A stretch of DNA of 64,000 nucleotides from the IMG/VR virus record IMGVR_UViG_3300021387_000087. The stretch is one strand, 5' to 3'. The position numbers and the translations under genes are program-made. This document shows positions 1 through 64,000 of this stretch, piece after piece. Source of the DNA: a virus. Its lineage: Duplodnaviria > Caudoviricetes. The notes beneath the pieces are model-generated. The model saw nothing but the letters and a program-made list of their open reading frames with translations. It did no database searches and had not been told where the DNA came from. The stretch's first letter is position 1; every line of letters starts with the position of its first letter.

Positions 1-1048
1 GCACCACCTGTCTATTCACATCAGCAAGAAACTTGTTAATCCTATCATAATCAGGATTAGCAGGAAGTTCCGTATGTTCTTTCCAGTATTCTAATTTACT
101 CTCTAAATCATCTACAATATCATAAAACTCTGGAAGTGGATGATCCTCGTCATCAAGGTACTTGCCATTCCTGATATCCATAAGAAAATCGTGTTCTTTC
201 GCACGATATGTAATAATCTCACCTTTTTCAAGAATATCAAAACACATCAGATAAAGCCGTACCAGATGCATCATATGCTTTCCAAGTTTGCCACGTTCAA
301 TCGCTTTACGATTCCGCGCACCAATTTTTGCATATTCTTTAACAATTGCAACCATTTCTGACCACATAGACTTATAATCTCGAAGCGGATAGTGCTTCAA
401 GTTAACATCCATGAAAATCTCAGTGTCGTAATCAGGATTTACCGCTTCATCAATATATAATTTAATTGCATCTTCTGGATATTCAAAAAACTTTGTAGGA
501 AAAGTATATTTGGCATTTTCAATACTACGCAGAATAAACTCTTCACGCTTAGTCTGTTCCATAGTTCTAGCGGCACGGTTTTCGAGCCTACGAAGCTGTG
601 ACGAGGCATAACCGCCAAAAGAATGAATAGCACGCTTAGAAAGAAACATATCCCTGTTATCAATCAAAGCCTGACCAATATCTGTCACATAAAAATACTG
701 CCAAGGCTCAAGACCAAGAATTTCAATTGTATTAGGATTGCAATTGGAGAGAAGATTAACAATTTTCTCAAGAGAATAAACAGTAGTATCTGTTTCTTCA
801 TTTACAACTTGCTCAAATCCCTTACGAGTAAGAATGTCCTCTGCGCTATGAGTAGCCACACCACGCACATCGATATCACTATTTTCATTATTGGTGCCAT
901 AGGCATAGCTGCCACCAAGTCCCAGAAGAACAATATTGTCGCCCAAAGGCTTTTCCCGCAAAAACTTGTATCTTTCATCTTCATACAACGCTGTTTGAAT
1001 ATCTTCTACAACCATTGCGATTTCTAAATCATCTGCTGTTCTAATCAT
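1..1048 (-). CDS. Pol-beta superfamily nucleotidyltransferase (RlaP/Nuc-transf-like), 3' end runs off the window
   Basis: Not in the ORF track. Manual translation from ATG at 1048 gives MIRTADDLEI...LGGSYAYGTNNENSDIDVRG...NCNPNTIEILG, with the GS-x-AYG...SDxDxRG motif; it reads ...LPANPDYDRINKFLADVNRQVV at the window edge. Confidence 0.8.
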   Translation of the reverse strand, partial: MIRTADDLEIAMVVEDIQTALYEDERYKFLREKPLGDNIVLLGLGGSYAYGTNNENSDIDVRGVATHSAEDILTRKGFEQVVNEETDTTVYSLEKIVNLLSNCNPNTIEILGLEPWQYFYVTDIGQALIDNRDMFLSKRAIHSFGGYASSQLRRLENRAARTMEQTKREEFILRSIENAKYTFPTKFFEYPEDAIKLYIDEAVNPDYDTEIFMDVNLKHYPLRDYKSMWSEMVAIVKEYAKIGARNRKAIERGKLGKHMMHLVRLYLMCFDILEKGEIITYRAKEHDFLMDIRNGKYLDDEDHPLPEFYDIVDDLESKLEYWKEHTELPANPDYDRINKFLADVNRQVV

Positions 1049-1540
1049 TTAATCACACCTTGTCTCCAATCCAACATATTTATTAAAAATAAATTCAACA
1101 CACGCTTGAGAATCCCAAAGACTTACTATACAATTATCATCACACCAACCACCATCCAGCTGTTGATGATCAAAATAATCATAAGCTTCTTCCCATTTAC
1201 ATTCATCTACTTTAACACCACGACATAACACGCCGTTATGTTTTGTTACATATTTCCCAAATGCTTCATTAAAATAGTTTATAATATATCCTTTATCCTC
1301 AATCTTTTCTATATCAAAGTTATAATAAGCATACAACCATGTCATGATATATTTTAATTTTGTTTTCTGATTAAAGAACTGAGCCTCATCCTTGCCAAAA
1401 TACTGATCCAAAGTGATATGCACATAACCATCTTCATGGATTTTCATATGACATTTTTCTAATCCTCTTTTACTAAAACAGAAGCTATGCACACTACTGC
1501 TATTAGTCTCCCAAACATTACTCCGAATCTGTGTCTTCAT
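1049..1540 (-). CDS. Phage hypothetical protein, ETNSSSxHS family
   Basis: N-terminus IRSNVWETNSSSVHS; paralogous start to the neighbouring gene. Confidence 0.7.
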   Translation of the reverse strand: MKTQIRSNVWETNSSSVHSFCFSKRGLEKCHMKIHEDGYVHITLDQYFGKDEAQFFNQKTKLKYIMTWLYAYYNFDIEKIEDKGYIINYFNEAFGKYVTKHNGVLCRGVKVDECKWEEAYDYFDHQQLDGGWCDDNCIVSLWDSQACVEFIFNKYVGLETRCD

Positions 1541-2366
1541 CTATCCAATCTCCATTTTCATCAAAATCTTCGGGATGCTTTTCTTTATATAATTCCCAAT
1601 CATAAGACCCCTCTTTTGGGTATTTAATCTGAATTGCGTTTTTATCCACAATTCCAGCTTCTAACATAGTGCCAAAAATATCACACTCATCGCCATCTAC
1701 GATAACCACGATATCTTTACGAATTAAGTAATCCTCAAGAGTGATATTATATTTTTCCAGAAATCGTTGAAAAAGTCCTACACTCTGATGATCCACGCTT
1801 CCGAACTTAGGTACCTCTAACCAGATTTCTTCCTGCTTACGACCAGAATTACAGATTTCTTTATAATAAGGTTCTGAATCCTTATTGTAATAACTCCAGT
1901 TTCCATTGCGAACCAAATCATCGTATGGAACTTCTTCATAAGTTGTATAATCCTGATTCAAATCATCTGTTACAGTGTCTGAATATACACGAAATCTCTC
2001 TGAATCCATGTATGGTTCTACTTTGTCAACTCCAATTAGTTTCTTTAAAAGTGGCTCAAATACCTCATGAAATGTATTTTCACCTCGAATATAACTCTCT
2101 AAGCTATAACAACTTCCGCACATAGAAGCCAAAGCATAAGATAGCTTATCCCGAAAAGATGTAAGAACATCGAACTCTCTACCGAATTCTTTATTACAAT
2201 CGTGCATCAACTGAAGAGTGTGCTTATCTTTATTCCAATCCTCATCAAGATAATACTCATCTCGAATTTCTTTCTGAGTCATTGTCTGACGCTTTTTCAT
2301 AATCAAAAGACTGTGCATTGATGAAGAATTAGTCTCCCAAGCCCCTTTTCTTACCGTCATTTTCAT
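1518..2366 (-). CDS. Phage hypothetical protein, ETNSSSxHS family
   Basis: N-terminus VRKGAWETNSSSMHS; AGGAG RBS upstream. Confidence 0.7.
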   Translation of the reverse strand: MKMTVRKGAWETNSSSMHSLLIMKKRQTMTQKEIRDEYYLDEDWNKDKHTLQLMHDCNKEFGREFDVLTSFRDKLSYALASMCGSCYSLESYIRGENTFHEVFEPLLKKLIGVDKVEPYMDSERFRVYSDTVTDDLNQDYTTYEEVPYDDLVRNGNWSYYNKDSEPYYKEICNSGRKQEEIWLEVPKFGSVDHQSVGLFQRFLEKYNITLEDYLIRKDIVVIVDGDECDIFGTMLEAGIVDKNAIQIKYPKEGSYDWELYKEKHPEDFDENGDWIDEDTDSE

Positions 2367-2548
2367 AAATAAAATCTCCTTTTAATTATATATTCTTTAT
2401 TCATCCATCTAATCATTATCACATCTTTACAGGGATAAAAACGTGGTTTGATATACCACAATAGCCTGTCAAGTTCTTTACAAATATCTTTCATATTATC
2501 ACCTCACAACTATATATAGTATATCAAACCACACAAAAATGTCAATAT

Positions 2549-2929
2549 TTAATTATCACTTTCTACAACTTTCTTTTTCTTTCCCGATCTTTTCAGTTTA
2601 ATCTCTTCTTGACGAGCAGCTTCTTCAATGGCTCTCATATCACGATTAAGACGTCCAAACACACGAGCATACCTTCTATGCTCATTAGGATCTTTATATG
2701 TTTTCTCTTCACGTCTTGCACGCTCTGTCGCCCATTCACGACTATCTTTCTCAAAAGGGTTTTTCTGATAAGAATAAGTCTTACCGTCTTCTTTACGTTT
2801 CGCAAATTTTGCCATACGCTTCTCATGACGCTTCTGTTTAATTGCTTTATTAATTGCACGCTGACCACGGGACTTATAACCTTTGCACCACTCATTATGT
2901 TTCTTATTAGGTTTACTCATCTTTATCAC
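2549..2929 (-). CDS. Basic hypothetical protein
   Basis: K/R-rich ORF co-oriented with neighbours. Confidence 0.6.
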   Translation of the reverse strand: MIKMSKPNKKHNEWCKGYKSRGQRAINKAIKQKRHEKRMAKFAKRKEDGKTYSYQKNPFEKDSREWATERARREEKTYKDPNEHRRYARVFGRLNRDMRAIEEAARQEEIKLKRSGKKKKVVESDN

Positions 2930-3857
2930 CTCTCATATCAACAATAGGAGTAGACCCGCCCTGAATCTGAGGTACAGTTCCATTCCACTTTTCAATTTTT
3001 TTACTTTCAATTAGTTCAGATGTCAGTGAACCCGCAACCTTCTTATTTGCTTCAGCTTCAGCTTCAGCAGCAATTCTTTTGGCTTCCGCTTCACCCTCAG
3101 CCTTAATCTTTGCCTTTTCAGCATTAATTACAGCAGTTTCTTTATCCTTTTCAGCCTGAATAAGAGCAACTTCTTTTTCTTTTTCAGCTTCTACAGATGC
3201 AGTCTGCTTATTAATTTTAGCTACCTCAAGTTCCTGTTGAGCCTGAATCTTTTTCTGAATTGCTTTGTCGGTTTCCTTATCTACATTAACATCAATTAGA
3301 GACGCACTTTCAATAATAATTCCATAAGGTTCAAACTTCTGCTGAAGATATTCAGTAAGAGCAATATTAACCGCTCCACGCTGTTCACCAATAATTTCTG
3401 TCATATAATATCTAGGAGTCACTTCTTTAGTCCAAGACATTACATTAGGTCTAATAAATGTACGGAGAACATCTTTACCAGAACGTCCTTTGAACCTTGT
3501 AAAAATCTCAGCAACTCGCTCTGGATCATATCTATAAGTAAATGTCTCATCAACCCTCAGACCCTTGCCATCCTTCGAAGGAGCCTCAAAACTATCATCA
3601 CCCTCAGAATCTCCATCGTCTCCAGCAGTAAGATAAGACTGCTCAATACCGATAGAATAAAGAGTAATTTTCTTAGTAGGTGAAACAATGTGCCAACCCT
3701 GAGAAAGAGTCTTATCATCAATCCCACCATTCATCTTGTACACAACACCTACATAACCCGCAGGAATCCGCTCTGTACATTTAAAACCACAAATAATAAC
3801 AATAGCAATTACAATTGCTGTAAAAATACCACCAATAGCACCTTTCATCTCTTTCAC
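2913..3857 (-). CDS. SPFH/prohibitin (band 7) membrane protein
   Basis: N-terminal TM helix, IPAGYVGVV motif, C-terminal AEAEA coiled coil, KWNGTVPQ end. Confidence 0.88.
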   Translation of the reverse strand: MKEMKGAIGGIFTAIVIAIVIICGFKCTERIPAGYVGVVYKMNGGIDDKTLSQGWHIVSPTKKITLYSIGIEQSYLTAGDDGDSEGDDSFEAPSKDGKGLRVDETFTYRYDPERVAEIFTRFKGRSGKDVLRTFIRPNVMSWTKEVTPRYYMTEIIGEQRGAVNIALTEYLQQKFEPYGIIIESASLIDVNVDKETDKAIQKKIQAQQELEVAKINKQTASVEAEKEKEVALIQAEKDKETAVINAEKAKIKAEGEAEAKRIAAEAEAEANKKVAGSLTSELIESKKIEKWNGTVPQIQGGSTPIVDMRGDKDE

Positions 3858-3990
3858 TCCTTTTTATCCAAACTTCTTTTAATATCATTCCACATATCTA
3901 AAAGCACATCTCCAATAATTGGGAAGAAAATATTTAATGCTCCCCAGAGAAAGATAGCAAATAGAATCACCAAAAATACAAATACTGGAC

Positions 3991-4275
3991 TCATTCTAGA
4001 TTTCCTTTACTCATTTTATTCCAATCTTCCAATAACTCACCGCTCAAGTCATATATATAAAAGAATCTTGACCATGACCCAAAATCCTGAATAATCATTG
4101 GATTCCCATTTTTATCTTTATCAAAAATCCAATTATAATAATAAGATTTAAAATTGATTTCTTTTAAATATTGATTCTCTAGTTCAATCAATTCTTTAGA
4201 TGTATCAGCCTCACCATAATAGTCCAGTGTCTGGTCTCTCGTATTATATGCATTTCTTCCTATATATAACTTCAT
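3991..4275 (-). CDS. Hypothetical protein
   Basis: ORF overlapping the Gp157 stop codon, operon-like. Confidence 0.6.
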   Translation of the reverse strand: MKLYIGRNAYNTRDQTLDYYGEADTSKELIELENQYLKEINFKSYYYNWIFDKDKNGNPMIIQDFGSWSRFFYIYDLSGELLEDWNKMSKGNLE

Positions 4276-4766
4276 TTAATCCTTAGCCCCCTTGTCTGAA
4301 CCAGATGTGCCACACCATCAAGAGCAACGCCAGCTTTAAGGTCTTCCTTTAATAGCTTCTTGTCAACCGTAGGGTCAGCTGGTTTCAAATACTTCTTAGG
4401 AATTTTATCAATATCAACATCTACCACAACACTCGCAGGATTATTCTGAATATTGAAAGAGAAGAGTGGTGTCTTAATTTTTGTCTTACCCATCAATTCC
4501 ATGGCTCCTTGAAGAGATTTCTTCATACGGTCAGCTTTATGTTTAAAAACCTTTCCTTTTTCTGCAAATCGTTTAGATTCAGTATCACAAGCTTCAGCAT
4601 CGTGTTCAAGCTGTCTAATTAATTTTGCATAACCATCTGCTTTATCCTCAATAGCACCATCAAGTCCCTCAAGTGTATCTATAAAAACTTCCTCTTCGAT
4701 ATCTGGGTCTTCAGCCATTTCCATAAGCATCAGCCAGTCATTTGTAAGTTCGTACAATGTAGCCAT
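4272..4766 (-). CDS. Siphovirus Gp157 family protein
   Basis: MATLYELT start, IEDKADGYAKLI, KIKTPLFSFNIQNNPASV, VDKKLLKEDLKAG...LRIK. Confidence 0.88.
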   Translation of the reverse strand: MATLYELTNDWLMLMEMAEDPDIEEEVFIDTLEGLDGAIEDKADGYAKLIRQLEHDAEACDTESKRFAEKGKVFKHKADRMKKSLQGAMELMGKTKIKTPLFSFNIQNNPASVVVDVDIDKIPKKYLKPADPTVDKKLLKEDLKAGVALDGVAHLVQTRGLRIK

Positions 4767-4952
4767 TAAACATCACCTTCTTTCAATGTAGCTTCGTCTG
4801 CAATCTCTTTTACCTTAGGATCAAGATAAATATATACTTCCTTTTCAAGTTCAGATACTATTTCATCTAGATTGAAGAGTTTAAAACCATACACCAGATT
4901 AGCGACAAAAAGTACGAATATCATAATAACCTTAATAATCATTTTAATCTCC

Positions 4953-5180
4953 TTATTCAATAATAATATGTTTATCTGGATGTTCCATTATATCTTTAAT
5001 TATATCTTCTTGACGAATACGAGTACAATCATATATCTTCAGCCAAGTGACAGTTTCTTTAAACTTTGTTTTCGCCTTACGCCGATTCGGTGCCAGTACA
5101 TAATAGACTGGTTTATTTTCATTGTTTGGTCTGTAATCGGCTGTAATTGCAAAGAGGCATTGGTCTTCATATTTAGCCAT
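4953..5180 (-). CDS. Hypothetical protein
   Basis: Short ORF in operon context. Confidence 0.55.
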   Translation of the reverse strand: MAKYEDQCLFAITADYRPNNENKPVYYVLAPNRRKAKTKFKETVTWLKIYDCTRIRQEDIIKDIMEHPDKHIIIE

Positions 5181-5382
5181 TTCCCGTATTATCCTTTAAA
5201 CTATCCAATATTCTTCTCCGCATTCAGGACATATGACAGTTAAACCAACTGTCTCATCGGTTATCATATCTCTTACTCTTCTAACATCATTTACCGTATA
5301 AATAAAAACAAGACCGCAGTTTTTGCATTTCTTTTTGTGATTTTTAATTTTAATATCTATCATAATTTTAATATCTGTCATT

Positions 5383-6000
5383 TTATACCTCTTCATTAAT
5401 AATATTCATCTGACAAGACTTCATTGTCATCAATGCTACTCTATGAAGTTCTGGGGTGGTACCTGCGCAACACGATGCATCAATAGTGATTTCTGCTTCG
5501 GGGAATGCCTGACGAAGTGCAAAAGCATTAGAGACTACACAAATATCAGTGCAAACGCCTATCAGCTCAAATTCAAGGTCTTCTCCTTTATAATCCAAAG
5601 GAACATACATATCCAAAAATGAATTCAAAAGATCAACCACTGTTCTCCAAACATTACCCTCAATTGCGAAATTTCCTTTAACAATAGTATTGTATCCTTC
5701 TTTTCCTTTAATCCACGGATGTCGTCCAGTCGCATGAACAGTATCTAGAATATCTTTCACAATATCCAACCCTCTATTACTTTGACAATGCGGAACTGGT
5801 AAATAACGTCCTTCTCTTGTTTGCGGATAATCATCTTCATCATGCATATCCATCGTAAAAATTAAACGGTCATAATCTTTAACCTTAATCTTCTCAACGA
5901 CCTTTGGTACAATTGCCTGTGCTTCTGGAGTACCAAGAACGCCACTGATGAAATCATTTTGCATATCAATTACCATTAGAATTTTCTTTCTTTTGTTCAC
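5383..6000 (-). CDS. Isochorismatase-family cysteine hydrolase (nicotinamidase-like)
   Basis: VIDMQNDF, TMDMH, PHC and GVCTDICV motifs. Confidence 0.88.
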   Translation of the reverse strand: MNKRKKILMVIDMQNDFISGVLGTPEAQAIVPKVVEKIKVKDYDRLIFTMDMHDEDDYPQTREGRYLPVPHCQSNRGLDIVKDILDTVHATGRHPWIKGKEGYNTIVKGNFAIEGNVWRTVVDLLNSFLDMYVPLDYKGEDLEFELIGVCTDICVVSNAFALRQAFPEAEITIDASCCAGTTPELHRVALMTMKSCQMNIINEEV

Positions 6001-7363
6001 TTTTCTTTTTACTCCCTTCGTCTTCTTTAATAAAATTTTGTGACATCGCTATATTTCTAGCAGCATTAAAATCTGCATTAATATATTTTTGATTGCTATA
6101 AATTTTATGACAGATACACTCTGGATTGGTACAAATAAACTCTTTTTGCGTTTTCCGAAGTCCCCTTTCACCACAGACAGAACATGTCTGGGACGTGTAT
6201 TTTGGATTAATCTTTCTCACTTCAATCCCGTGTATAGCAGCCTTATACTTAATCTTTTCTTGTAAATCATAATAAGACCAATTCCGCAGAATCATTTTTG
6301 AATGTTCATCATCTTTTACATGACCATATTTATCACGACCAAAGCCCGACAAATCTTCTATATTAATATATTTTGCTCCATTCTTGACTGCAAAATCTAC
6401 TACTCTGCGACTAACCATATGAGAATATGTTTGGACAAAATTTTTCTCCCGCTTTTTCAAACGATCTAATGCACGAAGTTTTTTCTGTCTACCATGACCG
6501 CCTTTACTATCTTTCAATGCATGCTGTAAACGTCTTCTTTCATTCTGTATCTGAGTTCTAATTCGTAAGAACTCATCTGCGCTTCCAATAGCCAAACGTT
6601 TATAGTAGTCATTATTTAATGCGCACATTGCAGGAACCGCTTGCCCCAAGTCTACGCCTAATACGACATCTTCATTCAAAGCAGTTTCAACTTTTGGCAC
6701 TTCTAATGTAAGATTGATAATAATCTTTGTTCCTTTGATTTCTATTGTGCTACCACCAACTTTATATTCTTCTGTAAAAATTCGTTTAAAAACTTCCCGC
6801 TGTTCTTTACTACGATAAGGATTCCCAAATCGAAACTTAAAAGTAATATTGTTACAAAACTTAATAAGAACTTCTGGCTTCATATCATTTTCCAAAGCTT
6901 CAAAAAGTTTTGCTGGAGTTTCATAATTATGATAGATACCATTATCATCTTTTTTAGTGCCACGAAGTGCAACAAAATTTACATGTACAATTAAAGGATT
7001 GTTGCTTCTGTAAGTTGGTAATGAGATACGCCCATACATCAAACCCTTTTTACAAGCATTATCAAAATCTTGCTTAACTTTTCTACTTGCAGAAGCTGCA
7101 ATTGGTAGACCCACAGGAAATTTTATATCTTTTGTATATCCACTGCCCTTTTTACTATTGGTAACTCTCTGAAACAAATTATTTAATTCTTTTCTATCTT
7201 CCAATGACATTTCATAAGACTTTGCCATAAATAAATGAGATATATATTCATTCATAGCTTTATTTTGTGCTTCAATGCCCTGTTTTAACCATGTATATAC
7301 TCTATTAATTTCTTCTTTATCTCCAACTACTTGAAGTTCATATTTTCTTGTTAAATTTGGCAT
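5966..7363 (-). CDS. cas12f: Type V-F CRISPR effector Cas12f (TnpB-derived RuvC nuclease, 465 aa)
   Basis: RuvC-I GVDLG, RuvC-II NIEDL, ILRNWSYYDLQ, zinc finger TSQTCSVCG...CTNPEC, RuvC-III NADFNAARNIA; GGHGRQKKL motif typical of Firmicutes Cas12f1; adjacent array and anti-repeat. Confidence 0.85.
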   Translation of the reverse strand: MPNLTRKYELQVVGDKEEINRVYTWLKQGIEAQNKAMNEYISHLFMAKSYEMSLEDRKELNNLFQRVTNSKKGSGYTKDIKFPVGLPIAASASRKVKQDFDNACKKGLMYGRISLPTYRSNNPLIVHVNFVALRGTKKDDNGIYHNYETPAKLFEALENDMKPEVLIKFCNNITFKFRFGNPYRSKEQREVFKRIFTEEYKVGGSTIEIKGTKIIINLTLEVPKVETALNEDVVLGVDLGQAVPAMCALNNDYYKRLAIGSADEFLRIRTQIQNERRRLQHALKDSKGGHGRQKKLRALDRLKKREKNFVQTYSHMVSRRVVDFAVKNGAKYINIEDLSGFGRDKYGHVKDDEHSKMILRNWSYYDLQEKIKYKAAIHGIEVRKINPKYTSQTCSVCGERGLRKTQKEFICTNPECICHKIYSNQKYINADFNAARNIAMSQNFIKEDEGSKKKSEQKKENSNGN

Positions 7364-7399
7364 TATTAATTCCTTTTACTTTTATTTATACCCGTATAT

Positions 7400-7759
7400 A
7401 CTTCAATTCATACCATATATAAATTAAATCAATTTGATCCGGGATGATTCCATTGTAGACTATGCTTCAATTCACACCTATGTACAAATTGAATCCTTTT
7501 ACATAATAAAAGGGACAGCCCACAACCACGCTTCAATTCATATTTGTATACAAATTAAGTCATCGTCCAACCATAACGCGAATCATGGTCAATCTGCTTC
7601 AATTCACGTCTACGTACAAATTGAATCCTGCCTGATCCACCATCAGAGCATACTTTTCCCATACTTCAATTCATACCTGCCTACAAATTGAATCATAGAG
7701 AACAAATTTGCCTGACAAGGATGGTAAGCTTCAATTCATACCTACGCACAAATTGAATC
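7400..7759 (-). CRISPR. CRISPR array, 6 repeats (31-32 nt) and 5 spacers (33-35 nt)
   Basis: Repeats at 7400-7430 (degenerate), 7464-7495, 7530-7561, 7596-7627, 7663-7694, 7728-7759; the last reads GATTCAATTTGTGCGTAGGTATGAATTGAAGC on the minus strand. The most degenerate repeat is nearest cas12f, implying minus-strand transcription. Confidence 0.92.
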
Positions 7760-7794
7760 GGCAAATATCAACTATAACCCCTTATATATACGAC

Positions 7795-7945
7795 TTTTTT
7801 TATTCAATTTGTATGTATGATGATTTATTGAGTGGATCAACTCCCTCAACTTTCGGACGTGAAGCCGCCCGTAATACTTTAATAGTATTAATTTATGGTG
7901 CGAACATACTTAATATTCTCTGTTCACTTTATGTTCGCACTGTTT
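7795..7945 (-). ncRNA. Putative tracrRNA for Cas12f
   Basis: Anti-repeat at 7802-7813 (ATTCAATTTGTA on +), a second element at 7860-7865 complementary to the repeat 3' end (TGAAGC), and hairpins at 7872-7890 and 7898-7940. Boundaries are approximate. Confidence 0.7.
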
Positions 7946-7948
7946 TTT

Positions 7949-8230
7949 TTATTCTTTATTCCCCATAATCTCATTCCAAATTTCTACATACTCATCACCA
8001 AGCTGATGACAGAACTGACTTAATATATATTCTTCTTTAATATATCTGCTTTCCCAACGCTTTAAGTTTTCTAACCAATTAGTTAAAGAATCAGTAGAAT
8101 TAACCCCTAACATATAGTTATTAACACCATACTGGAAAGTCTTATAAGCAGATTCATAACAACACTTCACGCTAAGCAAATCGTAGCACTTGCTTTTAAT
8201 AAACTCTTTAAGTCTTTCTTCGCTAATCAT
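7949..8230 (-). CDS. Hypothetical protein
   Basis: ORF directly upstream of the tracrRNA candidate. Confidence 0.6.
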   Translation of the reverse strand: MISEERLKEFIKSKCYDLLSVKCCYESAYKTFQYGVNNYMLGVNSTDSLTNWLENLKRWESRYIKEEYILSQFCHQLGDEYVEIWNEIMGNKE

Positions 8231-8234
8231 TTAA

Positions 8235-8444
8235 TTACCGCATGCCTTTCTTCTTTTTATAAAGCCGATTAAGTTCCTGCTCGTACATCTTTCTTTCAAT
8301 CGGAGATTTACTGTACTTAATACGTTTTTTTAAATCAGATACTGAATATTCGATATCAGGTGGTTTGAGCGCTTCCATAATGTCCTTAAGTTTTGTATTA
8401 GTATCTATCAGTGTCTGAATCAAGTTTCTCATTTCGGCTTCCAT
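8235..8444 (-). CDS. Hypothetical protein
   Basis: ORF with GAGG RBS. Confidence 0.6.
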   Translation of the reverse strand: MEAEMRNLIQTLIDTNTKLKDIMEALKPPDIEYSVSDLKKRIKYSKSPIERKMYEQELNRLYKKKKGMR

Positions 8445-8485
8445 GTTGTTAATACCTCGTGTTTAATTATCAATTGTCAAAAACT

Positions 8486-8513
8486 ATTATAGCGAACTTT
8501 AGTGTAAAGTCAA
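8486..8513 (-). promoter_or_regulatory. Candidate sigma70-type promoter upstream of the CRISPR-containing unit
   Basis: TTGACT-N16-TATAAT on the minus strand in an intergenic gap. Confidence 0.45.
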
Positions 8514-8520
8514 GAGGTTT

Positions 8521-8841
8521 TTACTCTTCTTCATCGTCTTCGTCCAACTCGTCATCTTCAATATATGCAGGATATTCTTTATTAGTTGCTACTACATCAT
8601 CTTCGCCTTCTTTGTTCTTGCGAACCCTAAAAATAACAGAAGAGGGATCACTATCAAAAACCAACAAATCCAATGCGTTTATATCTTTTTTAGGCGGTTT
8701 ACCAGTACGGAAGGGGTACAAAGCGCACCCCTTTACTGTACAATTTTTTGAATTAGAAGGACTCAGTGAACATTGTCTACATCTTGCAATAGCAGCTAGT
8801 CTCCAAGTTAATTTTCTAAAAGGTTTCTTTTCATCTGCCAT
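8521..8841 (-). CDS. Hypothetical protein, Cys-rich with acidic tail
   Basis: CRQC...CTVKGCALYPFR motif. Confidence 0.6.
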   Translation of the reverse strand: MADEKKPFRKLTWRLAAIARCRQCSLSPSNSKNCTVKGCALYPFRTGKPPKKDINALDLLVFDSDPSSVIFRVRKNKEGEDDVVATNKEYPAYIEDDELDEDDEEE

Positions 8842-8842
8842 A

Positions 8843-9379
8843 TTAGTCCCAATCCTCCGGCCATTCTTTACCTTCTAATTTATACACTGTCTTCCAATAA
8901 TCTCTAGTTGGCTCTAATGTCTGGAAACAATAAGGCACTTCTTCTGATTCTTCAGGCATCTTGAACTCTCCGTCAGGAATAATCAAACGCCACACATATT
9001 CTGGTTTTTCAGCATATCCATTAATATACTGAAGATGCTTATCCACACGCAAATCTGCACCATCGCTAAACATTCCTTTAAGAATCATACCGTCTTCTAA
9101 CTTTAACTGACCTGAAGCAATCTGACGAGCAATTTTTTCAAATAGAAAACTATAAGCATCTGGAGCATCAATTACAATTTGCAATTCATATGACCCATAT
9201 TTATCTAAACCATGAGTGTGAGCATCACACATACCATTAATAAATTCTCTCTTTTTAGACATCTGCTTTTTAGTTTTCGGATCATAATCAGTTACCCAAT
9301 GCACAGTATAATCTACTTTCTTCAACTTATTACTCATACTTATTCCTCCGATCATTAATCTCCATAATCTTACTAGCAA
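8843..9379 (-). CDS. Hypothetical protein
   Basis: ORF with CDAHTHGL motif; true start probably the internal MSNKL. Confidence 0.6.
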   Translation of the reverse strand: MLVRLWRLMIGGISMSNKLKKVDYTVHWVTDYDPKTKKQMSKKREFINGMCDAHTHGLDKYGSYELQIVIDAPDAYSFLFEKIARQIASGQLKLEDGMILKGMFSDGADLRVDKHLQYINGYAEKPEYVWRLIIPDGEFKMPEESEEVPYCFQTLEPTRDYWKTVYKLEGKEWPEDWD

Positions 9380-9581
9380 TATTTAATCTGAACCCCGCAA
9401 AGGGTGGAAGAGTAGTGCCATAGTAATCCTGCATAAATGTCATAGGATTCGCATGCCACCTCTTAATCATCTCTTCCTTGCTTTGCTCCAATACATATTC
9501 TTTTTTAAATATAGACAAAAAGAAATATTTAATCCTGTTAATCAATCTTTTCCTGTAACATTCAACATTCATTGTAACAAA

Positions 9582-10937
9582 TTAACTCCATTTAATTTTA
9601 ACATTATTTTTCTTGCATGCTTCCAACACTTTAGACCATTCATACTTTTTAAAAGTAGTAAGTACTCTAATAACGCCAGCATTATCACCCCAAGCACCCT
9701 TTCCAATTTCTTTTGCAAGAACATCAAGACTAACTTTCTTTCTGCGATTAACTTCATCAACGGCACCCTGACCCATTTGTCGATAATCTCCAAGCGCTTT
9801 AGCACGAGCGTCACCAGACCCAAAATATCCATTGATAATCGCGGCTGCAAAAGCATATTTCAAAGCCGTCTTATCTTTATTTAAAATATTAACTCGGTTC
9901 TGAATCGCTTTAGCATTATTGGCACCAAACAAAGCGGTAAGAGTATTACTGCGCTGAGGGTCTTTACCATAAGCACCAGCAAACACCTTGCATGCGTATG
10001 CCGTAGTTTGGATCAAATTAAGCTGCTTATTAATAGCCTTATACTTAATCCACTTAATCTTAGTAAGACTCTTTTCTGCATAAATAGAAGCATAACCTTC
10101 ATCATAAATATCACATGTAATATTTCCATACAAATAATTTCCAAGCACTCGGCAACCAGCTGTATTAAATCTATTAATAACCATTGTGCGCCCAGAACTT
10201 TTATAACTGCTATGATAATCCAACAGACCATACTTAGCGCCCATAGCTTTACAAAACGCTAAACTGCTTGCATCCTGATCTCCATGCCACTGTACATGTA
10301 CAAAATCAGGCTTTAGCGGATTCTTTCCATATCGTTCAATAAACTGATTATTCGCTTCTTTTGCGTTATCACCACCACCATAATAAGTCCATGTGCGACC
10401 ATGAATATCTGTCAGAGTAAACAACGTACCAAGAGATGTATTATTTACATAATGATGCGAATCTACTTCTTTCAGCTTCTTATAATTAGACCTAAAAATT
10501 ACATTGCATTTAATATTGCCAACTTTGAAACCATCACCTTCTGTAATATAATGAACATTCTCTTCACCACATTCTGTGATACACTGCTTGCGAATTTTAT
10601 CTATATAATTCGCACGACCTTTAAGAGAAGAGTGATACAAAAATGGCTCTTTAGATGGAAGATAAAAAGATTTTACTTTAAACGCCTTTGTATATCTTGT
10701 TGTATCCCCCATATGGTCTTCATGTGGATGTGTAAATACAACAGCATCAACTTCTCCAGATTTAATAATAGATTGATACGCTTTTAGTGCATCACAATCC
10801 GCACTACCAGTATCAATAATTACACAATGTGCAACATTACCTTTATCATCATATTCAATAATTGCAGTACTACTTCCCGACTCTTCAGAATGATACTTAA
10901 AAAGTGACGGTTGAAAAATACAAAATCTCTTACTCAT
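9582..10937 (-). CDS. Metallo-beta-lactamase-fold hydrolase (ComEC/Pce-like) with C-terminal CW_7-like repeats
   Basis: IIDTG, THPHEDHMG, NNTS, GGD and QWHG motifs; three repeats of the type G-x-(Y/F/W)-G...R...L at the C-terminus. Confidence 0.75.
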   Translation of the reverse strand: MSKRFCIFQPSLFKYHSEESGSSTAIIEYDDKGNVAHCVIIDTGSADCDALKAYQSIIKSGEVDAVVFTHPHEDHMGDTTRYTKAFKVKSFYLPSKEPFLYHSSLKGRANYIDKIRKQCITECGEENVHYITEGDGFKVGNIKCNVIFRSNYKKLKEVDSHHYVNNTSLGTLFTLTDIHGRTWTYYGGGDNAKEANNQFIERYGKNPLKPDFVHVQWHGDQDASSLAFCKAMGAKYGLLDYHSSYKSSGRTMVINRFNTAGCRVLGNYLYGNITCDIYDEGYASIYAEKSLTKIKWIKYKAINKQLNLIQTTAYACKVFAGAYGKDPQRSNTLTALFGANNAKAIQNRVNILNKDKTALKYAFAAAIINGYFGSGDARAKALGDYRQMGQGAVDEVNRRKKVSLDVLAKEIGKGAWGDNAGVIRVLTTFKKYEWSKVLEACKKNNVKIKWS

Positions 10938-11430
10938 TTCTTAACTCCTTCGCTTTACGTTTGCTATACTCTAACTGTAAATACATTCTTACAGTATCAA
11001 TTGATCCCATCTTATTAGTGAGTTTATTTTCGATCCATGGATGCAATGGCTGTACTAAATCTTTAGATTCCCAAAAACCTATAATTGGCTTCTTTAAAAG
11101 CCACGCAAACATAATCTCCTGACATGTACCGACAGACTGCGCAGCCTTATTAAGATTCACAATAAAATAATCACAATTAATTATCCCGTATAAATCATAT
11201 ACATGTCCCAACTCTTGCGTCTCTTTATCTTCATCTTCTGCATCAAAAACAGTAGGATCGATAATGTAATATGTTCCTTCAAAATGGTCGATAAAATATT
11301 TACGCCAATTTTTCTGTTCTAATTCAGATAATCCAGTCATGGCGCCAGATAAGAATATTACTGGCATTGACCATCGACAATGAGAAGAAGATAAACTATA
11401 ATCCTCTACCAGTTCATCCAATCTATTCAT
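10930..11430 (-). CDS. Nucleoside 2-deoxyribosyltransferase-like protein
   Basis: IFLSGAM, DLYGIINCD, SVGTCQEI, KPII motifs. Confidence 0.75.
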   Translation of the reverse strand: MNRLDELVEDYSLSSSHCRWSMPVIFLSGAMTGLSELEQKNWRKYFIDHFEGTYYIIDPTVFDAEDEDKETQELGHVYDLYGIINCDYFIVNLNKAAQSVGTCQEIMFAWLLKKPIIGFWESKDLVQPLHPWIENKLTNKMGSIDTVRMYLQLEYSKRKAKELRNE

Positions 11431-12125
11431 TCGTCACCTCGTGTTATATCTTCCATAATAACTATAGCGACTACTGTCATAATCAAACCTCCACATATAA
11501 ATCCAATTAAGAAAGTCATTCTTTATTCTCCCCCGACACATATTCTTCAGTCTCAGCTTCTTGTAATTCAGCCAGATACATATCAATAGCAGTAATTAAC
11601 TGTTTCCGTGTTACATCTCCCTCAATGATATGCCCACGAAGAAAACATAAGATCTCTTCGACATGCCATTGAGGAACATAAACATTCCTATTCGCTTTCT
11701 CCATTTATCCTATCTCCAATCTCTGCAACCATCTTATACATACTTCCAGTCAGTTGTAGCAATACATTTAAAGCTTGAATCGTTTTATATTCGGACGTAT
11801 TCCAAGCGTTCGCTGTTGCTTTCTGAATCTGATCATACGCATAATCCATATCTTTCTCATACTGTGAAATGTAACTCATTGTCTACATCCTCTCCGAAAT
11901 ACCCGTTCCAATAAGCAATTGCGTCTTTCAGCCTATTAAATTTAAAAGACTCCATCTCTTTATAATCGTCTTCAAGACACTCTCCGATAACAATCTGATA
12001 CCAAGCATCATCCTTTGACAAATCAAAGCAGAAAGATAACGTTGCCTCAAAATATCGATTATCTCTTTTATATCGATACCAACATAAGTTCCGCTCTTCA
12101 TCACAATATTTAAAATCTTCAAATT

Positions 12126-12500
12126 TCAACATAATCCATTCCTTTCTGCCTCGGCTTCTGCACGCATATCATACGCAATTTTTAATGCCTGTTCTGGAGT
12201 GTCCGCATATATGACAAAAAATCCGGGGTATTCCATTACAGAATGATCATATCTATCATAAATACCGATAACATCAATTTGTACATCAGGTTTATTTTCA
12301 AAAGTAAAATCAACAGTGTAACGTATCTTTTTTGTTTGAAATTGCTTAGTATCATATGGTTTATAAGTAGCACTGTTTTCATACATAGTCGCATGCCGAT
12401 TTATAGTATCACATAATAACTGTGCTTCTTCCTCGGTCTCAACAACAGCTACGACACCCCTATCACTATAACGCCCTTCTTCAATTACATATACTATCAT
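12126..12500 (-). CDS. Hypothetical protein
   Basis: MIVYVIEEGRYSDRGVVAV start, common in phage small genes. Confidence 0.6.
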   Translation of the reverse strand: MIVYVIEEGRYSDRGVVAVVETEEEAQLLCDTINRHATMYENSATYKPYDTKQFQTKKIRYTVDFTFENKPDVQIDVIGIYDRYDHSVMEYPGFFVIYADTPEQALKIAYDMRAEAEAERNGLC

Positions 12501-13115
12501 ATTTAATTACCTCTTGTCAAACCATAAAACATAAGGATATGCCTCGTATGCTGGATCATCAATAGACATATCTTCACGCCATATACTTATAGGCACTATA
12601 TCTTCTCCATTATGAAATGCCCCATATCCAGTTGTTTTATTATATCTATTTGGATTACTCTTAACCATAGTTACAAAAATATGAGTACAAATAACTCGTG
12701 CAGCAGGATTTTCTGCTTCAATACGTTTGATAGATTTCATAAACGCCTCATTTAATTAAAAAAATCTAAAATGGTTTTACTACCGTCTAAATGCCAAAAA
12801 CGTATAACCATTCCATCCTCCCAATGGCTACTTGGTGAAACTGCAATCGAAGATGTGATTATACCATCTAAAAAAATATTATCACGTTCATCCATTACCA
12901 CACCATGTAATACATTTTTAACAATCAAACAATCTCCATCAGTATAAACTATATTTTTAGTCCACTCATTAGTAGTATTATTTACATTATTTGTACTCCC
13001 CCAAACATCAAAAGTGCAACAATTACTTTCTCTATGAATGTGCACATTTTCATATTGAGTTTGAAGATTATTTATAGTTTGCCTTATTTCTTCATTTGTC
13101 ATATAAACTCCTACC

Positions 13116-13733
13116 TCATTTTTTCATAACTTCTGCATAAGCCCTTCTGACTTCCTCATCAGATACAGGGGACATACCTGTGAAATCATATCCACGTCCG
13201 CATGTGAAGTCGTCTGTACTAAGAGCACAACCTGCACAACACCAATGTCTCTTACAAAATTTATTTAAATACTGACGCATAACTTCTTCAACGCTGATTG
13301 GCTTCTCTTCTTCTTTCTGCGTCTGCTCTTCTTTTTCTTTCTGCGCTTGTTCGTATGCACGAATCTCTTCGATGACTTCAGAAGCGGTAAATCTCATGAA
13401 AAAATCCATTCTCATAATTCCTTCACCGAAAATTTCCCTGAGAGTGGTTAGGTCGTACTCCCAAATCTTCCTTGCTGCCTCCCATGCTAAACCAAGTCCC
13501 TGCTGAAAACCTTCATGATATCCGAAGCCATATGCTTCTTCATCTTGTGGCACACATGATTCTCTCAGATCTTTTTGCCCCTTTTCATATGCCTCCTTCC
13601 TGACCTGTTCAAGGTCAGGTTCAGTGTAGGGCTTACCCAATGCAATCGTCACATATGGGTCTCCATTTTTAATCGCCGCCTTGTAAAGCGTCTCCCTATC
13701 TTTTAATTCGACTATATACTTTCCCATACTCAC
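13116..13733 (-). CDS. Hypothetical protein
   Basis: ORF with GGAG RBS; AWEAARKI motif and Cys-rich C-terminus. Confidence 0.6.
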   Translation of the reverse strand: MSMGKYIVELKDRETLYKAAIKNGDPYVTIALGKPYTEPDLEQVRKEAYEKGQKDLRESCVPQDEEAYGFGYHEGFQQGLGLAWEAARKIWEYDLTTLREIFGEGIMRMDFFMRFTASEVIEEIRAYEQAQKEKEEQTQKEEEKPISVEEVMRQYLNKFCKRHWCCAGCALSTDDFTCGRGYDFTGMSPVSDEEVRRAYAEVMKK

Positions 13734-14307
13734 TCCTCTCTTAAAATTTTATAAGCCATAAAAGGGATACCCCATATCGGACATGTGCCAATTAGTATAA
13801 TTTGAATCAATACTAAAATCGGCAACGAACCTATACAAAAACAAAAATCAAAAAGTGGAATATCAATACCATTGTTTATACAATCCCACCGATTTTTATA
13901 CCATGCTTTAAAACTATCCATGCTTCTCACTCCTAACGTTCAGTGCAACGATAATACACATAAAAAGCCAACCGATAAAGAATCCCACTACTAGTCCAAC
14001 GAATAATCCAGCTATAAAAAATGCAACAATAGGTGTCATACTCTCACTCCTTTAAATTTAAAATTACCATATACACGATTGTAATAATTGTTGCGAGAAT
14101 AAAAGATATAACCACATCAAAAATAACAGCCCCAAGGATATAATTTACAAGCGTCCACATCCCATTTACTCCTCTCCATCCTCTTCATCAAAGTCTGATT
14201 CTTCATCTAATTCTTCATCCATTGCTTCAAGCAGGTCTCCAATACCCTCATCAAGATCATAAACATTCAGCCGCTTGTAAATCATTGTGTCTTCTCGTGT
14301 TCTCATA

Positions 14308-14679
14308 TTACTCCTCTCTATGGATCATCCTTGCACCACAGTTAGGGCAGAAGTTATTCGGTATTATGTCCCCTTCCCTGTCTGTATTGCAGAAGTACGT
14401 GCCACACCTGTTGCACCTCCTATGATGCCCATCATGTATCCATTCCCCATGTACAACAGGAACAACATTTACGGCAGCAATATCTTCCAAATCACTTGCA
14501 ATACTGTGGGCTACTTGATCTCTTCCATATTCATAATCATCCAAACAAAAACTATCTATTTTAACTTCGTAAGATTCCGCAATATTTACCGCATCCTCTC
14601 TACGGATATATTCATCACTCATATTTTTACTCCTAAACAGATAAAAGCAATTACTATACTTATGGACAAAAAATACCAA
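14308..14679 (-). CDS. Small zinc-finger protein, DEYIRREDA family
   Basis: MSDEYIRREDA...VVHGEW...CNRCG...CPNCGARM; true start probably the internal MSDEY. Confidence 0.7.
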   Translation of the reverse strand: MVFFVHKYSNCFYLFRSKNMSDEYIRREDAVNIAESYEVKIDSFCLDDYEYGRDQVAHSIASDLEDIAAVNVVPVVHGEWIHDGHHRRCNRCGTYFCNTDREGDIIPNNFCPNCGARMIHREE

Positions 14680-14733
14680 TTGTTAAAATAACACATATTA
14701 ATTTGAACGCCCATGAATCTAACATAATTGTTT

Positions 14734-15021
14734 TTACTCCTTATACATCTTTGCTCCACAGTTGGGACAGAAATACCTTCCAGTGTCATATCCGTATTGT
14801 ATTTCCTTACAAGCAGAACATTCCTGCCCACTTCCTGTGTCTCTCCAATATGCATGTACAACAGGAGCAACATCGGCAGGTGGCAGTCTAACTAACATTT
14901 GAAATTGCCACGGGAAACCCTGTACCTGTCCTTGTTCTGCTAATCGTATCGCATCCCCTCTGTGAATATATTCATCAGCCATACTCACTCCTTTTAATCT
15001 TATAAACAAGCAAACGACCAA
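14734..15021 (-). CDS. Small zinc-finger protein, DEYIRREDA family
   Basis: MADEYIHRGDA...ADVAPVVHAYW...CSAC...CPNCGAKM. Confidence 0.7.
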   Translation of the reverse strand: MVVCLFIRLKGVSMADEYIHRGDAIRLAEQGQVQGFPWQFQMLVRLPPADVAPVVHAYWRDTGSGQECSACKEIQYGYDTGRYFCPNCGAKMYKE

Positions 15022-15074
15022 AATGCAAATGCGAATAGTATTCCGATAACCAAAATCACATCTCCCATTTTTAG

Positions 15075-15359
15075 TTACCCCTCTCTGCTTTCTGCCAAAC
15101 TACAAAAGTCTCTATCGGGATCATAAAAAGTCTGGTCTAAATCGCATATTTCAATCGGCATCGAGTCCATACATCTATGCGCCCTGAAATATTTGCAATT
15201 TCTACAGTGTATCACATGTGCTACATCGGCAGGTTCAAGAGCTTTGATTCTGCTTGCCGACCTTGCTTGCCCAGCTCTGAACGAATGCGTTCTATTTTCT
15301 GTAGAATCCTGTGTTGCCGCATCTATCGCATCATCTCTACGGATATATTCGTCAGTCAT
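15075..15359 (-). CDS. Small Cys-rich protein, DEYIRREDA family
   Basis: MTDEYIRRDDA...ADVAHVIHCRNCKYF...DFCSLAE. Confidence 0.7.
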   Translation of the reverse strand: MTDEYIRRDDAIDAATQDSTENRTHSFRAGQARSASRIKALEPADVAHVIHCRNCKYFRAHRCMDSMPIEICDLDQTFYDPDRDFCSLAESREG

Positions 15360-15361
15360 GC

Positions 15362-15550
15362 TTACTCCTTATACATCCTTGCTCCGCAACACGGACAAAC
15401 TCTTTCTTCATAATCAACAATTTGTCCACATCGATTACATTTGTAAGAATAGTCATTATACCTTTTATCATCATCGGTATATTTTCCACGTATCCATTTT
15501 CCTTCGCTATATCCGTATGTATCAACTACACAATCATCACCCATTATCAT
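15362..15550 (-). CDS. Small zinc-finger protein
   Basis: GKW...CNRCG...CPCCGARMYKE. Confidence 0.6.
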   Translation of the reverse strand: MIMGDDCVVDTYGYSEGKWIRGKYTDDDKRYNDYSYKCNRCGQIVDYEERVCPCCGARMYKE

Positions 15551-15764
15551 CCTCCGCTTCTGGTGGCTGATTCATGATCCACCCCTCTCTTGCATAAACT
15601 CGCTTACCGCATTTGGGACAGTATTCACGCTGGTTATTCTTTAAATCACTTTGAAACCTTGTGGATACAGGGTTGTACCAAGGTGTCTCGTCTCCGCAGT
15701 ATGGACAAACCGTATAGCCGAATCCATAACGAAAAACGTCTTTCCATCTGGCATAGTTGCTCAT
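15537..15764 (-). CDS. Small zinc-finger protein
   Basis: CPYCG...CPKCG. Confidence 0.6.
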   Translation of the reverse strand: MSNYARWKDVFRYGFGYTVCPYCGDETPWYNPVSTRFQSDLKNNQREYCPKCGKRVYAREGWIMNQPPEAEDDNG

Positions 15765-16853
15765 GCTTCATCCTCCTCTTCATCCTCAATCTCAATCTTC
15801 TCAATCACCAACGGTAAAAGCAGTGGACAAGTAAACCCTATCAGGACAGCGAGGAATATATCGGATATATCTCCTTTTACTTCCAGTTTCATGATTCTTT
15901 CTCCGCTTCAGCATCCTAACCTGACAAATATCTGTTCTTTTTTGTGCGGTTCTTTACGTTTGCCATAGTCGATATTCCACTTTGTCACAGGGACACTGTA
16001 ATTGTCTTGCCCGAAACTTTTCAGACTGATTTCCAATTCTGCACCTGTTAGACTTAGTTTTTTGCACCAGTCATAAAATTCCTGTACTGTCATGCTTCAT
16101 CCTCCGCATCATCTTCTGGCATTTTTCGGCAATTCCAACAATAGACCATTTTATAGTCCTCGCCATAATGCTCGTATATAAATCGTTTTATGCGCTTCTT
16201 GTTCGGTTCACCATTTTTTCCAAGCACGAATACATCACCATAACTTCCGATGTATTCAACTACTAACTGACCACCGCAATGAGGACAACGATTAGTATTC
16301 TCACTCATTCTTTGTCCTCCTGATATGGTCGGTAAATATCAGTTCTATCCTGTCCGCACCAGAGTTTTCTCCCATCTTCTGTCTCGATGGTAACTACGCC
16401 ATCGTTGAACCTATATCCTGCTACAATTTTCCCCTTTTCCCATTTGCCATTAAAATACATTTCTGCTGGCTGTCCAACAACAAGCGGAAACGGCTTTTCT
16501 TGAGTCTCACGCTCCTGATTTTCCAGTGCTTTGATAGCCATGTTGCGTGCTTGCATAAATTTATCAAAAATCCTTTTGTTTTCACGAGGGGGGTTAATTA
16601 CACGTAAAATGTCGATTGCTTCTCTGTTCGTCATTGTACCACTTGTCATTGTGTCACCTCCCTGATTTTGAAAACACGACCGCTGTGATGTATCTCAGTT
16701 TCTTTTCCTTTTATTCCTGCCGCCTTTACCTCTTCCCAGAACTGGTCGTATCTTTCTCTAAATTCCAGTGCGGAGATAGCCATACGGAACATTTCCTTTG
16801 TCTCTGATTCCGGCATCACGTATATACGGTTTTTAAACCATTCAATTACTTCT

Positions 16854-17120
16854 TTAATCTCCATTCTTACTCCAATCAATTTTCTGCCCACACCACGGAC
16901 AATAATCGTGTATTCTTTGCAAATCCCCACCACAATAACCACAAGGAATAATAACACCATCATGTATATCCATTTCTGGTTGCATAGGCTTCATTGGAGT
17001 TTGTTTCTCCAAAGCCTCATCTATAATTTCAATGGCTTCTTCAATTTCTTCTGTAGATGGTCTTAAATTATGCCATGCAAGACATCCTACTATATCTAAT
17101 GCTTCATTTGGTTTCATCAC
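16854..17120 (-). CDS. Small zinc-finger protein
   Basis: ALEKQTPMKP...CGYCG...CPWCGQKIDWS. Confidence 0.65.
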   Translation of the reverse strand: MMKPNEALDIVGCLAWHNLRPSTEEIEEAIEIIDEALEKQTPMKPMQPEMDIHDGVIIPCGYCGGDLQRIHDYCPWCGQKIDWSKNGD

Positions 17121-18226
17121 ATTTACCCCTTATTTAATAACTATCTCTTACTCTATATTTCCACGTAACCCGTATAGTACCATATCTTTCAATATAATCG
17201 TCTTCTGTAACTATCTTTAAATAAACAGTGCGCCATGTCACGCCATGTTTAAAATCATTATGTTCTTTCTGAATACGAGCGACAATTTTCTCAGCAATCG
17301 CCATAGCTAGTTCTTTATCAGTTGTATCAATATAGAAATCAAATATGTCTGTAAAATGATAATGTTCATAATCTACACGAATGCCATCCACCATTAACAC
17401 CAAGCCTGTCGGAACTATAATGTCAGGTGGAATATAAAATTGAATATCATTTACTTTAGTATCATGTTGCATATACATTTCCCTCATTTTCATCTATATC
17501 ACCATAATAAATTGGTTTCCAACAAACTACATCATAGTCACTTGAGTCCCAGCAACCTACAACATCATCATAAAAATCTACAATAATAGGATATTCATAA
17601 TGCCTCTCATCACATCTTTTAACAATATAGTCCCCAGACTCTGGTGGATCATCATAATGCCATTTACTTGCTTCAAGCATTTTAATTATATTTTCTTGTG
17701 TAGTAATCACATCTCTTAAATCCAATCCCATATCTCCGGGCTGATATGTAGAAAACACTTTCTTAACCACATCTATCATTATATCATTATTCATTTAATT
17801 TTCAACTCCTATTTTACAAATAGCCAGCCCAAAATACATATTACAGCAGCAATAATTTCAACTATATGTCCTAAAGCAATTCCTGAAAGAAAATACGGAT
17901 GTTCAGTAAAAAGTTGCTCATCTGTTTTTGATTTTTCCCATTTCTTAATTATTGGAACAATTATAAAATTTAAGCAAAGTTCATATATAATAATATATAT
18001 TGCAATTATTTTCATTGTTGCCATTTTTATCTCCTTTGATAACGTCCAACTGATCCATCTTCAAATTCAATCATTATATATTCAGGATATTTACGTTCCT
18101 TATAATATTTATGCCCTATAATTTTTTTAGGAAGGATATGCGCCGCTTCACATTTTTCTGCAATAAGGCGATCTCTATATACAATCCCACAGATTTCGCA
18201 TTGATATTGATTAAGTTCTTTCATAT

Positions 18227-18940
18227 TTACCACCTTATAATAACCCACGGCTGATTGTACTGATTTCCTGTCTGCACATCATAGCCCAATTCTTTAAGTT
18301 TTTTTATCTGAAGAGCGGTCAATGATCCTTCAAAAGAATATTCAAATTTCCCCTGTTTTGCGCATTCTTCCATCCGTTCTACCATTTCTCCGATATGAGA
18401 ATCAATAAATTTTTCTGCTATTTCTCGCATCATGGCAGCTGTTTTAAAACTCATATTTTCACCTCACCAACCAATCTTTGTATAAATTTTATCACTTATT
18501 CGTTTTGTATGTATTGTGTATCGTTTATTCCATAATATGTGTTTAGTTAAATCGTCTAATTCACCTTGAAACGCATAATAAAAAGCGCCCTGTTTAGCGC
18601 ATTCTATTATATTTTGAGCGAGTTCATCATCAATATCGCATGATCCAACATATTTTGCCGCCATCTCATGCATCTTCTCCGCAGACTCTAAAATCATTAC
18701 AATACCTCACCATTCAATCATAACCCAATGAACATCACCCCGACCTTGTGTTACTACATATCCCAATTCTCGTAGTTCTTTTATGGTTTCATCGTCCACA
18801 TTCGCAGTTTGATAATAGTACCGTCCTTTTAAAGCGCATTCTCTTATATTTGCCAAAATAGTTAAAGTACCATACATAATAGACATTACATCTGCCACGA
18901 CATGTGCTTTATCTGCTGTCATCTGTTTAACTTCCGTCAT
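18227..18940 (-). repeat. Three tandem paralogous ~76-aa genes (18227-18454, 18464-18697, 18707-18940), terminal-Trp family
   Basis: Shared (T/S)A..M/A, ECA.xG, L.ELGY.V and I.W-stop pattern. Confidence 0.75.
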
Positions 18941-19296
18941 CTCTCAAACTCCATTTTTAATTCAAATCTATTTGACTTTAGTATCATATCCCAATTATCT
19001 TCAACAACTGGCTTAATTACATGTACCTGCTCTGGTGTTAAATGACGATGACTATAATCCCAATGAAATAAGAATCCATGTTCTAAGAACGTGACGCTTT
19101 GAATTTCAACCCATCCCATTTCAAGAAGCTTTCGTTCGGTATCTGGTTCCCAAGGTTCCCATAAACCATACATTAATTTCCATAAATCATCAGCAAGTGC
19201 CAGATGCTCCATATAATCACATGGGTACCAATCACCGTTCGGCGCAAGCCATCCTGTATCTAATTTATTAAAAACTTGTTTATTCAACGTGTACAT
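18937..19296 (-). CDS. Hypothetical protein
   Basis: GWLAPNGDWYPC...H motif seen in phage proteins. Confidence 0.65.
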   Translation of the reverse strand: MYTLNKQVFNKLDTGWLAPNGDWYPCDYMEHLALADDLWKLMYGLWEPWEPDTERKLLEMGWVEIQSVTFLEHGFLFHWDYSHRHLTPEQVHVIKPVVEDNWDMILKSNRFELKMEFER

Positions 19297-19783
19297 TCTT
19301 TTCTATATTCTCCTTAACCCATTGATCACTTTCTTCTTGTTTCGCTGCTAAATCTCGCTGTAACATTTTAATCAGATCAGCTTGAGTTTCTGTCCGCTCC
19401 ATTTCTTCTTCCTGTTCTTTGTAGCGTTTAATAAATTTTCTATATTTGCAATAATCAATATATGTTTTAAATGAAATACTGCGATATTTATAATTCACAC
19501 TAAATTCATTTAACCCAAAATTTTCTGGCATTACAGTATATAGGGGATAGAATTCTTCAAATGTCAATTCAGGATAGTCCCAATCCTTTATTTGACATTC
19601 CCAATCATGTATAGAATTATTGAGCGCAATCGTTTTAATTATTATTAGAGCAAATAAGCCCAACAAAAGAAGCCATAACCACCACAATTTAATTCCACAA
19701 CAAAAAAGAATAAAAAAAGCAAAAGCGAATTCTAAAAGATATAATATACAAAAAATTATTTTTCGTCTCATATTAACTCCCAT
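19280..19783 (-). CDS. Membrane protein, paralog of 21943-22386
   Basis: Two TM segments; MPENF, FKTYIDY, QADLIKMLQRDL. Confidence 0.65.
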   Translation of the reverse strand: MGVNMRRKIIFCILYLLEFAFAFFILFCCGIKLWWLWLLLLGLFALIIIKTIALNNSIHDWECQIKDWDYPELTFEEFYPLYTVMPENFGLNEFSVNYKYRSISFKTYIDYCKYRKFIKRYKEQEEEMERTETQADLIKMLQRDLAAKQEESDQWVKENIEKNVHVE

Positions 19784-20242
19784 TTAACAATGAATATACT
19801 GTCTAGCTTCTGGATACCACGTACAATTATAATAATAATTAATAGCTTCTTCTTTTGTCATAAAAAAATGGATGCCGGGTGCACATTCATGCCAACGATT
19901 CTCATCAAAATTTGGAACAGACACTTCCTTGCCTATATGATATTTGAAAAAATGATCATAGAATGACATAGCATGTTCTCTTTTTTGACCACCATCTTCT
20001 ATAAATAATGTAATATCTAATACTTTTGCTTTATCACATCTACATTTTCTGCCACAGGCACTACTACGTTTGGCGTCCGCTGGTATTTCAAGTGTAATAA
20101 TACAGGGGGTAAGTTTGTGACAATAATCATGACCTACTTTATAACCAATAAACGATCCTTTTTTAGGACAAACCATTGGGAGTATTGATATCTTATCTCC
20201 CTTACCCACACTTATTATCTTATTAAAAATATATTCTGCCAT
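19784..20242 (-). CDS. DUF5758-like domain protein
   Basis: LEIPADAKRSSACGRKCRCDKAKV...ECAPGIHFF. Confidence 0.75.
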   Translation of the reverse strand: MAEYIFNKIISVGKGDKISILPMVCPKKGSFIGYKVGHDYCHKLTPCIITLEIPADAKRSSACGRKCRCDKAKVLDITLFIEDGGQKREHAMSFYDHFFKYHIGKEVSVPNFDENRWHECAPGIHFFMTKEEAINYYYNCTWYPEARQYIHC

Positions 20243-21082
20243 TTAATTTACCTCATCTATTTCTCGCTCAGGAAGCGCCAACAACTGTGAAATTGGCATG
20301 TTACGATATGACTTTTTTATGCTATCTCCTTCGAAACAATAATTACAATCCCATTTTATAAGGCAATATCTGCAAGGAAATCCCCCATCAGATTTATATT
20401 TATTATGAGCATATTCACACAAAAAACAGCAATCTCGTATATTCTCGTCAGGAAAATGTTCTCGGCACCATTTTCGTTTATATAGCTCTCTTTCAAAACT
20501 ATTGGGAGTGTCACCTAGTTCCTGTTGCATATCAGTCCACATTTGTCTGTGTAGTTTTAACGCTTGCTCTCTTGTCAATTCCATTATTTTTCACTCCAAT
20601 CTAATTTCTGTCCGCATTTTGGGCAATGTTCAAATTTATATATCATATATGTCTGACAATTGGGACACAATGGGTCATTACTATGCCAAGACGGATCATA
20701 AGGACGAGCCGCCTCTAATTTCCTTAATTCATCAAAGCTATAAGCGTATCCGTGAACTGTTTTATTTTTTTCAGACTGCACAACTTCAAAATAGAAGGGC
20801 GCTTCATCACGATCAAGTTCTAAATAAATACGATGATTATCTCCCAATTGAATATTAATATATTTGTCTTCAATAAATTCAGCCGCCTGTTCTGATGTTA
20901 ATTTAATTTTCATTTTTAATCCTCTGGTGTCGTAGCCGCTATTAATACTCCTACAAACTGTATACAAAAACCAATTATTATTGGAAAGCAAGAAACAAAT
21001 ATAGTTCCCGTCAAAATAATATTGCCTACAGTCCACGCAAATATAAGAATAGCTATTATCATTTCTATATATATACGTTTCA

Positions 21083-21715
21083 TTATATCAACTCACTTTC
21101 ATAATAATTAATCGCTTCTTGACGCTCCATGAAAAAATGAATACCACCACTGCACACAAAACGTCTGTCATTATCATAATGATCACAGCATACCCATTGT
21201 CCCTTTATATATATAAATGTTTTATCATAATATGAAACTACAACTGTTTCTTTTGCGGGCGTCCCGTCTATATGCAGAATATCTAATACCTGAGCACCTT
21301 CACACCTACATTTACGAGAGCCAAAACCAGATGTACGCTTAACCCCATCTGGAATACGAAGCTTGACCAAACGTGGTGTACTATAAACTTGACCATGACA
21401 CACTTTCCATCCAATAATATCGCCCTCGGCAGGACATGTCATAGGTACATATGGAATATGTGTATCAAAATCACAGTCAAACAGATTCGCTTTAAAAGTG
21501 CCATTGAATTCACAATTTATAAAAGTACATCCATTAAATATAGATAAAGTACTTTCTGTGAAAGTGCATTGTTCAAAACGGCAATATATAAACACATTTG
21601 ATACTGCATGTATTTTACTGAAATCTACTTCTTTAAAAATACAATCAGTATATGTTACCGAAAAAGTAAATGTAGTCATGGTAACACCGCAAAAAGTCTT
21701 ATCTCTAATTTCCAT
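21083..21715 (-). CDS. Pentapeptide-repeat + DUF5758-like protein
   Basis: N-terminal F-x-x-C-x-F repeats; RKCRCEGAQV...CSGGIHFF. Confidence 0.75.
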   Translation of the reverse strand: MEIRDKTFCGVTMTTFTFSVTYTDCIFKEVDFSKIHAVSNVFIYCRFEQCTFTESTLSIFNGCTFINCEFNGTFKANLFDCDFDTHIPYVPMTCPAEGDIIGWKVCHGQVYSTPRLVKLRIPDGVKRTSGFGSRKCRCEGAQVLDILHIDGTPAKETVVVSYYDKTFIYIKGQWVCCDHYDNDRRFVCSGGIHFFMERQEAINYYESELI

Positions 21716-21942
21716 TAAATTTAATTCTCCTTATAATTTAAACGTATGACAGCCTGTCATTATATCATAGAAAAATTCTTTTGCCCAAACAGCAGTAGGC
21801 TGATTATTTGCACCATGATATTGAATCCGTGCAAGATGATCTTTGTTATGTTCATATTCTCTAATTTGAATTATTTGTTGAACTGGAATTGCTACACGAA
21901 TGTTTGTATTTGCGTCAGTTACCATTAAAAATTTGTACTTGC

Positions 21943-22386
21943 TCATTTAATTACATGCTCCTTTACAAATTTATCTATTTCATCCTGTTGCTGTGTTAAT
22001 CCACGCTGAAGCTCGCTGATCAATGCCGCCTGTCGCTGAAGCTGTTCTTGTTGGGTTGTGCGTTTCTCAATATTTTTATAAAAATGCCGATATCGCCAGT
22101 AATCGGGGAATGTTTTAAAATCCGTAAGTATGTGTTTATAATGAATATCGTATTCGCTAAGTGCAAAATCTTCTGGCATTATATTATACAATTTAATAAA
22201 AGCACGATAGGAGAGTTTTGGGGTCGTTGAACTGACCTGACCCCACCAACTACAAAAATAATATAAAATAATAGTATCAATTACCCATATACCAATTGCT
22301 AATAAAACAATAAGAGGATTATTTACTTTAATTATCAATGTAACGGGCACTATATAAAAGAATATCATTGCTATAATTGTAATCAT
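21943..22386 (-). CDS. Membrane protein, paralog of 19280-19783
   Basis: Two TM segments; MPEDF, FKTFPDY, QAALISELQRGL. Confidence 0.65.
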   Translation of the reverse strand: MITIIAMIFFYIVPVTLIIKVNNPLIVLLAIGIWVIDTIILYYFCSWWGQVSSTTPKLSYRAFIKLYNIMPEDFALSEYDIHYKHILTDFKTFPDYWRYRHFYKNIEKRTTQQEQLQRQAALISELQRGLTQQQDEIDKFVKEHVIK

Positions 22387-22401
22387 TTATTTTTACCGCT
22401 C

Positions 22402-23840
22402 CTACCACTCAATATATGTTACATAACCACTGTCTGTCCAAGATGATGAATCCGTATCTATTGTATAACCAAGGTCTTCAAATGTGCTTTTTACAAAAGG
22501 GGAAAGCATGTCATAATATTCACACGATGTTTCACCTTTAAGAACGGCTTCTCCAATTTTATTATTAACGGCTTCGATCTCATCCTTATAACGATATATT
22601 ATTGAATATTCTCGTGCCTTTTTTGCACTGTACAGTTCGTTCATAAATTACCTCGCTGACTTTTACCAAGAGATCAGTGTCATACAGCCGTCATCAGACA
22701 AAATGGTCGGCTGCACCTTTACTGAGCAACCCTGTCTTTGCAGTTTTTTCTTGGTGTCTTTAGACACACGCTCATAAATAGTAACATTTGTCTTACCTGC
22801 TCTAACAGCCTTTTCGATTTCATCCTGCATCATTTTAAGTTCTTTTTCTGTATTTTTCATTTAATTATATTCTCCTTTACCAACTAATTTTTGTAGTATA
22901 ACCGTTGTCAATCCATGAACATTCTTCAATGGTCACTCGATAACCCAGTCCCTCAAGTTTGTTTTTTGCGTAATTAGAAATACGGTCATAAAATATAGTT
23001 TGCATATCTCCACAATCGACTGCTCTAATAATTACTTGATCAATAGCACGAATTTCATCCTTATATGCACTTTCTTCTGCGAGTTCACGCGCCTGTTTTG
23101 CTGTCCACATTTAAATCAACTCCTTTGCCCCAATTAATATATGTAATGTAACTGTTAATAATACGAACATTATAGCCCATGTCTTTTAATATCTGTTCAG
23201 CGGCTTCACTGATTTCTTCTTTGATCAGACAAGATGACGTGTGCATTTCTGCCGCAGTTCTAATTGTGTCTTCAATATATTTTAATTCTTCTGGATAAGT
23301 ACCTTGTGCAATACTGCGTGCATCTACTGCTGATATCATTTTATTTACCTCCAACTACCATTTAATTTTTGAAACAGGTTGAAGTCGAAGAATATCGCAA
23401 GGAATCCAATCCTCGGTTATTGTGTAGCCATTTGATTCATATTCTTTCTGAACATCAGGAGGAAGTACATCTTTAAATATATATTCCCGTTTCCCCTGAC
23501 AAGCAGCTATCATGATTCCTTTATCAAGATTGGATTCCATACTATATATTTTCTGTGCCAATTCTGCCGTTATCATTTTAACTACCCCCAACTACCATTT
23601 AATATATGTTATATAACCACGAAACTCTCCATCAGGTGCAAAATCTGTCTGCTCATATGTCGTATAACCTAATGTTTCAAGCCTGTCCTTTATATAATTA
23701 GAAATACGACTATGATAACAGATATACATCTTGCCTTTGTCAACAGCTTTATTTATTTCTTCTTCGATTGTCATCAGTTTATTTGACTCATTATTTGCGA
23801 GTGTTGCCAGTTCTCTTGCACGCTGTGCTGTTATTAGCAT
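22402..23840 (-). repeat. Six tandem paralogous small genes, terminal-Trp family (22402, 22663, 22877, 23085, 23355, 23592)
   Basis: Shared (T/S)A..ARE, I..AV..G, IS...K..LE.LGY, (Y/T)I.W pattern; five of the six end at that Trp. Confidence 0.75.
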
Positions 23841-23865
23841 TTCGCTCACCCTCCTTTTTAAACGT

Positions 23866-23894
23866 ATCATATAATAAAAGACGCCCACTGTCAA
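23866..23894 (-). promoter_or_regulatory. Sigma70-type promoter driving the paralog cluster
   Basis: TTGACA-N17-TATGAT on the minus strand, followed by AAGGAGG and an ATG near 23840. Confidence 0.75.
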
Positions 23895-23912
23895 TACTAT
23901 ATTTAATTATCA

Positions 23913-24911
23913 TTAGTCACGCCTGATATACGTATCCGCACACAATTCTATTAACGGCTGTTTGATCGGCTTACTTGTTGCCAGCGCCCAGCTATTAGCC
24001 CATGCCATCATCATTTGGTTCAATGATACCCCCGCCTCTTCAAGCTTGCGTGTGTCACGCTCAATCTGCCGTGCCATCCCTTCCTTAGTAAATATAATCT
24101 TAATGCAGTCAAATATCTGAAGATTTGGGTCTGCTGACAAATGGTGTAAGCGGTATAACTGTGCCGCACACTCTTTATAAAAGCGGTCATATAGATCAGA
24201 CCTGAATATTAACTGTCCCAGATTATCCAGTCCCAGTCGATCCAACTCAGTTCGCCTCACCCCCAGTATAATATCCGCTTCATCATCACTGGCAATTCGC
24301 GTTACCCCAAACTCTTTAATAAGGAAGCAATCTGAATAAATAATAAAAGACTGCTGCTGAAGACGAGTCAGTGCACGCCTGAATATATTATTTAATTGTG
24401 AGTACGACTGACGGAAGAATGTCTGTATATTATATTGGATAACATCTTCAGGCGGCTTCCCAAACGGGTAGAGTGGCGTCAGATCAACCGTGGCTGGAAA
24501 TTGGGCAGTTTTGTGAGAAAGTGACAGGTATTCAGGACTGACCATATTAAGCTGCTCCCACCATTTTTTACGACCCAGAACGGCTGTGTTATTTTCCTGT
24601 TGGAGAAGATAATTTAATAATAGAATTTTAATTAATTTGTCATATTTAGTACTACGCTCGTCTGGCAGAGGTTGAGCATAGATTTCAGTTATGTAATAGA
24701 GACAGTCCTTAGGATCATAAATAAAGGACGCAAACTGAGATAGACGTCTGTTAAATGCTGTTCTGGAGTTGCCCCTTAAGTTTGATTGGTCAAATATCCG
24801 ACAGATTTCGGTAGAAGAGTAAATGGTATCCGGTGTCAGATTTTGGACAGTTTCTTGTGTAATGTTATAATCTTTCATATTTTTACTACTCCTTTCGTTT
24901 GTATTGTACAC
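23913..24911 (-). CDS. Hypothetical 332-aa protein next to the divergence region, possibly DNA-binding
   Basis: Long ORF; RBS before the internal MKDY; function inferred only from position. Confidence 0.6.
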   Translation of the reverse strand: MYNTNERSSKNMKDYNITQETVQNLTPDTIYSSTEICRIFDQSNLRGNSRTAFNRRLSQFASFIYDPKDCLYYITEIYAQPLPDERSTKYDKLIKILLLNYLLQQENNTAVLGRKKWWEQLNMVSPEYLSLSHKTAQFPATVDLTPLYPFGKPPEDVIQYNIQTFFRQSYSQLNNIFRRALTRLQQQSFIIYSDCFLIKEFGVTRIASDDEADIILGVRRTELDRLGLDNLGQLIFRSDLYDRFYKECAAQLYRLHHLSADPNLQIFDCIKIIFTKEGMARQIERDTRKLEEAGVSLNQMMMAWANSWALATSKPIKQPLIELCADTYIRRD

Positions 24912-24965
24912 ATCTGAAGATGTATCACAAAATTATATAATTTAATTAGTGTTTTTATTTGTACA

Positions 24966-25076
24966 TTCAAAAAGTCCAATGTTTTCAGTAGGGGGTATAC
25001 AAAATTTGAATATAGGAGAGTATTTACTATATTCATTTTTCGTATACCCCCCCCTGATTTTATTGGGTTTTTTGAA
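24966..25076. repeat. ~110-bp imperfect palindrome
   Basis: TTCAAAAA..CCAAT..CAG..GGGGGTATAC..TGAATATAG / CTATATTCA..GTATACCCCC..CTG..ATTGG..TTTTTGAA. Confidence 0.8.
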
Positions 25077-25189
25077 GGTCAAATTGTACTACAATTTTGG
25101 GGGTCAAAAGGGGCTGTAAAACATTGGGTAAAATGAACTAGATAATTTTAACAGAATGTACAATATGAGTCCCCTATTCCCATGATGTT

Positions 25190-25218
25190 AGTATAGCAGA
25201 TATGTGTCAAGGTGTCAA
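25190..25218 (-). promoter_or_regulatory. Sigma70-type promoter
   Basis: TTGACA-N17-TATACT on the minus strand. Confidence 0.7.
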
Positions 25219-25262
25219 GTGATAGTTAAAATATCGGCATTTGTCGGAATTAAAGATGGGGA

Positions 25263-25301
25263 TGTGGATCATGTGGATAATGTGGATAAGTATGTGGATA
25301 A
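25263..25301. promoter_or_regulatory. Cluster of DnaA boxes
   Basis: TGTGGATAA (reverse complement of TTATCCACA) perfect at 25272, 25281 and 25293; 8/9 match at 25263. Confidence 0.75.
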
Positions 25302-26370
25302 AATTAAATAATTTATTGGGAAATGAGAAATAGAGCGTATGGGGATAAAACTGGTAGGGGGAAGGGGGTATGTAAATTGATTAGTGGTTTTGATTTTATT
25401 GTGGAATAGAGGTGGAATGGAATCGGTGGTGTGTGGATGAAGGACATTCCCCTGGGATCCAGTCCTGGAGCGGGTTAGCGGTTACAAATACCCCCCTTTA
25501 AAACTCGTGTAAATTATGATTTAAGTTAGGTTAGAAATATGGTGTAATAATAGTGTAAAAAGAATTTTCGCACGAAAAAGGCACGCGGTTCGTGCACGTG
25601 CGAAAAAACGTTTTGCGGACTGCATGCCCTGCATGCACTCCAAACACATTGAACACAACCCTAACGCGTGCGCTTGTTACGAGAACGCAAGCGCAGTAGC
25701 CATAGACAAGCCTAACACGCTTGTTAAATATTCATTGCTATAGGAATGAACGCGTTATATAGGGACTACAATTGAAACACGGCAGGCAGTAGCCGTAAAA
25801 GGACTATTGAAACAAGCGCATAGAATCACGTGATAGTAACGCGCATGATAGATAGAACCGTTCAATCCATACTGCGCAGGCATGCAATGCAAGACAGTTA
25901 CTTTACTAACGCGGTTGATGCATCCATTTTTCCGAACGCAAAACCGCCAACTCACGCGCAGGTTAGACGCGCAGTCCATAAACGGCTACAGCCATACGAC
26001 AGTGGGAATAGCACTGTAAAGCCCTATCTCGACAGGGCGGTTTACACGTTCGAGACTTCATAATTTATTCGCTTATGTTATACGGCAGAAACACTGCCTA
26101 TGCATACGCAGGATAGCTGATTTAAAACATAGTGACTTGTAACACGGTAAAACGTGTGCGGACGGTAAAACGTCCTAACTATAATTTTAGATTTTGCCCT
26201 GCGATTAAGGAATAAGCGCGTACACGGTATGATTGTATTCTGTGCAGACTCATTAACCTATAGCCATACGGCAGGATACAAACATACGCGTTAAACGTGA
26301 ACACTTAATAGTACGAAGTACATGTTAAAAGTATCATGTATGTATTGAATAGTAGTTATTCAATCTGTAC

Positions 26371-27105
26371 ATGATACTTTTAAAGTATCTGAAAAACTAT
26401 CATTATTTTATTTTTAGCGCACTGCGCAGGAAGGAAGGTATCATGGGTATCAAAAAGAACATTGTCAAGGCTATGGCTACTACTAATTTTAATGCTACAC
26501 TTTTCACTTATGCGGAAAATATCGAAACTATCCGCACTAATGCGTCTATCGAATTGGATATTCTCGCACAGTGGGACGCGGATCACAACTATGCAGATAC
26601 TGTGCGTGCAGGTCTGAAAAAGCACGCAACCATTGAGCAGAAAAAGCGTGCAGAAGATATCAAAATTGCACGTGCAGAATATCGTGAGTCCCTGCCGTAT
26701 GCGGATATTATCCGCGGACTGAACGCGGACTGTGCAAAAGCGGTTACTGCACTGTGTGGCGCGAAAAAGTCTGCACGCTATGCACTTGTTGAAACTGCAT
26801 ACAATGAGTATGTCAAGACGGCAGGCAGTTTTTCCGCAACACATAATAGCTTCGAGACAGCACTCGGAAACATCCTGCTTAATGCGGACGGTCTTAATCT
26901 GCGCACTGACGCAAAAACTGCACGTAATATGGCAGGCAGGCTTGCTAACATGTTCGGCGTTTCCTGCGCGTCTACTACTGCACTCGGAAAAGGTACGGAC
27001 GTTTCCGGTCTGTCTGTGCTTACGCTTGCACAGTTTAGAAAACTGCTTGTGCGCGGTCTGTCTGCGCTTGCTGTTTCTGGTACTGTTGATATTTCTGCAC
27101 AGTAA
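26371..27105 (+). CDS. Hypothetical Ala-rich protein, first gene of the rightward arm
   Basis: AAGGAAGG RBS before the ATG at 26443 (probable true start); followed by a terminator. Confidence 0.7.
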   Translation: MILLKYLKNYHYFIFSALRRKEGIMGIKKNIVKAMATTNFNATLFTYAENIETIRTNASIELDILAQWDADHNYADTVRAGLKKHATIEQKKRAEDIKIARAEYRESLPYADIIRGLNADCAKAVTALCGAKKSARYALVETAYNEYVKTAGSFSATHNSFETALGNILLNADGLNLRTDAKTARNMAGRLANMFGVSCASTTALGKGTDVSGLSVLTLAQFRKLLVRGLSALAVSGTVDISAQ

Positions 27106-27140
27106 AATACTGACACGCACAAATTAATTGCGGGCAAATT

Positions 27141-27183
27141 AAAACCCACGAACCACGCGCAAAGTGTAGTTCGTGGGTTTTTG
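27141..27183 (+). terminator. Rho-independent terminator
   Basis: AAAACCCACGAAC...GTTCGTGGGTTTTT. Confidence 0.75.
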
Positions 27184-27605
27184 TATGTTCACAATTAACC
27201 ACAATAACTTTAAGGAAGGAAGGTATAAACTATGTTACACGAACTTGAAAACATGACATTATGCGAGTATAGGATCAACGCTATGGATGTCTTGCGCGAT
27301 TATAAGCCCTATGTGCCCGCGCCCGTCTGGGAGTCCGCATATATGGACATTATCATGGCTTTTGATGAGTCTACTATCACACGCGCCCTGACTACATGCC
27401 GTAATGCACTTTGATTGATACCCGCGCCCGCTACGAGTTAACAATCTCATTTTAAGGAAGGAATGTATTATGTTTAATTTTTTTGATTGTGTTCGATATC
27501 CCATTATGTCAGGCAGGATCATTCTGTCTGGAGACAATGTAGCAGAGTATCTCCGTCTGGAAATTCGCAATTTCCAGTGGGGCATTTAATAAAGGGGGGA
27601 TCCAT

Positions 27606-27944
27606 ATGTCTATTTCTAAAAGCACTTGTGAGTCCGCGATTGCACGCACTATCCGCGCACTTAGTCCGCTTTGCGGAAAGACGTTTTCTGTCAAAGATAC
27701 GAGTGATCCGTTTTATGGGGTCTATGAGTATACCATTACAGCCACGGGCAAGGACATGTCCGCGCATGTTTTGCCCTACCTGTCAGACATGCGAATGTTT
27801 GACTACGATGAGGATTATTGGACAAAAAAGTTCGGTGAGTCCGTGCCTCATCTTAAACCACGCAAGAAGTATGTGATTCAGATTCACGATACGTTCTGCT
27901 ATCGCTTTAAACAGGGTATGGTAGTAGACGGTTATCTTCTCTAA
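27606..27944 (+). CDS. Hypothetical protein
   Basis: ORF with G-rich RBS; shares FGESVP with the next gene. Confidence 0.6.
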   Translation: MSISKSTCESAIARTIRALSPLCGKTFSVKDTSDPFYGVYEYTITATGKDMSAHVLPYLSDMRMFDYDEDYWTKKFGESVPHLKPRKKYVIQIHDTFCYRFKQGMVVDGYLL

Positions 27945-28062
27945 AAATGTCCGCACTATCGGACTCCGTCCGTCCATTTGGTGTATGCTTTATGGTCTGG
28001 CGTGATAGCGGTTCGACTCCGTAAAGTGCAATCGCGCACATTGTGCGCAATATCCGTTTAAT

Positions 28063-28761
28063 GTGAGCACACTGTTTTGGCGTGCTTTTTTAGTGCCCGA
28101 AAATTCGGGGAAAGGAGTAAACATGTCATTCGAATTTGGTCAGGATGTAGTATTCACAGAGTTAATGCTTTATGCTCCCATGGATATTTTAGAGCAGATT
28201 GCAGAAGCACAGAGGGAGTCTATCCTTGCGGACATGCAGGAAGAAGACGCCGAGATTTTCGGGGAGTCTGTCCCTGTCCACACTGGACGCAAGCTGTCCC
28301 GCAAACAGCGCCGTGCTGCCCGCCGTGTTCAGAACGCACGACACAAACAGTCTGACCGCAAGCACGGCAAGCGCCACGGGGACAAATATCTGGAATCCCT
28401 GTCCCGCAAGAAGTATCTGGAAGCGGATAACTATGATCATCCGACTTTCAGAGTGGAAAAGGGCAAGCTGCGCCCTATTAAAGACGTGAAGCGTGCACGG
28501 GAAACGGCAAAAGCTCATGATGCATTGGATATTTCCCGTGTGGAACGTCTGACCGCTTCTGTGCTTGCCCACATGTCGAATCACGTTTTCATGTGGGATG
28601 AACAGATTGTCTGGGATCTGACGGAAGCCCTGTGTGAAGAATACAGACAGGTGTTTCCTGACGATTCTTATATTTGCGTTTATGGAAAGCATGTATACCT
28701 GTACATGCAGTACATGGACGGAAGCATTATGGTGGATGAACGGCGCTATACCCTGCGATAA
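28063..28761 (+). CDS. Hypothetical protein
   Basis: AAGGAG RBS before the internal MSFEF. Confidence 0.65.
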   Translation: MSTLFWRAFLVPENSGKGVNMSFEFGQDVVFTELMLYAPMDILEQIAEAQRESILADMQEEDAEIFGESVPVHTGRKLSRKQRRAARRVQNARHKQSDRKHGKRHGDKYLESLSRKKYLEADNYDHPTFRVEKGKLRPIKDVKRARETAKAHDALDISRVERLTASVLAHMSNHVFMWDEQIVWDLTEALCEEYRQVFPDDSYICVYGKHVYLYMQYMDGSIMVDERRYTLR

Positions 28762-29858
28762 CGTTTGATCCATCATAGCCGACACACAAACAGACGTAAA
28801 CAGAAATTGTTTGTGTGTCGTAATGTAGGATTAAACACACTCAAAAAGGAAAGGGGATTACCATGTTTAAGTTTTTTGAAGTATCAAGCATCAATGAAAC
28901 AGAAGCTCGTTTTCTGGTTCATGTCCCGCATAAATCTGTCCCTGCAACGGAAACAGAAGTGTTTTTCTGTGGTCATCTCCTGCGCAGATACGGAAATGAC
29001 TGGGAAATTGATGGAGAATATTCCCTCTGTACTCCAGACGGGCAGGAGTGTTTTGAGGTTCATTTGGATAAAGAAAAGGAAACATATGAGATTGACTTCT
29101 TCAGTTTCCATAAATAATCCACTGTTTCTACAGCCATAGACGTTGTACGAAGTCTAAAAGGCAAACGGACTTCGTACAACGGAATGGAAGTATAAACACG
29201 TCACACAAAAGAAAGGAGATTACCATGTATCATTACGGATACGAGTCTGAACCGAAAATGATTCAGGCAATCGCACATATAGTGCGCACGAAAGGATGTG
29301 TCGTAGAACACATGTTAGAGTGTGGCAAGGGAGTCATGTCTCTGAACGGATTCCGTGTGGAGACGTTTTACAACAAGGAAATGGGATTCTATTTCCTGTG
29401 CGACTAAGTGAAAGGAGCAACGCAAATGAAAAGAACAAAACAGGCACAGGCAATCGTGAATTCCGTTAATGAGTATCTGCGAAACAACCACGTCAAAACG
29501 GAAAGCGATCCTGTGTTCGTGGTCATGTCACACGCCCTGATTGAAGCGAAGTGCTATCAGGGGTTCAACTATTTCACTACTGACGGAAGACTGTCTGGTG
29601 GTGAGAATGAGAAGTTCGACCACTTGAGATTTTATTAAAAGGAGTACGCATGAAAAAGGCAAACGAAGAACATCCCGTTCACATTGTCTTATGTGACCAT
29701 TCAAAGAATGCACGCAAGGTAAGCATGTTCGCACAGAAAACAGAAAAATATGCCCCGACTCCTGTTTTCAAAAACGGAAACATCGGAGAGTTTCAAGGAT
29801 ATATCTTTGTTCCTGAATATGCAGTTTGTCATGGCACATGGAATGAAAGGAGATCATT

Positions 29859-30176
29859 ATGGCAAACAAAAATGTAGAAGTAACCCGTATTCGCTACGGT
29901 ATTCACAGTATCGTTAAAGTAACCTGCAAGGGATACAAAGACGAAACTGTATATCAGGGTGCGTATCTCGTAACTATCCTGACTGTAGATAATCCCGAAA
30001 GCGAAATCATTCAGCAGATTCTGGATGATATTAAGGGAATCAAAGGGATTGACGGAAAGCCCCGCATCAATACTGTCACAATGTATACGGAAGACGATTA
30101 TGGCGAACGCCATATCTTCTTTGACATGGATGATTGCGAGTCTGTAATTTTTGGAAAGGAAGGTGAGAATAAATGA
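29859..30176 (+). CDS. Hypothetical protein
   Basis: AAGGAG RBS. Confidence 0.6.
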   Translation: MANKNVEVTRIRYGIHSIVKVTCKGYKDETVYQGAYLVTILTVDNPESEIIQQILDDIKGIKGIDGKPRINTVTMYTEDDYGERHIFFDMDDCESVIFGKEGENK

Positions 30177-30830
30177 CCAGAGAAGAGAAAATAATTCAGG
30201 CAAACCGTGACTATGAGGAAGCTAAACAGCTTCTCAATGTCCAGTATGCTGAAAAATTTGGGGAACTTCCCGTATCTGAATGCGGGGAAGTATACGCAAA
30301 AGATGTTCTCGCCCTGAATGAATGGGCTGAGAACGAAAGCAAACGAATATTAAATGAGTGGGCTAATAAAGTAGTCCACGCCTAAAGGAAAGGAGATACC
30401 ATGTCCACAAAGGAAATCCGCAACGCAACCATTAACGAATACCGCTGGCTGTACAGAATCGCCGTGAATAATGGAGACTGGTTCATGGCTGAGTATTATG
30501 ACAGCCTGATCGAAGAACTTGGAGAGGAGAAAGAGAAATGATTATCATGTATGAAATCTATTACAAATTTCCGGGAGATAATTTCAAAGAAACCCACTAT
30601 CACAGTCGTGTATTGTACAGGGAAACGGCTGTTTTTATATGCGACAAATTGAAAGCTGAGGGTAAAAAGCCTTGGTTCCAGTTAGTGAAAGTCGAGTTCT
30701 AATCAGATTCCACGCACACAATCCACAAGAGAACGTAGAATGGATTGTGTGCGTCAATGTGAAGAGAACTCTTCACAAGAGAAAATTATTTAATTTAGTT
30801 TAAGGGCATAACCCCAGAAAGGAAAACACT

Positions 30831-32042
30831 ATGGCAAACTTTGGAAACATCATCAATCTCAGCAGCAACAACGCAAACGCAAATGTAGAAAGAGTAGAGG
30901 GAGAAGTTATGAGCACACCGATCATCATGGGCAACGCAAATGTATTTCAGGCACCTATGAGTAAACCTGTAACCATTCCGACAATTATTGTTCCTGAAGA
31001 CAAACAGCTTGAAGCAAAAATGCTTCTGGAGCAGTTGAAGCAAGACTGGCAGACCGCAAGGCAAACAAGCGGTATGTACGGAATGTACAGAGACCGCACG
31101 ATTCTGACAACACATTGGGATTGGGAGAACAGAAGAGATGTCACTCTTGTTGGTGCACCTGTTCCTGAGGGCATGAAAGATCTGGATATGGTACGTAAGT
31201 TGTGCGACCATGATTGGGACGTAGAAGAGAATCCTATCTCTGATAATTACGGAGAACTCGCAGGATTCAAGTCCATTCGCAGATCTGACCATATCAAAGG
31301 AAAAGACGGACGTGGTCTTCTTCATGTTGCCAACGGAAAGTACACCTGCGTAACAAATGAAACCTTTTATAAGTTCGCTCAGGAACTGATCAACTTCGGT
31401 TTTAATTGCAGAAATGGCGGCACGTTCAATGACGGACAGATGCTGTTTCTCAGCATGAAGGCAGATGGATATCAGATTTGCGGTGAACCATTCGAGAACT
31501 ATGCAGTGCTGTCCAACTCCAACAACGGAATGAAACCATTTGCACTGTATTATACAGATGTCCGTATCATCTGCCTGAACACTTATATGTGCGCAACACA
31601 GGCAAAAAACGCTGTATTCAGTGTGCGTCATACCGCCAACGCAGATTGGTATATTGAAGCCGCTGTTGAAGCAATGAGGGTGCAGAATGATCATAAACTG
31701 GAGTTCAAGCGAAACATGGAAGCGTTGGCAATGAAGCCTGTGCAGGATGCGGATGTTTGGGAAATGGCAAAGGCAGCTTTCCCCATCAAAAAGGGAGATG
31801 AAAATAAGGTGCGTGCTCTCAAATCTACTATGGACGCACGAAATGAATTCATGTTCCGCTATATGGAAGCACCCGACCTTGCAGAACATCATGGAACTGC
31901 TTATGGGGCACTTGGTGCGGCTACCGATTATGCCGACCATAGGGAAAGGAAAGCTACAAAGAACAGCGAAAGCAATCAGTTCAGGGATATGCTCGGACGT
32001 CCTACATTCGGAGCATGGGCATATGACTATCTGACCCGCTGA
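30831..32042 (+). CDS. DUF932/DUF945-family protein
   Basis: GGTFNDGQMLF, LSNSNNG, TDVRIICLNT, SVRHT and GTAYGALGAATDYADH motifs. Confidence 0.8.
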   Translation: MANFGNIINLSSNNANANVERVEGEVMSTPIIMGNANVFQAPMSKPVTIPTIIVPEDKQLEAKMLLEQLKQDWQTARQTSGMYGMYRDRTILTTHWDWENRRDVTLVGAPVPEGMKDLDMVRKLCDHDWDVEENPISDNYGELAGFKSIRRSDHIKGKDGRGLLHVANGKYTCVTNETFYKFAQELINFGFNCRNGGTFNDGQMLFLSMKADGYQICGEPFENYAVLSNSNNGMKPFALYYTDVRIICLNTYMCATQAKNAVFSVRHTANADWYIEAAVEAMRVQNDHKLEFKRNMEALAMKPVQDADVWEMAKAAFPIKKGDENKVRALKSTMDARNEFMFRYMEAPDLAEHHGTAYGALGAATDYADHRERKATKNSESNQFRDMLGRPTFGAWAYDYLTR

Positions 32043-32050
32043 CGCAAACC

Positions 32051-32103
32051 AATGTCCACTATTATTAACCAATATCCACGTTGTGTTAATAATAGTGGAC
32101 ATT
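32051..32103. terminator. 19-bp perfect inverted repeat (terminator or processing stem)
   Basis: AATGTCCACTATTATTAAC / GTTAATAATAGTGGACATT. Confidence 0.6.
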
Positions 32104-32172
32104 AATTAAAACTAAATAAAGCAAAACAAAAATTAAAATAAACTTTTTAAAAGAGAAAGAGAGGATTTCATT

Positions 32173-33129
32173 ATGATGTTCAATTCCACAAACAACGCAA
32201 CCGTTCTTGACATGACCGCTATTCTTTTCAACACAGTTATGACCAATGTCCAGAAAATCGGAGAGGATTCTTTTATAGCATCTATCCCGATGGCACTTCT
32301 GGATTATGATTCTGCTTATCAGAGACAGGCAAACCCCAACAGAATCAAAAAACTGTCTGATGGATGGAAGAAAGGTCTGTGTGGTATGCCGCAGGTATCC
32401 CCTCACACTGAGGAAAATAAATTCTATGTATATAATGGAGCACATAGAATTCATGTTCTTGCAAATCAGGGAAAAGATTCTGTTGTCTGTGAAGTTAATA
32501 TGGACTTCATTAACATGTCCCCTGAAGAGAGACAGAAAGCAGAAGCAGAATTATTTGCGGCACAGTACGATTGTGTTGATCGTCTGACATCTGTACAGAA
32601 GCACAGAGTTAATGTTCTTCTTGGTGTACCCGCAAATGTATATGTACATAATCTGTGCCTGAAATACAATATCCACGATGGTACAGATGAATTAGAAGAA
32701 CAGAGAACTGGTGCCCGTTCTAAAGCGGCAAATACACTGACGGGATTATGGGCAGCGATTGCTATCGCCCAGAAAAAGAGAAATCATTTAGACGATGTAT
32801 TCAAAACAATTTGTTCTTGTGGATGGAATGAGGGATACGATGGTTTTAAAGCCTGTGTTATTCAGGCATTGGAAACCGTTTTTGTGAATCATCCCGACAG
32901 AAAACATGAAATTATGAAAGCTATGCATGATTGGATTAGGCAGAACGGAGATGATAAGCCGGGTATTCCTGAAAAGGTAATTGAAGCTGGAGCTACAGAA
33001 AAATATAATGGGTGGTCAACAAAATCCGCACAAATGGCATTGTATATTGAAGATTATTTACACACAGCAATCGATTTGCCTTATACCTATACTGGTAGAA
33101 CAGAATTAAATCTCGTGAAAGGAGCATAA
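32173..33129 (+). CDS. ParB/Srx-like N-terminal domain protein
   Basis: DSAYQR...FYVYNGAHR, a variant of the DGxHR motif. Confidence 0.6.
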   Translation: MMFNSTNNATVLDMTAILFNTVMTNVQKIGEDSFIASIPMALLDYDSAYQRQANPNRIKKLSDGWKKGLCGMPQVSPHTEENKFYVYNGAHRIHVLANQGKDSVVCEVNMDFINMSPEERQKAEAELFAAQYDCVDRLTSVQKHRVNVLLGVPANVYVHNLCLKYNIHDGTDELEEQRTGARSKAANTLTGLWAAIAIAQKKRNHLDDVFKTICSCGWNEGYDGFKACVIQALETVFVNHPDRKHEIMKAMHDWIRQNGDDKPGIPEKVIEAGATEKYNGWSTKSAQMALYIEDYLHTAIDLPYTYTGRTELNLVKGA

Positions 33130-33297
33130 TATGAAAGAGATAATTAAACACATTGCAACGGAACTTGACTACAGAAACGAATTCACCACAAAGGAATTCG
33201 TTCTGTATTCAATTCTCACTACAGTATGTCTGGTGATTGCTTGCTGTGGTGAGACTATTGTTAACATGATGTAATTAAAAGCGAAAGGAGATTTATC

Positions 33298-33753
33298 ATG
33301 ACCAACGCAAACACAATCGCAGTTTTTGACGCAACTATTTTCACACACCTTGCCGATCATCTGAACGAGGGAAGACAGAATCCCGTAGTCATAACCATGA
33401 GGGAAATCATGGCGGCACTTATGGGCGAAGAACTTCTGGAAGATATTCCAGACGAGCCTATTCAGGTTATCGTCACTAATGAGGCAAACAGATTCGGTGC
33501 AGTCAATATCTATAACGAAGACTGCATCAGACAGGTGCAGGAAAAGTTGCACGCAAATAACTTCTATGTTCTGCCCAGCAGTAAGCACGAAGTTATTTGT
33601 ATCCCTACTGAGGGAATTGAAATTAATGATCTGCTAACTATGGTAACAGAAATCAATCAGACGCAGGTTAGGGAAGAAAATCGTTTGGGCGATTTCGTCC
33701 TGTATTATGACGGAGACACAAGACAGCTTGTTAAAGTAGCTGAGAATATTTAA
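33298..33753 (+). CDS. DUF5688-like protein
   Basis: VTNEANRFGA, FYVLPSSKHEVI, MVTEIN motifs. Confidence 0.7.
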   Translation: MTNANTIAVFDATIFTHLADHLNEGRQNPVVITMREIMAALMGEELLEDIPDEPIQVIVTNEANRFGAVNIYNEDCIRQVQEKLHANNFYVLPSSKHEVICIPTEGIEINDLLTMVTEINQTQVREENRLGDFVLYYDGDTRQLVKVAENI

Positions 33754-34471
33754 TCCCAGATAAAGCGCACAACAACAGAAAGGAAGTATGTTGTGCGCTT
33801 CAATGTAGGATTAAATTATTTTAAAAAAGAAAGGAGCAACAAAATGACAGCAGACAATTTAATCAAAGCGTGTGCAAGTCCTGTCGATATTCTCATCGTA
33901 GAGTTTGAAAACGGAACAAGTGAAGAGTACGATCTCTGGAATACAGAGGAATGTACAAAATCTATGCAGTATCAATATAAAAAAATCGATGCATTTGACA
34001 TGTATGACACCGATCAGGGAAAAACTTTACAGGTCTGGCTTTAAAGAAAGGAGATAATTAAATGGGAGCAATCATCAGAACGCCTGACGGAAAGCAGTCC
34101 GCATACATCACACTGTCCGATGCCGTGGCAAAGGCAAAGGAACTTTGCGGAGACGAACTTGTTGATTTCATTCTGGAAGAGACAAGCGAAGCAGGATACA
34201 ACGAAGATGCAAAAGCACTGTCTCCTGTAATGCCATTGATTGAGGCAGCTTGTTTCTGGGATTCAATCCCGACAGGTGACGAACCGAGTGAAGCAGATAA
34301 GGAATACAGCATTGCTGAAGGATATCAGTCAATGCTTATTGAAATCCGTGACATCATTGATGAACGGATTATGCCTCTGATTGAGGGAAGATTAAACAGA
34401 CAAAAATTAAGCGAAGCTGTTTCAGACATCCGTAAGATCTCTGTCAACTGGTAAAAGAAAGAGAGGTAAAC

Positions 34472-34954
34472 ATGAAAGTATATAAATACAATTCCGTCCT
34501 GAACGAAAACAGAATTCCTGTTATGGTTCAGGATAAAACAGTTTCCTACAAGGTAGACAATCGTAGGAAATTTGAATGCACATCAGATATGTATAATCTT
34601 GGTCGTGCGTTAAATCTGCACAATATGCCTGACGAATATGTATATTGTGCATGCTTTGATTGCCGCATGCATCTAATTGGCTTCTTTGAAGTCAGCCACG
34701 GAAGCGCACTGTGTAGCTTGGTTGACAAGAGAAGCGTGTTTCAGAAAGCACTTCTTTTGAATGCGGTATATATCTGTTTAATGCACAATCATCCATCAGG
34801 TGATGTTGACCCGTCAAGGGAAGACATTGAGATTACAAAAGTAATTAAAGCAGCCGGGGATATGATTGGCGTTGGTCTGATCGATCATATAATTGTAGGT
34901 GATGGCTATTATTGCTCTATGAGAGAAAACGGAAGCACGAATGATATTTTTTAA
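34472..34954 (+). CDS. radC: RadC-like JAB domain protein
   Basis: EVSHGS, HNHPSGDVDPSRED, LIDHIIVG. Confidence 0.9.
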   Translation: MKVYKYNSVLNENRIPVMVQDKTVSYKVDNRRKFECTSDMYNLGRALNLHNMPDEYVYCACFDCRMHLIGFFEVSHGSALCSLVDKRSVFQKALLLNAVYICLMHNHPSGDVDPSREDIEITKVIKAAGDMIGVGLIDHIIVGDGYYCSMRENGSTNDIF

Positions 34955-34974
34955 GAAAGGAAGAGGTAATTAAA

Positions 34975-35754
34975 ATGGCAATTATTAGAAACAAAAATGC
35001 GACTCCCGAAAATCAGCTTCCTATGTACACTGGATATCTTGATGAAAAGACTCATATTCACGTCATTGACGGTAACAGTGAGATGGGCAAGGGAATTTAT
35101 CATTATTCCACTCTTGCGGGATGCAATATTTTCATCAAAGCAGACGGAACTATTATGACAGATATTCACGGAACATGCGGAGATTTTTGTAAGCATTGCG
35201 AAAAGATTTGCTACGCAAGAAAATATACAATGCGTAACCATATAGGATGCATGCCCGCTTATATTGACAACACTCTGCTTCTCCGTGGAGATAGAGACAA
35301 GTTCTTCAGGGAACTGGAAGATTTCTTCTACTACAATGTGGTTAGCGTGTTCAGAGCACACGTAAGTGGTGAGTTTCTGGATTATGATCACTTGAAGAGA
35401 TTTCTTAAACTCGCCACAAGACATCCTGAAACGCAGTTCTACTTCTATACAGAAGCAGAAGTGTTCATAGACAAGGCAGAAGATGAGGGACTTCTTCCAC
35501 TCAAAAATGTTGTGCCGTGGATTTCTGTGCCGACCTGTGAAATGGATAGACCGAACCCTCGTAACCACAGACGAGCATACATCGATGACGGAAAGCATCC
35601 CGATCCCCGTTTGAAGAATGTATTTCATTGCCCTAAAAACACAAAGGACGGAAAGAAAACAGGGAAAACCTGTTCTATGTGTAAGACCTGTCCTTATGGT
35701 AGAGCAGGTGGCAAAGGGAAAGAAGTTATGGAAGTCGCATTGTGGAAGCACTAA
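34975..35754 (+). CDS. Gp88-like Cys-rich protein
   Basis: TC...C...CYA, FRAHVSGEF, FYFYT, C-terminal C..CKTC. Confidence 0.65.
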   Translation: MAIIRNKNATPENQLPMYTGYLDEKTHIHVIDGNSEMGKGIYHYSTLAGCNIFIKADGTIMTDIHGTCGDFCKHCEKICYARKYTMRNHIGCMPAYIDNTLLLRGDRDKFFRELEDFFYYNVVSVFRAHVSGEFLDYDHLKRFLKLATRHPETQFYFYTEAEVFIDKAEDEGLLPLKNVVPWISVPTCEMDRPNPRNHRRAYIDDGKHPDPRLKNVFHCPKNTKDGKKTGKTCSMCKTCPYGRAGGKGKEVMEVALWKH

Positions 35755-37816
35755 ATTAAATAACGACCACAGAAATGTTTACAAAATGTTTACAACTGCG
35801 TGAGCATTTCTGTGGTATGATTAATAAACAAGTGAAAATTAAATGATAAAAAGAAAGCGAGATAAAAAATGTGGGCAATCAAATGTAAAAGTTTAAATCT
35901 GATACTTGCTTACAATAAAGCAAACGATGGATATTTCTGGACTCATTTATCTGTGTTCTACGAATTAATAAAATGTGGAAATAATACAAAAGAGCATCGT
36001 TTTTGTTTTCCCACAAAAGAAGAAGCGACTATAAAACTAAATAAATTAAAAAAACAGCATCCTATGTGGTATAAACGGAAAGATGTGTATGTGTGTAATT
36101 TAAAAGAAAGCGAGGAAAGCAAATGATTCTCAGATTTAAAACCCCTGATGCCGTAGCAGGAAGTCACAGATACGATTGCGTAGCTTTCAACACGGAAACA
36201 GAATTGTATTGCAGTCAGGATTGGGTCAAGACTGATCCGAATACTGAATGTAAACTGGTCACAGATAAAGACCAGATAATAAAAATTATTTCAGAATGCG
36301 ACTTCAATGGATATGGAGAAGCGTATTCCAGAGAAGAGTTCTTTGGAAAAACAAGACCTGACGATCTGCCGTTTTGTTAAAAGAAAGGAGTGAGACAAAT
36401 GAAAAGTGATTGGTTCTTCACAAATACAGGCAAACTTGCTACTTTAAATCAGCTTACAGAATTGTATCAGTTAATTCATGAAAATTCCGCGCCAACATAC
36501 AAAGATATTACAGAAGAATTTAAAATAATTCCCCTGACAACTTCTCAGGCATTCTCAATCGCCAAAAATCAAAAAGAATTAATTAAGGCAACTAGAATTT
36601 GGCATGAGTTGTCTGATTGGGGCATAAAAGAAAGCAGAGATTATGTGCAAGATATTATTGAAAGAAGTAAATGATATGAGGCTGTTTGATAGAGGAAAAC
36701 TTCTGGAAAGCGAACTTAATGGAATGGCAATCTTTATACTGCCCGCGACTTCTTATGATGAAAGTGTGGTAACACTTATAAAAACAGCAGAAGCCGCTTA
36801 TGATGAATGGATGGCTGAAGCCGATGAAGTTGGTGATGAAGCCATCTGTGATTGGATTATTTATCGTCTTGAACAGAACGGCTTCAAGTACGAAAAAGAT
36901 TACAGAATTTTTACTGATTTAAATTGGGACTAAGAGAAAGGAGAACGCAATGAGTAAAAGGTATATGAAGGAATATGGAAATGACATTTTGAAAAGAAAA
37001 AAGGAAATGTTTTATTCCAAAGACGAATTAGCGAGAATGAAAACTAGAATAAATAAAATTATAGAATTATATAATAGAGGCTATGTTACCGTGACAGAAA
37101 CAATGAGGGAACTTATTGATATCGATAATGATTATTGAAAGGAGACCCTAATGAACGGATACAAAATTAATGTTGCAAAGAAAGATAGCCGGGGAATGTG
37201 GGGACATTTATTCGCAACAGATACACGTTCACTTCATACCGAAAGTGAAGCAAAAGAACTGTATGAATTGTTTAAAGAGAAATTTCCTGAACCCGACTAT
37301 GACATTTTGGTTACACGTGTAGAAACGATTGGACACCCTGTTGAGTTTTAAAAAAAGGAAACGCACAATAGAAAAGAAAAGGGAGGCAAATAAAATGTTT
37401 ATAATGATCCATCATGATGTCCAGCCTTATGAGAGAAGCACAAATAAAATTAAAACATCCATTATTAACACGGACTATATTGCCGCCATAGATTTAACAG
37501 ATAGACGTATCCAGATGATCGGTGGTGGCAATTACATCCATGTAAGAAGAGAAGACATAGATAGTGTTATGGAGTTTCTACCTATAATTGATTAAGGAGG
37601 TAAAAGAAAATACTATGGAAAAAGAATTTGTGGTTAATGTAAAAGTAGCTATGCGTATGAAGAACAGTGAGACAGAAGAACAAGCCAGAAACAGATTTTA
37701 TGAGCAGCTGTGGAGTGGAATCTGTGGCTCTGAAGATTTCGGAATGGAATTTGAATATCAGGATGATGGCAAAGTAAATGTACTAGATTATTAAATAGAA
37801 AAGCGAGGTAAATAAA

Positions 37817-38216
37817 ATGACAGAACTTGAAAAAATCCTGAAACCCCTGATGGAAATCGCAGACGATGAGATATTCTGCACACAGGAATATGAAGCCATC
37901 AAAGACTACATCGAAGAGAAAGACTTCATTGGTGTAACGACCGATGACTGGCAAGAGATTGCAGCTCGTGGCTATGATGTGGGTTGGCTTATTGAATGCT
38001 ATGTTCCTAATCTTCCAAAGGAAAAGAAAATTAAATACGCAAAAACAAATTTGGGAAAAACTTGCAGATGTGCCTACAGCAGAAAACAGATTTGACTTGG
38101 TAACGGATGCTGATTTTAGATGCTGGTGCAAGGGAACTTCAATCATTGAATTGTGGCAAGACATTGAACACTGGTTCGGTGTAAGTGTTGCGGTTGATTT
38201 AATGGGACTTGAATGA
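37817..38216 (+). pseudogene. Hypothetical gene split by a 1-nt frameshift in an A-run
   Basis: Removing one A at 38041-38045 joins ...KIKYAK to QIWEKLADVP...; the joined product resembles the downstream 38209 protein. Confidence 0.55.
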
Positions 38217-39135
38217 AAGAGAGGTAAAAGAAATGAGTGATTTTACAATGAATCTTAGAAACATCGAAAACATGAAAAATGACCGTGAGCGAATTGAAGT
38301 GTCTAATTTCTATGTCACTAATTATCTGAGGGAAAACGATTGTTGCATTTCCTCAGAAGATTGGAAAACAATTCTGTTCTACGACTATGACCCTTGGTGT
38401 CTGATTTACGAAATCGTAGAATATTGGACACCAGAAAAAGAAAGAACAGTTGCTAAAATCTGGTGGAATGAATTTGAAAAAATAAACACGGATGATTACG
38501 GTCGGATAACGGAACCGTTTATGTTCTGGCCTGAGGCAACTGATCAGTTTGATATCATGGAAGCCTTTAAAGACTTCTTTGACGTTGATGTGATAGAGGA
38601 CGAAGAGTTTATGGGTATGAAAAGTATTGAGGAGGGATTTGATATGCCAGAAAAAGAAATTACTTATATTTTTGAAAACGGAAATCATGCAGATGTTTTC
38701 CGTCATGGACGTAATGATTATTCTGTGTATTTTCATGACGAAGATTATTCTGTTCGTGGCAGCTGGCTGGAAATTGCAACAGAGGTAAAAGACTACGGAG
38801 CAAAACAGGTTAGTATTATCGATCAAGTCAATAAAACATGGAACAAGGAAAAAGAAGATGAGATGGCATCAACTTCATGTGGAAGATATATGAATATCTG
38901 GGCAATTGACGGCGCATATGATTGTCTCATTAAATTTCATGAAGCAGAAGATGATGATAAGATAGATGAAGCTATTAAGGCAACAGAAGATATTTGTCAT
39001 CATATTATGAAAAATAAATATATGAAAACAAAAGAAAAAAGAAATCTGATTGATAACCTGTTAGACACATACACCGAATTTGGTGTAGGTGTAATTATTA
39101 TTACTGATAAGGCAAAAGAAAGGAGTGATAATTAA
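38209..39135 (+). CDS. Hypothetical protein
   Basis: Long acidic ORF with GAGG RBS. Confidence 0.65.
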   Translation: MNEREVKEMSDFTMNLRNIENMKNDRERIEVSNFYVTNYLRENDCCISSEDWKTILFYDYDPWCLIYEIVEYWTPEKERTVAKIWWNEFEKINTDDYGRITEPFMFWPEATDQFDIMEAFKDFFDVDVIEDEEFMGMKSIEEGFDMPEKEITYIFENGNHADVFRHGRNDYSVYFHDEDYSVRGSWLEIATEVKDYGAKQVSIIDQVNKTWNKEKEDEMASTSCGRYMNIWAIDGAYDCLIKFHEAEDDDKIDEAIKATEDICHHIMKNKYMKTKEKRNLIDNLLDTYTEFGVGVIIITDKAKERSDN

Positions 39136-39472
39136 ATGGCTATACTTACAAAACACGCATCAATGCGAATGTCGCAGAGATGTGGAATTCAAAAGAAAAC
39201 GCAAGCCAAAGTGGTTCGCCGTGCATGGAGACATGGACTTACGCACAGTGAATCATCTGTTGATCCAAATCTGAAGCGTTGGATTGATGGTCTGTATTTA
39301 TCACAACACAAACCAAATAAGATTCTGCTCTATGGAAATGGAGCATATCTGTTTAAGGATGATGTGTTGTTGACTGTGATACACATTCCTGAGAGTTTGC
39401 AGGAGTGTGTGAATCGGTTGAGAGAAACAAAAGGTAATAGATTAAATAAATAAAAAGAAGGGAGTATTAATT

Positions 39473-40000
39473 ATGGGTAGTTTTAGTTGGGTAAGAGCGG
39501 AGCATACTACAAAGAGAAGTAATTTAACAGAGGGAGATAGCTATAAAATCCTTATTCCAAAGGAATTCGGTGGTGGTTATATTAAAGATACGTATTGGGA
39601 TTACGGATGTGTATTCGCTAATACAGATCACGAAGCTGATTTGTATGGTATTCTAGCTTATTGGAATCATTGCGAAGGAATGATTTATGATTGCGAACAT
39701 TATCCCGAAACAATGGAAGAGATTTTGAAATATGGAAACACAACTTCACAGAATAATCGATGTAATGGTATTGATATAGGATGTTACGATGAGCAAGTAG
39801 ATAAATTAAAATATCCATTGAAACTTGTTTCTGCATCTTATAAAGGAACTTATGAAGAATGTGCAGGAAGAAGTTACTCCGATCCTAATCAGGGATTTAG
39901 CAAAGGATATTGGGACAAAGACACTTATGCTGATTATGATTATTACCGTCAAATACTTATTAAAGCTGAAAAAGAAATAAATAAAAGAAAGGAATATTAA
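39473..40000 (+). CDS. Hypothetical protein
   Basis: MGSFSW start, DPNQGF motif. Confidence 0.65.
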   Translation: MGSFSWVRAEHTTKRSNLTEGDSYKILIPKEFGGGYIKDTYWDYGCVFANTDHEADLYGILAYWNHCEGMIYDCEHYPETMEEILKYGNTTSQNNRCNGIDIGCYDEQVDKLKYPLKLVSASYKGTYEECAGRSYSDPNQGFSKGYWDKDTYADYDYYRQILIKAEKEINKRKEY

Positions 40001-40363
40001 ATGAAAGCATATAAATTACTTCGTATCTTGAAATCTGACGGAAAACTTCATCCTCTGTTTATTAATAAATCCGTTCCTACCCCAATCGGGGTATGGATGG
40101 ATGCAGAGTGTCATCCCACTAAGGGATTTGCTATTCGCTGTGGATGGCACTGTTGCTTCATACCGCTTGCCCCGCATCTTAATATGGAACTTTCCAATGG
40201 AGAGAAACGAATCTGGTGCGAGGTTGAGGTTGAAGATTGGGAATCTTATGATCGCCCTGAAAGTCAGGGTGGCGCATGGATTCTGGCACAAAAAATGAAA
40301 ATTAATCGAATCCTTACAATGGAAGAGGTTAATGAAATTCTTAAAGAAAAAGAGGTGGCGTAA
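40001..40363 (+). CDS. Hypothetical protein
   Basis: KAYKL...LHPLFI...GWHC...ESQGGAW motif pattern. Confidence 0.65.
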   Translation: MKAYKLLRILKSDGKLHPLFINKSVPTPIGVWMDAECHPTKGFAIRCGWHCCFIPLAPHLNMELSNGEKRIWCEVEVEDWESYDRPESQGGAWILAQKMKINRILTMEEVNEILKEKEVA

Positions 40364-41243
40364 ATGGAATTAATTAACTACGATTCTCGACAGCCTTATG
40401 AAGACTTCGGGAATGCAATTATTGTTAGAGCATGTGATGATTATGTAGATGCTCTAAAGGAATTAAAAAAACCCAAACCAAGTGATCCTAAAAATAAAAA
40501 AGGTTGGGTCACTAAACAATATAACGCACTTCAAGAGATACGAAACATAAACCGTTTCTTTAGAAGTAGATTATATTCATTCATTACATCGGTTGATCCT
40601 GATTATATTATTCAGAAATTAGTCAAAGAACATGCGACAAAAGAAATAATTAAAAAAGTAAACAATACACCATTTGAAAAAGAAAGGATTTAATTATGAC
40701 AGAAAGACTTATGAATATTTGGAAACATGTTGATCGCATCGGTGACCCTGACCTTGCAGATCGGATTGAGGAATCATTGCTTAATGATTACCTCATGGAA
40801 ACAAAATTCATGATTCCTGAAGAGGACTGGTATGAAATTCAAACCAGAGGATATGATATTGAAATGATGCGTAAAGACGCAGATGAAAATCATCCAGAAT
40901 GGAAACCTAACATCATGGATGCCCTTGATAAAGTTGTTGATGATGAAGATTTCTTAACAGAATTCTTCAGGGGGTATGAAATTGGCACTGGCGGGGCTGA
41001 AATTGAAGAAGACATGTATTCATAAAAGAGGTAAACAAAATGAAAGAGATTAAAATTAAAATCACAGACGAGGAATACAAGAGACTACTGAGAATCGGAT
41101 CACTTGACGCTGTTGAGTGTGGTGATGAATGTGCCTACGGAACGGATGAAGAAAGAATTCAGTTTGCAGGCGATTATGCAATTCGTTGTGGAATTGAAAC
41201 TGGTGAAGCCTATTGGGGCGAATATGAGGAGGATTATTGTTAA

Positions 41244-41888
41244 ATGAAAGTATTAGAATTGTTCGCTGGCACACAGTCAATCGGAAAAGAATTCAAAGCA
41301 AGAGGACATGAAGTGTTCTCTGTAGAATGGGATAAGGATTTTGAAAACATCAGTTTATATGCAGATATCAGTAAACTGACTGCAACAGAAATCCTTGAAA
41401 AGTTTGGTCATCCCGATGTTATCTGGGCGTCACCCGATTGTACAACATTCAGTGTGGCTGCTATCAGTAAACACAGAAAGCGTAATCCTGAAAACGGAAA
41501 CCTTGAACCGATTTCTGATTATGCAAAATTCTGTGATGCAACTGATCAGCATGTGCTTGATTTGATAAAAGAATTAAATCCTACGTTCTTCTTTATTGAG
41601 AATCCTAGAGGAGCAATGAGGAAAATGGAATGGATGCAGGAAATTCCGAGATATACAATTACATATTGTCAGTACGGAGATAGTCGGATGAAACCCACTG
41701 ACATCTGGACGAATCATCCTGACCCGCAGTTTAAACCACCTTGCAAAAACGGAGATCCTTGTCATATGAGAGCACCAAGAGGTTCAAGAACAGGAACGCA
41801 GGGGCTTAAAGGTGCAAAGGAGAGAGCAAGGATTCCTGAACAGTTCTGTAAACATATCGTAGATATTTGTGAAACATACATTAATTAA
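41244..41888 (+). CDS. Short C5 DNA cytosine methyltransferase-like protein
   Basis: Motif I LELFAGT, motif IV ASPDC, motif VI IENP. Confidence 0.8.
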   Translation: MKVLELFAGTQSIGKEFKARGHEVFSVEWDKDFENISLYADISKLTATEILEKFGHPDVIWASPDCTTFSVAAISKHRKRNPENGNLEPISDYAKFCDATDQHVLDLIKELNPTFFFIENPRGAMRKMEWMQEIPRYTITYCQYGDSRMKPTDIWTNHPDPQFKPPCKNGDPCHMRAPRGSRTGTQGLKGAKERARIPEQFCKHIVDICETYIN

Positions 41889-43182
41889 AAGGGAGGTAAA
41901 TAGCATGACGAGAGAAAGCGCTGTTAATTATCTGCTGAAGAACGACATCTTTACTGTAAGCAGTGAGGGAACTCCGGCAATGGAATTCTATATTAAAAAT
42001 CTAATGGAATCAACAGATAGTATATATGACATTGATTGTTATGCTCATTTAAATACCTTATTTGGCTACGATATTGGTTTTAATAACGCCATGGAAATTG
42101 ATTGCTGGCTTTATAATCCTGATATAAATGAAAAGGATCTTGAGTTGTGTACGTTAGAGATAACGTATAAAGATAAAGAGTTAATTGAAAAATGTTGTCT
42201 CCAGTGCGGTATTGATGTATCGTTCGACAAATGGAGAACGGAAGATTTTGATGTGTATGAATATTTTAATTAAAAGGAGAGAATAAAATGAAGAACAAAA
42301 AACATCTTCCTACAAAACTTATTCCTGTAACCATTTACTGTGATTCCACTGGTCTGTTCAGCGAGGAAGAATGTAACACCGACAATCTTACAGATATGCT
42401 TTTTCCTGAATGGATTGTAAACGAGTGGTACAAAGAAAATGAAAAAGTCTTGGCTTTTAAATGCGAAGCTGAGGGGTATGAAGCCAATGCATATAACTGG
42501 TACACGGAAGTGTATACGGCTGATGATACAGACGGGCTGTATGATTTTGCTGTAGCAAAAGGATATGATCCTGTGTTTGATATGTCTGCTAACACACAAG
42601 ACGCAGTTGTTTATGAGAATTTAGAATATGAAACCGTAGTTGTTTTCACAGGAGATTATCTTGAATGCCGTAAATGGGCAAGTAAACACGATTGGAAAAT
42701 CACAATCGGTTATGGTGATACAGAAGTTGATCTGAAAATGTTGTTTGGTTAAATAAAAAAGGAGATAAATAAAAGGGCTTGATTATTATTGGAATGATAT
42801 GAAAGAAGATAATCCGTTGAAAGATTAATTAGAAGGGAGATAATTAAATGAAGGTAAAAGAATTAATTAGACAGCTTGAAGGTTATGATCCAGAAGCAAG
42901 AGTATATACATCTTCTTATATGGGAGAAGGCACGGACGAAGTACTTGCATGTATTGCATATGTGCATAATGGAGATGTAATTATAGAGAATGAAAACCAA
43001 TTTGATGTAGAAAATGAAATTGATGAAATGCTTCATTGGTATGCCGATAATAATTATGATGAAGCAGACGCTTATCAGGAAATGATTGATAGAGGTTATA
43101 CTCCTGATTTGTTGGATACTTATTATGATTCCGAATTTAAAAATCATACAATGAGAAAATATTGTGAAGAGCATGGAATTGA

Positions 43183-43797
43183 ATGGTAAGAAAGGAGATA
43201 AAAGAAATGGCATATAGTTATCCTACACCTGAAGGGATAAAATTCGCAATGAAAGAGGGTTGGACAAGGAAACAGGCCGAGCGTGGCTTTGAAATCTTTG
43301 ATTTTGACGGGCTTGGTCTTCTGGAAATTGAAGCAATTGGTGATTGTTATCCTGACCAGATTTATGATGATGAAGCGGCTGCAAAGGAAGCAGAAAGAAT
43401 TGGTTATTGTAAAATTATTCCTGTAGACGAACTTCCTAATCCGTTTATTATTTATGGAAGTGATCGTAGATATTTCGGTTGGATAGACACGCTCGAAAAT
43501 AGAAAACGTATTGAAGAATTCGCAAAAAAGGAGAAAGAAAAAATGAATAGAAGAGCACTTGCATTTGAAACACACAGAACTGGATATGATATTAACCAGA
43601 TTGCTGATGGTGCAATTACAGTAAAAGAACTTAAAGATTTTCTTGAAGGTTATCCTGAAGATATGTTAGTTGTTTTTAAAAATGACAATGGTTACACTTA
43701 TGGGAATTTTGATCTTAGTTTGGGAGATGAGGGTGTGACAACTTATAGAGAAAGATACGATGAAGAATATGATGAAATGGAATTTGTTGAAGAATAA
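43183..43797 (+). CDS. Hypothetical two-domain protein
   Basis: C-terminal TVKELKDFLEGYPED motif shared with 42848-43189. Confidence 0.6.
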   Translation: MVRKEIKEMAYSYPTPEGIKFAMKEGWTRKQAERGFEIFDFDGLGLLEIEAIGDCYPDQIYDDEAAAKEAERIGYCKIIPVDELPNPFIIYGSDRRYFGWIDTLENRKRIEEFAKKEKEKMNRRALAFETHRTGYDINQIADGAITVKELKDFLEGYPEDMLVVFKNDNGYTYGNFDLSLGDEGVTTYRERYDEEYDEMEFVEE

Positions 43798-45616
43798 TTA
43801 AAGGAGAAAAAAACAAATGATTACATTCGATCCTAAAATTAGCGGCACAAGAGTTACTGGAAGTGAAATCGATGATGTAATGTACAATATCATCTTCCCC
43901 TCACAGTTTATTTCCTTGAAAGATTGCATTCGTAAAATTCACCGTCAGGAATCAATGAACTGGTTGCTTGACACATTACGATTCAGTAAGGGAGAACATG
44001 CTGGTGATTGGTGTGCAATTATTGATTGGGATTCAATCGCTAAGTTAACTATCTTAGAGAAATATTCTGAGGTAGAGAAACAGTTCATTAAATACTTCGG
44101 TGAGAACTGGATGGAACATTATATTAGATTTAATCATTAATTAAAGGAGATGGGAAATGAAAAAGAAATATTATTGTATACCACTTTCCAAAGTAGGAAC
44201 AGAACTAGAGTATGAAGACAGTTATTATAGTACGATACAACGTGCTGGGGAATTGCTCCGATTTGAAGACTATCCAACTCATAGACATGAGTCATACGGA
44301 TATGTTTATGTTATGGAACTCATCCCAGAGAAACGAATGATGTCTGTCAAATACCTGCATTCACATATTGGCAGGTTCTCCGTTATTGAGGCAGATCAGA
44401 ATGAGATATTTAAAGAAGACGGACGTTATTGGTTAAAGGAATTTGAAGAAGCTAACAATACAACAATATATAAACAGCATTATATTAAAGGAGAATAAAA
44501 ATAATGAGATATTTTCAGCAGTACAAAGAACCCGATGCAACGGAATTTGAAATTACAAAAGAACAAGCAAGACATATTTTAGAGGGAAATTGGAAAGAAG
44601 AAATGTTGGAAGATATATTTGAAAATGAAAAAAGTTTTCGATTGTTTACAATGTTTTCTAAAATTTGGACAATGGATGAAAACGGATTGGTTCCAATGCC
44701 CGGATTTTATGGTGTATGTGAATAATTAAATTAAAAGGAGAACGCAAATGATTAAAAAAGAATTCAAGAAAATTTGTAAACGCTTTGATGATGTAATGTG
44801 GGATATCGGTTGTGAGTATCTTGCACTGTCCGATGGAAAAAGCGAAATCTTTTCTGATCGGCGTTATTACAATGTTGAACATGGGGTCACGTTGCAGTGG
44901 ATGGTTGATGAAGCCGAATATTGGCTTAGCTGCTATTACGAACCCGGTCATTGCCGTTGTGATGACAAACATGACGGAAAAGAGGGATATAAAATCTGGC
45001 TTTCAGAAACAGGTAAACTTAAAAGGCTTATCAAAGCAATAGAGAAATTTGGGGACCTTAATGTTTGTGTTGAAGAAAAGGAGAATTAAAATGACAACTA
45101 CAGAAACACTTTATGAAAAATATGATGAAATAATCAAAGCAATGAAACAGGCATATGAAGATTCTTTATATCAGCCTTGGTGCATTTATTGTGTGGACAT
45201 GAATAAAGAAGATGATACAATTGTTGTTCATACTTTTTCTGACAGAAATTCTTGGATTCAGGGATACTATACTATTTGGACGTGCGACAATGAATATTTT
45301 GATCTATTCGCTGCATGTGAATACAGAACATGGAAAAGAGTATATGAAGAAGAAATCCTGCCTTTTCTTAACGAAGAAGAGAAGAGGAAAGTTGATATGT
45401 TCATTGCAGAATATCAGTCAGAAAATCTATATGAGAATGATGATTTTTGGACATATGCTGAAGTAATGGATTTTGTGGAAAATAAACTTCCTGAACATTG
45501 GTCAAGATACAGAGATAAATTAATTCAGGAAGTTATAGATAATACAGATGAAGATTACTTCACAGATATTCTTGACGAACGAATTGCAGAAATGGAATAC
45601 TATGAAGATATGACGA

Positions 45617-45961
45617 GTGAAAGGGAATAAAACAATGAAAAAATATAATTATGTTATTTATCAGGCAAAAGTTGAAGCACCGTTTACATTTCTTGGTTGG
45701 GAAATGGCTAATAAAATAACAGATTGGTCATTTGCCCCTTACCGTTCTGTATGGAACGGATATGAAGAAGCTGCTGACGATATGGATTTGCTTGGGTATC
45801 TTTTTGAGACGTTCAATATTAATCATCCAGATGGATATAGAGCGCGTTCAATGAGTGTGAGTGATGTCATTCTTGTTCAGGATATAGAGACAAACGAAAA
45901 GAAATATTATTATTGCGATAGCTTTGGTTGGAAAGATATTACAAAGGAGATTAAAGAATGA
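45617..45961 (+). CDS. YodL-like domain protein
   Basis: FETFNINHPDGYRARSMSVSDVI...YYCDSFGW. Confidence 0.8.
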   Translation: MKGNKTMKKYNYVIYQAKVEAPFTFLGWEMANKITDWSFAPYRSVWNGYEEAADDMDLLGYLFETFNINHPDGYRARSMSVSDVILVQDIETNEKKYYYCDSFGWKDITKEIKE

Positions 45962-47120
45962 GCGATATGATCAACAAAAATAACATCTGGGTATATGAAC
46001 GTGAGGGTGGTGATTGCGGAATCGTTATTGCTGAAACATATGGAAACGCACTTGATGAATTAAGAAAAATGTATACGGACATTGATAAACGACTGAATGA
46101 AGAAGCATGTAAAAGAAATGGTTGGACTTGGGGATTGAACGTGTTTGGTCTTGATGAAGTCGAACAAAGTGAAAACGGAAATGTGCTTGTGACAATGCCT
46201 TATTAAAAGAAAAGGAGATAATTATGGCAAAGATTAATTATTATAATCACGTAAACAAATTACAAGAACAGATACAGGAAGATATTAATCAGGGAATGAC
46301 GCACAATCCTACATTTTATGAACATGATCCTGATCTGCATTTGTATTATGTGGTGCCGTATGGTGGAACGGCTGTTTATTGTATCCCTGAAACGGAATTT
46401 AATCTGGTTGATTGTGAGCCACCTGCTACTGGATCGCTTCGTTCGTCAAAAGAACTGCGAAAATCCATTAAAAAAATGTGGGAAGATATTTCTGGTGGGA
46501 ATTATCACATAGTACAGTCGATTACGAAAAAAGGTCGAAAAGAGGTCATATTTGAGGGAGATAACCAGTATTTCCACATCAGGGTGGTCGTGAATTCGGC
46601 ACTGATTCCTGTCAAGCTTGATACGAAAAAATATAATTTCTATATCAATGGAAGTAATAAACCCGTATTGATGTATGCAAATGATGCTGCGAGTAGTGTG
46701 TTTGGAAGTCCTGTAGCAATGATTTTTCCAATTGTAGGGAGGTAAATAATGGGATACGAAAGTAAATTATATGTAGTTGATAAACATCATTATAATTGGG
46801 GCAATAAAGCATGGGGCGAAAAGATTGCTATGTTTGATTTATGCTGTGTGCCGGGTCTTAACTTTAATAAATACCCGGCTACCAATTGTTATATTCTTGC
46901 AGATGATGGTAATACAGAAATAACAGAAGATGCTTACGGAGAAGTTTTATCGGAAATTCCGATTAAAGACGCTATCCAGATGTTAGAAGATGTAATTGAA
47001 AAGGAAAAGTATTACAGACGATACAAACCTTGTCTGGATTTGTTAAAAGGATTTAACCCAGATGATTGGGAAGATCTGGTGGTACTGCATTACGGACACT
47101 AAAGAAATAAAAATTAAATA

Positions 47121-47149
47121 TTGACAAAATAATATTTTATTATTATAAT
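47121..47149 (+). promoter_or_regulatory. Consensus sigma70 promoter
   Basis: TTGACA-N17-TATAAT. Confidence 0.8.
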
Positions 47150-47248
47150 CAATGGGTGGCGGGAGGGTTAAGATAATAATATATATTATAGATATATATT
47201 GATATTAATATATTATATTATTAGTATCACCCGCCCCGTCCACCCACT

Positions 47249-47277
47249 ATTATACACCAAAAAACAAATGTTGTAAA
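47249..47277 (-). promoter_or_regulatory. Convergent sigma70-type promoter
   Basis: TTTACA-N17-TATAAT on the minus strand. Confidence 0.55.
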
Positions 47278-47400
47278 TAAAAATTAAACGGCGATACAGA
47301 AATTAAAAACACTAATGTTTTACTGGTCAATTTAAAGATCAGGGAATTGAGTTTATAAAATTTTAATAAATGAAAATTAAATAACGAACATAAAATAGTA

Positions 47401-47429
47401 TTGACAACAACTCGTGTAAATGATAGAAT
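47401..47429 (+). promoter_or_regulatory. Sigma70 promoter with extended -10
   Basis: TTGACA-N17-TAGAAT preceded by TGn. Confidence 0.75.
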
Positions 47430-47474
47430 TTACATACAAAATCAAAGACAAATTAGTAGAAAGGAGTTGGTTAC

Positions 47475-48140
47475 ATGATTGTTGGACTAATCATTATTCT
47501 GGTTTTTCTTTTTATATATTTTTATACACAGATGTGTAATCTGAATAGTAAGACGAACGCCATCAAAAAAGCGATGGATGAAGGAAAAGAAACGTATTAT
47601 GATTCAACAGATGGATTTCTTCATTGGACAAAAAACGGAGAAAAGGTTATTGATTGTGTTTGGGGATATGCCGAAAATAATGACGCAATTGTTGGAGATC
47701 AGGTTTTAATAGGGGTAAAAAGTCATCGTGTTTATAAAAATTATACAAAAGAAAAATTTAAATATCATATACAAACTCAAATTGATTGTGGGTATTGTTG
47801 GTGCTATGAACGACATACTTATAATGGAGAATTTCGTGGCGATCTGGCATTAAGGTATCATATGAAAGACAAGTATTTCTATTACCTCGTAAAAGAAGAA
47901 CACAAAAGCAGTAATTATGACAATAATAGATTGTATCTTTATTGTGAAAAAAATACTGGAGAAAGAAGGAAAATCTCATTTGAAGAATATATTCAATTAG
48001 GTGGTAGCGAACTTATCGAAATTGAATACAAAAAGAAAAATGGATATACAGTAACCACATTTCATTCAAAATCTAACAATAATAATCAAAATATTAATGC
48101 TTTTGATTACAATAATAAATACTTAAATGGAGGTAAATAA
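47475..48140 (+). CDS. Hypothetical protein with N-terminal membrane anchor
   Basis: Hydrophobic N-terminus; AAGGAG RBS. Confidence 0.65.
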   Translation: MIVGLIIILVFLFIYFYTQMCNLNSKTNAIKKAMDEGKETYYDSTDGFLHWTKNGEKVIDCVWGYAENNDAIVGDQVLIGVKSHRVYKNYTKEKFKYHIQTQIDCGYCWCYERHTYNGEFRGDLALRYHMKDKYFYYLVKEEHKSSNYDNNRLYLYCEKNTGERRKISFEEYIQLGGSELIEIEYKKKNGYTVTTFHSKSNNNNQNINAFDYNNKYLNGGK

Positions 48141-49224
48141 GATGACAGGCAAAGAAATCCAAGTGGAAAAATTTGAAAGATTGACTGATGAACTCATTGA
48201 AAAAAACCCTAGTTATGCAGACGCGCTTGAGGGTTTTAGATATTGGTCAGATGATCAATCATGTAGGACTGTATATTATTATTTAATTTACATTGTTAAC
48301 TTTTTAAAAGAAACCAATAAGAATATTTGTGACCTTAAACTTGATGATTGGACACGATATGCAGCTAAACAAAAGAAAATGTCTTCTAGTAATCAAATAG
48401 CTAAATATTCTGCTGTTAAACGTTTTGCAGAATATCTTGAAGCAAGTGAACGGTTAGAAAATAATTTTATGGCAAAAGCAAAGCGCCCAAAATTTGTTGA
48501 AACGAAAGAACAAATAGACAAAAGGGAGCAAAAAATTCTTAGCCCCGCAGAAATTCAGAAGGTAATTAAAGATATTGAATACGGCATCAGTAATCATAGA
48601 AAATTATGGTTTCAAGAAGAATATAGATCCAGAGATATGGCTATAGTTCTGCTCTTTCTTAGCACAGGAATTCGTGGCTCTGCATTACAATATTTAAATG
48701 TAGAAGATATTAATTTAGATGAAGGGATTATTACAGTAACAGACAAAGGCGATAAGGTAAACGAACATAGCCTTCCAGATACCACAATTATTATTCTTGA
48801 AAAATGGTTACTTAAAAGAGAAGAATTACTTAAACAGAGAAATATAAAAAATGAACCAGCACTCTTTATCTCTAATCAAAGAAAGAGAATGAGTTATTCT
48901 TCCATTAATAATGTTGTGTGTAAATATTGTAGTAATGTTACTGGCAGACAAATTACGCCACATGTTTTACGTGCTACATATGGAACTATTCTTTATAACA
49001 AAACTCATGATATTGAATTTGTTAGACAACAGATGAATCATAACAGCATTGAAACAACTAAACGTTATATTCGTGGTAATGGAAAAGAGAACCGTAAAAA
49101 AGCAGCTGATATTATGGGTGGAGTTATTGATCGTGGCACTAAAAAAAGCGAAAGTTTATTTGAAGCTGAAGACGAGGAGTTAGTTGTTACAGAAATTAAA
49201 GATGACGAGGAGAACGAATACTAA
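48127..49224 (+). CDS. Tyrosine recombinase (XerC/D-integrase family)
   Basis: STGIR, DKG, HVLRATYGT, MNH...TTKRY catalytic set. Confidence 0.92.
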   Translation: MEVNKMTGKEIQVEKFERLTDELIEKNPSYADALEGFRYWSDDQSCRTVYYYLIYIVNFLKETNKNICDLKLDDWTRYAAKQKKMSSSNQIAKYSAVKRFAEYLEASERLENNFMAKAKRPKFVETKEQIDKREQKILSPAEIQKVIKDIEYGISNHRKLWFQEEYRSRDMAIVLLFLSTGIRGSALQYLNVEDINLDEGIITVTDKGDKVNEHSLPDTTIIILEKWLLKREELLKQRNIKNEPALFISNQRKRMSYSSINNVVCKYCSNVTGRQITPHVLRATYGTILYNKTHDIEFVRQQMNHNSIETTKRYIRGNGKENRKKAADIMGGVIDRGTKKSESLFEAEDEELVVTEIKDDEENEY

Positions 49225-49675
49225 TGACCTTTAACGAAATGACCAAACAGATATTTGATATATCTCACAAGCACCACATAAATCATGAAACTAAAAATCT
49301 TACGCAATTTCGCAGAGAATTAAAATCATACTTTGATCAGACAACACGACTACCGACACAAATTGCTTTTGAGATGGAAATGAAGGATGGGTACTGGTAT
49401 TGTGTAGCTATCAAATCAGCTTGGGGCTACGATTATTACATTCCAGATACACGTAAAGACGAAGAAAGATTAAAAAAGGAGACAGGATATTATGACACAT
49501 AAACAGAGACGTATTAACGATCTACTTGATCTTCAGATAATTCTTAACAATTCAATTATAAATGAAATAAGAGAAGTAAATCGAGGCAAAGGTCACACAG
49601 CAAAAGAAATTGAAGAAACCTTAAATTTCTGGATTGAGGAAAGAATTCCTTTTATGATGGAGGATGATGATTTAA

Positions 49676-49876
49676 ATGACTGATAAGCGAATTAAAATGG
49701 AATGTCCATTCTGTCATTGCCCGCCAGAACGGATAGAAATTGAATCTGAATGTGCTTGGAGCCTTTTTTTGTATGGCGAAAGTATTGGACATAAAGTGAT
49801 CTGTCCTGATTGTGGTGCAACATTTAATAGTTGGGAAAACAAACAAGAAGCAATTAACAAATGGAACAGGAGATAA
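49676..49876 (+). CDS. Lar-like restriction-alleviation zinc-finger protein
   Basis: CPFC...CPDCGA...EAINKWNRR. Confidence 0.65.
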   Translation: MTDKRIKMECPFCHCPPERIEIESECAWSLFLYGESIGHKVICPDCGATFNSWENKQEAINKWNRR

Positions 49877-50098
49877 TAATGAATATTGTCAGATTAACAA
49901 TTCATAACGGCTATTCTTTTGTAAAATGGAGAATTGCAATTCCTGAAGAAAATAAACATTTAGCAATAAATAAAGCAAAAGAGATATATTACGAAAAATA
50001 CATAGGTTTAAGAGATGTTATCGTTGATTCAGAAGCGCAATCAATTTCAATGACAGAATATACAATTATTAAATAAAATAAAAAAGGAGATTAAAAAA

Positions 50099-50482
50099 AT
50101 GAATAACCAGAGAAGAAAAGAACTTAATAACATTGCTGCTGCTATGGAAAATGTTTCTACGCCTGTTGATATCGAAGAACTTGAAGGAATTAAATCTGAT
50201 ATTGAAATGGTTCTCATGGATGAAGAAACGGCATTCGAATCTATGCCTGAAAATCTTCAGTATAGTATGCGTGGTGAAGCATCTCAGGAAGCACAGGACA
50301 ATATGAATGAGGCAATTGACCTTATTGATGAGTTCATTAGTGATTATCAGGATTATGAGATCGATCAGATTCATGATTCTGAAGAAGATGAAGAGGAAGA
50401 AGAAGACGAAAGCGAAATCGAAGACAGACTTCAGGATCTGATTAGTGAAGTTGTTGAATATCTGGAAATGGCTGCCGAGTAA
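50099..50482 (+). CDS. Acidic helical hypothetical protein
   Basis: MNNQRRKEL...MPENLQYSMRGE motif. Confidence 0.7.
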   Translation: MNNQRRKELNNIAAAMENVSTPVDIEELEGIKSDIEMVLMDEETAFESMPENLQYSMRGEASQEAQDNMNEAIDLIDEFISDYQDYEIDQIHDSEEDEEEEEDESEIEDRLQDLISEVVEYLEMAAE

Positions 50483-51413
50483 AGGAGAATGATTATGATG
50501 GAAATTAAAGTAAATGATAAATTTGTTTTTCATTCAAAAAACGGTATGGATTATCGAATTAAAGTAATTAATATTAATAATTACAGAGAACCATCAATGA
50601 AATATGGGTGTGATATTTGGGACGAAAATGGTAATTATGTAGGTGACATTACGTTCGTAGGAGATGATTTTTTTAATAATTATAAGGATCAATTTGAAAG
50701 GATCGAAGATTGAAATATGGCACTTCCAGAATCAGAGAAACAAAAAATTACTGCTACAGTAAGAAATATTACAGAAGTATTCAGAAAAGAATTTAATGTA
50801 AAAATATCTACTGTCCGTAACGCTGATGGTAATTTAACATTAATAATGGGTGATGAACATATAAAAACTGGCATTACTTATACGTTGCAGGATTTCGAAG
50901 ATATAGGTTATTATATTATGCGAAATTATCCCGGAGATTTGGCTTTGTATTTTGGGATATATTGGCAAAATCAGTTAAAATATTTACATTCAGTTTATTC
51001 TAAAAAACTAAGACAAAAAGCATTGAAAATGTTTGGTAACGGATAATTTTTTAGGGAGGATATTTATGGAAAACACAAAAGAAATGAGCATTGAAGATTT
51101 TTGTGAAGAGTTTGATCAGGTAGACGATGAAGCAACTGTAGTTGGCACATTGTTTGATATTAAAAAAAATCTATCTATAAGATGTCGGAAGCAAAGTGTA
51201 GAGTTTTGGGCAGGAGTAGATAAGGGAATCGATTATTTTATCGAAGGAACGGATGTGAATTTTAGAGGAGTTTTTGTTGATGCCGTTAAATGTATTAAAG
51301 AAGAAGATGATGCGTCTGCAGATTATACTATTTGTGATGAATCAGGAAAAATCTTGTTTTTAATTAGTGTTTTGGAGTGCTAAAAAATTAACAAGAAAAA
51401 ATTAAATTAGGTG

Positions 51414-51442
51414 TTGACAATGGATTTCTAATAGTGTAATAT
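51414..51442 (+). promoter_or_regulatory. Promoter of the tRNA cluster
   Basis: TTGACA-N17-TAATAT, about 50 nt before the first tRNA. Confidence 0.65.
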
Positions 51443-51491
51443 AGGTAACGTAGCAAGGGAACAGAGAACAAAAGCGAACTTGCTACTACAA

Positions 51492-51566
51492 TGGGGTATG
51501 GTGAAGCGGTTTAACACACTGCGCTTTGACCGCAGGATTCCGAGAGTTCGAATCTCTCTACCCCAG
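51492..51566 (+). tRNA. tRNA-Gln(TTG)
   Basis: Cloverleaf; CTGCG-CTTTGAC-CGCAG; GTTCGAATC. Confidence 0.9.
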
Positions 51567-51569
51567 TCT

Positions 51570-51653
51570 GGGACGCATACAGCAAAAAGTAAATAATCTA
51601 ATCAAGAATAAAAAAGCATTATGTTTTTCAATGGCATTCCTCCTAGCGTCCTG
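51570..51653 (+). ncRNA. Stand-alone ACAGCAA-module RNA A
   Basis: GGGACGC-AT-ACAGCAA ... GCGTCCT-G. Confidence 0.7.
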
Positions 51654-51678
51654 TATAAAAGAAAATAAAATTAAATAA

Positions 51679-51799
51679 CCACCCATAGTCTAATTGGTTA
51701 AAACGCTTAGCATAACAAATCATGATTGTGATTTTTACAGCAAATTATTTGCGTTCTCCTGTCCCGAGAGAGTTGATGGTTCGAGTCCATCTGGGTGGG
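51679..51799 (+). tRNA. tRNA-Asp(GTC)-like RNA with 48-nt ACAGCAA-module insertion (51708-51755)
   Basis: Acceptor CCACCCA/TGGGTGG, D arm, CT|CTC-CTGTCCC-GAGAG, T arm GATGG-TTCGAGT-CCATC. Confidence 0.8.
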
Positions 51800-51803
51800 T
51801 TTT

Positions 51804-51862
51804 GGGACTCATACAGCATAAAACAGACTGATAATCTGCTTGCCATGAAATGGCGAGTCCTG
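51804..51862 (+). ncRNA. Stand-alone module RNA B with Ile(GAT)-like anticodon arm
   Basis: GGGACTC-AT-ACAGCAT ... CAGA-CTGATAA-TCTG ... GAGTCCT-G. Confidence 0.72.
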
Positions 51863-51869
51863 TTAATAT

Positions 51870-51990
51870 CTGTGCCTTAGTTCAGTGGTAGAACACTAAT
51901 GCAAAATGAATCATGAATGTGGTTCTCACAGCAAATATTTTGCTTCTATTGTGGATAGAGAGGTCGTAGGTTCGAGTCCTACAGGCACAG
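51870..51990 (+). tRNA. tRNA-His(GTG)-like RNA with 48-nt ACAGCAA-module insertion (51898-51945)
   Basis: CTGTGCCT/AGGCACAG, D arm GTTC/GAAC, CT|CTA-TTGTGGA-TAGAG, T arm GTAGG-TTCGAGT-CCTAC. Confidence 0.8.
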
Positions 51991-51996
51991 CTGACT

Positions 51997-52065
51997 GTGA
52001 CACTCACAGCAACAACAATATTCTACACCGTTAATCTGGGGACTGTAGAAACCCCAAGTGTCATG
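51997..52065 (+). ncRNA. Stand-alone module RNA C in the leader of the DUF2828-like gene
   Basis: GTGACAC-TC-ACAGCAA ... GTGTCAT-G directly before the RBS. Confidence 0.68.
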
Positions 52066-52085
52066 AAAGGAAAAGGTATTTTATT

Positions 52086-53594
52086 ATGAATTTTGCACAG
52101 GCGATTAAAAATGAAACAAAATGGACAAGGACTGAAAACGGAGCTGTTGCACTGAAGACAACAGATGATGCGCTGCTTGACCTCTTTGGTACAATTGGTG
52201 CTTTGAGAAATGCAGACGAAGCACGCATTACATCACTTTTTGAGGAAGCGTATAACGCAAATCCTCTGTATGCTACAAAGATTCTTTTCTACGCAAGAGA
52301 TATTCGTGGAGATGAAGAGACTCAGGGTCTTGGAGAGAGACGTGTATTCAGAATTATTCTGAAATATTGTGCACTGCATCATCCTAAGGCAATTCGTCCC
52401 AATCTTGATTTGATTGGTGCCTATGGTCGCTACGATGACCTGTATGAACTGATCGGCACTCCTCTGGAAAATGAGATGTGGACTGCTATGAAGAAGCAGT
52501 TTGAAGAAGACCTTGATAATATGTCAAAAGGGAACGCAATCTCTCTTCTGGCTAAGTGGATCAAGACTGCTGATGCTTCTTCACCTAAGACAAGGGCGCT
52601 TGGTAAGTTGACCGCACAGAAACTTGGATATGATGTATATAACTTCAAGCGTATCGTGCGTGCAATGCGTAAGCAGATTGGCATTGTTGAAGCACTGATG
52701 TCTACTGGACGTTGGGATGAGATTAAGTATTCTGAAGTTCCGTCCAGAGCAATGCTTATTTACAGAAATGCTTTTAGAAAGCATGATGAAGAGCGTTTTA
52801 ATCAGTTCGCACAGAAAGCTGTTACTGGAGAAGAGAAAATTAATTCTGGTACACTGTTTCCTTACGATATTGTAAGTAGATATGCTAGTCGTAATTGGTA
52901 TGATGGAAAATGGTATACTGGCTCTAATTTGAATGAAACAGAAGAGAATGTTCTTCAAGCACAGTGGGATCAGCTTCCTAATTATGTAGACGAAGGTACT
53001 AATGCTCTGGTCATTGCAGATACTTCTGGTTCTATGAGTGGGCGTCCAATGGATACAGCTGTTAGTTTGGCAATCTATTTTGCTCAGAGAAACCATGGAG
53101 CATTTAAAAATCTGTGGATGAATTTCAGCTCTCGTCCTTCTTATCAGCAAATTAAAGGGAAGACACTGAAGCAGATTCTTAATAATATTAATTATAGTAA
53201 TTGGGGTAATAGTACCAATTGCAAGGCTGCTTTTGAAATGATTCTAGATACGGCTATTCAGTATCATATTCCTCAGGAAGATATGCCCAAGGCATTGGTT
53301 ATTATTTCTGATATGGAATTTGATTACTGTGGTGGTGAAAATTGGACGTTCTATGATCAGATGAGGAGTGAATTCGCTAGAAATGGTTATGAGATTCCTT
53401 CTGTTATCTTTTGGGATGTCGAGAGCCGTCATGATGTATTCCACGCAGATAAGAATCGCAAGGGAGTTATCCTTGTCAGTGGTCAGAGTGCTGGAACATT
53501 TAAGAATTTGATCGGAGCAATTGGTATGAGTCCTATGGATTTCGTAATGCAGGTTGTCAACGCAAAACGATATGAACCGATTACGGTCGGATAA
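52086..53594 (+). CDS. DUF2828-like protein (TROVE/Ro60-like helical region + vWA domain)
   Basis: RTENGA, FYARDIRG..GLGERRVF, YGRYDDL, LLAKW, YSEVPSRAM; vWA MIDAS DTSGSM, ST, ISDMEFD. Confidence 0.85.
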   Translation: MNFAQAIKNETKWTRTENGAVALKTTDDALLDLFGTIGALRNADEARITSLFEEAYNANPLYATKILFYARDIRGDEETQGLGERRVFRIILKYCALHHPKAIRPNLDLIGAYGRYDDLYELIGTPLENEMWTAMKKQFEEDLDNMSKGNAISLLAKWIKTADASSPKTRALGKLTAQKLGYDVYNFKRIVRAMRKQIGIVEALMSTGRWDEIKYSEVPSRAMLIYRNAFRKHDEERFNQFAQKAVTGEEKINSGTLFPYDIVSRYASRNWYDGKWYTGSNLNETEENVLQAQWDQLPNYVDEGTNALVIADTSGSMSGRPMDTAVSLAIYFAQRNHGAFKNLWMNFSSRPSYQQIKGKTLKQILNNINYSNWGNSTNCKAAFEMILDTAIQYHIPQEDMPKALVIISDMEFDYCGGENWTFYDQMRSEFARNGYEIPSVIFWDVESRHDVFHADKNRKGVILVSGQSAGTFKNLIGAIGMSPMDFVMQVVNAKRYEPITVG

Positions 53595-53599
53595 TTCAT

Positions 53600-54290
53600 A
53601 TAGTGGATACAGACACTTAAAATCTGTATCATAAGCGCCGATGGACGCTATATATTCCATTCAATTATGCGTCATGATCGTGACGCATGCACAGCAACGC
53701 ACACAAGATTGGGGAACGTGAGTACGGGTGAAGATATTAAGATCTTTGCTTTAAGGGTGCCAGAAATGGCTTCTAAGTACAATTCAAAGGAACTGGTGCC
53801 CGCACTGGTTCGCCGTATACTCGGCTTTAATCGAGCCAAATGCTCGGTTAACAGGAAACCGGAACCTGTACAAAAAACACACACTGGGCATATAATTGGC
53901 GGCATGCACGGAACAGCCTAAGAACCGCAAGGGACATATAGTTATTCAGATTTCATTGGTTTTACTAATCAGAGTAACATTACTCAGATTTCATTGGTTT
54001 TACTAATCAGAATAGCTATATAGCGCATCACATCGAAGATCCCTAGACATGCAAGTGATGTAAACCGCAGAATGGATGATGCGGCATAAAAATGATCAAC
54101 CATCCTGTATGAGTAGGGGATAGGAAGAGTGAATCCGGCTACATACAGTGAGACCTAAAGCCCCTGATGTGAATGGGACTATGCGTGATTGTTTTCAGAC
54201 TAAAACACATCTAAAACGCTAGGCAAAACAGGCTTTGCACATCACATGTATCTAGCCTGTGTACACTTCTCTGTGATGTGCATTATTTAA
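53600..54290 (+). ncRNA. Candidate long structured ncRNA(s) with an ACAGCAA module near the 5' end
   Basis: No credible CDS; ATGCGTCAT-GATC-GTGACGCAT-GC-ACAGCAA at 53667-53697; many stems; duplicated 28-nt unit. Confidence 0.5.
53946..54011 (+). repeat. Two identical 28-nt direct repeats, period 38
   Basis: TCAGATTTCATTGGTTTTACTAATCAGA at 53946 and 53984. Confidence 0.9.
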
Positions 54291-54425
54291 AAGGTGCTAC
54301 AAAACAATTATAAATTATATGAATTTGACATTGAGAGTCTATATAATAAATAAGGTAAGAGTAGTAGTTAAATGGAGTTTGATGAACAGCCTTTTTAAAG
54401 TAATGTGATATAGAGAAGTTAATAT

Positions 54426-54516
54426 GCCACTATAAGCCTAATTGGTAAGGCAGTAGTCTTGAAAACTACCAGTAATCGTGATGAGCGATGTTCCTGTTCG
54501 AGTCGGGATAGTGGCG
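54426..54516 (+). tRNA. tRNA-Ser(TGA)
   Basis: GTAGT-CTTGAAA-ACTAC; long variable arm. Confidence 0.88.
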
Positions 54517-54611
54517 TATAATTCAGGCTTGAGTAAGAGGACTCTGTAAGTAGTTGATAGTGGAACAATAACCTGAATTAAAGAATGTATAATTAAAAGG
54601 TGGTGTGACAT

Positions 54612-55145
54612 GTGGAATATAAGAAAGAACCTGTCAAAGGATATGAAGAATATCAGGTAGACACTAATGGAATTGTTTATGGTAAAAATGGTAAGCCATT
54701 AAAATATTCGTTAAATCATAAAGGATATTGTATTATAAACTTTTCAATTAATGGTCAAGTAAAAGGATTTGCGATACATACATTAGTAGCTAAACAGTTT
54801 ATTCCTAATAACGATCCATCAAAATGGCAAGTAAATCATAAAGACGGAAATAAAGAAAATAATAATATTAGCAACCTTGAATGGGTCACTCCTGAAGAAA
54901 ACATAAAACATTCAAAAGAGGTGCTAGGAAATAATAATCTTGGTGCTAATAGTAGTCAAGCAAAACCTATAAAAGGTGTCAGTAAAAAAGATGGCACCGA
55001 AATATATTTTGATGCAATGTCAGATGGCGCACGTTTTTTAGCAAGAAAACACAATATTAAATTTATACATGCTAAATGTTCGTTGTGGCGTGCTTTAAGT
55101 GGTTGTAGAAAAAGTTATAAAGGATATTATTGGCAATATGTCTAA
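54612..55145 (+). CDS. NUMOD4-type HNH homing endonuclease
   Basis: VKGYEEYQVDTNG, HTLVAKQFI, VNHKDGNKENNNISNLEWVT. Confidence 0.9.
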   Translation: MEYKKEPVKGYEEYQVDTNGIVYGKNGKPLKYSLNHKGYCIINFSINGQVKGFAIHTLVAKQFIPNNDPSKWQVNHKDGNKENNNISNLEWVTPEENIKHSKEVLGNNNLGANSSQAKPIKGVSKKDGTEIYFDAMSDGARFLARKHNIKFIHAKCSLWRALSGCRKSYKGYYWQYV

Positions 55146-55153
55146 TAATAAAT

Positions 55154-55237
55154 GCCCCCTTGGTGGAACAGGAAGACACGCCGCATTTAAGCTGCGGTTC
55201 CGCAACAGGAGTGAGAGTTCAAATCTCTCAGGGGGTA
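55154..55237 (+). tRNA. tRNA-Leu(TAA)
   Basis: CCGCA-TTTAAGC-TGCGG; long variable arm. Confidence 0.88.
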
Positions 55238-55320
55238 TTCACAAAACAGAGATGAACGGAAAGCATGACTGTTTTGTACTGAAATATGCTCACATCTATA
55301 TGATGTATAAAACTTTCCAA

Positions 55321-55385
55321 GGGACACTTACAGCAAACTATAACAGAACAAGACTTGAAATCTTCTTTCTCTTAATAGTGTCCTG
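55321..55385 (+). ncRNA. Stand-alone module RNA E with Ser(TGA)-like anticodon arm
   Basis: GGGACAC-TT-ACAGCAA ... AAGA-CTTGAAA-TCTT ... GTGTCCT-G. Confidence 0.72.
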
Positions 55386-55396
55386 TAATTAAATAT

Positions 55397-55512
55397 GCCG
55401 ACCTTAGCTCAATGGTAGAGCACGTATGAATGGATTATGTTTGTAATCCTAACAGCAATTACTTCTTCCACTGGTAATGGCGTTGTTATTGGTTCGAATC
55501 CAATAGGTCGGC
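55397..55512 (+). tRNA. tRNA-Thr(GGT)-like RNA with 43-nt ACAGCAA-module insertion (55425-55467)
   Basis: GCCGACCT/AGGTCGGC, D arm GCTC/GAGC, CG|CCA-CTGGTAA-TGGCG, T arm ATTGG-TTCGAAT-CCAAT. Confidence 0.8.
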
Positions 55513-55517
55513 TTTCT

Positions 55518-55602
55518 GGGATTCGCACAGCAAAATAAAATGGATAAACAAAAATTCTGCAAAAATTTGAGTGAGTGGGTTCAAATCCCTAAACGAATCC
55601 TG
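55518..55602 (+). ncRNA. Stand-alone module RNA F with Cys(GCA)-like anticodon arm and T-loop remnant
   Basis: GGGATTC-GC-ACAGCAA ... AAATT-CTGCAAA-AATTT ... GGG-TTCAAAT-CCC ... GAATCCT-G. Confidence 0.72.
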
Positions 55603-55679
55603 TTTTGTAACTATAGCAGTGTCATGAATTATTTAAAAACGAAAAATATAAAACAAAACATTTAAAAAAGGTAAAACAA

Positions 55680-56048
55680 ATGAAAATCAACTGGTTAGAC
55701 GAATCGCCTCTGACTTATGAAGAAGCAATGGAATTGTTAAGTCATTCGCACGAGAAGCGTCTGGAAATGGAAGATAAAAATAAATGGGATGCTTATGTAA
55801 ATGATTTTACGTTCTGGACTTTTCTCAATGATACTTACGGTTATATGCTTGATGAAGTTAAAAAAGAGGTTGATGATTTTTATTTAAAATATTCTTATCC
55901 AAAGGTTAGAGAAATAATTGATTGGGAAATAATTTTAAATAGAAGTGATGAACTTGCAAAAGATATTTTAAAGCAAGAAGAAAAAGAAAATATTTGGGAA
56001 ATCATAGAAGATTGGTGGATAACATTATTTATAGCATTATATCTTTAA
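55680..56048 (+). CDS. Hypothetical protein
   Basis: ORF with AAGG RBS inside the tRNA cluster. Confidence 0.6.
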   Translation: MKINWLDESPLTYEEAMELLSHSHEKRLEMEDKNKWDAYVNDFTFWTFLNDTYGYMLDEVKKEVDDFYLKYSYPKVREIIDWEIILNRSDELAKDILKQEEKENIWEIIEDWWITLFIALYL

Positions 56049-56085
56049 TTAATTTAGGTCATGTGAAATTTTCTATAAATAGATT

Positions 56086-56152
56086 GGGACGCTTACAGCA
56101 AAGTTATTTGGGAATAGACTTTTAATCTATGTAACCGAAATAAAGCGTCCTG
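56086..56152 (+). ncRNA. Stand-alone module RNA G with Lys(TTT)-like anticodon arm
   Basis: GGGACGC-TT-ACAGCAA ... ATAGA-CTTTTAA-TCTAT ... GCGTCCT-G. Confidence 0.75.
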
Positions 56153-56190
56153 TTTAAAAGAAGTTAAGTTGTGCACAACTATTAAAAAGT

Positions 56191-56263
56191 ATGTCTCTAG
56201 TGTCAGCGGATAGCACGGTGGTCTCCAAAACCACAAGGCAGAGTTCGAATCTCTGGGGGCATG
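56191..56263 (+). tRNA. tRNA-Trp(CCA)
   Basis: GTGGT-CTCCAAA-ACCAC; T arm CAGAG/CTCTG. Confidence 0.88.
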
Positions 56264-56405
56264 TTTAATACAAAAATCAATGGACGCATTGGTAGATGTA
56301 TTAACGCTTATCAAAGGATATCGCTAAGGGACGAAGATTAAAAGAGTGACTGAGGGTGGAGCAGATTGATCGACTGCTAACAGGTGAAAAAGTATGATAA
56401 GTGTC

Positions 56406-56476
56406 CGCACTATGGTGTAAAGGTAGCATACTTCCGATATTAGGAAGAGGTCTGCGTTCAATTCGTAGTGGTGCAA
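56406..56476 (+). tRNA. tRNA-like gene with non-canonical anticodon loop (nominal TAT)
   Basis: Full cloverleaf, but the loop GATATTA lacks U33 and purine 37; C1-A72 mismatch. Confidence 0.6.
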
Positions 56477-56726
56477 TCTGCGCAGAAGATAGGAGACCAA
56501 ATGATACCAATGCTCTAGTTTGGTGATGTGGGGTACACGGTAAACCTTAATCCGTGATGCCATAAAGGAGAGAAAAAATGAGTATTAAAGATAAAATGGT
56601 TAATGCAAAGACAACAGATTGGCTTACAAAAGATATTTCTGATTTAGAACTTAAATGGATTTGTTGGCTTGCTCGTTTCTTTGCCACTATTGAGTTAAGT
56701 ATTAAAAAAATATTAAATAAAATAAA

Positions 56727-56797
56727 CGAGGTCGTGGTGTAATGGTAGCACACCACATTTGGGATGTGGGAGAACAGTTCGAGTCTGGCGACTTCGA
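56727..56797 (+). tRNA. tRNA-Pro(TGG)
   Basis: CCACA-TTTGGGA-TGTGG; weak T stem. Confidence 0.75.
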
Positions 56798-56985
56798 CTT
56801 GAGGTTGCGCGTCTCAACCATCTTCAGAGAGTGTCAGTGTAAGTCTGTGTAATGTTGTCCTGCCAAAATCCAATATAGGGATATACCTCTTGAAAAAACT
56901 TAGAACGGTTTAGTGGATGTGGCTGTTCGATACTCGTGGCAGTTTTGTTGTAAGGGTGTTTTTCAAGCGAGTTTAATATTAATAC

Positions 56986-57060
56986 GCTCCTGTAGCTCAG
57001 TTGGTTTAGAGCAATAGATTTTTAATCTATTGGTCAGGGATTCGAGTTCCCTCAGGGGCA
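56986..57060 (+). tRNA. tRNA-Lys(TTT)
   Basis: ATAGA-TTTTTAA-TCTAT; cloverleaf. Confidence 0.9.
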
Positions 57061-57325
57061 TTAAAAGGAGGTATTACTATGTTAAATCCACTTTCTTTAC
57101 AATTTAACCAAACATGTACCGGAAAGCAAATTAATGACTGGTGTCGTTATCAAATTGAGAATAATGGATCGCATTATAAGGATGCGGTCAGGCTTCTGAA
57201 GAAAAATTTTAAAGATGATAGAACATATTATAAAACTATTAAAGCAAAAACTGCTGGATGTGGCGAAGCTGATGTAATTGAATTTAGATTGGTCGGTAAA
57301 CCGCATATTCCTTGGTGGTTAAAAA

Positions 57326-57667
57326 ATGATTAAAGAAAATACATATGATTTGTTTGCTGGAGAAGAATTAAAAATAGCAGAAAAGATCCAGCAACGGCGT
57401 TATCAAATGCTCACCCATTCTTGTTTATATTATCATTTAAATAAAAATATAATATCTGACAAACAGTGGGATACATGGGCAAGAGAACTTAAAGATTTGC
57501 AGAAACAGTATCCTGATATTTCAGCCAAGGTAACGCTGTACAATGAGTTTAAGGACTGGGATGCAAGCACAGGGGCATTCCTACCGATTGAGGAACCATG
57601 GGTTGTGATGATGGCAAAAAAACTATTAGCTGTGATAATTAATGTTTCAATTCAAAGGGGAAAATAA
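57326..57667 (+). CDS. Stand-alone LigA N-terminal (subdomain Ia)-like protein
   Basis: HSCLYY...IISDKQWD...L..L...YP resembles the NAD-ligase Ia motif YY....ISD..YD. Confidence 0.6.
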   Translation: MIKENTYDLFAGEELKIAEKIQQRRYQMLTHSCLYYHLNKNIISDKQWDTWARELKDLQKQYPDISAKVTLYNEFKDWDASTGAFLPIEEPWVVMMAKKLLAVIINVSIQRGK

Positions 57668-57672
57668 TTTAA

Positions 57673-58014
57673 ATGACTATTAATGAACAAACACTACAAG
57701 AATTGGCGAAACAATTTGGTCTAGCATTAGATTGGAGTAACAAAAATATTATTCCTTATCTTCAAAATTTGGCACAAAGAGTAATTACATACGAATTTCG
57801 TTCGTCTATTTTTTGGATTGTAATTGGAGCAATTTTTATTTTAGTTGGCGCTATTACATTATTTTTAGCCATACATAATGACGATGGATGGTTTATAATT
57901 ACGATTTTTGTATGGATGATAGGAATACTTATTATTGGAAAGCAAATAAATGACATTATTTTATGTGGGACATTACCTGAAAAAATTTTATTAAACTACA
58001 TACAATCAAATTAA
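57673..58014 (+). CDS. Membrane protein
   Basis: Two hydrophobic helices. Confidence 0.65.
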   Translation: MTINEQTLQELAKQFGLALDWSNKNIIPYLQNLAQRVITYEFRSSIFWIVIGAIFILVGAITLFLAIHNDDGWFIITIFVWMIGILIIGKQINDIILCGTLPEKILLNYIQSN

Positions 58015-58258
58015 AATTAAAGAGGATTAAATAATGAAAACAATTGAAGAAGTTAAAATAGAATGTAAATATGCAGACGTGATGACTAAAGAGGAGTTCC
58101 TTCAAGAAGTTAGTAATGGTTGTATTAATTCATTTGACGGATGTGGTTACTTTCATGATGGTGAAAAAGAAACAAATATAAGTGTTTGGGATAGATCGCT
58201 AACATGGGATAACATAAAAAAATATCCTTATGTTTGTTGGTATAACAAATAAGATTAA

Positions 58259-58331
58259 GGCTCTATAGTCTAATGGTTAGGACGCTGGCTTTTCATGCCA
58301 GAAAAGGTGAGTTCGATCCTCCCTAGAGCTA
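58259..58331 (+). tRNA. tRNA-Glu(TTC)
   Basis: CTGGC-TTTTCAT-GCCAG. Confidence 0.85.
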
Positions 58332-58332
58332 T

Positions 58333-58403
58333 GCCACTATCTGCCAATGGTAGGCGCGCTGATTTGTAATCAGTCAATCCCAGTTCGAATCTGGGTGGTG
58401 GCT
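58333..58403 (+). tRNA. tRNA-Thr(TGT)
   Basis: GCTGA-TTTGTAA-TCAGT; T arm CCCAG/CTGGG. Confidence 0.85.
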
Positions 58404-58700
58404 CTGGCATAAAGTGCCATTCTCAAAGCTGAAACGATATATGCTTTGAGCGGTTCCGCAGCAGTACCGTTAAACCTGCAAACGTGCATGTGCGGTTATG
58501 TATTATATTATCTTAATGATTTATCGGAAGGTTTGCCAGTTCGTTATGCACAGCGAATTGACAGGCTGGAAGATGCAAAACCGTGTTTCTCGCATTGCTT
58601 TTGGATTGAGGCGATGGAAGTGGTGTTGGCAACGCAAACCAACTAACAGTGTTTAGGCGTTGTGTAGAGAAGAACGTGATGTTGAGAAACATGGAATTGT

Positions 58701-58774
58701 GCTCTCGTAGCCCAACTGGAAGAGGCAACCGATTTAGGGTCGATTCAGTAAGAGTCCGAATCTCTTCGAGAGTA
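58701..58774 (+). tRNA. tRNA-Leu(TAG), short variable loop
   Basis: ACCGA-TTTAGGG-TCGAT; acceptor GCTCTCG/CGAGAGT. Confidence 0.75.
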
Positions 58775-58897
58775 TGATGCACACAATTACCAATTCAGGA
58801 AGCATCACAAGTGGCGTTGAATTGGCGTGAGGTCTTACGAAAGTAGACGATGAATAAATATATGGCTGATTGTGTTATATCATCAGCCATATTATAA

Positions 58898-58971
58898 GGA
58901 CTCTTAGCGCAATTGGTCAGCGCATCTGGCTCATAACCAGACGGTTCAGTGTTCGAGTCACTGAGAGTCCA
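58898..58971 (+). tRNA. tRNA(CAT), Ile2 or Met
   Basis: TCTGG-CTCATAA-CCAGA; GGACTCT acceptor resembles Firmicutes Ile2. Confidence 0.88.
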
Positions 58972-59141
58972 CTTGTAAAGAAAGGAATTCGTTGATGAAA
59001 TCTTGGATATATGCATTTATTATTATGCTCATAATTATTGCAGTAATAAGATTAGATATGGGCATTAATTATTGGATTGGTAATAGTAATTTGCCGTTGT
59101 GGATAAAGTTAATGTTATTAAAATAAAGAGGAGATAATTAA

Positions 59142-59576
59142 ATGGGTACAAGAAGTACGATTAGTTTTATTGAAAAGGACAAAAACGGTGAATCAACTGT
59201 AGCTTGTATTTATCAGCAATATGATGGCTATCTTGAAGGAGTTGGCAAATCACTAGTTGAATGGTTGATGCCTAAAATCATGGTTAACGGCATTCCTGAT
59301 TACGAACATGATTATGCTAATGGAATGCCAGATCTGGCTGCGCAATATGTTTATAATTTTAAAAAAGGAATTGGAAATTTGTATTTGTATTCTCCTGATT
59401 GGAACGCAGAAGAATGGTGTGATTATAATTATAAAGTAATTCATGAGTTTAATAATAATGGAAACGTAGATGATGTTCTGACTATTGAAGTAACTAATTG
59501 GGATAATAAAGAGCCATTCTTTGTTGGTAAGCCAAGTGAATTACTGGAGTATATCAAAAAAGGTGGTGATGAGTGA
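59142..59576 (+). CDS. Hypothetical protein
   Basis: MGTRS...IYQQYDGYLEGVG motif common in phages. Confidence 0.7.
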   Translation: MGTRSTISFIEKDKNGESTVACIYQQYDGYLEGVGKSLVEWLMPKIMVNGIPDYEHDYANGMPDLAAQYVYNFKKGIGNLYLYSPDWNAEEWCDYNYKVIHEFNNNGNVDDVLTIEVTNWDNKEPFFVGKPSELLEYIKKGGDE

Positions 59577-59588
59577 ATAAAAAGACTA

Positions 59589-59617
59589 TTGACAAGTGAT
59601 AATTAAATGATTAAAAT
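59589..59617 (+). promoter_or_regulatory. Sigma70-type promoter
   Basis: TTGACA-N17-TAAAAT. Confidence 0.65.
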
Positions 59618-59834
59618 ATAGACAGACGTTGAGAGATAACTAACTTATCTCTGATGTACTCTATAGAAAGGAAGTTATTAATATGGAATTGATTCAGTGC
59701 AAACACTGTGATCATTCCTATTCATTACAAGGTAAGGGGGTAAAAACATGGTGGGACGATAGCGGTTCATGCAGTACTAAATTATGCATGTGCCCAAAAT
59801 GTAAACAAATTAATATAATTAAATATGAAACTTA

Positions 59835-60422
59835 TTGGACAGAAGATGTAAACAACGACAAAAGATTATTTTATTAAAGGAGATGAAGATTATGCCATGT
59901 GAAGGAACACCTATGGAGATTTCAGGAATGTATATTGTGGATGAGAGTACAGGAAATGTAATTGCTGATTGGTCTAATTGTATTGGATCACTTATTTGTC
60001 AGCCAGTTTCTCATACAGTTCATAAAATACCAGAAATCATCGATGTAAAAGTTATTAATAAAAAAGTTATAATCGTAACATTTATCGATGGTACTCAGAC
60101 AAAGGCAGTCTGTGATAAAGATGATACATTTAATCTGGAAGTCGGTATCGGAATTTGCATTACCAAACGTCTTATGAGTAACGATGAACAGACAGGTAAT
60201 TCGATGTTTAACAAAACAATTAAGAACGCTCTTAAAGTAATGAAGCGGAATGAACAGCTTGAACAGACTCGTAAGGAGATTGCAGAAGAAGAGAAGCGAG
60301 TGGAAGAAAAGATTAAGCGTAAGAAAGAAAAGCGTGCAGAGAAGCGCAGACAGAAAAAGATTCAGATGATGGCTGATGCAATCCTGCTGGCTGATAAAAT
60401 TAAGAATGAAAACGATAATTAA
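59835..60422 (+). CDS. Hypothetical protein
   Basis: IVTFIDGTQTKAVC..DDTFNLEVG motif; coiled-coil tail. Confidence 0.65.
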   Translation: MDRRCKQRQKIILLKEMKIMPCEGTPMEISGMYIVDESTGNVIADWSNCIGSLICQPVSHTVHKIPEIIDVKVINKKVIIVTFIDGTQTKAVCDKDDTFNLEVGIGICITKRLMSNDEQTGNSMFNKTIKNALKVMKRNEQLEQTRKEIAEEEKRVEEKIKRKKEKRAEKRRQKKIQMMADAILLADKIKNENDN

Positions 60423-60441
60423 TTAAAAGGAGAAAAGAATT

Positions 60442-61359
60442 ATGGCAGAAACAAAGACAAATCTGAGACAGGCAAATACAAAGGCAACAGCAGTAGGACT
60501 TCTGACAGATAAAAAGCTTGAGATTAAGACAGATCCTAAGGATGGCGAGAAGCACATTGAAGGAACTGTTACTGTAAAAACAAGTGATAAAAACTTTGTC
60601 ACTTTTTCGGTTTATTCAAAAGAGAAGAAAAAGAATGGCGAAGAGAATAAGGCATATGCGGGACTGGTTACTGTTATGAATGAGTTCCAGTCTGTGGCTG
60701 ACGTTGGTGATAATGCGGATTATATTCGTGTGAATGGTCAGCTGAATCCTTATAGAGGACAGAATGGTAATGAAGTTATCGGATACCGTGGCAGTTTCTT
60801 TAACAGAATCCGTAATGTTGAAACCATCGAGCCTGAAGCATGTTTTGAGACTGAAATGTTTATTCAGAGTATTGTACCTGAAATGGGTAAAGATACAGAT
60901 GGTGAGATGACCGAGACTGGTCGGCTGAAGATTACTGGTTGGGTGCCGACTTATAACGGAATTGAACCTGTTGATCTGATTGTTCCTGAAGACCTTGCAG
61001 ATGCATGTGAGAATACTTATGAGCCTGGTCAGACAGTTGAATTTTATGGTGATATTATCAATAACAGTATTGAAGAGACCATCGAGAAGCCTGTTGCATT
61101 TGGTAAGCCTAAGAAAGAGGTTCGCAGGACTTATGTTAATGAACTGATTGTTACTGGTGGCTCTGATGCGTATGAGGATGAAGAAGGTGATCATGTTCCT
61201 TATGATGCAGATGCAATCAAAGGTGCAATTGCTGATAGAAATGCAGCGATTGAGGAAGCCAAGAACAAGGCTAAAAACGGTAGTGCAAATACTGGTGTTG
61301 GTAGAAAAGCCATGCCTAGTGGAAAAGCACATGGACGTACATTGGCAATAGATATGTAA
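60442..61359 (+). CDS. Putative ssDNA-binding (OB-fold) protein
   Basis: Beta-rich two-domain pattern, position before an AAA ATPase; inference. Confidence 0.45.
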   Translation: MAETKTNLRQANTKATAVGLLTDKKLEIKTDPKDGEKHIEGTVTVKTSDKNFVTFSVYSKEKKKNGEENKAYAGLVTVMNEFQSVADVGDNADYIRVNGQLNPYRGQNGNEVIGYRGSFFNRIRNVETIEPEACFETEMFIQSIVPEMGKDTDGEMTETGRLKITGWVPTYNGIEPVDLIVPEDLADACENTYEPGQTVEFYGDIINNSIEETIEKPVAFGKPKKEVRRTYVNELIVTGGSDAYEDEEGDHVPYDADAIKGAIADRNAAIEEAKNKAKNGSANTGVGRKAMPSGKAHGRTLAIDM

Positions 61360-61446
61360 AAGATAATTAAATAATATAAAATATGTTTGTCCCTAATAAT
61401 GTATATTATTGGGGACAAACGGTTGAATAATAAGGAGAAATAATTT

Positions 61447-62448
61447 ATGGCTGTAACAGTAGATATTTTTAATCCACAAGTTAGTACAATGGCAAAAGGA
61501 CTTGAAGGCAAGGTTATCCTCGTATATGGCGGGAATAATCTTGGAAAAACAAAACAGGCAACTCGCATGAAGAAGCCTTTATATTTGCCGTTTGAATATG
61601 GAATTAATTTTTTGCCTAATATTGATTACGTGCCAATTGAAAAATGGAGTGATTTTATTAAAGTTAATAAGCAGTTGTGCGATCCTGCTACTCGTGACAA
61701 AGCAAAAGAACGTTACGCTACTATTATTTTTGATGAGGTAGAAGCTGCTTCAAAATATTGTCAGGAATACGTTTGTAATTTATATGGAGCAAAATCAATT
61801 GGCACTGGTAAAGACGGCTTCGGTCTTTGGTCTGAATATGCGGATGAATTTTGGAAACAAATTAATAAATTAACAAAAGCTGGTTACTGTGTGTATTTTA
61901 TTGCACATGCACAGCAAGATAAAGATACAGGATTTATTACACCTAAAGCAGATAAACGCGCTCTCGCTCCAATTGTAAACGCAACTGACGTAACAGTATA
62001 TGTTGAATCAAATGGTGTAGATGAAAATGGAAAAGTGATTAAATCATCCGGTTATCTTGCTGAAACAGATAGATTTTTTGCAAGAAGTAGGCTTGATTAT
62101 CTTCCTACCACTAAGATTGAAGAATTTACCGCTGAAAATCTTGAGGCTGTTATTATTGAAGCAATCAAAAGGCAGGAAGAAGCTGAAGGAATTACAGCGG
62201 TTTCATTTGATGAGCAGAAAGCCACTCGTGAGGTTGCAAGAAAGACTTATGATGAATTAATGGACGAAATGCAGGAACTTGGTCTAAAAATGTCTGATAA
62301 TGGTTATATGGAAGATCTTCAGGCAATTGTTGCGAATAATCTGGGAGCAGATAGAAAAGCTTCCGAATTAAAGAGGGGACAGGAACAACAGATCGAAACA
62401 ATCATTTATGATATTCAAGAATTCCTTGCAGAGCATGGAATTAAATAA
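61447..62448 (+). CDS. AAA_24 / Sak4-like P-loop ATPase
   Basis: Walker A GGNNLGKT, Walker B IIFDE, FIAH. Confidence 0.8.
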   Translation: MAVTVDIFNPQVSTMAKGLEGKVILVYGGNNLGKTKQATRMKKPLYLPFEYGINFLPNIDYVPIEKWSDFIKVNKQLCDPATRDKAKERYATIIFDEVEAASKYCQEYVCNLYGAKSIGTGKDGFGLWSEYADEFWKQINKLTKAGYCVYFIAHAQQDKDTGFITPKADKRALAPIVNATDVTVYVESNGVDENGKVIKSSGYLAETDRFFARSRLDYLPTTKIEEFTAENLEAVIIEAIKRQEEAEGITAVSFDEQKATREVARKTYDELMDEMQELGLKMSDNGYMEDLQAIVANNLGADRKASELKRGQEQQIETIIYDIQEFLAEHGIK

Positions 62449-62548
62449 AACAACCAATCCCAAGAGGTAACAATAAATTTTAAACCACAGTCTCTCAAAT
62501 GAATAGCTTACATTCATTTGAGAGACATTTTTAACAGGTAATAATTAT

Positions 62549-63853
62549 ATGGCAGATAATAAACAATTAACTTTTATAGACTTTTTTGCTGGTATTGGTG
62601 GTATTCGTCTTGGAATGGAGCAAGCTGGGCATAAATGTCTAGGTTTTTGCGAATGTGATAAATATGCGATTGCTTCTTATACTTCAATGCACTGTATCAC
62701 AGAAAAGCAACGTGAGTTTTTAGCAACGTTGCCTTTGCGTCAGCGGCAAAAAGAAATATTAAAAGAAGAATATAGAAACGGAGAATGGTTTGCTGACAAT
62801 ATTGCAACTGTTAAAGGAGAAGATATTCCCGATTGCGATGTTTGGGTTGGTGGCTTCCCTTGTCAGGAAATTTCAATAGCGGGAAATCAGAAAGGATTTG
62901 ATGGAAACAAAAGCAGTTTATTTTTTGAAATCATTAGACTCCTTAGGGAAAAACAAGAAAATAAACCCAAATGGATTGTCTTGGAAAATGTTAGAAACAT
63001 TTTGTCAATTAAGCGAGGAGGGGTCTTTGCAAGGGTACTCATTGAATTGGACTCGTGCGGGTATGATGTCGCATGGAGAATGCTCAATAGTACAGAATTC
63101 GTCCCACAAAACAGGGAGCGAGTTTACTTTGTGGCAGGTCTTAGAGGATCTGGAGCAGATATCTCAAAAATATTTTCTGACGAAAGAACAGACGGACAAA
63201 ATAATTTTCAAGTAACACAAATTGGACAAAGAAATAGACCTACAAGACAAAATTTAAATCAATATAGAGTTTATTCTCCTGAAGGTATAGCACCCACATT
63301 AAATAAAATGGAAGGTGGCGGTCGTGAACCAATGATAGGGATTAAAGTAGTTGGCAACACAAGAAAGAAAAAAGACTATGGTGAAGATAAAGAAAGAGTA
63401 TTGTCGGCTGATGGTATTTGTCCTACTTTAAATTCTTCAGATTATAAAGAACCGTTAAAAGTAGCGATTCCTGTTTTGACTCCAGAACGAGAAAAGAAAC
63501 GTCAAATGGGTAGACGATTTAAAGAAAACGGCGAACCTGCATTTACTCTAACAGCTCTTGATAGGCATGGAGTATGTGTAGGAGTTGATGTAAATATTTC
63601 TAACGATTCTCATCCTAGTATTTATATTCAAATATCGGATAATTGTATAGGATATGCGACATGGTACGAAAAAGAGAATTGCTATGTTGTAGTACGTAAA
63701 ATTACTCCAAAAGAATCATTCCGCTTACAAGGATTCCAAGATGAGATGTTTGATCGAGCACAATTTGTTAATTCCGATAGTCAACTATATAAGCAAGCAG
63801 GGAATTCTGTTACAGTTCCTGTAATAAAAAGTTTTGTAACAAATATTAATTAA
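62549..63853 (+). CDS. dcm: C5 DNA cytosine methyltransferase
   Basis: FFAGIGG, GFPCQ, LENV, QNRERVY, RLQGF, KQAGNSV motifs. Confidence 0.92.
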   Translation: MADNKQLTFIDFFAGIGGIRLGMEQAGHKCLGFCECDKYAIASYTSMHCITEKQREFLATLPLRQRQKEILKEEYRNGEWFADNIATVKGEDIPDCDVWVGGFPCQEISIAGNQKGFDGNKSSLFFEIIRLLREKQENKPKWIVLENVRNILSIKRGGVFARVLIELDSCGYDVAWRMLNSTEFVPQNRERVYFVAGLRGSGADISKIFSDERTDGQNNFQVTQIGQRNRPTRQNLNQYRVYSPEGIAPTLNKMEGGGREPMIGIKVVGNTRKKKDYGEDKERVLSADGICPTLNSSDYKEPLKVAIPVLTPEREKKRQMGRRFKENGEPAFTLTALDRHGVCVGVDVNISNDSHPSIYIQISDNCIGYATWYEKENCYVVVRKITPKESFRLQGFQDEMFDRAQFVNSDSQLYKQAGNSVTVPVIKSFVTNIN

Positions 63854-64000
63854 AGGTATATAATATGAACATTAACATCAACAACATTCAATAGGGATTT
63901 CCTAACGGTCAATCTCCACCACAAGATTTATTTCAAGAAATGTATCAAATTTGCATGTCACATCCAGAATGCGTTGGCTGTCCATATATAAGTCAACCTG

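Follow-up and report, generated by a model that had tools for sequence, protein, structure and literature searches.

A phage-borne Cas12f locus with a predicted tracrRNA inside a type I-C-style CRISPR leader

A compact CRISPR effector that is encoded by a phage next to its own array, with no evident adaptation genes, raises two connected questions: what kind of guided nuclease it is, and by which route its array would be supplied with new guides. We addressed these questions for a minus-strand locus (5966-7945) in a 64,000-nucleotide stretch of viral DNA (IMG/VR record IMGVR_UViG_3300021387_000087), the whole of which is referred to below as the window. The combined evidence indicates that the Cas12f locus of this phage is genuine and apparently functional, and that it has a tracrRNA and no adaptation genes. 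The single nuclease considered alone is ordinary; what is new here, as judged from sequence, is the location of the tracrRNA inside a type I-C-style leader of the Cas12f array. A limited search of the literature did not bring up any Cas12f array reported to combine an I-C leader with an embedded tracrRNA.

The window appears to represent a large gut-type phage, possibly temperate, a reading that fits the presence of a tyrosine integrase (48127-49224, plus strand), a cluster of eight tRNA genes (51492-58971, plus strand) and a Mu Gam-like gene (4272-4766, minus strand). Further phage markers are Sak4, methyltransferases and a metallo-beta-lactamase-fold protein with endolysin-type CW_7 cell-wall-binding repeats (9582-10937, minus strand), and a megablast search of the first 20 kb of the window against known phages gave no match. 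The end of cas12f is overlapped by 35 nt by an isochorismatase-family gene (5383-6000, minus strand; PF00857, 7e-13). A preliminary description of this DNA had given the minus-strand order as tracrRNA, array, cas12f and nicotinamidase; the order holds, whereas the last name is a family-level call only (PF00857). The PncA model scores 0.004 on this product, far under its cut-off; a role as a nicotinamidase in NAD salvage is conceivable.

The cas12f gene itself (5966-7363, minus strand) encodes 465 aa and is assigned to the Cas12f1 (former V-U3) type by combined ORF, profile, PDB, Foldseek and tree evidence. The intact D/E/D triad claimed for it earlier was confirmed, D238 (GVDLG), E336 (INIED) and D431 (NADFNAARNIA) being invariant in a family alignment of 21 sequences, as are the four cysteines of a CxxC...CxxxxC zinc finger (C394/C397/C411/C416); in the PDB search both the RuvC and the zinc-finger motifs align to Al3Cas12f. 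At full length the protein matches the PADLOC models of Cas12u3 (8.5e-107) and Cas12f (3e-103), and Pfam detects a Cas12f1-like TNB domain (4e-17). Sequence matches to Cas12f entries of the PDB span 3e-65 to 1e-32 (Al3Cas12f, 3e-65; CnCas12f1, 2.5e-63; RhCas12f, 7e-48, full length; also OsCas12f), as against 0.24 for ISDra2 TnpB, with a sequence identity to solved members of ~25-31%. An AlphaFold (AF2) model derived from 21 members of the family (pLDDT 72) has only Cas12f structures as its top Foldseek matches, with TnpB behind. Narrower or neighboring assignments were tried and rejected: Cas12f2 membership falls short at 98 bits against the NCBIfam NF049972 cut-off of 450, and the match to the Cas12p 'hacker' family in the PDB is weak and covers the C-terminal part only. 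The gene is under purifying selection, as follows from a dN/dS of 0.095 (dS 0.86) against L082, a metagenome relative that is 88% identical.

Upstream of the gene lies a CRISPR array (7400-7759, minus strand) of six repeats of 32 nt (31 nt in the terminal, decayed R6) and five spacers of 33-35 nt, with a repeat period of 65-67 nt. With boundaries fixed from the leader-repeat junction, the repeats occupy 7728-7759 (R1), 7663-7694 (R2), 7596-7627 (R3), 7530-7561 (R4), 7464-7495 (R5) and 7400-7430 (R6), all on the minus strand; the sequence is conserved at their ends (GATTCAATTTGT and TGAATTGAAG) and variable in their centres, and all six differ from each other (74-91% identity). The preliminary claim that the array stops 36 nt short of the start codon is accurate, R6 ending at 7400 and the ATG standing at 7363; in the minus-strand segment between them (7364-7399) are the AAAGGA ribosome-binding site and what is left of a decayed repeat.

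A structured tracrRNA with an anti-repeat is predicted upstream of the array (7800-7890, minus strand). It would consist of a scaffold of three hairpins (7872-7890, 7854-7871 and 7827-7850, all within 7827-7890), the last two of which are conserved and covary across 25 loci, followed by an anti-repeat tail (7800-7826) whose core, TACAAATTGAAT (7802-7813), shows complementarity to positions 2-13 of the repeat. The surrounding region (7790-7945) folds into four hairpins and then an unpaired tail that holds TACAAATTGAAT (z = -5.4). Duplexes of this tail with R1, R2, R3 and R5 reach -18 to -21 kcal/mol, values equalled by 0-1 of 300 shuffles, and pairing is weaker for R4 (-15.5 kcal/mol) and R6 (-12.5 kcal/mol). 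Compensatory changes were found in 6 of the 12 consensus tracr pairs over the 25 loci; the tracr region of L082, 85.6% identical to that of the window over 180 nt, also carries a compensatory change in one stem. The same scaffold form (ACGG-stem-CCGAA-GTGAGG-loop-CACTCA) adjoins arrays in dozens of related loci. No Rfam family matches the tracrRNA or the repeats, and a sigma-70 scan of the leader yielded no convincing promoter.

The scaffold occupies the stretch between two further elements of the leader, namely a 43-nt hairpin (GTGCGAAC...GTTCGCAC; 7898-7940, minus strand) located 138 nt before R1, and the leader-repeat junction motif ATATTTGCC (7760-7768, minus strand), where the leader end reads ATTTGCC and host I-C leaders end in (A/T)TTTGC(T/G/A) at the same place. 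In 1.1 Mb of collected locus DNA, every occurrence of this hairpin precedes an array of the window clade (the window, L082, L003 and L081), and in these four the junction motif starts 132-153 nt after it. Bacterial copies were found in Roseburia sp. 1XD42-69 (two), Anaerotignum sp. MSJ-24 (one) and seven further genomes out of 120 sampled Lachnospiraceae. All 16 assessable genomic copies from Lachnospiraceae and Anaerotignum stand 117-149 nt before an I-C-type array with 31-33-nt repeats of the form GTCGC...GTGGATTGAAAT, a period of 64-68 nt and the leader end TTTGC(T/G/A), and the hairpin-led array of Anaerotignum follows a complete Cas3c-Cas5c-Cas8c-Cas7c-Cas4c-Cas1c operon. Judging by these genomes, the 43-nt hairpin is a hallmark of the leaders that precede type I-C CRISPR arrays in Anaerotignum and the Lachnospiraceae; its general form, GTGCGAAY-NNN-AAGTGAACA...RTTCGCAC, marks type I-C leaders in the Lachnospiraceae genomes L178-L193 and in Anaerotignum (L177). 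As a separate observation, on contig C8 of Anaerotignum sp. MSJ-24 (L087, L176) a complete I-C system with an array of 50 repeats is separated by ~19 kb from a Cas12f relative, which has an I-C-like array of 15 repeats; the repeats of the two arrays share their ends and are otherwise distinct.

The window array agrees with such host arrays in its leader hairpin, the distance of the hairpin to R1, the junction motif, the 32-nt repeats and the 33-35-nt spacers. It departs from them in the repeat consensus (GTCGC...GTGGATTGAAAT), of which it keeps the length and only the 3' end, ATTGAAGC; an AT-rich palindrome stands where the I-C repeat has its 5' GTCGC and GC-rich central hairpin. In L003, which belongs to the same clade, the repeat is still of the canonical I-C type. 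The ORFs scanned in the window included no I-C cas genes.

The preliminary description had stated that cas1, cas2, cas4 and transposase genes are missing, which stands for Cas1, Cas4 and a transposase among ORFs of at least 200 aa in the window, a size range above that of Cas2, which would lie among the smaller ORFs. Four related phage records, among them one that is 100% complete at 160.7 kb, likewise yielded no Cas1. Because an I-C leader is combined with this lack of Cas1 in the window and the related records, new spacers would probably be added by Cas1-Cas2-Cas4 enzymes that a type I-C host supplies, this host being itself probably a member of the Lachnospiraceae. The earlier general suggestion that such systems borrow the adaptation machinery of their hosts thereby gains concrete support from the I-C-type leader of the window array. 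There is a precedent in type IV-A3 systems, for which a published account describes spacers acquired in trans from type I-E. Since the window repeat has neither the 5' GTCGC nor the GC-rich central hairpin of I-C, I-C integrases may no longer accept it. Among 401 Lachnospiraceae genomes no host array with the window repeat was found, just single chance matches.

The window protein has thousands of relatives, hundreds of them in IMG/VR on phage contigs of 50-380 kb, and the bacterial matches are mostly from Lachnospiraceae and other gut or rumen Clostridia. Two relatives, P0001 and P0002, stand at 94% and 85%. Dozens of large phage contigs contain the tracr-array-cas12f arrangement. Across the 81 relatives available with a complete gene and both flanks, an array of at least three repeats occurs within 1.5 kb in 54 and the scaffold motif in 47. 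L082 has the layout of the window and seven spacers with none in common, so the window lineage has turned over its array; in another pair of relatives (L014 and L016) a trailer spacer is shared and the leader ends differ, which is the pattern that polarised acquisition would leave. Sister clades of the window group have 36-nt repeats of the form GTTTTAGA...AAAAC and spacers of ~30 nt. As a family, these proteins add a natural series of Cas12f enzymes (425-480 aa) with many members and defined guide RNAs. The earlier proposal of a candidate compact editor survives in a generic sense only, given that characterised Cas12f enzymes of 415-497 aa exist already.

Other arrangements occur within the family. 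Two tracr-plus-array modules flank a single cas12f in L081 (2560-2960 and 4430-4760), L003 (2640-2990 and 4440-4860) and L030 (2630-2960 and 4300-4600); the arrays of L081 are of different kinds, I-C-like and II-A-like, and each is accompanied by an anti-repeat that fits it. In L004, L005, L006 and L025 (~4290-4390) the scaffold directly follows the cas12f stop with no array behind it, which resembles a fused omega-RNA-like guide within the Cas12f family.

Searches for the targets of the five spacers returned no match in the window with as many as 6 mismatches allowed, in the collected related loci, in GenBank phages or in plasmids; exact 24-mers of all five gave nothing in IMG/VR, nor did one spacer each against JGI metagenomes and GTDB genomes, and the L082 spacers likewise gave no match. 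This count of zero protospacers for the window spacers in all of these searches speaks against the explanation that we favor, as do the divergence of all six repeats, the weaker pairing of R4 and R6, the lost I-C repeat features, the failure to find a host array with the window repeat in the 401 genomes and the leader scan without a clear promoter. Nor do these searches support the earlier proposal of an inter-phage or anti-host weapon. By inference, the targets are most likely competing mobile elements. Elsewhere in the family, a spacer at ~5220-5290 in the 22-repeat Clostridium array of L100 matches positions 1414-1450 of the same locus, ~3 kb away, at 35/37 and may be a self-target.

Taken together, we consider it probable that the locus encodes a CRISPR-Cas12f system of type V-F1 (former V-U3 branch) carried by the phage, in which a tracr/crRNA-guided DNA cutter works from an I-C array chassis loaded by host I-C enzymes. 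A minus-strand transcript would yield both the tracrRNA (hairpins, then the anti-repeat tail) and a pre-crRNA from the six repeats and five spacers; the anti-repeat would pair with each repeat, and the RNAs would presumably be processed. By analogy with solved Cas12f structures, the 465-aa protein would bind the tracr:crRNA duplex, probably as a dimer, and its RuvC site would, in line with established Cas12f biology, cut PAM-flanked double-stranded DNA matching the spacer. The chassis would be of type I-C in its leader hairpin, junction, 32-nt repeats ending in ATTGAAGC and 33-35-nt spacers, with the tracr scaffold inserted within the leader, and a type I-C host would most likely supply the Cas1-Cas2-Cas4 that writes new spacers.

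The part of this explanation that concerns the nuclease has two competitors. The protein could instead be an IS200/IS605-type TnpB with an omega-RNA, unrelated to the nearby repeats, as might be suggested by a match to the general NCBIfam guided_TnpB model (9e-47), a Pfam OrfB_IS605 score just under its cut-off and the name transposase given to relatives by some sources. This we hold to be extremely improbable: Cas12f profiles score far higher, the window contains a single copy of the gene with no TnpA among its neighbors, and the guide scaffold lies upstream with the array and not at the 3' end of the gene. The phylogeny against Cas12f1 and TnpB called for in the preliminary description points the same way, placing the window with L081 and L003 (support 98) in a 59-row clade, 39 of its rows array-linked, that is split with a support of 98 from 20 array-less TnpBs (Moraxellaceae, cyanobacteria and others); the grouping with IS-associated TnpB that would have contradicted a Cas12f system is therefore not observed. 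Alternatively, the protein may be a Cas12f that has lost nuclease activity or been repurposed as an RNA-guided repressor or transcription factor, since such Cas12f1 derivatives are known (dCas12f entry 9n9c); the invariance of the D/E/D residues and zinc finger across the family and the absence of a sigma-factor partner nearby make this very improbable.

The remaining competitors concern the array. An active effector could be served by a fixed, old set of five guides directed at a few conserved targets or used in regulation, with no acquisition and with the I-C leader as a relic. The repeats speak for such an array: every one of them differs, R1-R5 showing 15 transitions and 1 transversion relative to their consensus, nearly all within the central 12 nt, the I-C 5' GTCGC is lost and the terminal repeat is decayed. 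This transition-biased divergence argues against very recent spacer acquisition in the window phage, as an array that acquires regularly should hold its repeats uniform. Nevertheless, we rate a fixed array as unlikely in view of the turnover relative to L082 and of the conservation of hairpin, spacing and junction in the window, L082, L003 and L081, where a relic would be expected to decay. The array might also mainly feed the I-C Cascade of the host, as a phage mini-array hijacking interference, with Cas12f a mere neighbor or with crRNAs serving both. The I-C-type leader and repeat/spacer geometry would suit this arrangement, and the repeat 3' ATTGAAGC resembles the I-C handle; yet the anti-repeat fits the window repeat and in relatives varies in concert with the repeat, the tracr scaffold accompanies cas12f in the 47 loci noted above, and in the window repeat the handle bases lie inside a stem and the GC-rich hairpin of I-C is absent. 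Cas5c recognises this GC-rich hairpin of I-C repeats. We regard a principal role in feeding Cascade as quite improbable.

Returning to a Cas12f system on a host-loaded chassis, a broader evolutionary scenario, to which we assign about even chances, is that the phage Cas12f lineage captured host array chassis (I-C in the window clade, II-A-like in sister clades) and threaded its tracrRNA into the captured leader, so that host enzymes would write the guides and the anti-repeat would co-evolve with the captured repeat class. This would provide a concrete, testable way for a minimal phage CRISPR system to stay adaptive without Cas1/Cas2. A class 2 effector would thereby read an array that can be filled by a class 1 (I-C) host machine, and the I-C leader points to an I-C-bearing Lachnospiraceae host.

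Among known systems, the closest in effector are the type V-F1 Cas12f1 proteins (CnCas12f1, Al3Cas12f, RhCas12f, AsCas12f1 and SpCas12f1), which are like that of the window in size (415-500 aa), in their WED/REC, split RuvC and zinc finger, in tracrRNA dependence, in the lack of adaptation genes and in Clostridia/Bacilli hosts; V-U3 systems in general are known to lack such genes. The window differs from them in its large-phage carrier, in a tracr and array placed directly upstream and ending at the ribosome-binding site, and in an I-C leader enclosing the tracr. The existence of phage-borne miniature type V systems, mentioned in the preliminary description, is well founded in the literature, which lists Cas12j/CasPhi, Cas12l/Caslambda, the Cas12p 'hacker', virus-borne Cas14j/k and V-F1/V-U3-like systems. 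They share with the window a phage carrier, small arrays, the lack of Cas1/Cas2 and a presumed role in mobile-element competition, whereas Cas12j, Cas12l and Cas12p belong to a different family (weak PDB matches from 1.9e-8 for Cas12p to 0.025) and the window protein would use a tracrRNA. Type IV-A3 systems and huge-phage arrays sharing host repeats resemble the window in having an effector without its own adaptation module that relies on a leader and repeats compatible with another system; in the window, as deduced from sequence, a Cas12f of class 2 would be combined with an I-C leader of class 1. Finally, the I-C arrays of Lachnospiraceae and Anaerotignum have the 43-nt hairpin equally far from the first repeat, a TTTGC junction and, at a period of ~66 nt, 32-nt repeats that end in ATTGAA(A/G)(T/C), and from these canonical arrays the window differs in having no I-C cas genes, an AT-rich palindrome for GTCGC and the GC-rich hairpin, and a tracr scaffold in its leader.

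What the first reader, a model, noticed from the sequence alone, without database searches (positions are those of the whole stretch)
51570..55602. The two module forms are circular permutations of each other
Seen: in the tRNA inserts and at 53667 the order is strand X-G-NNN-strand Y-NN-ACAGCAA (a hairpin). In stand-alone copies the order is strand Y-NN-ACAGCAA-cargo-strand X-G, so the helix is made by the 5' and 3' ends. Inference: the recognised element is topology-independent. Joining the ends of a stand-alone copy would recreate the hairpin form, so small circular RNAs or loop cleavage/ligation are possible.
Basis: partly seen in the sequence, partly recalled or inferred. Interest (0 to 1): 0.7.

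Follow-up and report, generated by a model that had tools for sequence, protein, structure and literature searches.

The report
Permuted docking handle on phage tRNA-like RNAs
A short RNA "handle" (a 7-bp helix plus the word ACAGCAA) occurs in this phage both as a closed hairpin inside three tRNAs and as an end-to-end clamp on small RNAs. It is most likely the docking site for a Ro60-like ring protein encoded among them, so the two layouts are rearranged genes for one kind of particle and need not involve RNA circles.

Summary
Ten + strand copies lie at 51.5-56.2 kb, four as closed hairpins and six as end-paired clamps. Both forms share one register: a G1.U72-type closing pair, a following G, a 7-bp helix, 2 nt, then ACAGCAA. 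Controls give 0-1 such elements, and both helices covary.

The handle is widespread. A hairpin pattern hit 86 viral contigs where about 2 were expected, and 65 of those loci carry a DUF2828 gene nearby. Six of six near-complete handle-bearing phages encode it.

I modelled the window's DUF2828 protein (pLDDT 94). Its best PDB matches are all Ro60, Rsr or phage Ro60.

The same handle flanks this gene in mycobacteriophage LeBron, Bacillus phage FADO, an E. coli Felixounavirus and Listeria P100. One LeBron copy is a weak YrlA (Y RNA) match.

So the forms are gene-level circular permutations of a Y-RNA-like tRNA mimic. "Topology-independent recognition" is supported. RNA circles or ligation are neither needed nor supported: relatives encode no splicing endonuclease, and the closest relatives encode no RtcB.

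The stand-alone form also resembles Dictyostelium Class I RNAs.

Earlier reports of this scan reached the same reading on other genomes. The pairing seems unpublished. No binding or RNA-end data exist.

The parts
51414..51442 (+). sigma-70-like promoter TTGACA-17-TAATAT ahead of the array
   Evidence: No convincing + strand terminator up to 56.4 kb, so the array is probably one polycistronic transcript (inference).
51570..51653 (+). end-paired handle copy 1 (GGGACGC AU ACAGCAA ... GCGUCC UG), 3 nt after tRNA-Gln
51679..51799 (+). tRNA-Asp(GUC) body with a 48-nt insert (51708-51755) between positions 28 and 29; closed handle at 51717-51743
   Evidence: Rfam tRNA 37.5 bits; reading of the sequence
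51804..51862 (+). end-paired copy 2 (core ACAGCAU). Cargo is an anticodon-type stem-loop CAGA-CUGAUAA-UCUG plus a hairpin that abuts strand X.
51871..51990 (+). tRNA-His(GUG) body with a 48-nt insert (51898-51945); closed handle at 51908-51934
   Evidence: Rfam tRNA 47.9 bits
51997..52065 (+). end-paired copy 3 (GUGACAC UC ACAGCAA ... GUGUCA UG), ends 20 nt before the DUF2828 start codon
52086..53594 (+). DUF2828 + DUF7788/vWA protein, 502 aa, predicted Ro60-like ring
   Evidence: Pfam. AF2 model pLDDT 94.3. Foldseek: the 12 best matches (ranks 1-13 as listed) are all Ro60, Rsr or TROVE. The MIDAS residues D312, S314 and S316 are invariant.
53666..53697 (+). closed handle with a 10-bp helix at the start of a ~0.75-kb non-coding stretch
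   Evidence: conserved in L001-L007
55321..55385 (+). end-paired copy 4; cargo AAGA-CUUGAAA-UCUU
   Evidence: Full-length weak match to Rfam RF01414, 23.8 bits.
55398..55512 (+). tRNA-Thr(GGU) body with a 43-nt insert (55425-55467). The 28/29 position is unambiguous here. Closed handle at 55432-55458.
   Evidence: Rfam tRNA 43.3 bits
55518..55602 (+). end-paired copy 5. Cargo holds a CUGCAAA stem-loop and a T-arm-like GGG-UUCAAAU-CCC.
56086..56152 (+). end-paired copy 6; cargo AUAGA-CUUUUAA-UCUAU inside a UUUGG/CCGAA helix
   Evidence: Covariation in A3. RF01414 17.8 bits.

Best explanation
The element is a docking handle on small phage RNAs. It consists of a 7-bp helix whose far end is a G.U (elsewhere A-U or U-A) pair followed by a G, then 2 nt, then single-stranded ACAGCAA. 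Its most likely reader is the Ro60-like DUF2828/vWA protein encoded among the copies. That would make these RNAs relatives of Y RNAs, especially the tRNA-like YrlA.

The protein would read one face of the helix plus the ACAGCAA strand. It therefore would not matter whether the far end is a loop or the 5' and 3' termini.

The variable part displays tRNA pieces: whole tRNA bodies, anticodon-type stem-loops or T arms.

The cyclic order is the same in both layouts: D arm, then X, then (closure), then Y-ACAGCAA, then (anticodon arm or variable region), then T arm, then acceptor. YrlA-type genes are opened at the handle and closed at the acceptor. The three tRNAs in this window are opened at the acceptor and closed at the handle. 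The permutation is therefore at the gene level, and the inserts are most likely retained arms and not introns.

Shown: the anatomy, the covariation, the genomic linkage and the predicted protein fold. Inferred: binding, retention of the insert, and biological role. The role may be tethering or decoying tRNA-directed host enzymes or defences.
For: Shared register and covariation in both forms.

Linkage to the DUF2828 gene:
- A hairpin pattern found 86 IMG/VR loci where about 2 were expected, nearly all inside tRNAs.
- The DUF2828 gene lies inside 65 of those 86 loci, typically about 1 kb downstream on the same strand.
- PF11443 is present in 16 of 22 handle-bearing contigs, in 6 of 6 that are at least 90% complete, and in 0 of 4 control contigs.
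- Five of five Lachnospiraceae MAG contigs with the gene carry handles just upstream of it.
- The same handle lies beside the gene, at 31-39% protein identity, in cultured phages LeBron, FADO, humlepung and P100.

Protein: the model's best matches are all Ro60, Rsr or phage Ro60. The LeBron homologue is annotated as a Ro-like RNA-binding protein.

Link to Y RNAs: one LeBron handle RNA matches Rfam YrlA over the full model, E 1.7e-7.

Against an intron reading: about 11 of 66 hairpin-form tRNA-like genes have no anticodon arm, with the T arm following ACAGCAA directly (L017:1262-1355).
Against: There are no binding data.

The published Ro60-binding motifs (GNCGAAN0-1G, GGUCCGA) are absent from the modules. 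Rfam YrlA does not match anything in the window.

The three tRNAs here keep perfect anticodon arms. The orthologous Thr copy changes GGU to UGU, a synonymous change, which fits a decoding role and hence possible splicing.

Distant DUF2828 clades, including giant-virus MAGs, showed no ACAGCAA modules in the flanks examined.

The loci for the linkage counts were collected with either the handle or the protein, so the sampling is not neutral.
Confidence: 0.6

Rival explanations
1. The inserts are true tRNA introns at position 28/29. The handle is the recognition element of an unknown splicing pathway, perhaps the Ro60-like protein with a host or phage ligase. The stand-alone copies are related processing units.
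For: Complete cloverleaves with canonical 7-nt anticodon loops. The insert position is the same in all three tRNAs. The Thr orthologues show a synonymous anticodon change, GGU to UGU. RtcB is present in 4 of 11 related phages and lies next to the gene in Listeria P100.
Against: No tRNA-splicing endonuclease in 0 of 11 related contigs. No RtcB in the close relatives G028 and G029. No Rfam intron or ribozyme match. I saw no bulge-helix-bulge when reading the junctions, though I ran no formal search. The same handle sits on RNAs with nothing to splice, and on tRNA-like bodies that lack an anticodon arm. The His orthologue in L007 has anticodon GGG on the same body.
Confidence: 0.15
2. The two forms interconvert as RNA. 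Either end-paired copies are ligated into small circles, or the handle hairpin loop is cut to give two-piece RNAs, as in permuted tRNA or tmRNA genes.
For: The handle is an exact permutation. RNase P opens the closed acceptor loop of M. smegmatis YrlA (PMC4201824). L007:8510-8625 and its L056 relative carry a closed acceptor-like hairpin with U-CCA in the loop and compensatory changes.
Against: Joining the mapped helix ends would give a 1-nt loop. Ligase genes are patchy. Hairpin loops vary from 4 to 16 nt. No feature requires a circle.
Confidence: 0.07
3. The handle is a processing or stability signal of the tRNA array, such as an RNase P/Z/E site or a small ribozyme, and the link to DUF2828 is only positional.
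For: End-paired copies start 3-6 nt after tRNA 3' ends. They look like acceptor stems: U or A at -1, G+1, 7 bp. Copy 2 gives a 12-bp stacked minihelix. Theta ribozymes set a precedent for RNA elements that follow phage tRNAs (PMC10879173).
Against: No match to any ribozyme family. The closed form inside tRNAs has no ends to process. Handle and gene travel together across phages of four bacterial phyla, and in LeBron the three handle RNAs follow the gene with no annotated or Rfam-detected tRNA in the stretch examined.
Confidence: 0.08
4. It is a DNA-level mobile element, a miniature inverted-repeat insertion that has hit tRNA genes.
For: Short inverted repeats flank variable cargo, and short direct repeats occur at some insert borders.
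Against: The invariant U.G wobble would be a C.A mismatch on the other strand. All copies lie on one strand. Compensatory changes keep the RNA helix. ACAGCAA lies at a fixed distance.
Confidence: 0.03

Closest known systems
YrlA/YrlB Y RNAs with Ro60 (Rsr), including mycobacteriophage YrlA (Rfam RF02553; Chen et al. 2014, PMC4201824) and Yrl1/Yrl2 of Thermus phage phiLo (PMC12135203)
   Same: Small RNAs encoded beside a Ro60-fold ring protein. A stem is made by the 5' and 3' ends, with a conserved motif on its 5' side. The body mimics tRNA. The tRNA layout is circularly permuted. In LeBron, one ACAGCAA-handle RNA gives a full-length weak YrlA match.
   Different: The motif is ACAGCAA, not GNCGAAN0-1G or CGAA. 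No YrlA match in the window. The protein matches Pfam DUF2828 and not TROVE. There are up to ten RNAs per locus. The closed-handle form set into otherwise complete tRNAs at position 28/29 is not in those papers.
Class I RNAs of dictyostelid amoebae (Rfam RF01414; Kjellin et al. 2021, PMC7919456)
   Same: Size of about 42-65 nt. A 5' G, a short stem joining the ends, CUU-ACAGCAA right after the 5' strand, variable middle, and a 3' end of CUG(U). End-paired copies give full-length matches.
   Different: Scores of 18-27 bits are below the 41.5-bit cut-off. The Dictyostelium RNAs are eukaryotic, reported as unique to Dictyostelia, and bound by the RRM protein Rnp1A. No link to a DUF2828 protein is known there, and I could not test one.
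Permuted tRNA genes (red alga Cyanidioschyzon; from my own knowledge) and permuted two-piece tmRNA genes (Rfam RF04321)
   Same: tRNA-shaped RNAs whose genes are circular permutations, with acceptor ends closed by a loop that is later opened.
   Different: Those need a splicing endonuclease plus a ligase (tRNA), or loop excision (tmRNA), to make a working molecule. No endonuclease is found here, and the permuted part is a protein handle.
Theta (minimal HDV-like) ribozymes after gut-phage tRNAs (PMC10879173)
   Same: Small structured RNA that starts directly after phage tRNA 3' ends.
   Different: No HDV-like nested pseudoknot can be drawn, there is no Rfam match, and the handle also occurs inside tRNAs.

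Membership tests
Y RNA / YrlA (RF02553) | Encoded next to a Ro60-type protein gene | tested here: met
   All ten copies lie within 2.6 kb of the Ro60-fold DUF2828 gene. Linkage seen in 65 of 86 loci.
Y RNA / YrlA (RF02553) | Match to the family covariance model | tested here: not met
   No YrlA match at E up to 10 in 50.5-60 kb. Only a sub-threshold match in phage LeBron, 39.8 bits against a cut-off of 69.
Y RNA / YrlA (RF02553) | Ro60-binding motif GNCGAAN0-1G or GGUCCGA on the 5' strand of the terminal stem | tested here: not met
   The only matches lie inside the coding region; the modules carry ACAGCAA instead.
Y RNA / YrlA (RF02553) | tRNA-like domain (T arm, D arm, acceptor-like stem) | tested here: met
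   Three copies sit in full tRNA bodies. Copy 5 has a T-arm-like hairpin. Relatives have permuted tRNA-like cargo.
Y RNA / YrlA (RF02553) | Bound by the Ro60 protein | not testable with these tools
   Needs pull-down or gel shift.
Ro60 / TROVE protein | HEAT-repeat ring plus vWA domain with a MIDAS site | tested here: met
   AF2 pLDDT 94.3. Foldseek best matches all Ro60 or Rsr, TM 0.33-0.58 (0.5-0.58 for most), probability 1.00. DxSxS invariant.
Ro60 / TROVE protein | Sequence match to the Pfam TROVE family or to solved Ro60 chains | tested here: not met
   Pfam gives DUF2828, DUF7788 and VWA_2 only. phmmer against PDB finds no Ro60.
Dictyostelium Class I RNA (RF01414) | 5' G, 6-bp terminal stem, 11-nt motix CCUUACAGCAA next to the 5' strand, 3' end CUGU | tested here: met
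   Alignment to the model consensus. Five of six end-paired copies end in CCUGU. Features as described in PMC7919456.
Dictyostelium Class I RNA (RF01414) | Score at or above the family cut-off (41.5 bits) | tested here: not met
   23.8 and 17.8 bits in the window; up to 26.8 in relatives.
tRNA intron (archaeal/eukaryal type) | Splicing endonuclease available | tested here: not met
   PF01974 in 0 of 11 related phage contigs. Five MAG contigs that carry the gene and handles are titled Lachnospiraceae, so the hosts are probably bacteria, though these could be binned phage contigs.
tRNA intron (archaeal/eukaryal type) | Bulge-helix-bulge at the two junctions | tested here: inconclusive
   None seen when reading the three junctions or in the MFE folds. 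No dedicated search was run.
tRNA intron (bacterial group I) | Group I core in the anticodon loop, over 200 nt | tested here: not met
   Inserts are 43-48 nt and lie in the anticodon stem. No Rfam intron match.
Small self-cleaving ribozymes (HDV-like/theta, hammerhead, twister, hatchet, pistol) | Match to a family model | tested here: not met
   None at E up to 10.

The most novel reading that the evidence does not exclude
The handle-bearing tRNAs are working tRNAs whose use is gated by the Ro60-like ring. Either they are escorted and shielded from host anticodon nucleases, or the handle is removed or re-joined in a Ro-like/RtcB pathway. That would be a virus-encoded tRNA maturation route in bacteria using permuted genes and possibly circular intermediates. 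The same handle on Dictyostelium Class I RNAs would then point to a shared, unrecognised RNP from phages to amoebae.
Probability: 0.08. Interest if true: 0.85.

Novelty: new variant of a known kind. Interest (0 to 1): 0.6.

Why it matters
Ro60 and its Y RNAs are a classic RNA-surveillance particle, and bacterial Y RNAs are already known to mimic tRNA. If the binding is confirmed, three things follow.

First, a very large phage branch of this system uses a different, simple handle. I found over 6,000 protein clusters and 705 cultured phage records with the protein.

Second, one phage can carry ten partner RNAs.

Third, the handle can be written into otherwise complete tRNAs. That form is the inside-out version of YrlA and I did not find it described.

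This gives a clear binding model to test: helix end plus ACAGCAA, with closure irrelevant. Cultured systems are available for the end-paired form (B. subtilis phage FADO, E. coli Felixounaviruses, Listeria P100, mycobacteriophage LeBron).

A preprint reports that the homologous Bas63 gp130 counters a host defence (10.1101/2024.10.10.617714), so the RNAs may be part of a counter-defence device.

The likeness to Dictyostelium Class I RNAs, whose function has been open since 2004, suggests a protein partner to look for there.

Tried and rejected
- HDV-like/theta ribozyme: the end-paired copies follow tRNAs, but no P2, P3 or P1.1 can be drawn after strand X, and Rfam finds nothing.
- Hammerhead, twister, hatchet and pistol ribozymes: no Rfam matches.
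- A pseudoknot of ACAG with the 3' CUGU: sterically impossible in the end-paired form, because no linker is left.
- A local GCAA/UUGC hairpin after the core forms in Asp and His but not in Thr or most relatives, so it is not conserved.
- K-turn, C/D box and H/ACA readings: the motifs are absent.
- MITE reading: rejected on the strand-specific G.U pairs.
- ARAGORN intron mode misplaces the inserts in the anticodon loop and gives wrong anticodons. I reassigned them by hand.
- Search for more copies of the L007:8510 permuted body found only ordinary tRNAs.
- The search for related loci with the 77-sequence alignment failed because it had no conserved word.
That clade showed no modules.
- Avesson et al. 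2011, which lists the Class I RNA-binding proteins, is not held.
- No whole genome is held for this window.


Full report
WHAT IS THERE

Window 51.4-59 kb is a + strand tRNA array behind a consensus-like promoter, TTGACA-17-TAATAT, at 51414-51442. Within 51.5-56.2 kb, ten copies of one short element lie on the + strand.

Four copies are closed hairpins, X-UG-NNN-G-Y-NN-ACAGCAA, at 51717, 51908, 53666 and 55432. Six are end-paired, G-Y-NN-ACAGCA(A/T)-cargo-X-UG, at 51570, 51804, 51997, 55321, 55518 and 56086.

Three hairpins sit in 43-48-nt inserts of otherwise complete tRNAs: Asp GUC, His GUG and Thr GGU. Rfam tRNA scores are 37-48 bits with one large insertion. In the Thr gene the insert can only lie between positions 28 and 29 of the anticodon stem, and the other two fit the same site. 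The fourth hairpin follows the stop codon of a DUF2828/vWA gene (52086-53594).

THE PERMUTATION IS EXACT

In both forms the helix ends in a G.U pair, which I number G1.U72 by analogy with an acceptor stem. The strand-X side is followed by a G. The helix is 7 bp, two more nucleotides follow, and ACAGCAA begins at nucleotide 10. The copy at 53666 is the exception, with a helix 2 bp longer.

In the hairpins, the G after X is the first loop base, and the loop is usually G plus UUU, UUA or UUC.

Over 0.94 Mb of related loci, a strict rule finds 35 unique hairpins and 86 unique end-paired copies, 74 of them with U72-G73. Reversed sequence or scrambled cores give 0-1.

The hairpin helix is 94.4% paired with compensatory changes at 6 of 7 pairs. 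The end-paired helix plus an inner anticodon-like stem is 98% paired with 8 compensatory pairs. No shuffle out of 500 reaches either value. The invariant U.G pair and the single orientation show the element works as RNA.

CARGO

In four of the six end-paired copies, ACAGCAA is followed after 4-23 nt by a stem with a 7-nt CU-NNN-AA loop (CUGAUAA, CUUGAAA, CUGCAAA, CUUUUAA). Copy 5 also has a T-arm-like hairpin. Across relatives, 34 of 97 end-paired copies have such a loop, against 5% at random positions. In the inserts, the real anticodon arm follows the handle after 9-12 nt. The handle therefore carries tRNA parts in both layouts.

DISTRIBUTION AND PARTNER

A pattern taken from the hairpin form hit 86 IMG/VR loci where about 2 were expected. 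Apart from five loci (four clear coding false positives and one unclear), the matches lie inside tRNA-like genes.

A homologue of the window's DUF2828 protein lies inside 65 of these 86 loci, typically about 1 kb downstream on the same strand. PF11443 is present in 6 of 6 handle-bearing contigs that are at least 90% complete, and in 0 of 4 false-positive control contigs. Five Lachnospiraceae MAG contigs with the gene all carry handles just upstream of it.

The protein family is very large, with 6,424 cluster representatives. I modelled the window's protein with AlphaFold2 (pLDDT 94.3, pTM 0.93). Its 12 best Foldseek matches in the PDB are all Ro60, Rsr or the Ro60 of Thermus phage phiLo. The MIDAS residues are invariant. 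Sequence methods alone do not show the relationship.

The protein has homologues in 705 cultured phage records, annotated as "Ro-like RNA binding protein" in mycobacteriophages. In every cultured phage I opened, end-paired ACAGCAA handles lie beside the gene:
- mycobacteriophage LeBron, three copies after gp53
- Bacillus phage FADO, at least five in the tRNA array upstream
- E. coli Felixounavirus humlepung, three
- Listeria P100, three

In these phages the closing pair is A-U or U-A, and the following G is kept. The middle LeBron copy has T-arm, closed-acceptor and D-arm cargo, and matches Rfam YrlA over the full model (39.8 bits, E 1.7e-7, below the cut-off of 69).

Mycobacteriophage YrlA RNAs were reported by Chen et al. 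2014 (PMC4201824). I did not find ACAGCAA named in any paper I could search.

HOW THE TWO LAYOUTS RELATE

In the YrlA-type genes of LeBron, FADO and humlepung, the order is Y-ACAGCAA, variable stem, T arm, acceptor closed by a loop, D arm, X.

In this window's three tRNAs, the order is acceptor 5' strand, D arm, 27-28, X, loop, Y-ACAGCAA, anticodon arm, variable loop, T arm, acceptor 3' strand.

Read around a circle, these are the same order. One layout is opened at the handle and the other at the acceptor.

Intermediates exist. L017:1262-1355 is a tRNA-like gene whose anticodon arm is replaced entirely by the closed handle, with a 16-nt loop. About 11 of 66 hairpin-form genes are of this kind.

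There is also a third layout. In window copy 5 and in L007:8510-8625, the handle takes the place of the acceptor stem. The L007 copy has an extra closed hairpin with U-CCA in its loop and compensatory changes against its L056 relative.

I saw the closed form only in the gut and rumen (Lachnospiraceae-linked) phages, not in the four cultured-phage loci.

CIRCLES, CLEAVAGE, SPLICING

Nothing requires an RNA circle.
- Joining the helix ends would leave a 1-nt loop.
- No tRNA-splicing endonuclease is found in 11 related contigs.
- RtcB is present in 4 of 11 contigs and absent from the near-complete close relatives of this window.
- PF09414 ligases are present in 2 of 11.

The RtcB link where present (the 60-80-kb gut phages, and P100 gp160) matches the known rsr-yrlBA-rtcBA association and is not specific to circularisation.

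[quoted passage not shown] That concerns the cargo, not the handle.

I read the inserts as retained arms, for two reasons. The same handle sits on RNAs with nothing to splice, and it sits on tRNA-like bodies that lack an anticodon arm. Against this reading, the three tRNAs here keep perfect anticodon arms, and the Thr orthologues switch between the synonymous anticodons GGU and UGU. In contrast, the His body carries GGG in L007. Splicing is not excluded; I give it 0.15.

OTHER KNOWN THINGS

The end-paired copies give full-length but sub-threshold matches to Rfam RF01414, the Dictyostelium Class I RNA. The model consensus is G-stem, CUU-ACAGCAA, variable region, stem, UG.

Kjellin et al. 2021 describe these RNAs as follows (PMC7919456): 42-65 nt, a 6-bp terminal stem, an 11-nt motif beside the 5' strand, a conserved CUGU end, unknown function, and unique to Dictyostelia. 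Five of the six end-paired copies here also end in CCUGU. I could not test whether dictyostelids have a DUF2828 protein.

A preprint reports that the homologous Bas63 gp130 is Ro60-like and counters the ppl defence. Its authors guess that neighbouring tRNAs are Y RNAs (10.1101/2024.10.10.617714).

VERDICT

The circular-RNA idea is unsupported.

The element is most likely the docking handle of a phage Ro60-like particle, so this is a new variant of a known kind. The closed-handle tRNAs are its least expected form.

Earlier reports of this scan on other genomes reached the same reading. I re-derived each step here. Binding, RNA ends and the fate of the inserts remain untested.

Noticed in passing
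window 53698-54420: About 0.7 kb with no convincing ORF follows the closed handle at 53666. It holds two near-identical ~30-nt direct repeats (CAGATTTCATTGGTTTTACTAATCAGA, near 53950 and 53985) and several long stems. No Rfam match. The start of the stretch is conserved in L001-L007 and the rest varies.
   Followed up: partly
window 54612-55145: HNH_3 homing-type endonuclease ORF with a GTG start sits inside the tRNA array, between tRNA-Ser and tRNA-Leu.
   Followed up: partly
L150:1959-2510 (Listeria phage P100): ROOL RNA match just below the cut-off (86 bits against 99.1, E 4.7e-16), about 1 kb upstream of the Ro-like gene and its three handle RNAs. RtcB (gp160) lies 1.3 kb downstream.
   Followed up: no
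L007:8510-8625 and L056 (- strand, 12991-13107): End-paired handle RNA whose cargo is a tRNA-like body (D arm, tetraloop arm, T arm) plus a closed acceptor-like hairpin with U-CCA in its loop. The two copies differ by compensatory changes. No further copies were found in IMG/VR.
   Followed up: partly
L017:1262-1355: tRNA-like gene with acceptor, D arm and T arm but no anticodon arm. A closed handle with a 16-nt loop plus ACAGCAA stands in its place.
   Followed up: partly
L002:8177-8264 (same in L003): 88-nt tRNA-like gene in which a handle-type hairpin with a 5-nt loop sits at the anticodon-arm position. It is followed by UCUGCAA, not ACAGCAA.
   Followed up: no
window 55322-55385, 56087-56152; L017:1709-1767; L149:5384-5437; L150:3154-3209: Repeated full-length weak matches of end-paired copies to Rfam Dictyostelium Class I RNA, whose consensus carries the same stem, CUU-ACAGCAA and 3' CUG.
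   Followed up: partly
window 56300-56560 and 58405-58700: Other G+C-richer non-coding stretches lie between tRNAs in the same array and carry no ACAGCAA handle. I did not examine them.
   Followed up: no

What the first reader, a model, noticed from the sequence alone, without database searches (positions are those of the whole stretch)
51679..55512. Three tRNAs (Asp, His, Thr) interrupted at the same anticodon-stem position (28/29) by a 43-48 nt structured module
Seen: deleting 51708-51755, 51898-51945 and 55425-55467 restores perfect 5-bp anticodon stems (CT|CTC/GAGAG, CT|CTA/TAGAG, CG|CCA/TGGCG). Each insert has an outer stem, a 7-bp hairpin with a G-initiated tetraloop, then ACAGCAA, and ends in TT. 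The His and Thr copies can form 8-bp acceptor stems. Known: bacterial and phage tRNA introns are usually long self-splicing introns in the anticodon loop; these inserts are far too short and sit in the stem. Inference: they are either a new protein-dependent mini-intron type or permanently tagged tRNA mimics.
Basis: partly seen in the sequence, partly recalled or inferred. Interest (0 to 1): 0.9.

Follow-up and report, generated by a model that had tools for sequence, protein, structure and literature searches.

The report
Phage tRNAs carrying a Ro60-type handle
Three phage tRNA genes really are interrupted in the anticodon stem, but the insert is most likely a permanent docking handle for a Ro60-like ring protein encoded next to them, not an intron, which makes them tRNA-shaped relatives of Y RNAs in a layout I found in no paper.

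Summary
Deleting 51708-51755, 51898-51945 and 55425-55467 gives canonical Asp(GUC), His(GUG) and Thr(GGU) cloverleafs. Each insert is a 7-bp hairpin, two bases, then ACAGCAA.

The same handle, a helix plus ACAGCAA, occurs six more times in 51.5-56.2 kb as stand-alone RNAs between tRNAs. There the helix is formed by the RNA ends, so the two forms are circular permutations. One more hairpin-form copy follows the DUF2828 gene.

The gene 52086-53594 (DUF2828 + vWA) folds like Ro60. In IMG/VR, 32 of 35 pattern-found handle-bearing loci carry a DUF2828 homologue. In 73 protein-found distant loci, ACAGCAA with an adjacent helix occurs 116 times on the gene strand and once on the other.

In cultured phages the neighbouring RNAs are permuted tRNA mimics that match Rfam YrlA below its threshold.

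Best reading (0.6): the inserts are kept Y-RNA-type handles for the Ro60-like protein, and the RNAs are tRNA-topology Y RNAs. An intron reading is weak:
- the insert site varies;
- some identity features are off;
- near-complete relatives encode no RNA ligase.

Binding, processing and function are untested. Other agents of this scan reached the same reading on other genomes. I found no paper describing it.

The parts
51679..51799 (+). Handle-bearing tRNA-Asp(GUC)-like RNA. Insert 51708-51755, hairpin H 51717-51734, ACAGCAA 51737-51743.
   Evidence: Rfam tRNA 37.5 bits; cloverleaf after deletion. Position 37 is C and the D stem has one mismatch.
51871..51990 (+). Handle-bearing tRNA-His(GUG)-like RNA. 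Insert 51898-51945, hairpin H 51908-51925, ACAGCAA 51928-51934.
   Evidence: Rfam tRNA 47.9 bits; cloverleaf after deletion. The eighth acceptor pair is C-1:G73, not the G-1:C73 of bacterial tRNA-His.
55398..55512 (+). Handle-bearing tRNA-Thr(GGU)-like RNA. Insert 55425-55467, hairpin H 55432-55449, ACAGCAA 55452-55458.
   Evidence: Rfam tRNA 43.3 bits; cloverleaf after deletion. Relatives carry UGU in the same body.
52086..53594 (+). DUF2828 + DUF7788/vWA protein, Ro60-like fold: the proposed reader of the handle.
   Evidence: Pfam PF11443 3.9e-39 and PF25043 7.3e-38. AF2 model pLDDT 94.3. Top 11 listed Foldseek PDB hits are all Ro60/Rsr/TROVE, E 2.7e-8 to 3.1e-6, full length.
51570..51654 (+). 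Stand-alone handle RNA A (GGGACGC..ACAGCAA..GCGUCCUGU), starting 3 nt after tRNA-Gln.
51804..51863 (+). Stand-alone handle RNA B (ACAGCAU variant) with an anticodon-arm-like hairpin at 51824-51838 (loop CUGAUAA).
51997..52065 (+). Stand-alone handle RNA C (GUGAC..GUCAUG variant) in the 5' UTR of the DUF2828 gene, ending 20 nt before the ATG.
   Evidence: The same variant sits before the gene in L002, L006 and L008.
53669..53697 (+). Hairpin-form handle (GCGUCAUGAUCGUGACGC, 4 nt, ACAGCAA) at the start of the roughly 800-nt non-coding stretch after the DUF2828 gene.
   Evidence: conserved in L001-L005 and L007.
55321..55386 (+). Stand-alone handle RNA D with an anticodon-arm-like hairpin at 55350-55364 (loop CUUGAAA).
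   Evidence: Weak Rfam RF01414 hit, 23.8 bits, E 0.33.
55518..55603 (+). Stand-alone handle RNA E carrying a T-arm-like hairpin (GGGUUCAAAUCCC at 55577-55589), starting 5 nt after the Thr-like RNA.
56086..56153 (+). Stand-alone handle RNA F with an anticodon-arm-like hairpin at 56114-56130 (loop CUUUUAA, as in tRNA-Lys).
   Evidence: MFE fold closes the end helix, z = -3.0.

Best explanation
The 43-48-nt inserts are retained protein-binding handles of the Y-RNA type, not introns. Each is a conserved helix H followed by a single-stranded ACAGCAA. It is grafted into the 5' strand of the anticodon stem of an otherwise complete tRNA. The Ro60-like DUF2828/vWA protein encoded at 52086-53594 is the inferred reader of this handle. 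The same handle closes six stand-alone small RNAs in the array; there H is formed by the RNA's own 5' and 3' ends, and the cargo is an anticodon-arm-like or T-arm-like hairpin. The interrupted tRNAs are therefore the circular permutation of YrlA-like phage Y RNAs: the ends lie at the acceptor stem and the handle is capped by a loop. Proposed course, all inferred: the tRNA array is transcribed; host RNase P and RNase Z release normal tRNAs, handle-bearing tRNAs and mini handle RNAs; the DUF2828 ring binds H/ACAGCAA, including the copy in its own 5' UTR (autoregulation); the particle then displays a tRNA body or anticodon loop to tRNA-directed host factors, as a tether, decoy or gate in the phage-host contest over tRNAs. 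Shown here: the anatomy, covariation, gene linkage, the Ro60-like fold, and the kinship of relatives' RNAs with YrlA. Inferred: binding, retention of the insert, and function.
For: 1) The same module occurs in three contexts within 4.6 kb on one strand. 2) The permutation is consistent. The hairpin's U.G closing pair and loop G match the stand-alone RNAs' 5' G and 3' (C/A)UG(U). The A-U pair in the hairpin form corresponds to C-G in the end-helix form. In another lineage, stand-alone AAGAC..GUCUUG goes with embedded GUAUCUUG-loop-AAGAUAC. 3) Covariation in 32 distinct handle-bearing tRNAs: H is 98.7% paired with 4 of 7 pairs changed on both sides, and the acceptor, D and T stems are 97-100% paired; 0 of 500 shuffles reach the score. 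4) Linkage: 32 of 35 pattern-found loci have a DUF2828 homologue in the locus, usually a few hundred nt downstream, against 3 of about 80 chance-pattern loci. In 73 protein-found distant loci, ACAGCAA occurs 166 times on the gene strand and 18 on the other, and 116 versus 1 with an adjacent helix; 46 of 73 loci carry one. 5) The protein folds like Ro60, and homologues are annotated 'Ro-like RNA binding protein' in mycobacteriophages. 6) In cultured phages (Enterococcus Porthos, mycobacteriophage Wamburgrxpress, E. coli phage bumzen), the RNAs beside the homologue have the order H, ACAGC(A/G)A, T arm, loop-closed acceptor stem, D arm, H'. In Porthos and Wamburgrxpress they match Rfam YrlA over the full model at E 3.5e-9 to 1.4e-5. 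YrlA and phage Yrl RNAs carry a GNCGAA/CGAA motif beside an end stem (PMC4201824, PMC12135203); variants here read ACGGCGAA and ACAGCGAA. 7) Against decoding and splicing: the insert site is 28/29, 29/30 or 31/32 in relatives. The Asp-like RNA has C37 and the His-like has C-1:G73. L007's His-like body differs from the window's at only one other base (A26 to G) yet has anticodon GGG. A relative has a tRNA-like RNA whose anticodon arm is replaced by the hairpin (L002 8170-8270). 8) For Listeria phage CKA15, the homologue CKA15_055 is expressed, its best HHpred match is Rsr, and nearby non-coding regions are highly transcribed; the authors suggest Y RNAs (PMC12282133). Three handle RNAs lie at L204 2650-2915 behind a TTGACA promoter.
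Against: There are no RNA or binding data for this phage, so retention of the insert is inferred. The exons are excellent tRNAs under strong purifying selection, and their anticodons (Asp, His, Thr-GGU) do not duplicate the 11 normal tRNAs of the array; that is what one expects of decoding tRNAs. The Thr GGU/UGU switch among relatives is synonymous. The window's own RNAs do not hit the YrlA model, and the relatives' hits are below the 69-bit gathering score. ACAGCAA is similar to the GNCGAA motif but not identical. Part of the hairpin conservation reflects the search pattern used. Handle-free DUF2828 lineages exist: 27 of 73 loci have no typed module.
Confidence: 0.6

Rival explanations
1. Protein-dependent mini-intron. 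The handle recruits the DUF2828 protein and/or host enzymes that cut at both junctions, and a ligase rejoins the exons to give mature decoding tRNAs.
For: Exact deletion restores perfect cloverleafs. The anticodons complement the normal tRNA set. The tRNA bodies are strongly conserved. Ro60-type genes sit with RtcB in bacteria (PMC7790460), and Listeria phage cka15 has an RtcB 'tRNA splicing ligase' 1.3 kb downstream of its DUF2828 gene.
Against: The insert site varies among relatives (28/29, 29/30, 31/32), and I saw no conserved junction sequence. The same module works as stand-alone RNAs where nothing can be spliced. No RtcB or RNA_ligase (PF09414) was found in relatives that are 90% and 100% complete; the T4 Rnl1 search was uninformative because its control failed. 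C37, C-1:G73 and a GGG anticodon on a His-like body argue against decoding. No group I or other intron or ribozyme family was hit in Rfam.
Confidence: 0.12
2. Handle kept, tRNA still works. The RNAs are charged and used in translation, or are held in reserve, with the Ro60-like ring gating or shielding the anticodon arm, for example against host anticodon nucleases.
For: The tRNA is complete, with free acceptor ends, canonical tertiary nucleotides and mostly canonical anticodon loops with U33. The isoacceptors are non-redundant.
Against: An extra arm of about 45 nt at 28/29 should clash with the ribosomal sites that grip the anticodon stem; this is general knowledge and was not tested. Identity features are off in the Asp-like and His-like RNAs. 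Some relatives have A33 or A34 in the loop.
Confidence: 0.12
3. An RNA processing or stability element that works without the DUF2828 protein, such as a recognition site for a host RNase or a transcript-end protector in the tRNA array.
For: Stand-alone copies start 3-6 nt after tRNA 3' ends and end 7-24 nt before the next tRNA, so they coincide with processing sites.
Against: The module tracks DUF2828 genes across phage families, including loci with few tRNAs and a copy in the gene's own 5' UTR. It shares its design with Ro60-binding Y RNA modules (PMC12135203).
Confidence: 0.08
4. Decaying tRNA pseudogenes hit by a short mobile repeat.
For: The Asp-like copy scores lowest (37.5 bits) and has a D-stem mismatch and C37.
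Against: The inserts are conserved in place in phages whose DUF2828 proteins are only 60-80% identical. The tRNA bodies stay nearly unchanged (one base outside the anticodon differs between the window and L007), and the helices covary. Orientation and side (5' of the anticodon) are always the same.
Confidence: 0.03

Closest known systems
YrlA-type Y RNAs with Ro60/Rsr (Rfam RF02553; Chen et al. 2014, PMC4201824; Thermus phage phiLo Ro60 with Yrl1/Yrl2, PMC12135203)
   Same: A Ro60-fold TROVE+vWA protein is encoded beside small RNAs on the same strand. The RNA joins a protein-binding module (end stem plus a bulge with a short GNCGAA/CGAA-like motif) to a tRNA-like body with D and T arms. In cultured phages, the RNAs beside DUF2828 homologues match the YrlA model at E 3.5e-9 to 1.4e-5.
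   Different: Here the topology is inverted: true tRNA ends at the acceptor stem, a real anticodon stem-loop, and the handle capped by a loop inside the anticodon stem. The motif is ACAGCAA. The protein belongs to Pfam DUF2828, not TROVE. The window's RNAs do not hit RF02553. Binding is untested.
tRNA introns: bacterial and phage group I introns in the anticodon loop; archaeal bulge-helix-bulge introns at non-canonical positions
   Same: An insertion in a tRNA gene whose exact removal restores a cloverleaf.
   Different: The insert is 43-48 nt, far too short for group I. It lies in the stem rather than the loop. I saw no conserved junction motif, and the position varies among relatives. No intron or ribozyme family matches. 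The same module exists as free RNAs.
Dictyostelium Class I RNAs (Rfam RF01414; Kjellin et al. 2021, PMC7919456)
   Same: This applies to the stand-alone copies only: a conserved 5' G, a terminal stem of about 6-7 bp, the adjacent motif (C)UUACAGCAA versus CCUUACAGCAA, a variable middle, a 3' CUGU, and a length of about 60-85 nt.
   Different: One copy scores 23.8 bits (E 0.33; gathering 41.5), and none hit in other phage lineages. Class I RNAs are reported only in Dictyostelia, with an RRM protein partner. I did not verify that dictyostelids have a DUF2828 protein.

Membership tests
tRNA (Rfam RF00005) | Covariance-model score at or above the gathering score (29 bits) | tested here: met
   37.5, 47.9 and 43.3 bits, with a 58-61-nt local insertion.
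tRNA (Rfam RF00005) | Acceptor, D and T stems with conserved tertiary nucleotides | tested here: met
   ARAGORN cloverleafs after deletion. Stems are 97-100% paired with compensatory changes in 32 relatives.
tRNA (Rfam RF00005) | Contiguous 5-bp anticodon stem in the transcript as encoded | tested here: not met
   The stem is split 2+3 by 43-48 nt; ARAGORN does not call the genes.
tRNA (Rfam RF00005) | Canonical identity features: purine 37, and G-1:C73 for bacterial tRNA-His | tested here: not met
   The Asp-like loop is CUGUCCC (C37). The His-like RNA has C-1:G73. The Thr-like loop is canonical.
tRNA (Rfam RF00005) | Aminoacylation and decoding | not testable with these tools
   Needs acid-gel or charging assays.
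Group I tRNA intron | Self-splicing fold of 200 nt or more, inserted in the anticodon loop | tested here: not met
   The inserts are 43-48 nt and lie in the stem; no Intron_gpI or ribozyme hit at E up to 10.
Enzyme-spliced (bulge-helix-bulge type) tRNA intron | Conserved junction structure at both splice sites | tested here: inconclusive
   The junctions are A-rich and U-rich linkers with no conserved sequence that I saw, and the site varies 28/29, 29/30, 31/32. I ran no formal bulge-helix-bulge search.
Enzyme-spliced (bulge-helix-bulge type) tRNA intron | A splicing ligase available to the phage | tested here: not met
   No RtcB (PF01139) or RNA_ligase (PF09414) in relatives that are 90% and 100% complete. 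The PF09511 search was uninformative because its control was silent. Host enzymes were not examined.
YrlA / Y RNA (Rfam RF02553) | Encoded near a Ro60-like gene on the same strand | tested here: met
   The His-like RNA lies about 100 nt upstream, the Asp-like about 290 nt upstream, and the Thr-like about 1.8 kb downstream of a Ro60-fold gene.
YrlA / Y RNA (Rfam RF02553) | Protein-binding module: a stem next to an unpaired GNCGAA/CGAA motif | tested here: inconclusive
   The design is the same (helix H, 2 nt, ACAGCAA). The motif differs by one or two bases; variants ACGGCGAA and ACAGCGAA occur in relatives.
YrlA / Y RNA (Rfam RF02553) | tRNA-like domain with T and D arms | tested here: met
YrlA / Y RNA (Rfam RF02553) | RNA ends in the protein-binding stem; acceptor stem closed by a loop | tested here: not met
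   The topology is the opposite: ends at the acceptor stem and the handle closed by a loop. Permuted YrlA-like forms occur in cultured phages.
YrlA / Y RNA (Rfam RF02553) | Model score at or above the gathering score (69 bits) | tested here: not met
   No hit in the window at E up to 10. RNAs beside homologues score 29-48 bits.
YrlA / Y RNA (Rfam RF02553) | Bound by the Ro60-like protein | not testable with these tools
   Needs RIP, CLIP or EMSA.
Ro60 / TROVE proteins (for the partner protein) | HEAT-repeat ring plus vWA fold | tested here: met
   Foldseek against Ro60, Rsr and phage Ro60: E 2.7e-8 to 3.1e-6, TM 0.47-0.59 (0.32 for the D. radiodurans Rsr crystal form, 2nvo), about 570 aligned columns.
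Ro60 / TROVE proteins (for the partner protein) | Match to Pfam TROVE (PF05731) | tested here: not met
   Only DUF2828, DUF7788 and a weak VWA_2 hit at E up to 0.01. Sequence searches of the PDB find only vWA domains.
Dictyostelium Class I RNA (RF01414), stand-alone copies only | Model score at or above the gathering score (41.5 bits) | tested here: not met
   23.8 bits, E 0.33, for 55322-55385 only; no hits in six other loci.

The most novel reading that the evidence does not exclude
The handle-bearing tRNAs and mini handle RNAs, loaded on the Ro60-like ring, are weapons in the fight over tRNAs. They display genuine anticodon loops (Asp and His of the QUN class, and Lys-, Asn- and Ser-like loops on the mini RNAs) either to soak up or sense host anticodon nucleases, or to keep a shielded reserve of usable tRNA. 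The stand-alone form may be the same RNA design as the unexplained Class I RNAs of social amoebae, which would give those RNAs a candidate TROVE-like partner.
Probability: 0.2. Interest if true: 0.9.

Novelty: new variant of a known kind. Interest (0 to 1): 0.75.

Why it matters
Ro60/Y-RNA particles are known from animals, bacteria and a few phages, but their RNA partners were thought to be tRNA mimics with closed acceptor stems.

- Complete tRNAs carry the handle here, so tRNA and Y RNA architectures interconvert by circular permutation.
- The DUF2828 family gains a defined RNA partner. It has over 6,000 50%-identity clusters and occurs in 705 cultured phages, including Felix O1-like coliphages and Listeria, Staphylococcus and Enterococcus phages.
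- tRNA finders miss these genes, and annotators may call them intron-bearing or pseudo tRNAs.
- The system sits in phage tRNA arrays, where phage-host conflict over tRNA cleavage is played out, so it offers a testable route to a function for phage Ro60-like proteins.

Tried and rejected
- A brute-force deletion scan with ARAGORN was too permissive to fix the insert site, so I used the exact deletions and hand parsing instead.
- No whole genome is held for the window.
- phmmer and profile searches of PDB sequences found only vWA domains; the Ro60 link needed the fold search.
- A profile-based scan of genome contigs failed because the alignment had no conserved stretch to search with.
- The ESM Atlas gave only DUF2828 clusters and no eukaryotic lead.
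- A search for an uninterrupted allele of the Thr-like tRNA in IMG/VR by its exon junction found none. The pattern was exact, so this is weak evidence.
- BLAST of embedded forms against cultured phages found only an uncultured faecal phage fragment, so no isolate with the embedded form is in hand.
- A self-cleaving ribozyme or theta/HDV-like element after tRNAs is rejected. Rfam gives no ribozyme hit, and the end helix closes the whole element with no room for a nested pseudoknot.
- A DNA-level promoter motif is rejected, because the two strands of helix H lie 60-90 nt apart and covary.
- Class I RNA membership is not supported beyond one weak hit.
- Avesson et al. 2011, which lists the Class I RNA-binding proteins, is not in the library.
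- The literature search on 'DUF2828' returned only unrelated plant and tardigrade papers.

Full report
**Observation.** The window carries a phage tRNA array at 51.5-59 kb, all on the + strand. ARAGORN ordinary tRNAs there.

The Rfam tRNA model finds three more: 51679-51799 (37.5 bits), 51871-51990 (47.9) and 55398-55512 (43.3). Each has 58-61 nt where 13-15 nt of anticodon arm are expected.

Each insert contains:
- a 7-bp hairpin with a G-initiated tetraloop (51717-51734, 51908-51925, 55432-55449);
- two linker bases;
- ACAGCAA;
- a U-rich linker ending in UU.

The proposed outer stem is convincing only in the His copy.

**The insert is one copy of a repeated module.** ACAGCAA occurs nine times in 51.5-56.2 kb, always on the + strand and always beside a helix. 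A tenth copy at 51813 reads ACAGCAU.

Six copies are stand-alone elements of 59-86 nt: 51570-51654, 51804-51863, 51997-52065, 55321-55386, 55518-55603 and 56086-56153. Their layout is G(G/U)GAYNN, two or three bases, ACAGCAA, a variable middle, the complementary strand, then (C/A)UG(U). Four of them start 3-6 nt after a tRNA 3' end.

Their middles hold anticodon-arm-like hairpins with 7-nt loops (CUGAUAA, CUUGAAA, CUUUUAA) or a T-arm-like hairpin.

The hairpin of the inserts is this same helix written the other way round. Its 5' strand ends in (C/U)AUG and its 3' strand begins GU(G/A)A, so the loop sits where the stand-alone RNAs have their ends. The two forms are circular permutations of one design: helix H, then ACAGCAA, then a second stem. 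That second stem carries an anticodon loop, a T arm or a whole tRNA.

**The partner gene.** The ORF 52086-53594 lies between the His-like RNA and a long non-coding stretch. It is a DUF2828 + DUF7788/vWA protein. An AlphaFold model built on 63 homologues has pLDDT 94.3.

Its best PDB matches over the full length are Ro60 from frog and human, Rsr from Deinococcus, and the Ro60 of Thermus phage phiLo (E 2.7e-8 to 3.1e-6, TM up to 0.59). Sequence methods alone do not see this.

Homologues occur in 705 cultured phages, and mycobacteriophage annotators call them 'Ro-like RNA binding protein'.

One stand-alone module, in a GUGAC..GUCAUG variant, always sits in the 5' UTR of the gene (window, L002, L006, L008). 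A hairpin-form module follows the gene at 53669-53697.

**Linkage beyond this window.** I scanned IMG/VR with the hairpin pattern and kept hits with four extra base pairs. This left 40 hits (about 2 expected) in 35 loci judged to be inside tRNAs. Of these, 32 carry a DUF2828 homologue (60-70% identical) in the locus, usually a few hundred nt downstream. Only 3 of about 80 chance-pattern loci do.

The reverse test used 73 loci found through distant proteins only (25-49% identical to the two distant query proteins). There ACAGCAA occurs 166 times on the gene strand and 18 on the other. With an adjacent helix the counts are 116 and 1, and 46 of 73 loci have at least one such module.

In those lineages helix H has a different sequence (AAGAC..GUCUUG or AACAC..GUGUUG). 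The embedded copies carry the matching permuted hairpin, for example in L130 2570-2812 and in L156 2742-2855, a tRNA with a UCA anticodon and the insert at 29/30.

In an alignment of 32 distinct handle-bearing tRNAs, H is 98.7% paired with compensatory changes at four of seven pairs. The tRNA stems are 97-100% paired. Part of the inner-pair conservation reflects my search pattern.

**Relation to Y RNAs.** In cultured phages the DUF2828 gene sits in or beside the tRNA array: Listeria cka15, E. coli bumzen, Bacillus Skywalker and Enterococcus Porthos.

All of these, and mycobacteriophage Wamburgrxpress, have handle RNAs beside the gene. In Porthos, Wamburgrxpress and bumzen some of the RNAs read, in order:
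- H 5' strand;
- ACAGC(A/G)A;
- T arm;
- acceptor stem closed by a loop;
- D arm;
- H 3' strand.

The Porthos and Wamburgrxpress RNAs match Rfam YrlA over the whole model at E 3.5e-9, 7.6e-6 and 1.4e-5, below the gathering score.

Published Y RNAs of bacteria and phages have an end stem next to an unpaired GNCGAA/CGAA motif that is taken to bind Ro60 (PMC4201824, PMC12135203). The module here has the same design with ACAGCAA, and variants read ACGGCGAA and ACAGCGAA.

For Listeria phage CKA15, the homologue CKA15_055 is expressed, its best HHpred match is Rsr, and nearby non-coding regions are very highly transcribed. The authors suggest Y RNAs without defining them (PMC12282133). Three handle RNAs lie just upstream of that gene behind a TTGACA promoter.

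**Intron or handle.** Nothing positive supports splicing:
- the insert site is not fixed (28/29, 29/30, 31/32);
- I saw no conserved sequence at the junctions;
- Rfam finds no intron or ribozyme;
- relatives that are 90% and 100% complete encode no RtcB or Rnl2-type ligase, and the Rnl1 search had a silent control;
- the module also exists where there is nothing to splice.

Several features argue against ordinary decoding. The Asp-like loop has C37. The His-like RNA has C-1:G73 rather than G-1:C73. L007 keeps the His-like body (one other base, A26 to G, differs) but has anticodon GGG. Some relatives have A33 or A34. L002 8170-8270 is a tRNA-like RNA whose anticodon arm is replaced by the hairpin.

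Against my reading, the exons are very good tRNAs and their anticodons do not duplicate the other eleven. Only RNA data can settle retention.

**Verdict.** The three interrupted tRNAs are real. They are most likely tRNA-topology members of an undescribed, widespread family of Y-RNA-like partner RNAs of the Ro60-like DUF2828 proteins. The kind (Ro60/Y RNA, with YrlA tRNA mimics) is known. The new elements are the handle motif, the complete-tRNA layout and the mini RNAs that display anticodon arms.

My literature searches found no description. Other agents of this scan reached the same reading on other genomes; I looked at those notes only after forming mine.

The likeness of the stand-alone form to Dictyostelium Class I RNAs (5' G, end stem, CCUUACAGCAA, 3' CUGU) rests on one weak model hit that did not recur. 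It is a lead only.

Noticed in passing
window 53600-54420: About 800 nt with no credible ORF after the DUF2828 gene. It starts with the hairpin-form handle at 53669-53697 and holds two copies of a roughly 28-nt direct repeat at about 53939-54019. No Rfam family matches at a meaningful score.
   Followed up: partly
window 54612-55145: An HNH endonuclease ORF (PF13392, 1.7e-11) inside the tRNA array, resembling free-standing homing endonucleases of Staphylococcus, Enterococcus and Vibrio phages.
   Followed up: no
L204 1461-2012 (Listeria phage cka15, OR088597.1 about 26,195-26,746): A ROOL RNA match at 90.1 bits, just under the 99.1-bit gathering score (E 4e-17). It coincides with the highly transcribed 'non-coding' region 26,236-26,727 that PMC12282133 first annotated as three CDSs.
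   Followed up: partly
L008 and L009 7592-7660: An int-alpA RNA (RF02996, 51.1 bits, above gathering) lies about 150 nt after the DUF2828 gene in a 62%-identical relative.
   Followed up: no
L156 2742-2855: A handle-bearing tRNA with anticodon UCA (opal-suppressor-like) and the insert at 29/30, in a distant DUF2828 lineage. ARAGORN finds no tRNA there.
   Followed up: partly
L007 5785-5902: The His-like handle-bearing tRNA has anticodon GGG instead of GUG. Its body differs from the window's at only one other base (A26 to G).
   Followed up: partly
L128 378-1649; L204 5843-7054: RNA-repair enzymes lie near DUF2828 genes in other phages: an RNA-ligase-like gene (weak PF09414) 2.3 kb upstream in L128, and an RtcB 'tRNA splicing ligase' 1.3 kb downstream in Listeria phage cka15.
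   Followed up: no
L200-L202 (giant-virus MAG contigs): DUF2828-like matches (25-30% identity) occur on giant-virus metagenome contigs, so the protein family reaches viruses of eukaryotes.
   Followed up: no
PMC12282133 (Listeria phage CKA15): The DUF2828 homologue CKA15_055 was detected by mass spectrometry in purified virions (57% coverage), although it is not a structural-module gene.
   Followed up: no

What the first reader, a model, noticed from the sequence alone, without database searches (positions are those of the whole stretch)
51804..56152. Stand-alone mini-RNAs display isolated anticodon stem-loops: possible decoys for anticodon nucleases
Seen: inside the terminal helix, B carries CAGA-CTGATAA-TCTG (Ile GAT), E carries AAGA-CTTGAAA-TCTT (Ser TGA), F carries AAATT-CTGCAAA-AATTT (Cys GCA) plus a T-loop remnant, and G carries ATAGA-CTTTTAA-TCTAT (Lys TTT). 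All four are canonical 7-nt CU-NNN-AA loops. The G arm differs by one base from the anticodon arm of the real tRNA-Lys at 56986. A and C have only ambiguous loops. Known: host defences such as PrrC and RloC cleave tRNA anticodon loops, notably tRNA-Lys(UUU) for PrrC. Inference: a panel of anticodon decoys, or substrates/guides for tRNA protection or repair.
Basis: partly seen in the sequence, partly recalled or inferred. Interest (0 to 1): 0.87.

Follow-up and report, generated by a model that had tools for sequence, protein, structure and literature searches.

The report
Anticodon arms on Ro60-like handle RNAs
Four small RNA genes in a rumen-type phage tRNA cluster each show a copy of a tRNA anticodon arm on a conserved "handle" that travels with a Ro60-shaped protein gene in many phages; they are probably that protein's partner RNAs (a new kind of Y RNA), and their use as decoys for tRNA-cutting defence enzymes is possible but untested.

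Summary
B, E, F and G each fold into a terminal helix that encloses a 4-5 bp stem with a canonical 7-nt CU-NNN-AA loop. Chance predicts 0.0035 such hairpins in these 445 nt. In 29 relatives of G, including Campylobacter phage CPX, the arm covaries. Positions 31-33 and 36-39 are fixed while 34-35 change (UU, GU, GC).

These RNAs are not isolated oddities. All ten local elements share one handle: a 5' G, a 6-7 bp helix, NN-ACAGCAA, and UG after the 3' strand.

- A protein-blind DNA scan found the DUF2828 gene in 56 of 65 loci with a validated handle and in 0 of 48 without.
- The handle also occurs in Listeria P100, Felix O1-like, Tsamsa, LeBron and Enterococcus phages.
- The protein model matches Ro60 over its full length.
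- The cargo varies between plain hairpins, anticodon arms, T arms, permuted tRNA bodies (weak Rfam YrlA hits) and whole tRNAs with the handle at 28/29.
- The handle has the signature of Dictyostelium Class I RNAs.

Best reading: these are Y-RNA-like partners of a Ro60-like protein. The decoy idea is not excluded and not shown. This scan has reported the same RNA-protein pairing on many other genomes. I found no published description.

The parts
51570..51654 (+). Handle RNA A, stand-alone, cargo without an anticodon-like loop
   Evidence: Handle scan; fold; starts 3 nt after tRNA-Gln
51679..51799 (+). T1: tRNA-Asp(GTC) body with a 48-nt closed-hairpin handle (51708-51755) between positions 28 and 29
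   Evidence: Rfam tRNA 37.5 bits; perfect anticodon stem once the insert is removed (by eye)
51804..51863 (+). Handle RNA B: anticodon-like arm 51824-51838 (loop CTGATAA) plus a second hairpin
51871..51990 (+). T2: tRNA-His(GTG) body with a 48-nt handle (51898-51945) at 28/29
   Evidence: Rfam tRNA 47.9 bits; the L007 ortholog has GGG in place of GTG
51997..52066 (+). Handle RNA C, ending just before the ribosome-binding site of the Ro60-like gene; candidate autoregulatory operator
   Evidence: in phi-pp2 the 3' strand of the handle helix covers the gene's start codon
52086..53594 (+). Ro60-like protein (Pfam DUF2828 + DUF7788/vWA; PHROG 850 'RNA-binding protein')
   Evidence: AF2 model pLDDT 93.4; the top 12 listed Foldseek PDB hits are Ro60/TROVE entries, best E 2.5e-9, TM up to 0.55; the MIDAS residues D312, S314 and S316 are invariant in 59 homologs
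53667..53697 (+). Handle D, closed-hairpin form, at the start of the roughly 0.8-kb non-coding stretch 53600-54420
   Evidence: no tRNA context found
55321..55386 (+). Handle RNA E: anticodon-like arm 55350-55364 (loop CTTGAAA)
   Evidence: Rfam Dicty_Class_I_RNA 23.8 bits, below the gathering score
55397..55513 (+). T3: tRNA-Thr(GGT) body with a 43-nt handle (55425-55467) at 28/29
   Evidence: Rfam tRNA 43.3 bits; junction after nucleotide 28
55518..55603 (+). Handle RNA F: anticodon-like arm 55552-55568 (loop CTGCAAA) plus a T-arm-like hairpin 55577-55589
   Evidence: the arm is not in the minimum-energy fold
56086..56153 (+). Handle RNA G: GG/CC helix, then anticodon-like arm 56114-56130 (loop CTTTTAA)
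   Evidence: Rfam Class I 17.8 bits
56986..57060 (+). Bona fide tRNA-Lys(TTT), whose anticodon arm matches G's arm at 16 of 17 positions

Best explanation
B, E, F and G are members of a family of small 'handle' RNAs that are the cognate partners of the neighbouring Ro60-like (DUF2828/vWA) ring protein. They are a Y-RNA-like ribonucleoprotein system embedded in the phage tRNA operon. Each RNA is likely cut out of the tRNA transcript. It is closed by a 6-7 bp helix with a 5' G, an unpaired NN-ACAGCAA after the 5' strand and UG(U) after the 3' strand. By analogy with Ro60 binding to the Y RNA stem, this handle is inferred to be what the protein grips. The rest of the RNA is exchangeable cargo copied from tRNAs. 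In this window the cargo is bare anticodon arms (B, E, G), an anticodon arm plus T arm (F), or a whole tRNA with the handle budding from the anticodon stem at 28/29 (T1-T3). The copy in front of the protein gene (C) probably lets the protein repress its own translation. The displayed tRNA parts are then read by tRNA-directed factors. These could be host anticodon-arm nucleases (sponge or shield) or processing and repair enzymes (tether). Shown here: the RNA family, its covariation, its genomic linkage to the protein and the protein's Ro60 fold. Inferred: physical binding, processing, autoregulation and what the displayed arm is for.
For: 1. Handle family. A purpose-written scan (helix + ACAGCA + UG) found 256 elements in 75 of 123 sequences searched, against 3 in the reversed-sequence control. 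The base before the helix is G in 102 of 107 unique elements, although the scan did not require it.
2. Linkage. In an IMG/VR scan by DNA pattern alone, 56 of 65 loci with a validated handle hold a DUF2828 homolog and 0 of 48 without one do. All 231 handles lie on the gene's strand, and 175 lie within 1 kb upstream.
3. Depth. Handles lie beside homologs of only 24-38% identity: L064 (giant-virus MAG), L101, Listeria P100, a Felix O1-like phage, Tsamsa, CPX, phiKSUM and ZJGS2, with slight variants in LeBron.
4. Protein. The AF2 model has pLDDT 93.4, and the top 12 listed PDB hits are Ro60/TROVE entries over TROVE + vWA, including the phage phiLo Ro60. The MIDAS motif is invariant.
5. Y-RNA parallel. 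Relatives carry a T arm, closed acceptor and D arm as cargo, and these hit Rfam YrlA at 45.9 and 34.4 bits, E 1e-8 and 3e-5.
6. Arms are selected. G-type helices are 98.1% paired with 10 of 13 pairs changed on both sides. No shuffle reached this and slid controls collapse.
7. Context. The gene sits in tRNA arrays, with RtcB and an RNA ligase 2-5 kb downstream in P100. LeBron also encodes an RNA ligase and a polynucleotide kinase (PMC13148394).
8. Operator. In phi-pp2 the 3' strand of the handle helix covers the gene's AUG, and C abuts the ribosome-binding site here.
Against: No binding or expression experiment exists for this family. The handle does not resemble the known Ro60 site: it lacks the bulged helix and the GNCGAA motif (PMC4201824). 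Rfam YrlA does not match any RNA of this window. Where it matches relatives, the helix part is mismatched. Pfam files the protein under DUF2828, not TROVE, and a sequence search of the PDB finds nothing significant. The handle scan required helix pairing, so its pair counts for the terminal helix are partly circular. The RNA-library contigs that cover the region could come from DNA in those libraries.
Confidence: 0.72

Rival explanations
1. First reader's reading. The displayed anticodon arms, and the handle-tagged whole tRNAs, are decoys or shields that bind or absorb host anticodon-arm nucleases such as PrrC, RloC, PARIS AriB or OLD, possibly with the Ro60-like protein stabilising or trapping the complex.
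For: The loops are canonical and conserved, with variation only at positions 34-35. The invariant U36-A37-A38-U39, mostly followed by C40, equals the UAAU(C) stretch shared by the AriB targets tRNA-Lys(UUU), Thr(UGU) and Asn(GUU), which are cut at 40/41 (PMC12409363). The anticodons seen on handle RNAs and handle-tagged tRNAs (UUU, GUU, UGU, GUG, UGG) overlap that paper's target list, but this comparison was made after the fact. The 28/29 insertion lies one base pair from the 40/41 cut site. That paper also raises viral tRNAs as possible AriB inhibitors. The system sits in tRNA and RNA-repair islands.
Against: 45 of 86 unique stand-alone members have no anticodon-like loop. B's slot loses the loop in L002/L003. 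Members in P100 and the Felix O1-like phage show no such arm. AriB needs contacts outside the anticodon arm, so a bare arm may not be recognised. The arms are not generally copies of the phage's own tRNA arms: mean best identity is 10.8 versus 10.0 of 17. A same-anticodon tRNA is not clearly enriched nearby: 24 observed versus 17.9 expected of 59. The host and its nucleases are unknown.
Confidence: 0.2
2. Tether reading, as for classical Y RNAs. The tRNA-like cargo recruits tRNA-processing, modification, repair or decay enzymes (RtcB, kinase/ligase, CCA-adding enzyme, PNPase, t6A or i6A enzymes) to the Ro60-like ring, which handles damaged or misfolded tRNAs of the phage's large tRNA set.
For: Y RNA tethers Ro60 to PNPase, and YrlA mimics tRNA (PMC4201824). 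Phage phiLo Ro60 forms ternary complexes with Y-like RNAs and PNPase (PMC12135203). In Salmonella, rsr, yrlBA and rtcBA share an operon regulated by damaged tRNAs (PMC7790460). P100 has RtcB and an RNA ligase beside the gene. LeBron has a ligase and a kinase. The loops are standard substrates of position-37 enzymes (U36-A37 or A36-A37-A38), which is textbook knowledge.
Against: No RtcB, ligase or kinase was seen near the gene in the part of this window examined. No enzyme partner is identified. Diverse cargo, including plain hairpins, fits any 'display' model equally well.
Confidence: 0.3
3. The handle is a small mobile or spliced element (mini-intron) of tRNA genes. The stand-alone RNAs are then decayed or rearranged tRNA genes, and the protein is a maturase-like or unrelated neighbour.
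For: 42 of 44 closed-hairpin handles lie inside tRNA-like genes. Where the junction is unambiguous it falls at 27-29. Stand-alone and inserted forms are circular permutations of each other. An HNH endonuclease ORF lies in the array.
Against: No contig from four RNA libraries joins across any of the three inserts, and contigs carry T1 and T2 with the insert. This is weak evidence because contigs drop rare forms. Stand-alone RNAs have their own covarying cargo. Handles occur beside the protein gene without any nearby tRNA in phiKSUM and LeBron. No known self-splicing fold fits 43-48 nt.
Confidence: 0.07
4. The elements are mere processing punctuation or tRNA-gene debris in the tRNA operon (RNase P/Z/E sites) with no dedicated protein partner.
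For: The RNAs abut tRNA ends, 3-10 nt from A, B, C, E and F. The terminal helix of about 7 bp resembles an acceptor stem.
Against: Conservation and covariation extend across phages of very different hosts. Linkage is to the protein gene rather than to tRNAs. The heptamer, the 5' G and the 3' UG are invariant.
Confidence: 0.04

Closest known systems
Ro60 (Rsr) with Y RNAs, especially bacterial and phage YrlA (Rfam RF02553; Chen et al. 2014, PMC4201824; Thermus phage phiLo Ro60, PMC12135203)
   Same: The protein is a ring-plus-vWA fold. Several small RNA genes lie on the same strand within a few kb. Each RNA is closed by pairing of its 5' and 3' ends and carries a tRNA-like module. Relatives' RNAs hit the YrlA model through the T arm, closed acceptor and D arm.
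   Different: The protein belongs to a different Pfam family (DUF2828/DUF7788). The handle is a helix plus ACAGCAA, not the bulged helix with GNCGAA. The cargo includes bare anticodon arms and complete tRNAs with the handle at 28/29, which are not described for Y RNAs. There are up to ten copies per locus.
Dictyostelium Class I RNAs (Rfam RF01414; Kjellin et al. 2021, PMC7919456)
   Same: Both have a 6-bp end-to-end stem with a conserved 5' G, an unpaired motif ending in UUACAGCAA next to the 5' strand, a 3' end of CUGU, a variable remainder and a length of about 60 nt.
   Different: Scores are 23.8 and 17.8 bits against a gathering score of 41.5. These are phage genes rather than amoeba genes, with no DUSE promoter. 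Class I RNAs are reported as unique to dictyostelids, and their only named direct binder is an RRM protein. Whether dictyostelids encode a DUF2828 protein was not tested here.
Phage tRNAs that neutralise tRNA-cutting defences (T5 tRNA-Lys/Thr/Asn against PARIS AriB; PMC11464382, PMC12409363)
   Same: These are phage-encoded RNAs with anticodon arms of Lys(UUU), Asn(GUU) or Thr type in a tRNA island. The UAAU(C) stretch next to the AriB cut site is present in G-type and B arms.
   Different: T5 uses complete, decoding, cleavage-resistant tRNAs that replace the host's. The mini-RNAs cannot decode. No nuclease is known here.
RNA-repair gene sets: Salmonella rsr-yrlBA-rtcBA (PMC7790460), and phage T4 Pnk/Rnl1 against PrrC (textbook knowledge)
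   Same: A Ro-type protein and tRNA-like RNAs are linked to RtcB, ligase or kinase genes in P100 and LeBron.
   Different: No ligase or kinase was found beside the gene in the part of this window examined. The link is optional across phages.

Membership tests
Ro60/Y RNA ribonucleoprotein (YrlA type) | Protein partner with a TROVE HEAT-repeat ring plus a vWA/MIDAS domain | tested here: met
   Met at fold level: full-length Foldseek matches to Ro60, best E 2.5e-9, TM up to 0.55. DxSxS is invariant. Not met at sequence-family level: Pfam gives DUF2828/DUF7788.
Ro60/Y RNA ribonucleoprotein (YrlA type) | RNA genes within about 4 kb of the protein gene on the same strand | tested here: met
   231 of 231 handles are on the same strand, and 56 of 65 versus 0 of 48 loci are linked.
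Ro60/Y RNA ribonucleoprotein (YrlA type) | Conserved Ro-binding helix (bulged helix, GNCGAA motif) and an Rfam YrlA match above the gathering score | tested here: not met
   There is no YrlA hit in the window at E up to 10. In L129 the hits are 45.9 and 34.4 bits against 69, with the stem columns mismatched. The handle carries ACAGCAA instead.
Ro60/Y RNA ribonucleoprotein (YrlA type) | tRNA-like domain in at least one RNA per locus | tested here: met
   The window has anticodon arms (B, E, G), an arm plus T arm (F) and whole tRNA bodies (T1-T3). Permuted tRNA bodies occur in relatives.
Ro60/Y RNA ribonucleoprotein (YrlA type) | Physical binding of the RNA to the protein | not testable with these tools
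   No RNA-protein docking tool or wet-lab test was available.
Dictyostelium Class I RNA (RF01414) | 6-bp terminal stem with a conserved 5' G, an adjacent unpaired motif ending in UUACAGCAA, and a 3' CUGU | tested here: met
   Model alignments of E and G match all three elements. The features are as described in PMC7919456.
Dictyostelium Class I RNA (RF01414) | Score at or above the Rfam gathering threshold of 41.5 bits | tested here: not met
   The scores are 23.8 and 17.8 bits.
tRNA | Cloverleaf with acceptor, D, anticodon and T arms (for the mini-RNAs B, E, F, G) | tested here: not met
   ARAGORN and Rfam tRNA give no call on them. Only the anticodon arm is present, plus a T arm in F.
Anticodon-nuclease decoy (functional class) | The RNA mimics the nuclease's target arm | tested here: inconclusive
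   The arms are canonical and contain UAAU(C). The relevant host nuclease is unknown, and AriB also needs contacts outside the arm.
Anticodon-nuclease decoy (functional class) | The RNA binds or inhibits the nuclease and rescues infection | not testable with these tools
   This needs an experiment.

The most novel reading that the evidence does not exclude
A widespread phage Ro60-like particle uses one universal RNA handle to carry swappable tRNA parts: bare anticodon arms whose positions 34-35 drift between Lys, Asn and Ser, and whole tRNAs tagged at 28/29, one base pair from the PARIS cut site. It would then be a programmable decoy or shield against anticodon-arm nucleases. The same handle in Dictyostelium Class I RNAs would mean that this long-unexplained RNA class is the eukaryotic counterpart.
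Probability: 0.15. Interest if true: 0.92.

Novelty: new variant of a known kind. Interest (0 to 1): 0.78.

Why it matters
DUF2828 proteins are common. The search found 6,424 cluster representatives at 50% identity and 705 cultured-phage records, including Felix O1-like phages, Listeria P100, staphylococcal and enterococcal myoviruses and cluster L mycobacteriophages. They are annotated only as 'RNA-binding' or 'Ro-like'. Naming their RNA partners would give this family a testable function in model phages. It would widen the Ro60/Y-RNA concept to a second protein family with a different RNA grip. It would also add a new player to the current contest over tRNAs between phages and defence nucleases. 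The anticodon-arm cargo is the most concrete functional clue, because it says which part of a tRNA the particle presents. The shared signature with Dictyostelium Class I RNAs would make a 20-year-old open question testable.

Tried and rejected
- RNA evidence. Four rumen RNA-library runs, held as contigs only, were laid on 51400-56300. No contig joins across the 28/29 inserts. Contigs cover T1 and T2 with their inserts, and one ends at T1's 3' end. These are contigs that may include DNA, so they show neither transcription nor absence of splicing.
- Arm mimicry of the phage's own tRNAs. This is striking here (16/17) and in L002 (17/17) but not general: mean 10.8 against a null of 10.0 of 17.
- Same-anticodon tRNA nearby. 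24 observed against 17.9 expected of 59, which is not convincing.
- Rfam. There were no matches above the gathering score other than tRNAs, and none for the mini-RNAs.
- PDB search by sequence found nothing significant. Only the fold search worked.
- A literature search for 'DUF2828' returned five unrelated papers. Searches on Ro60 with phage, 'Ro-like', and decoy with anticodon nuclease found no description of this RNA family.
- The whole genome is not held. The ESM Atlas showed only viral and bacterial DUF2828 clusters, so the presence of DUF2828 in dictyostelids was not tested.
- A self-cleaving ribozyme or archaeal-type bulge-helix-bulge intron was considered from memory only. No supporting feature was seen and the idea was not pursued.
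- Complex prediction was not used, because it scores protein-protein pairs only.

Full report
**What is there.** Window 51.4-59 kb is a phage tRNA operon with 11 ARAGORN tRNAs. Rfam finds three further tRNA matches with long inserts. The window also holds an integrase and Sak4-like, methyltransferase and HNH genes. The closest DNA and protein relatives are uncultured gut or rumen viral contigs. Inside the operon lies a 502-aa ORF (52086-53594) that matches Pfam DUF2828 + DUF7788/vWA and PHROG 850, 'RNA-binding protein'.

**Checking the observation.** B, E, F and G are at the stated places. Each has a terminal helix and an internal 4-5 bp stem with a 7-nt CU-NNN-AA loop carrying GAT, TGA, GCA or TTT. 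RNAfold recovers the arms of B, E and G and leaves the ACAGCAA stretch unpaired. F's arm is plausible but is not in its minimum-energy fold, while its T-arm-like hairpin is. Such hairpins occur eight times in the 64-kb window, all on the + strand: three in tRNAs, four in these RNAs and one elsewhere. The expectation for 445 nt is 0.0035, P about 6e-12. G's arm differs from the arm of tRNA-Lys at 56986 only at position 32, and the two arms are identical in relative L002.

**The arms sit on a shared handle.** Ten elements in the window (A, B, C, E, F, G; D; and inserts in three tRNAs) share one design: a G, a 6-7 bp helix, two or three bases, ACAGCAA, and UG after the helix's 3' strand. In the stand-alone RNAs the helix joins the two ends. 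In D and in T1-T3 the helix is closed by a UG-NNN-G loop, which is a circular permutation of the same design. My scan found 256 such elements in 75 of 123 sequences searched, against 3 in reversed sequences. The base before the helix is G in 102 of 107 unique elements, which the scan did not require.

**Linkage to the protein.** I searched IMG/VR with a DNA pattern only, then asked which loci hold a DUF2828 homolog. The answer was 56 of 65 loci with a validated handle and 0 of 48 without. Several of the nine exceptions are chance matches or loci cut short. All 231 handles are on the gene's strand, and 175 lie within 1 kb upstream. The pairing persists at 24-38% protein identity:
- a giant-virus MAG (L064) and L101;
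- Listeria P100, with three handles just upstream of gp165;
- a Felix O1-like phage, Tsamsa, Campylobacter CPX, Fusobacterium phiKSUM and Enterococcus ZJGS2;
- mycobacteriophage LeBron, with slight variants.

In KVP40-like phi-pp2 the handle's 3' strand covers the gene's start codon. Here C ends at the ribosome-binding site. This is the usual layout of an autoregulatory operator.

**The protein.** An AlphaFold model built from 59 diverse homologs has pLDDT 93.4. The top 12 listed PDB matches are Ro60/TROVE entries aligned over the whole length, with best E 2.5e-9 and TM up to 0.55. They include the Thermus phage phiLo Ro60. After them come vWA domains only. The MIDAS DxSxS motif is invariant. 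In cultured phages the gene sits in or beside tRNA arrays. In P100 it lies 2-5 kb from RtcB and an RNA ligase. LeBron gp53 is moderately toxic when overexpressed, and that phage also encodes a ligase and a kinase (PMC13148394).

**Cargo.** Of 86 unique stand-alone members, 41 carry a canonical anticodon-type hairpin. The loops are mostly CTGTTAA, CTTTTAA, CTGCTAA, CTGCAAA and CTTGAAA. The others carry plain hairpins, T arms or nearly whole tRNA bodies. The Felix O1-like, Tsamsa, ZJGS2 and LeBron RNAs hold a T arm, closed acceptor and D arm. Of these, only the ZJGS2 RNAs (L129) hit Rfam YrlA, at 45.9 and 34.4 bits, through that part alone. Closed-hairpin handles lie inside tRNA-like genes in 42 of 44 contexts (Asp, His, Thr, Pro, Ser, Val, Leu). 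Where the junction is unambiguous, the handle follows nucleotide 27-29. The L007 ortholog of T2 has GGG where the window has GTG in an otherwise His-like body. That hints these bodies may not be under decoding selection.

An alignment of 29 G-type RNAs, including CPX, gives 98.1% paired cells. Ten of 13 pairs change on both sides, no shuffle reaches this, and slid controls fall to 28-45%. A31, C32 (nearly), U33, U36, A37, A38 and U39 are fixed, while positions 34-35 read UU, GU or GC. So the loop is conserved while the anticodon varies. E and F keep their loops in close relatives. B does not in L002/L003.

**Interpretation.** The best-supported statement is that these are Y-RNA-like partners of a Ro60-like protein, with tRNA-derived cargo. 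What the displayed arm does is open.
- The decoy idea gains some colour from PARIS. AriB cuts Lys(UUU), Thr(UGU) and Asn(GUU) at 40/41 next to a shared UAAU (PMC12409363). That stretch is invariant in G-type arms, and 28/29 lies one pair from the cut. This comparison was made after the fact, the host is unknown, AriB needs contacts beyond the arm, and half the family lacks such arms.
- A tether role, as for Y RNA with PNPase or the rsr-yrlBA-rtcBA operon, fits equally well.
- RNA-library contigs showed no splicing of the inserts, but contigs are weak evidence.

**Comparison and novelty.** The handle equals the signature of Dictyostelium Class I RNAs: a 6-bp end stem, a 5' G, UUACAGCAA and a 3' CUGU. 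Rfam aligns E and G to that model at sub-threshold scores. Rfam 15 has no family for these RNAs, and the searchable literature has no description. This scan has reported the same pairing on many other genomes, and my tests agree with those reports. I class it as a new variant of the Ro60/Y-RNA kind.

Noticed in passing
window 53600-54420: A non-coding stretch of about 0.8 kb after the Ro60-like gene starts with a closed-hairpin handle (D, 53667-53697) and contains two near-identical direct repeats around 53939-54019. RNA-library contigs of three studies cover parts of it, for example a 308-nt contig over 53910-54217 with 4 differences. It matches no Rfam family. It may be a large cargo RNA on a handle.
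   Followed up: partly
L123:3459-4010 (Listeria phage P100): A ROOL RNA match (86 bits, E 6e-16, just under the gathering score of 99.1) lies between tRNAs about 1 kb upstream of the DUF2828 gene and its three handle RNAs. RtcB and an RNA ligase lie downstream.
   Followed up: no
L130:3930-3975 (Vibrio phage phi-pp2): The handle helix pairs a 6-nt stretch before ACAGCAA with a stretch that includes the DUF2828 gene's ATG. This suggests translational autoregulation.
   Followed up: partly
L007:4821-4880 versus window 51898-51955: The ortholog of the handle-tagged tRNA-His has anticodon GGG instead of GTG in an otherwise similar body. T3 orthologs switch between GGT and TGT.
   Followed up: partly
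window 55405-55504, from RNA-run contigs: Contigs in two RNA libraries join 55504 back to 55405 through short hairpin-like inserts. This is the pattern expected from related phages in which a T3-like tRNA body is circularly permuted, with the acceptor closed by a loop.
   Followed up: no
window 57326-57667: A stand-alone ORF matches only the N-terminal NAD+-binding Ia domain of NAD-dependent DNA ligase (Pfam Nlig-Ia, E 3e-30) and sits inside the tRNA array.
   Followed up: no
window 56406-56476: ARAGORN calls a tRNA-Ile(TAT) with a mismatched acceptor top pair, but Rfam's tRNA model gives no hit there even at E up to 10. It may be a tRNA-like element rather than a working tRNA.
   Followed up: no
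window 54612-55145: An HNH_3 endonuclease ORF lies between tRNA-Ser and tRNA-Leu within the array. In one RNA-library contig the tRNA-Ser region (54421-54520) is replaced by 276 other letters, so this spot is variable among relatives.
   Followed up: no
L129:518-868 (Enterococcus phage ZJGS2): A full tmRNA gene (152 bits) lies in the same tRNA and handle-RNA island, upstream of the DUF2828 gene.
   Followed up: no
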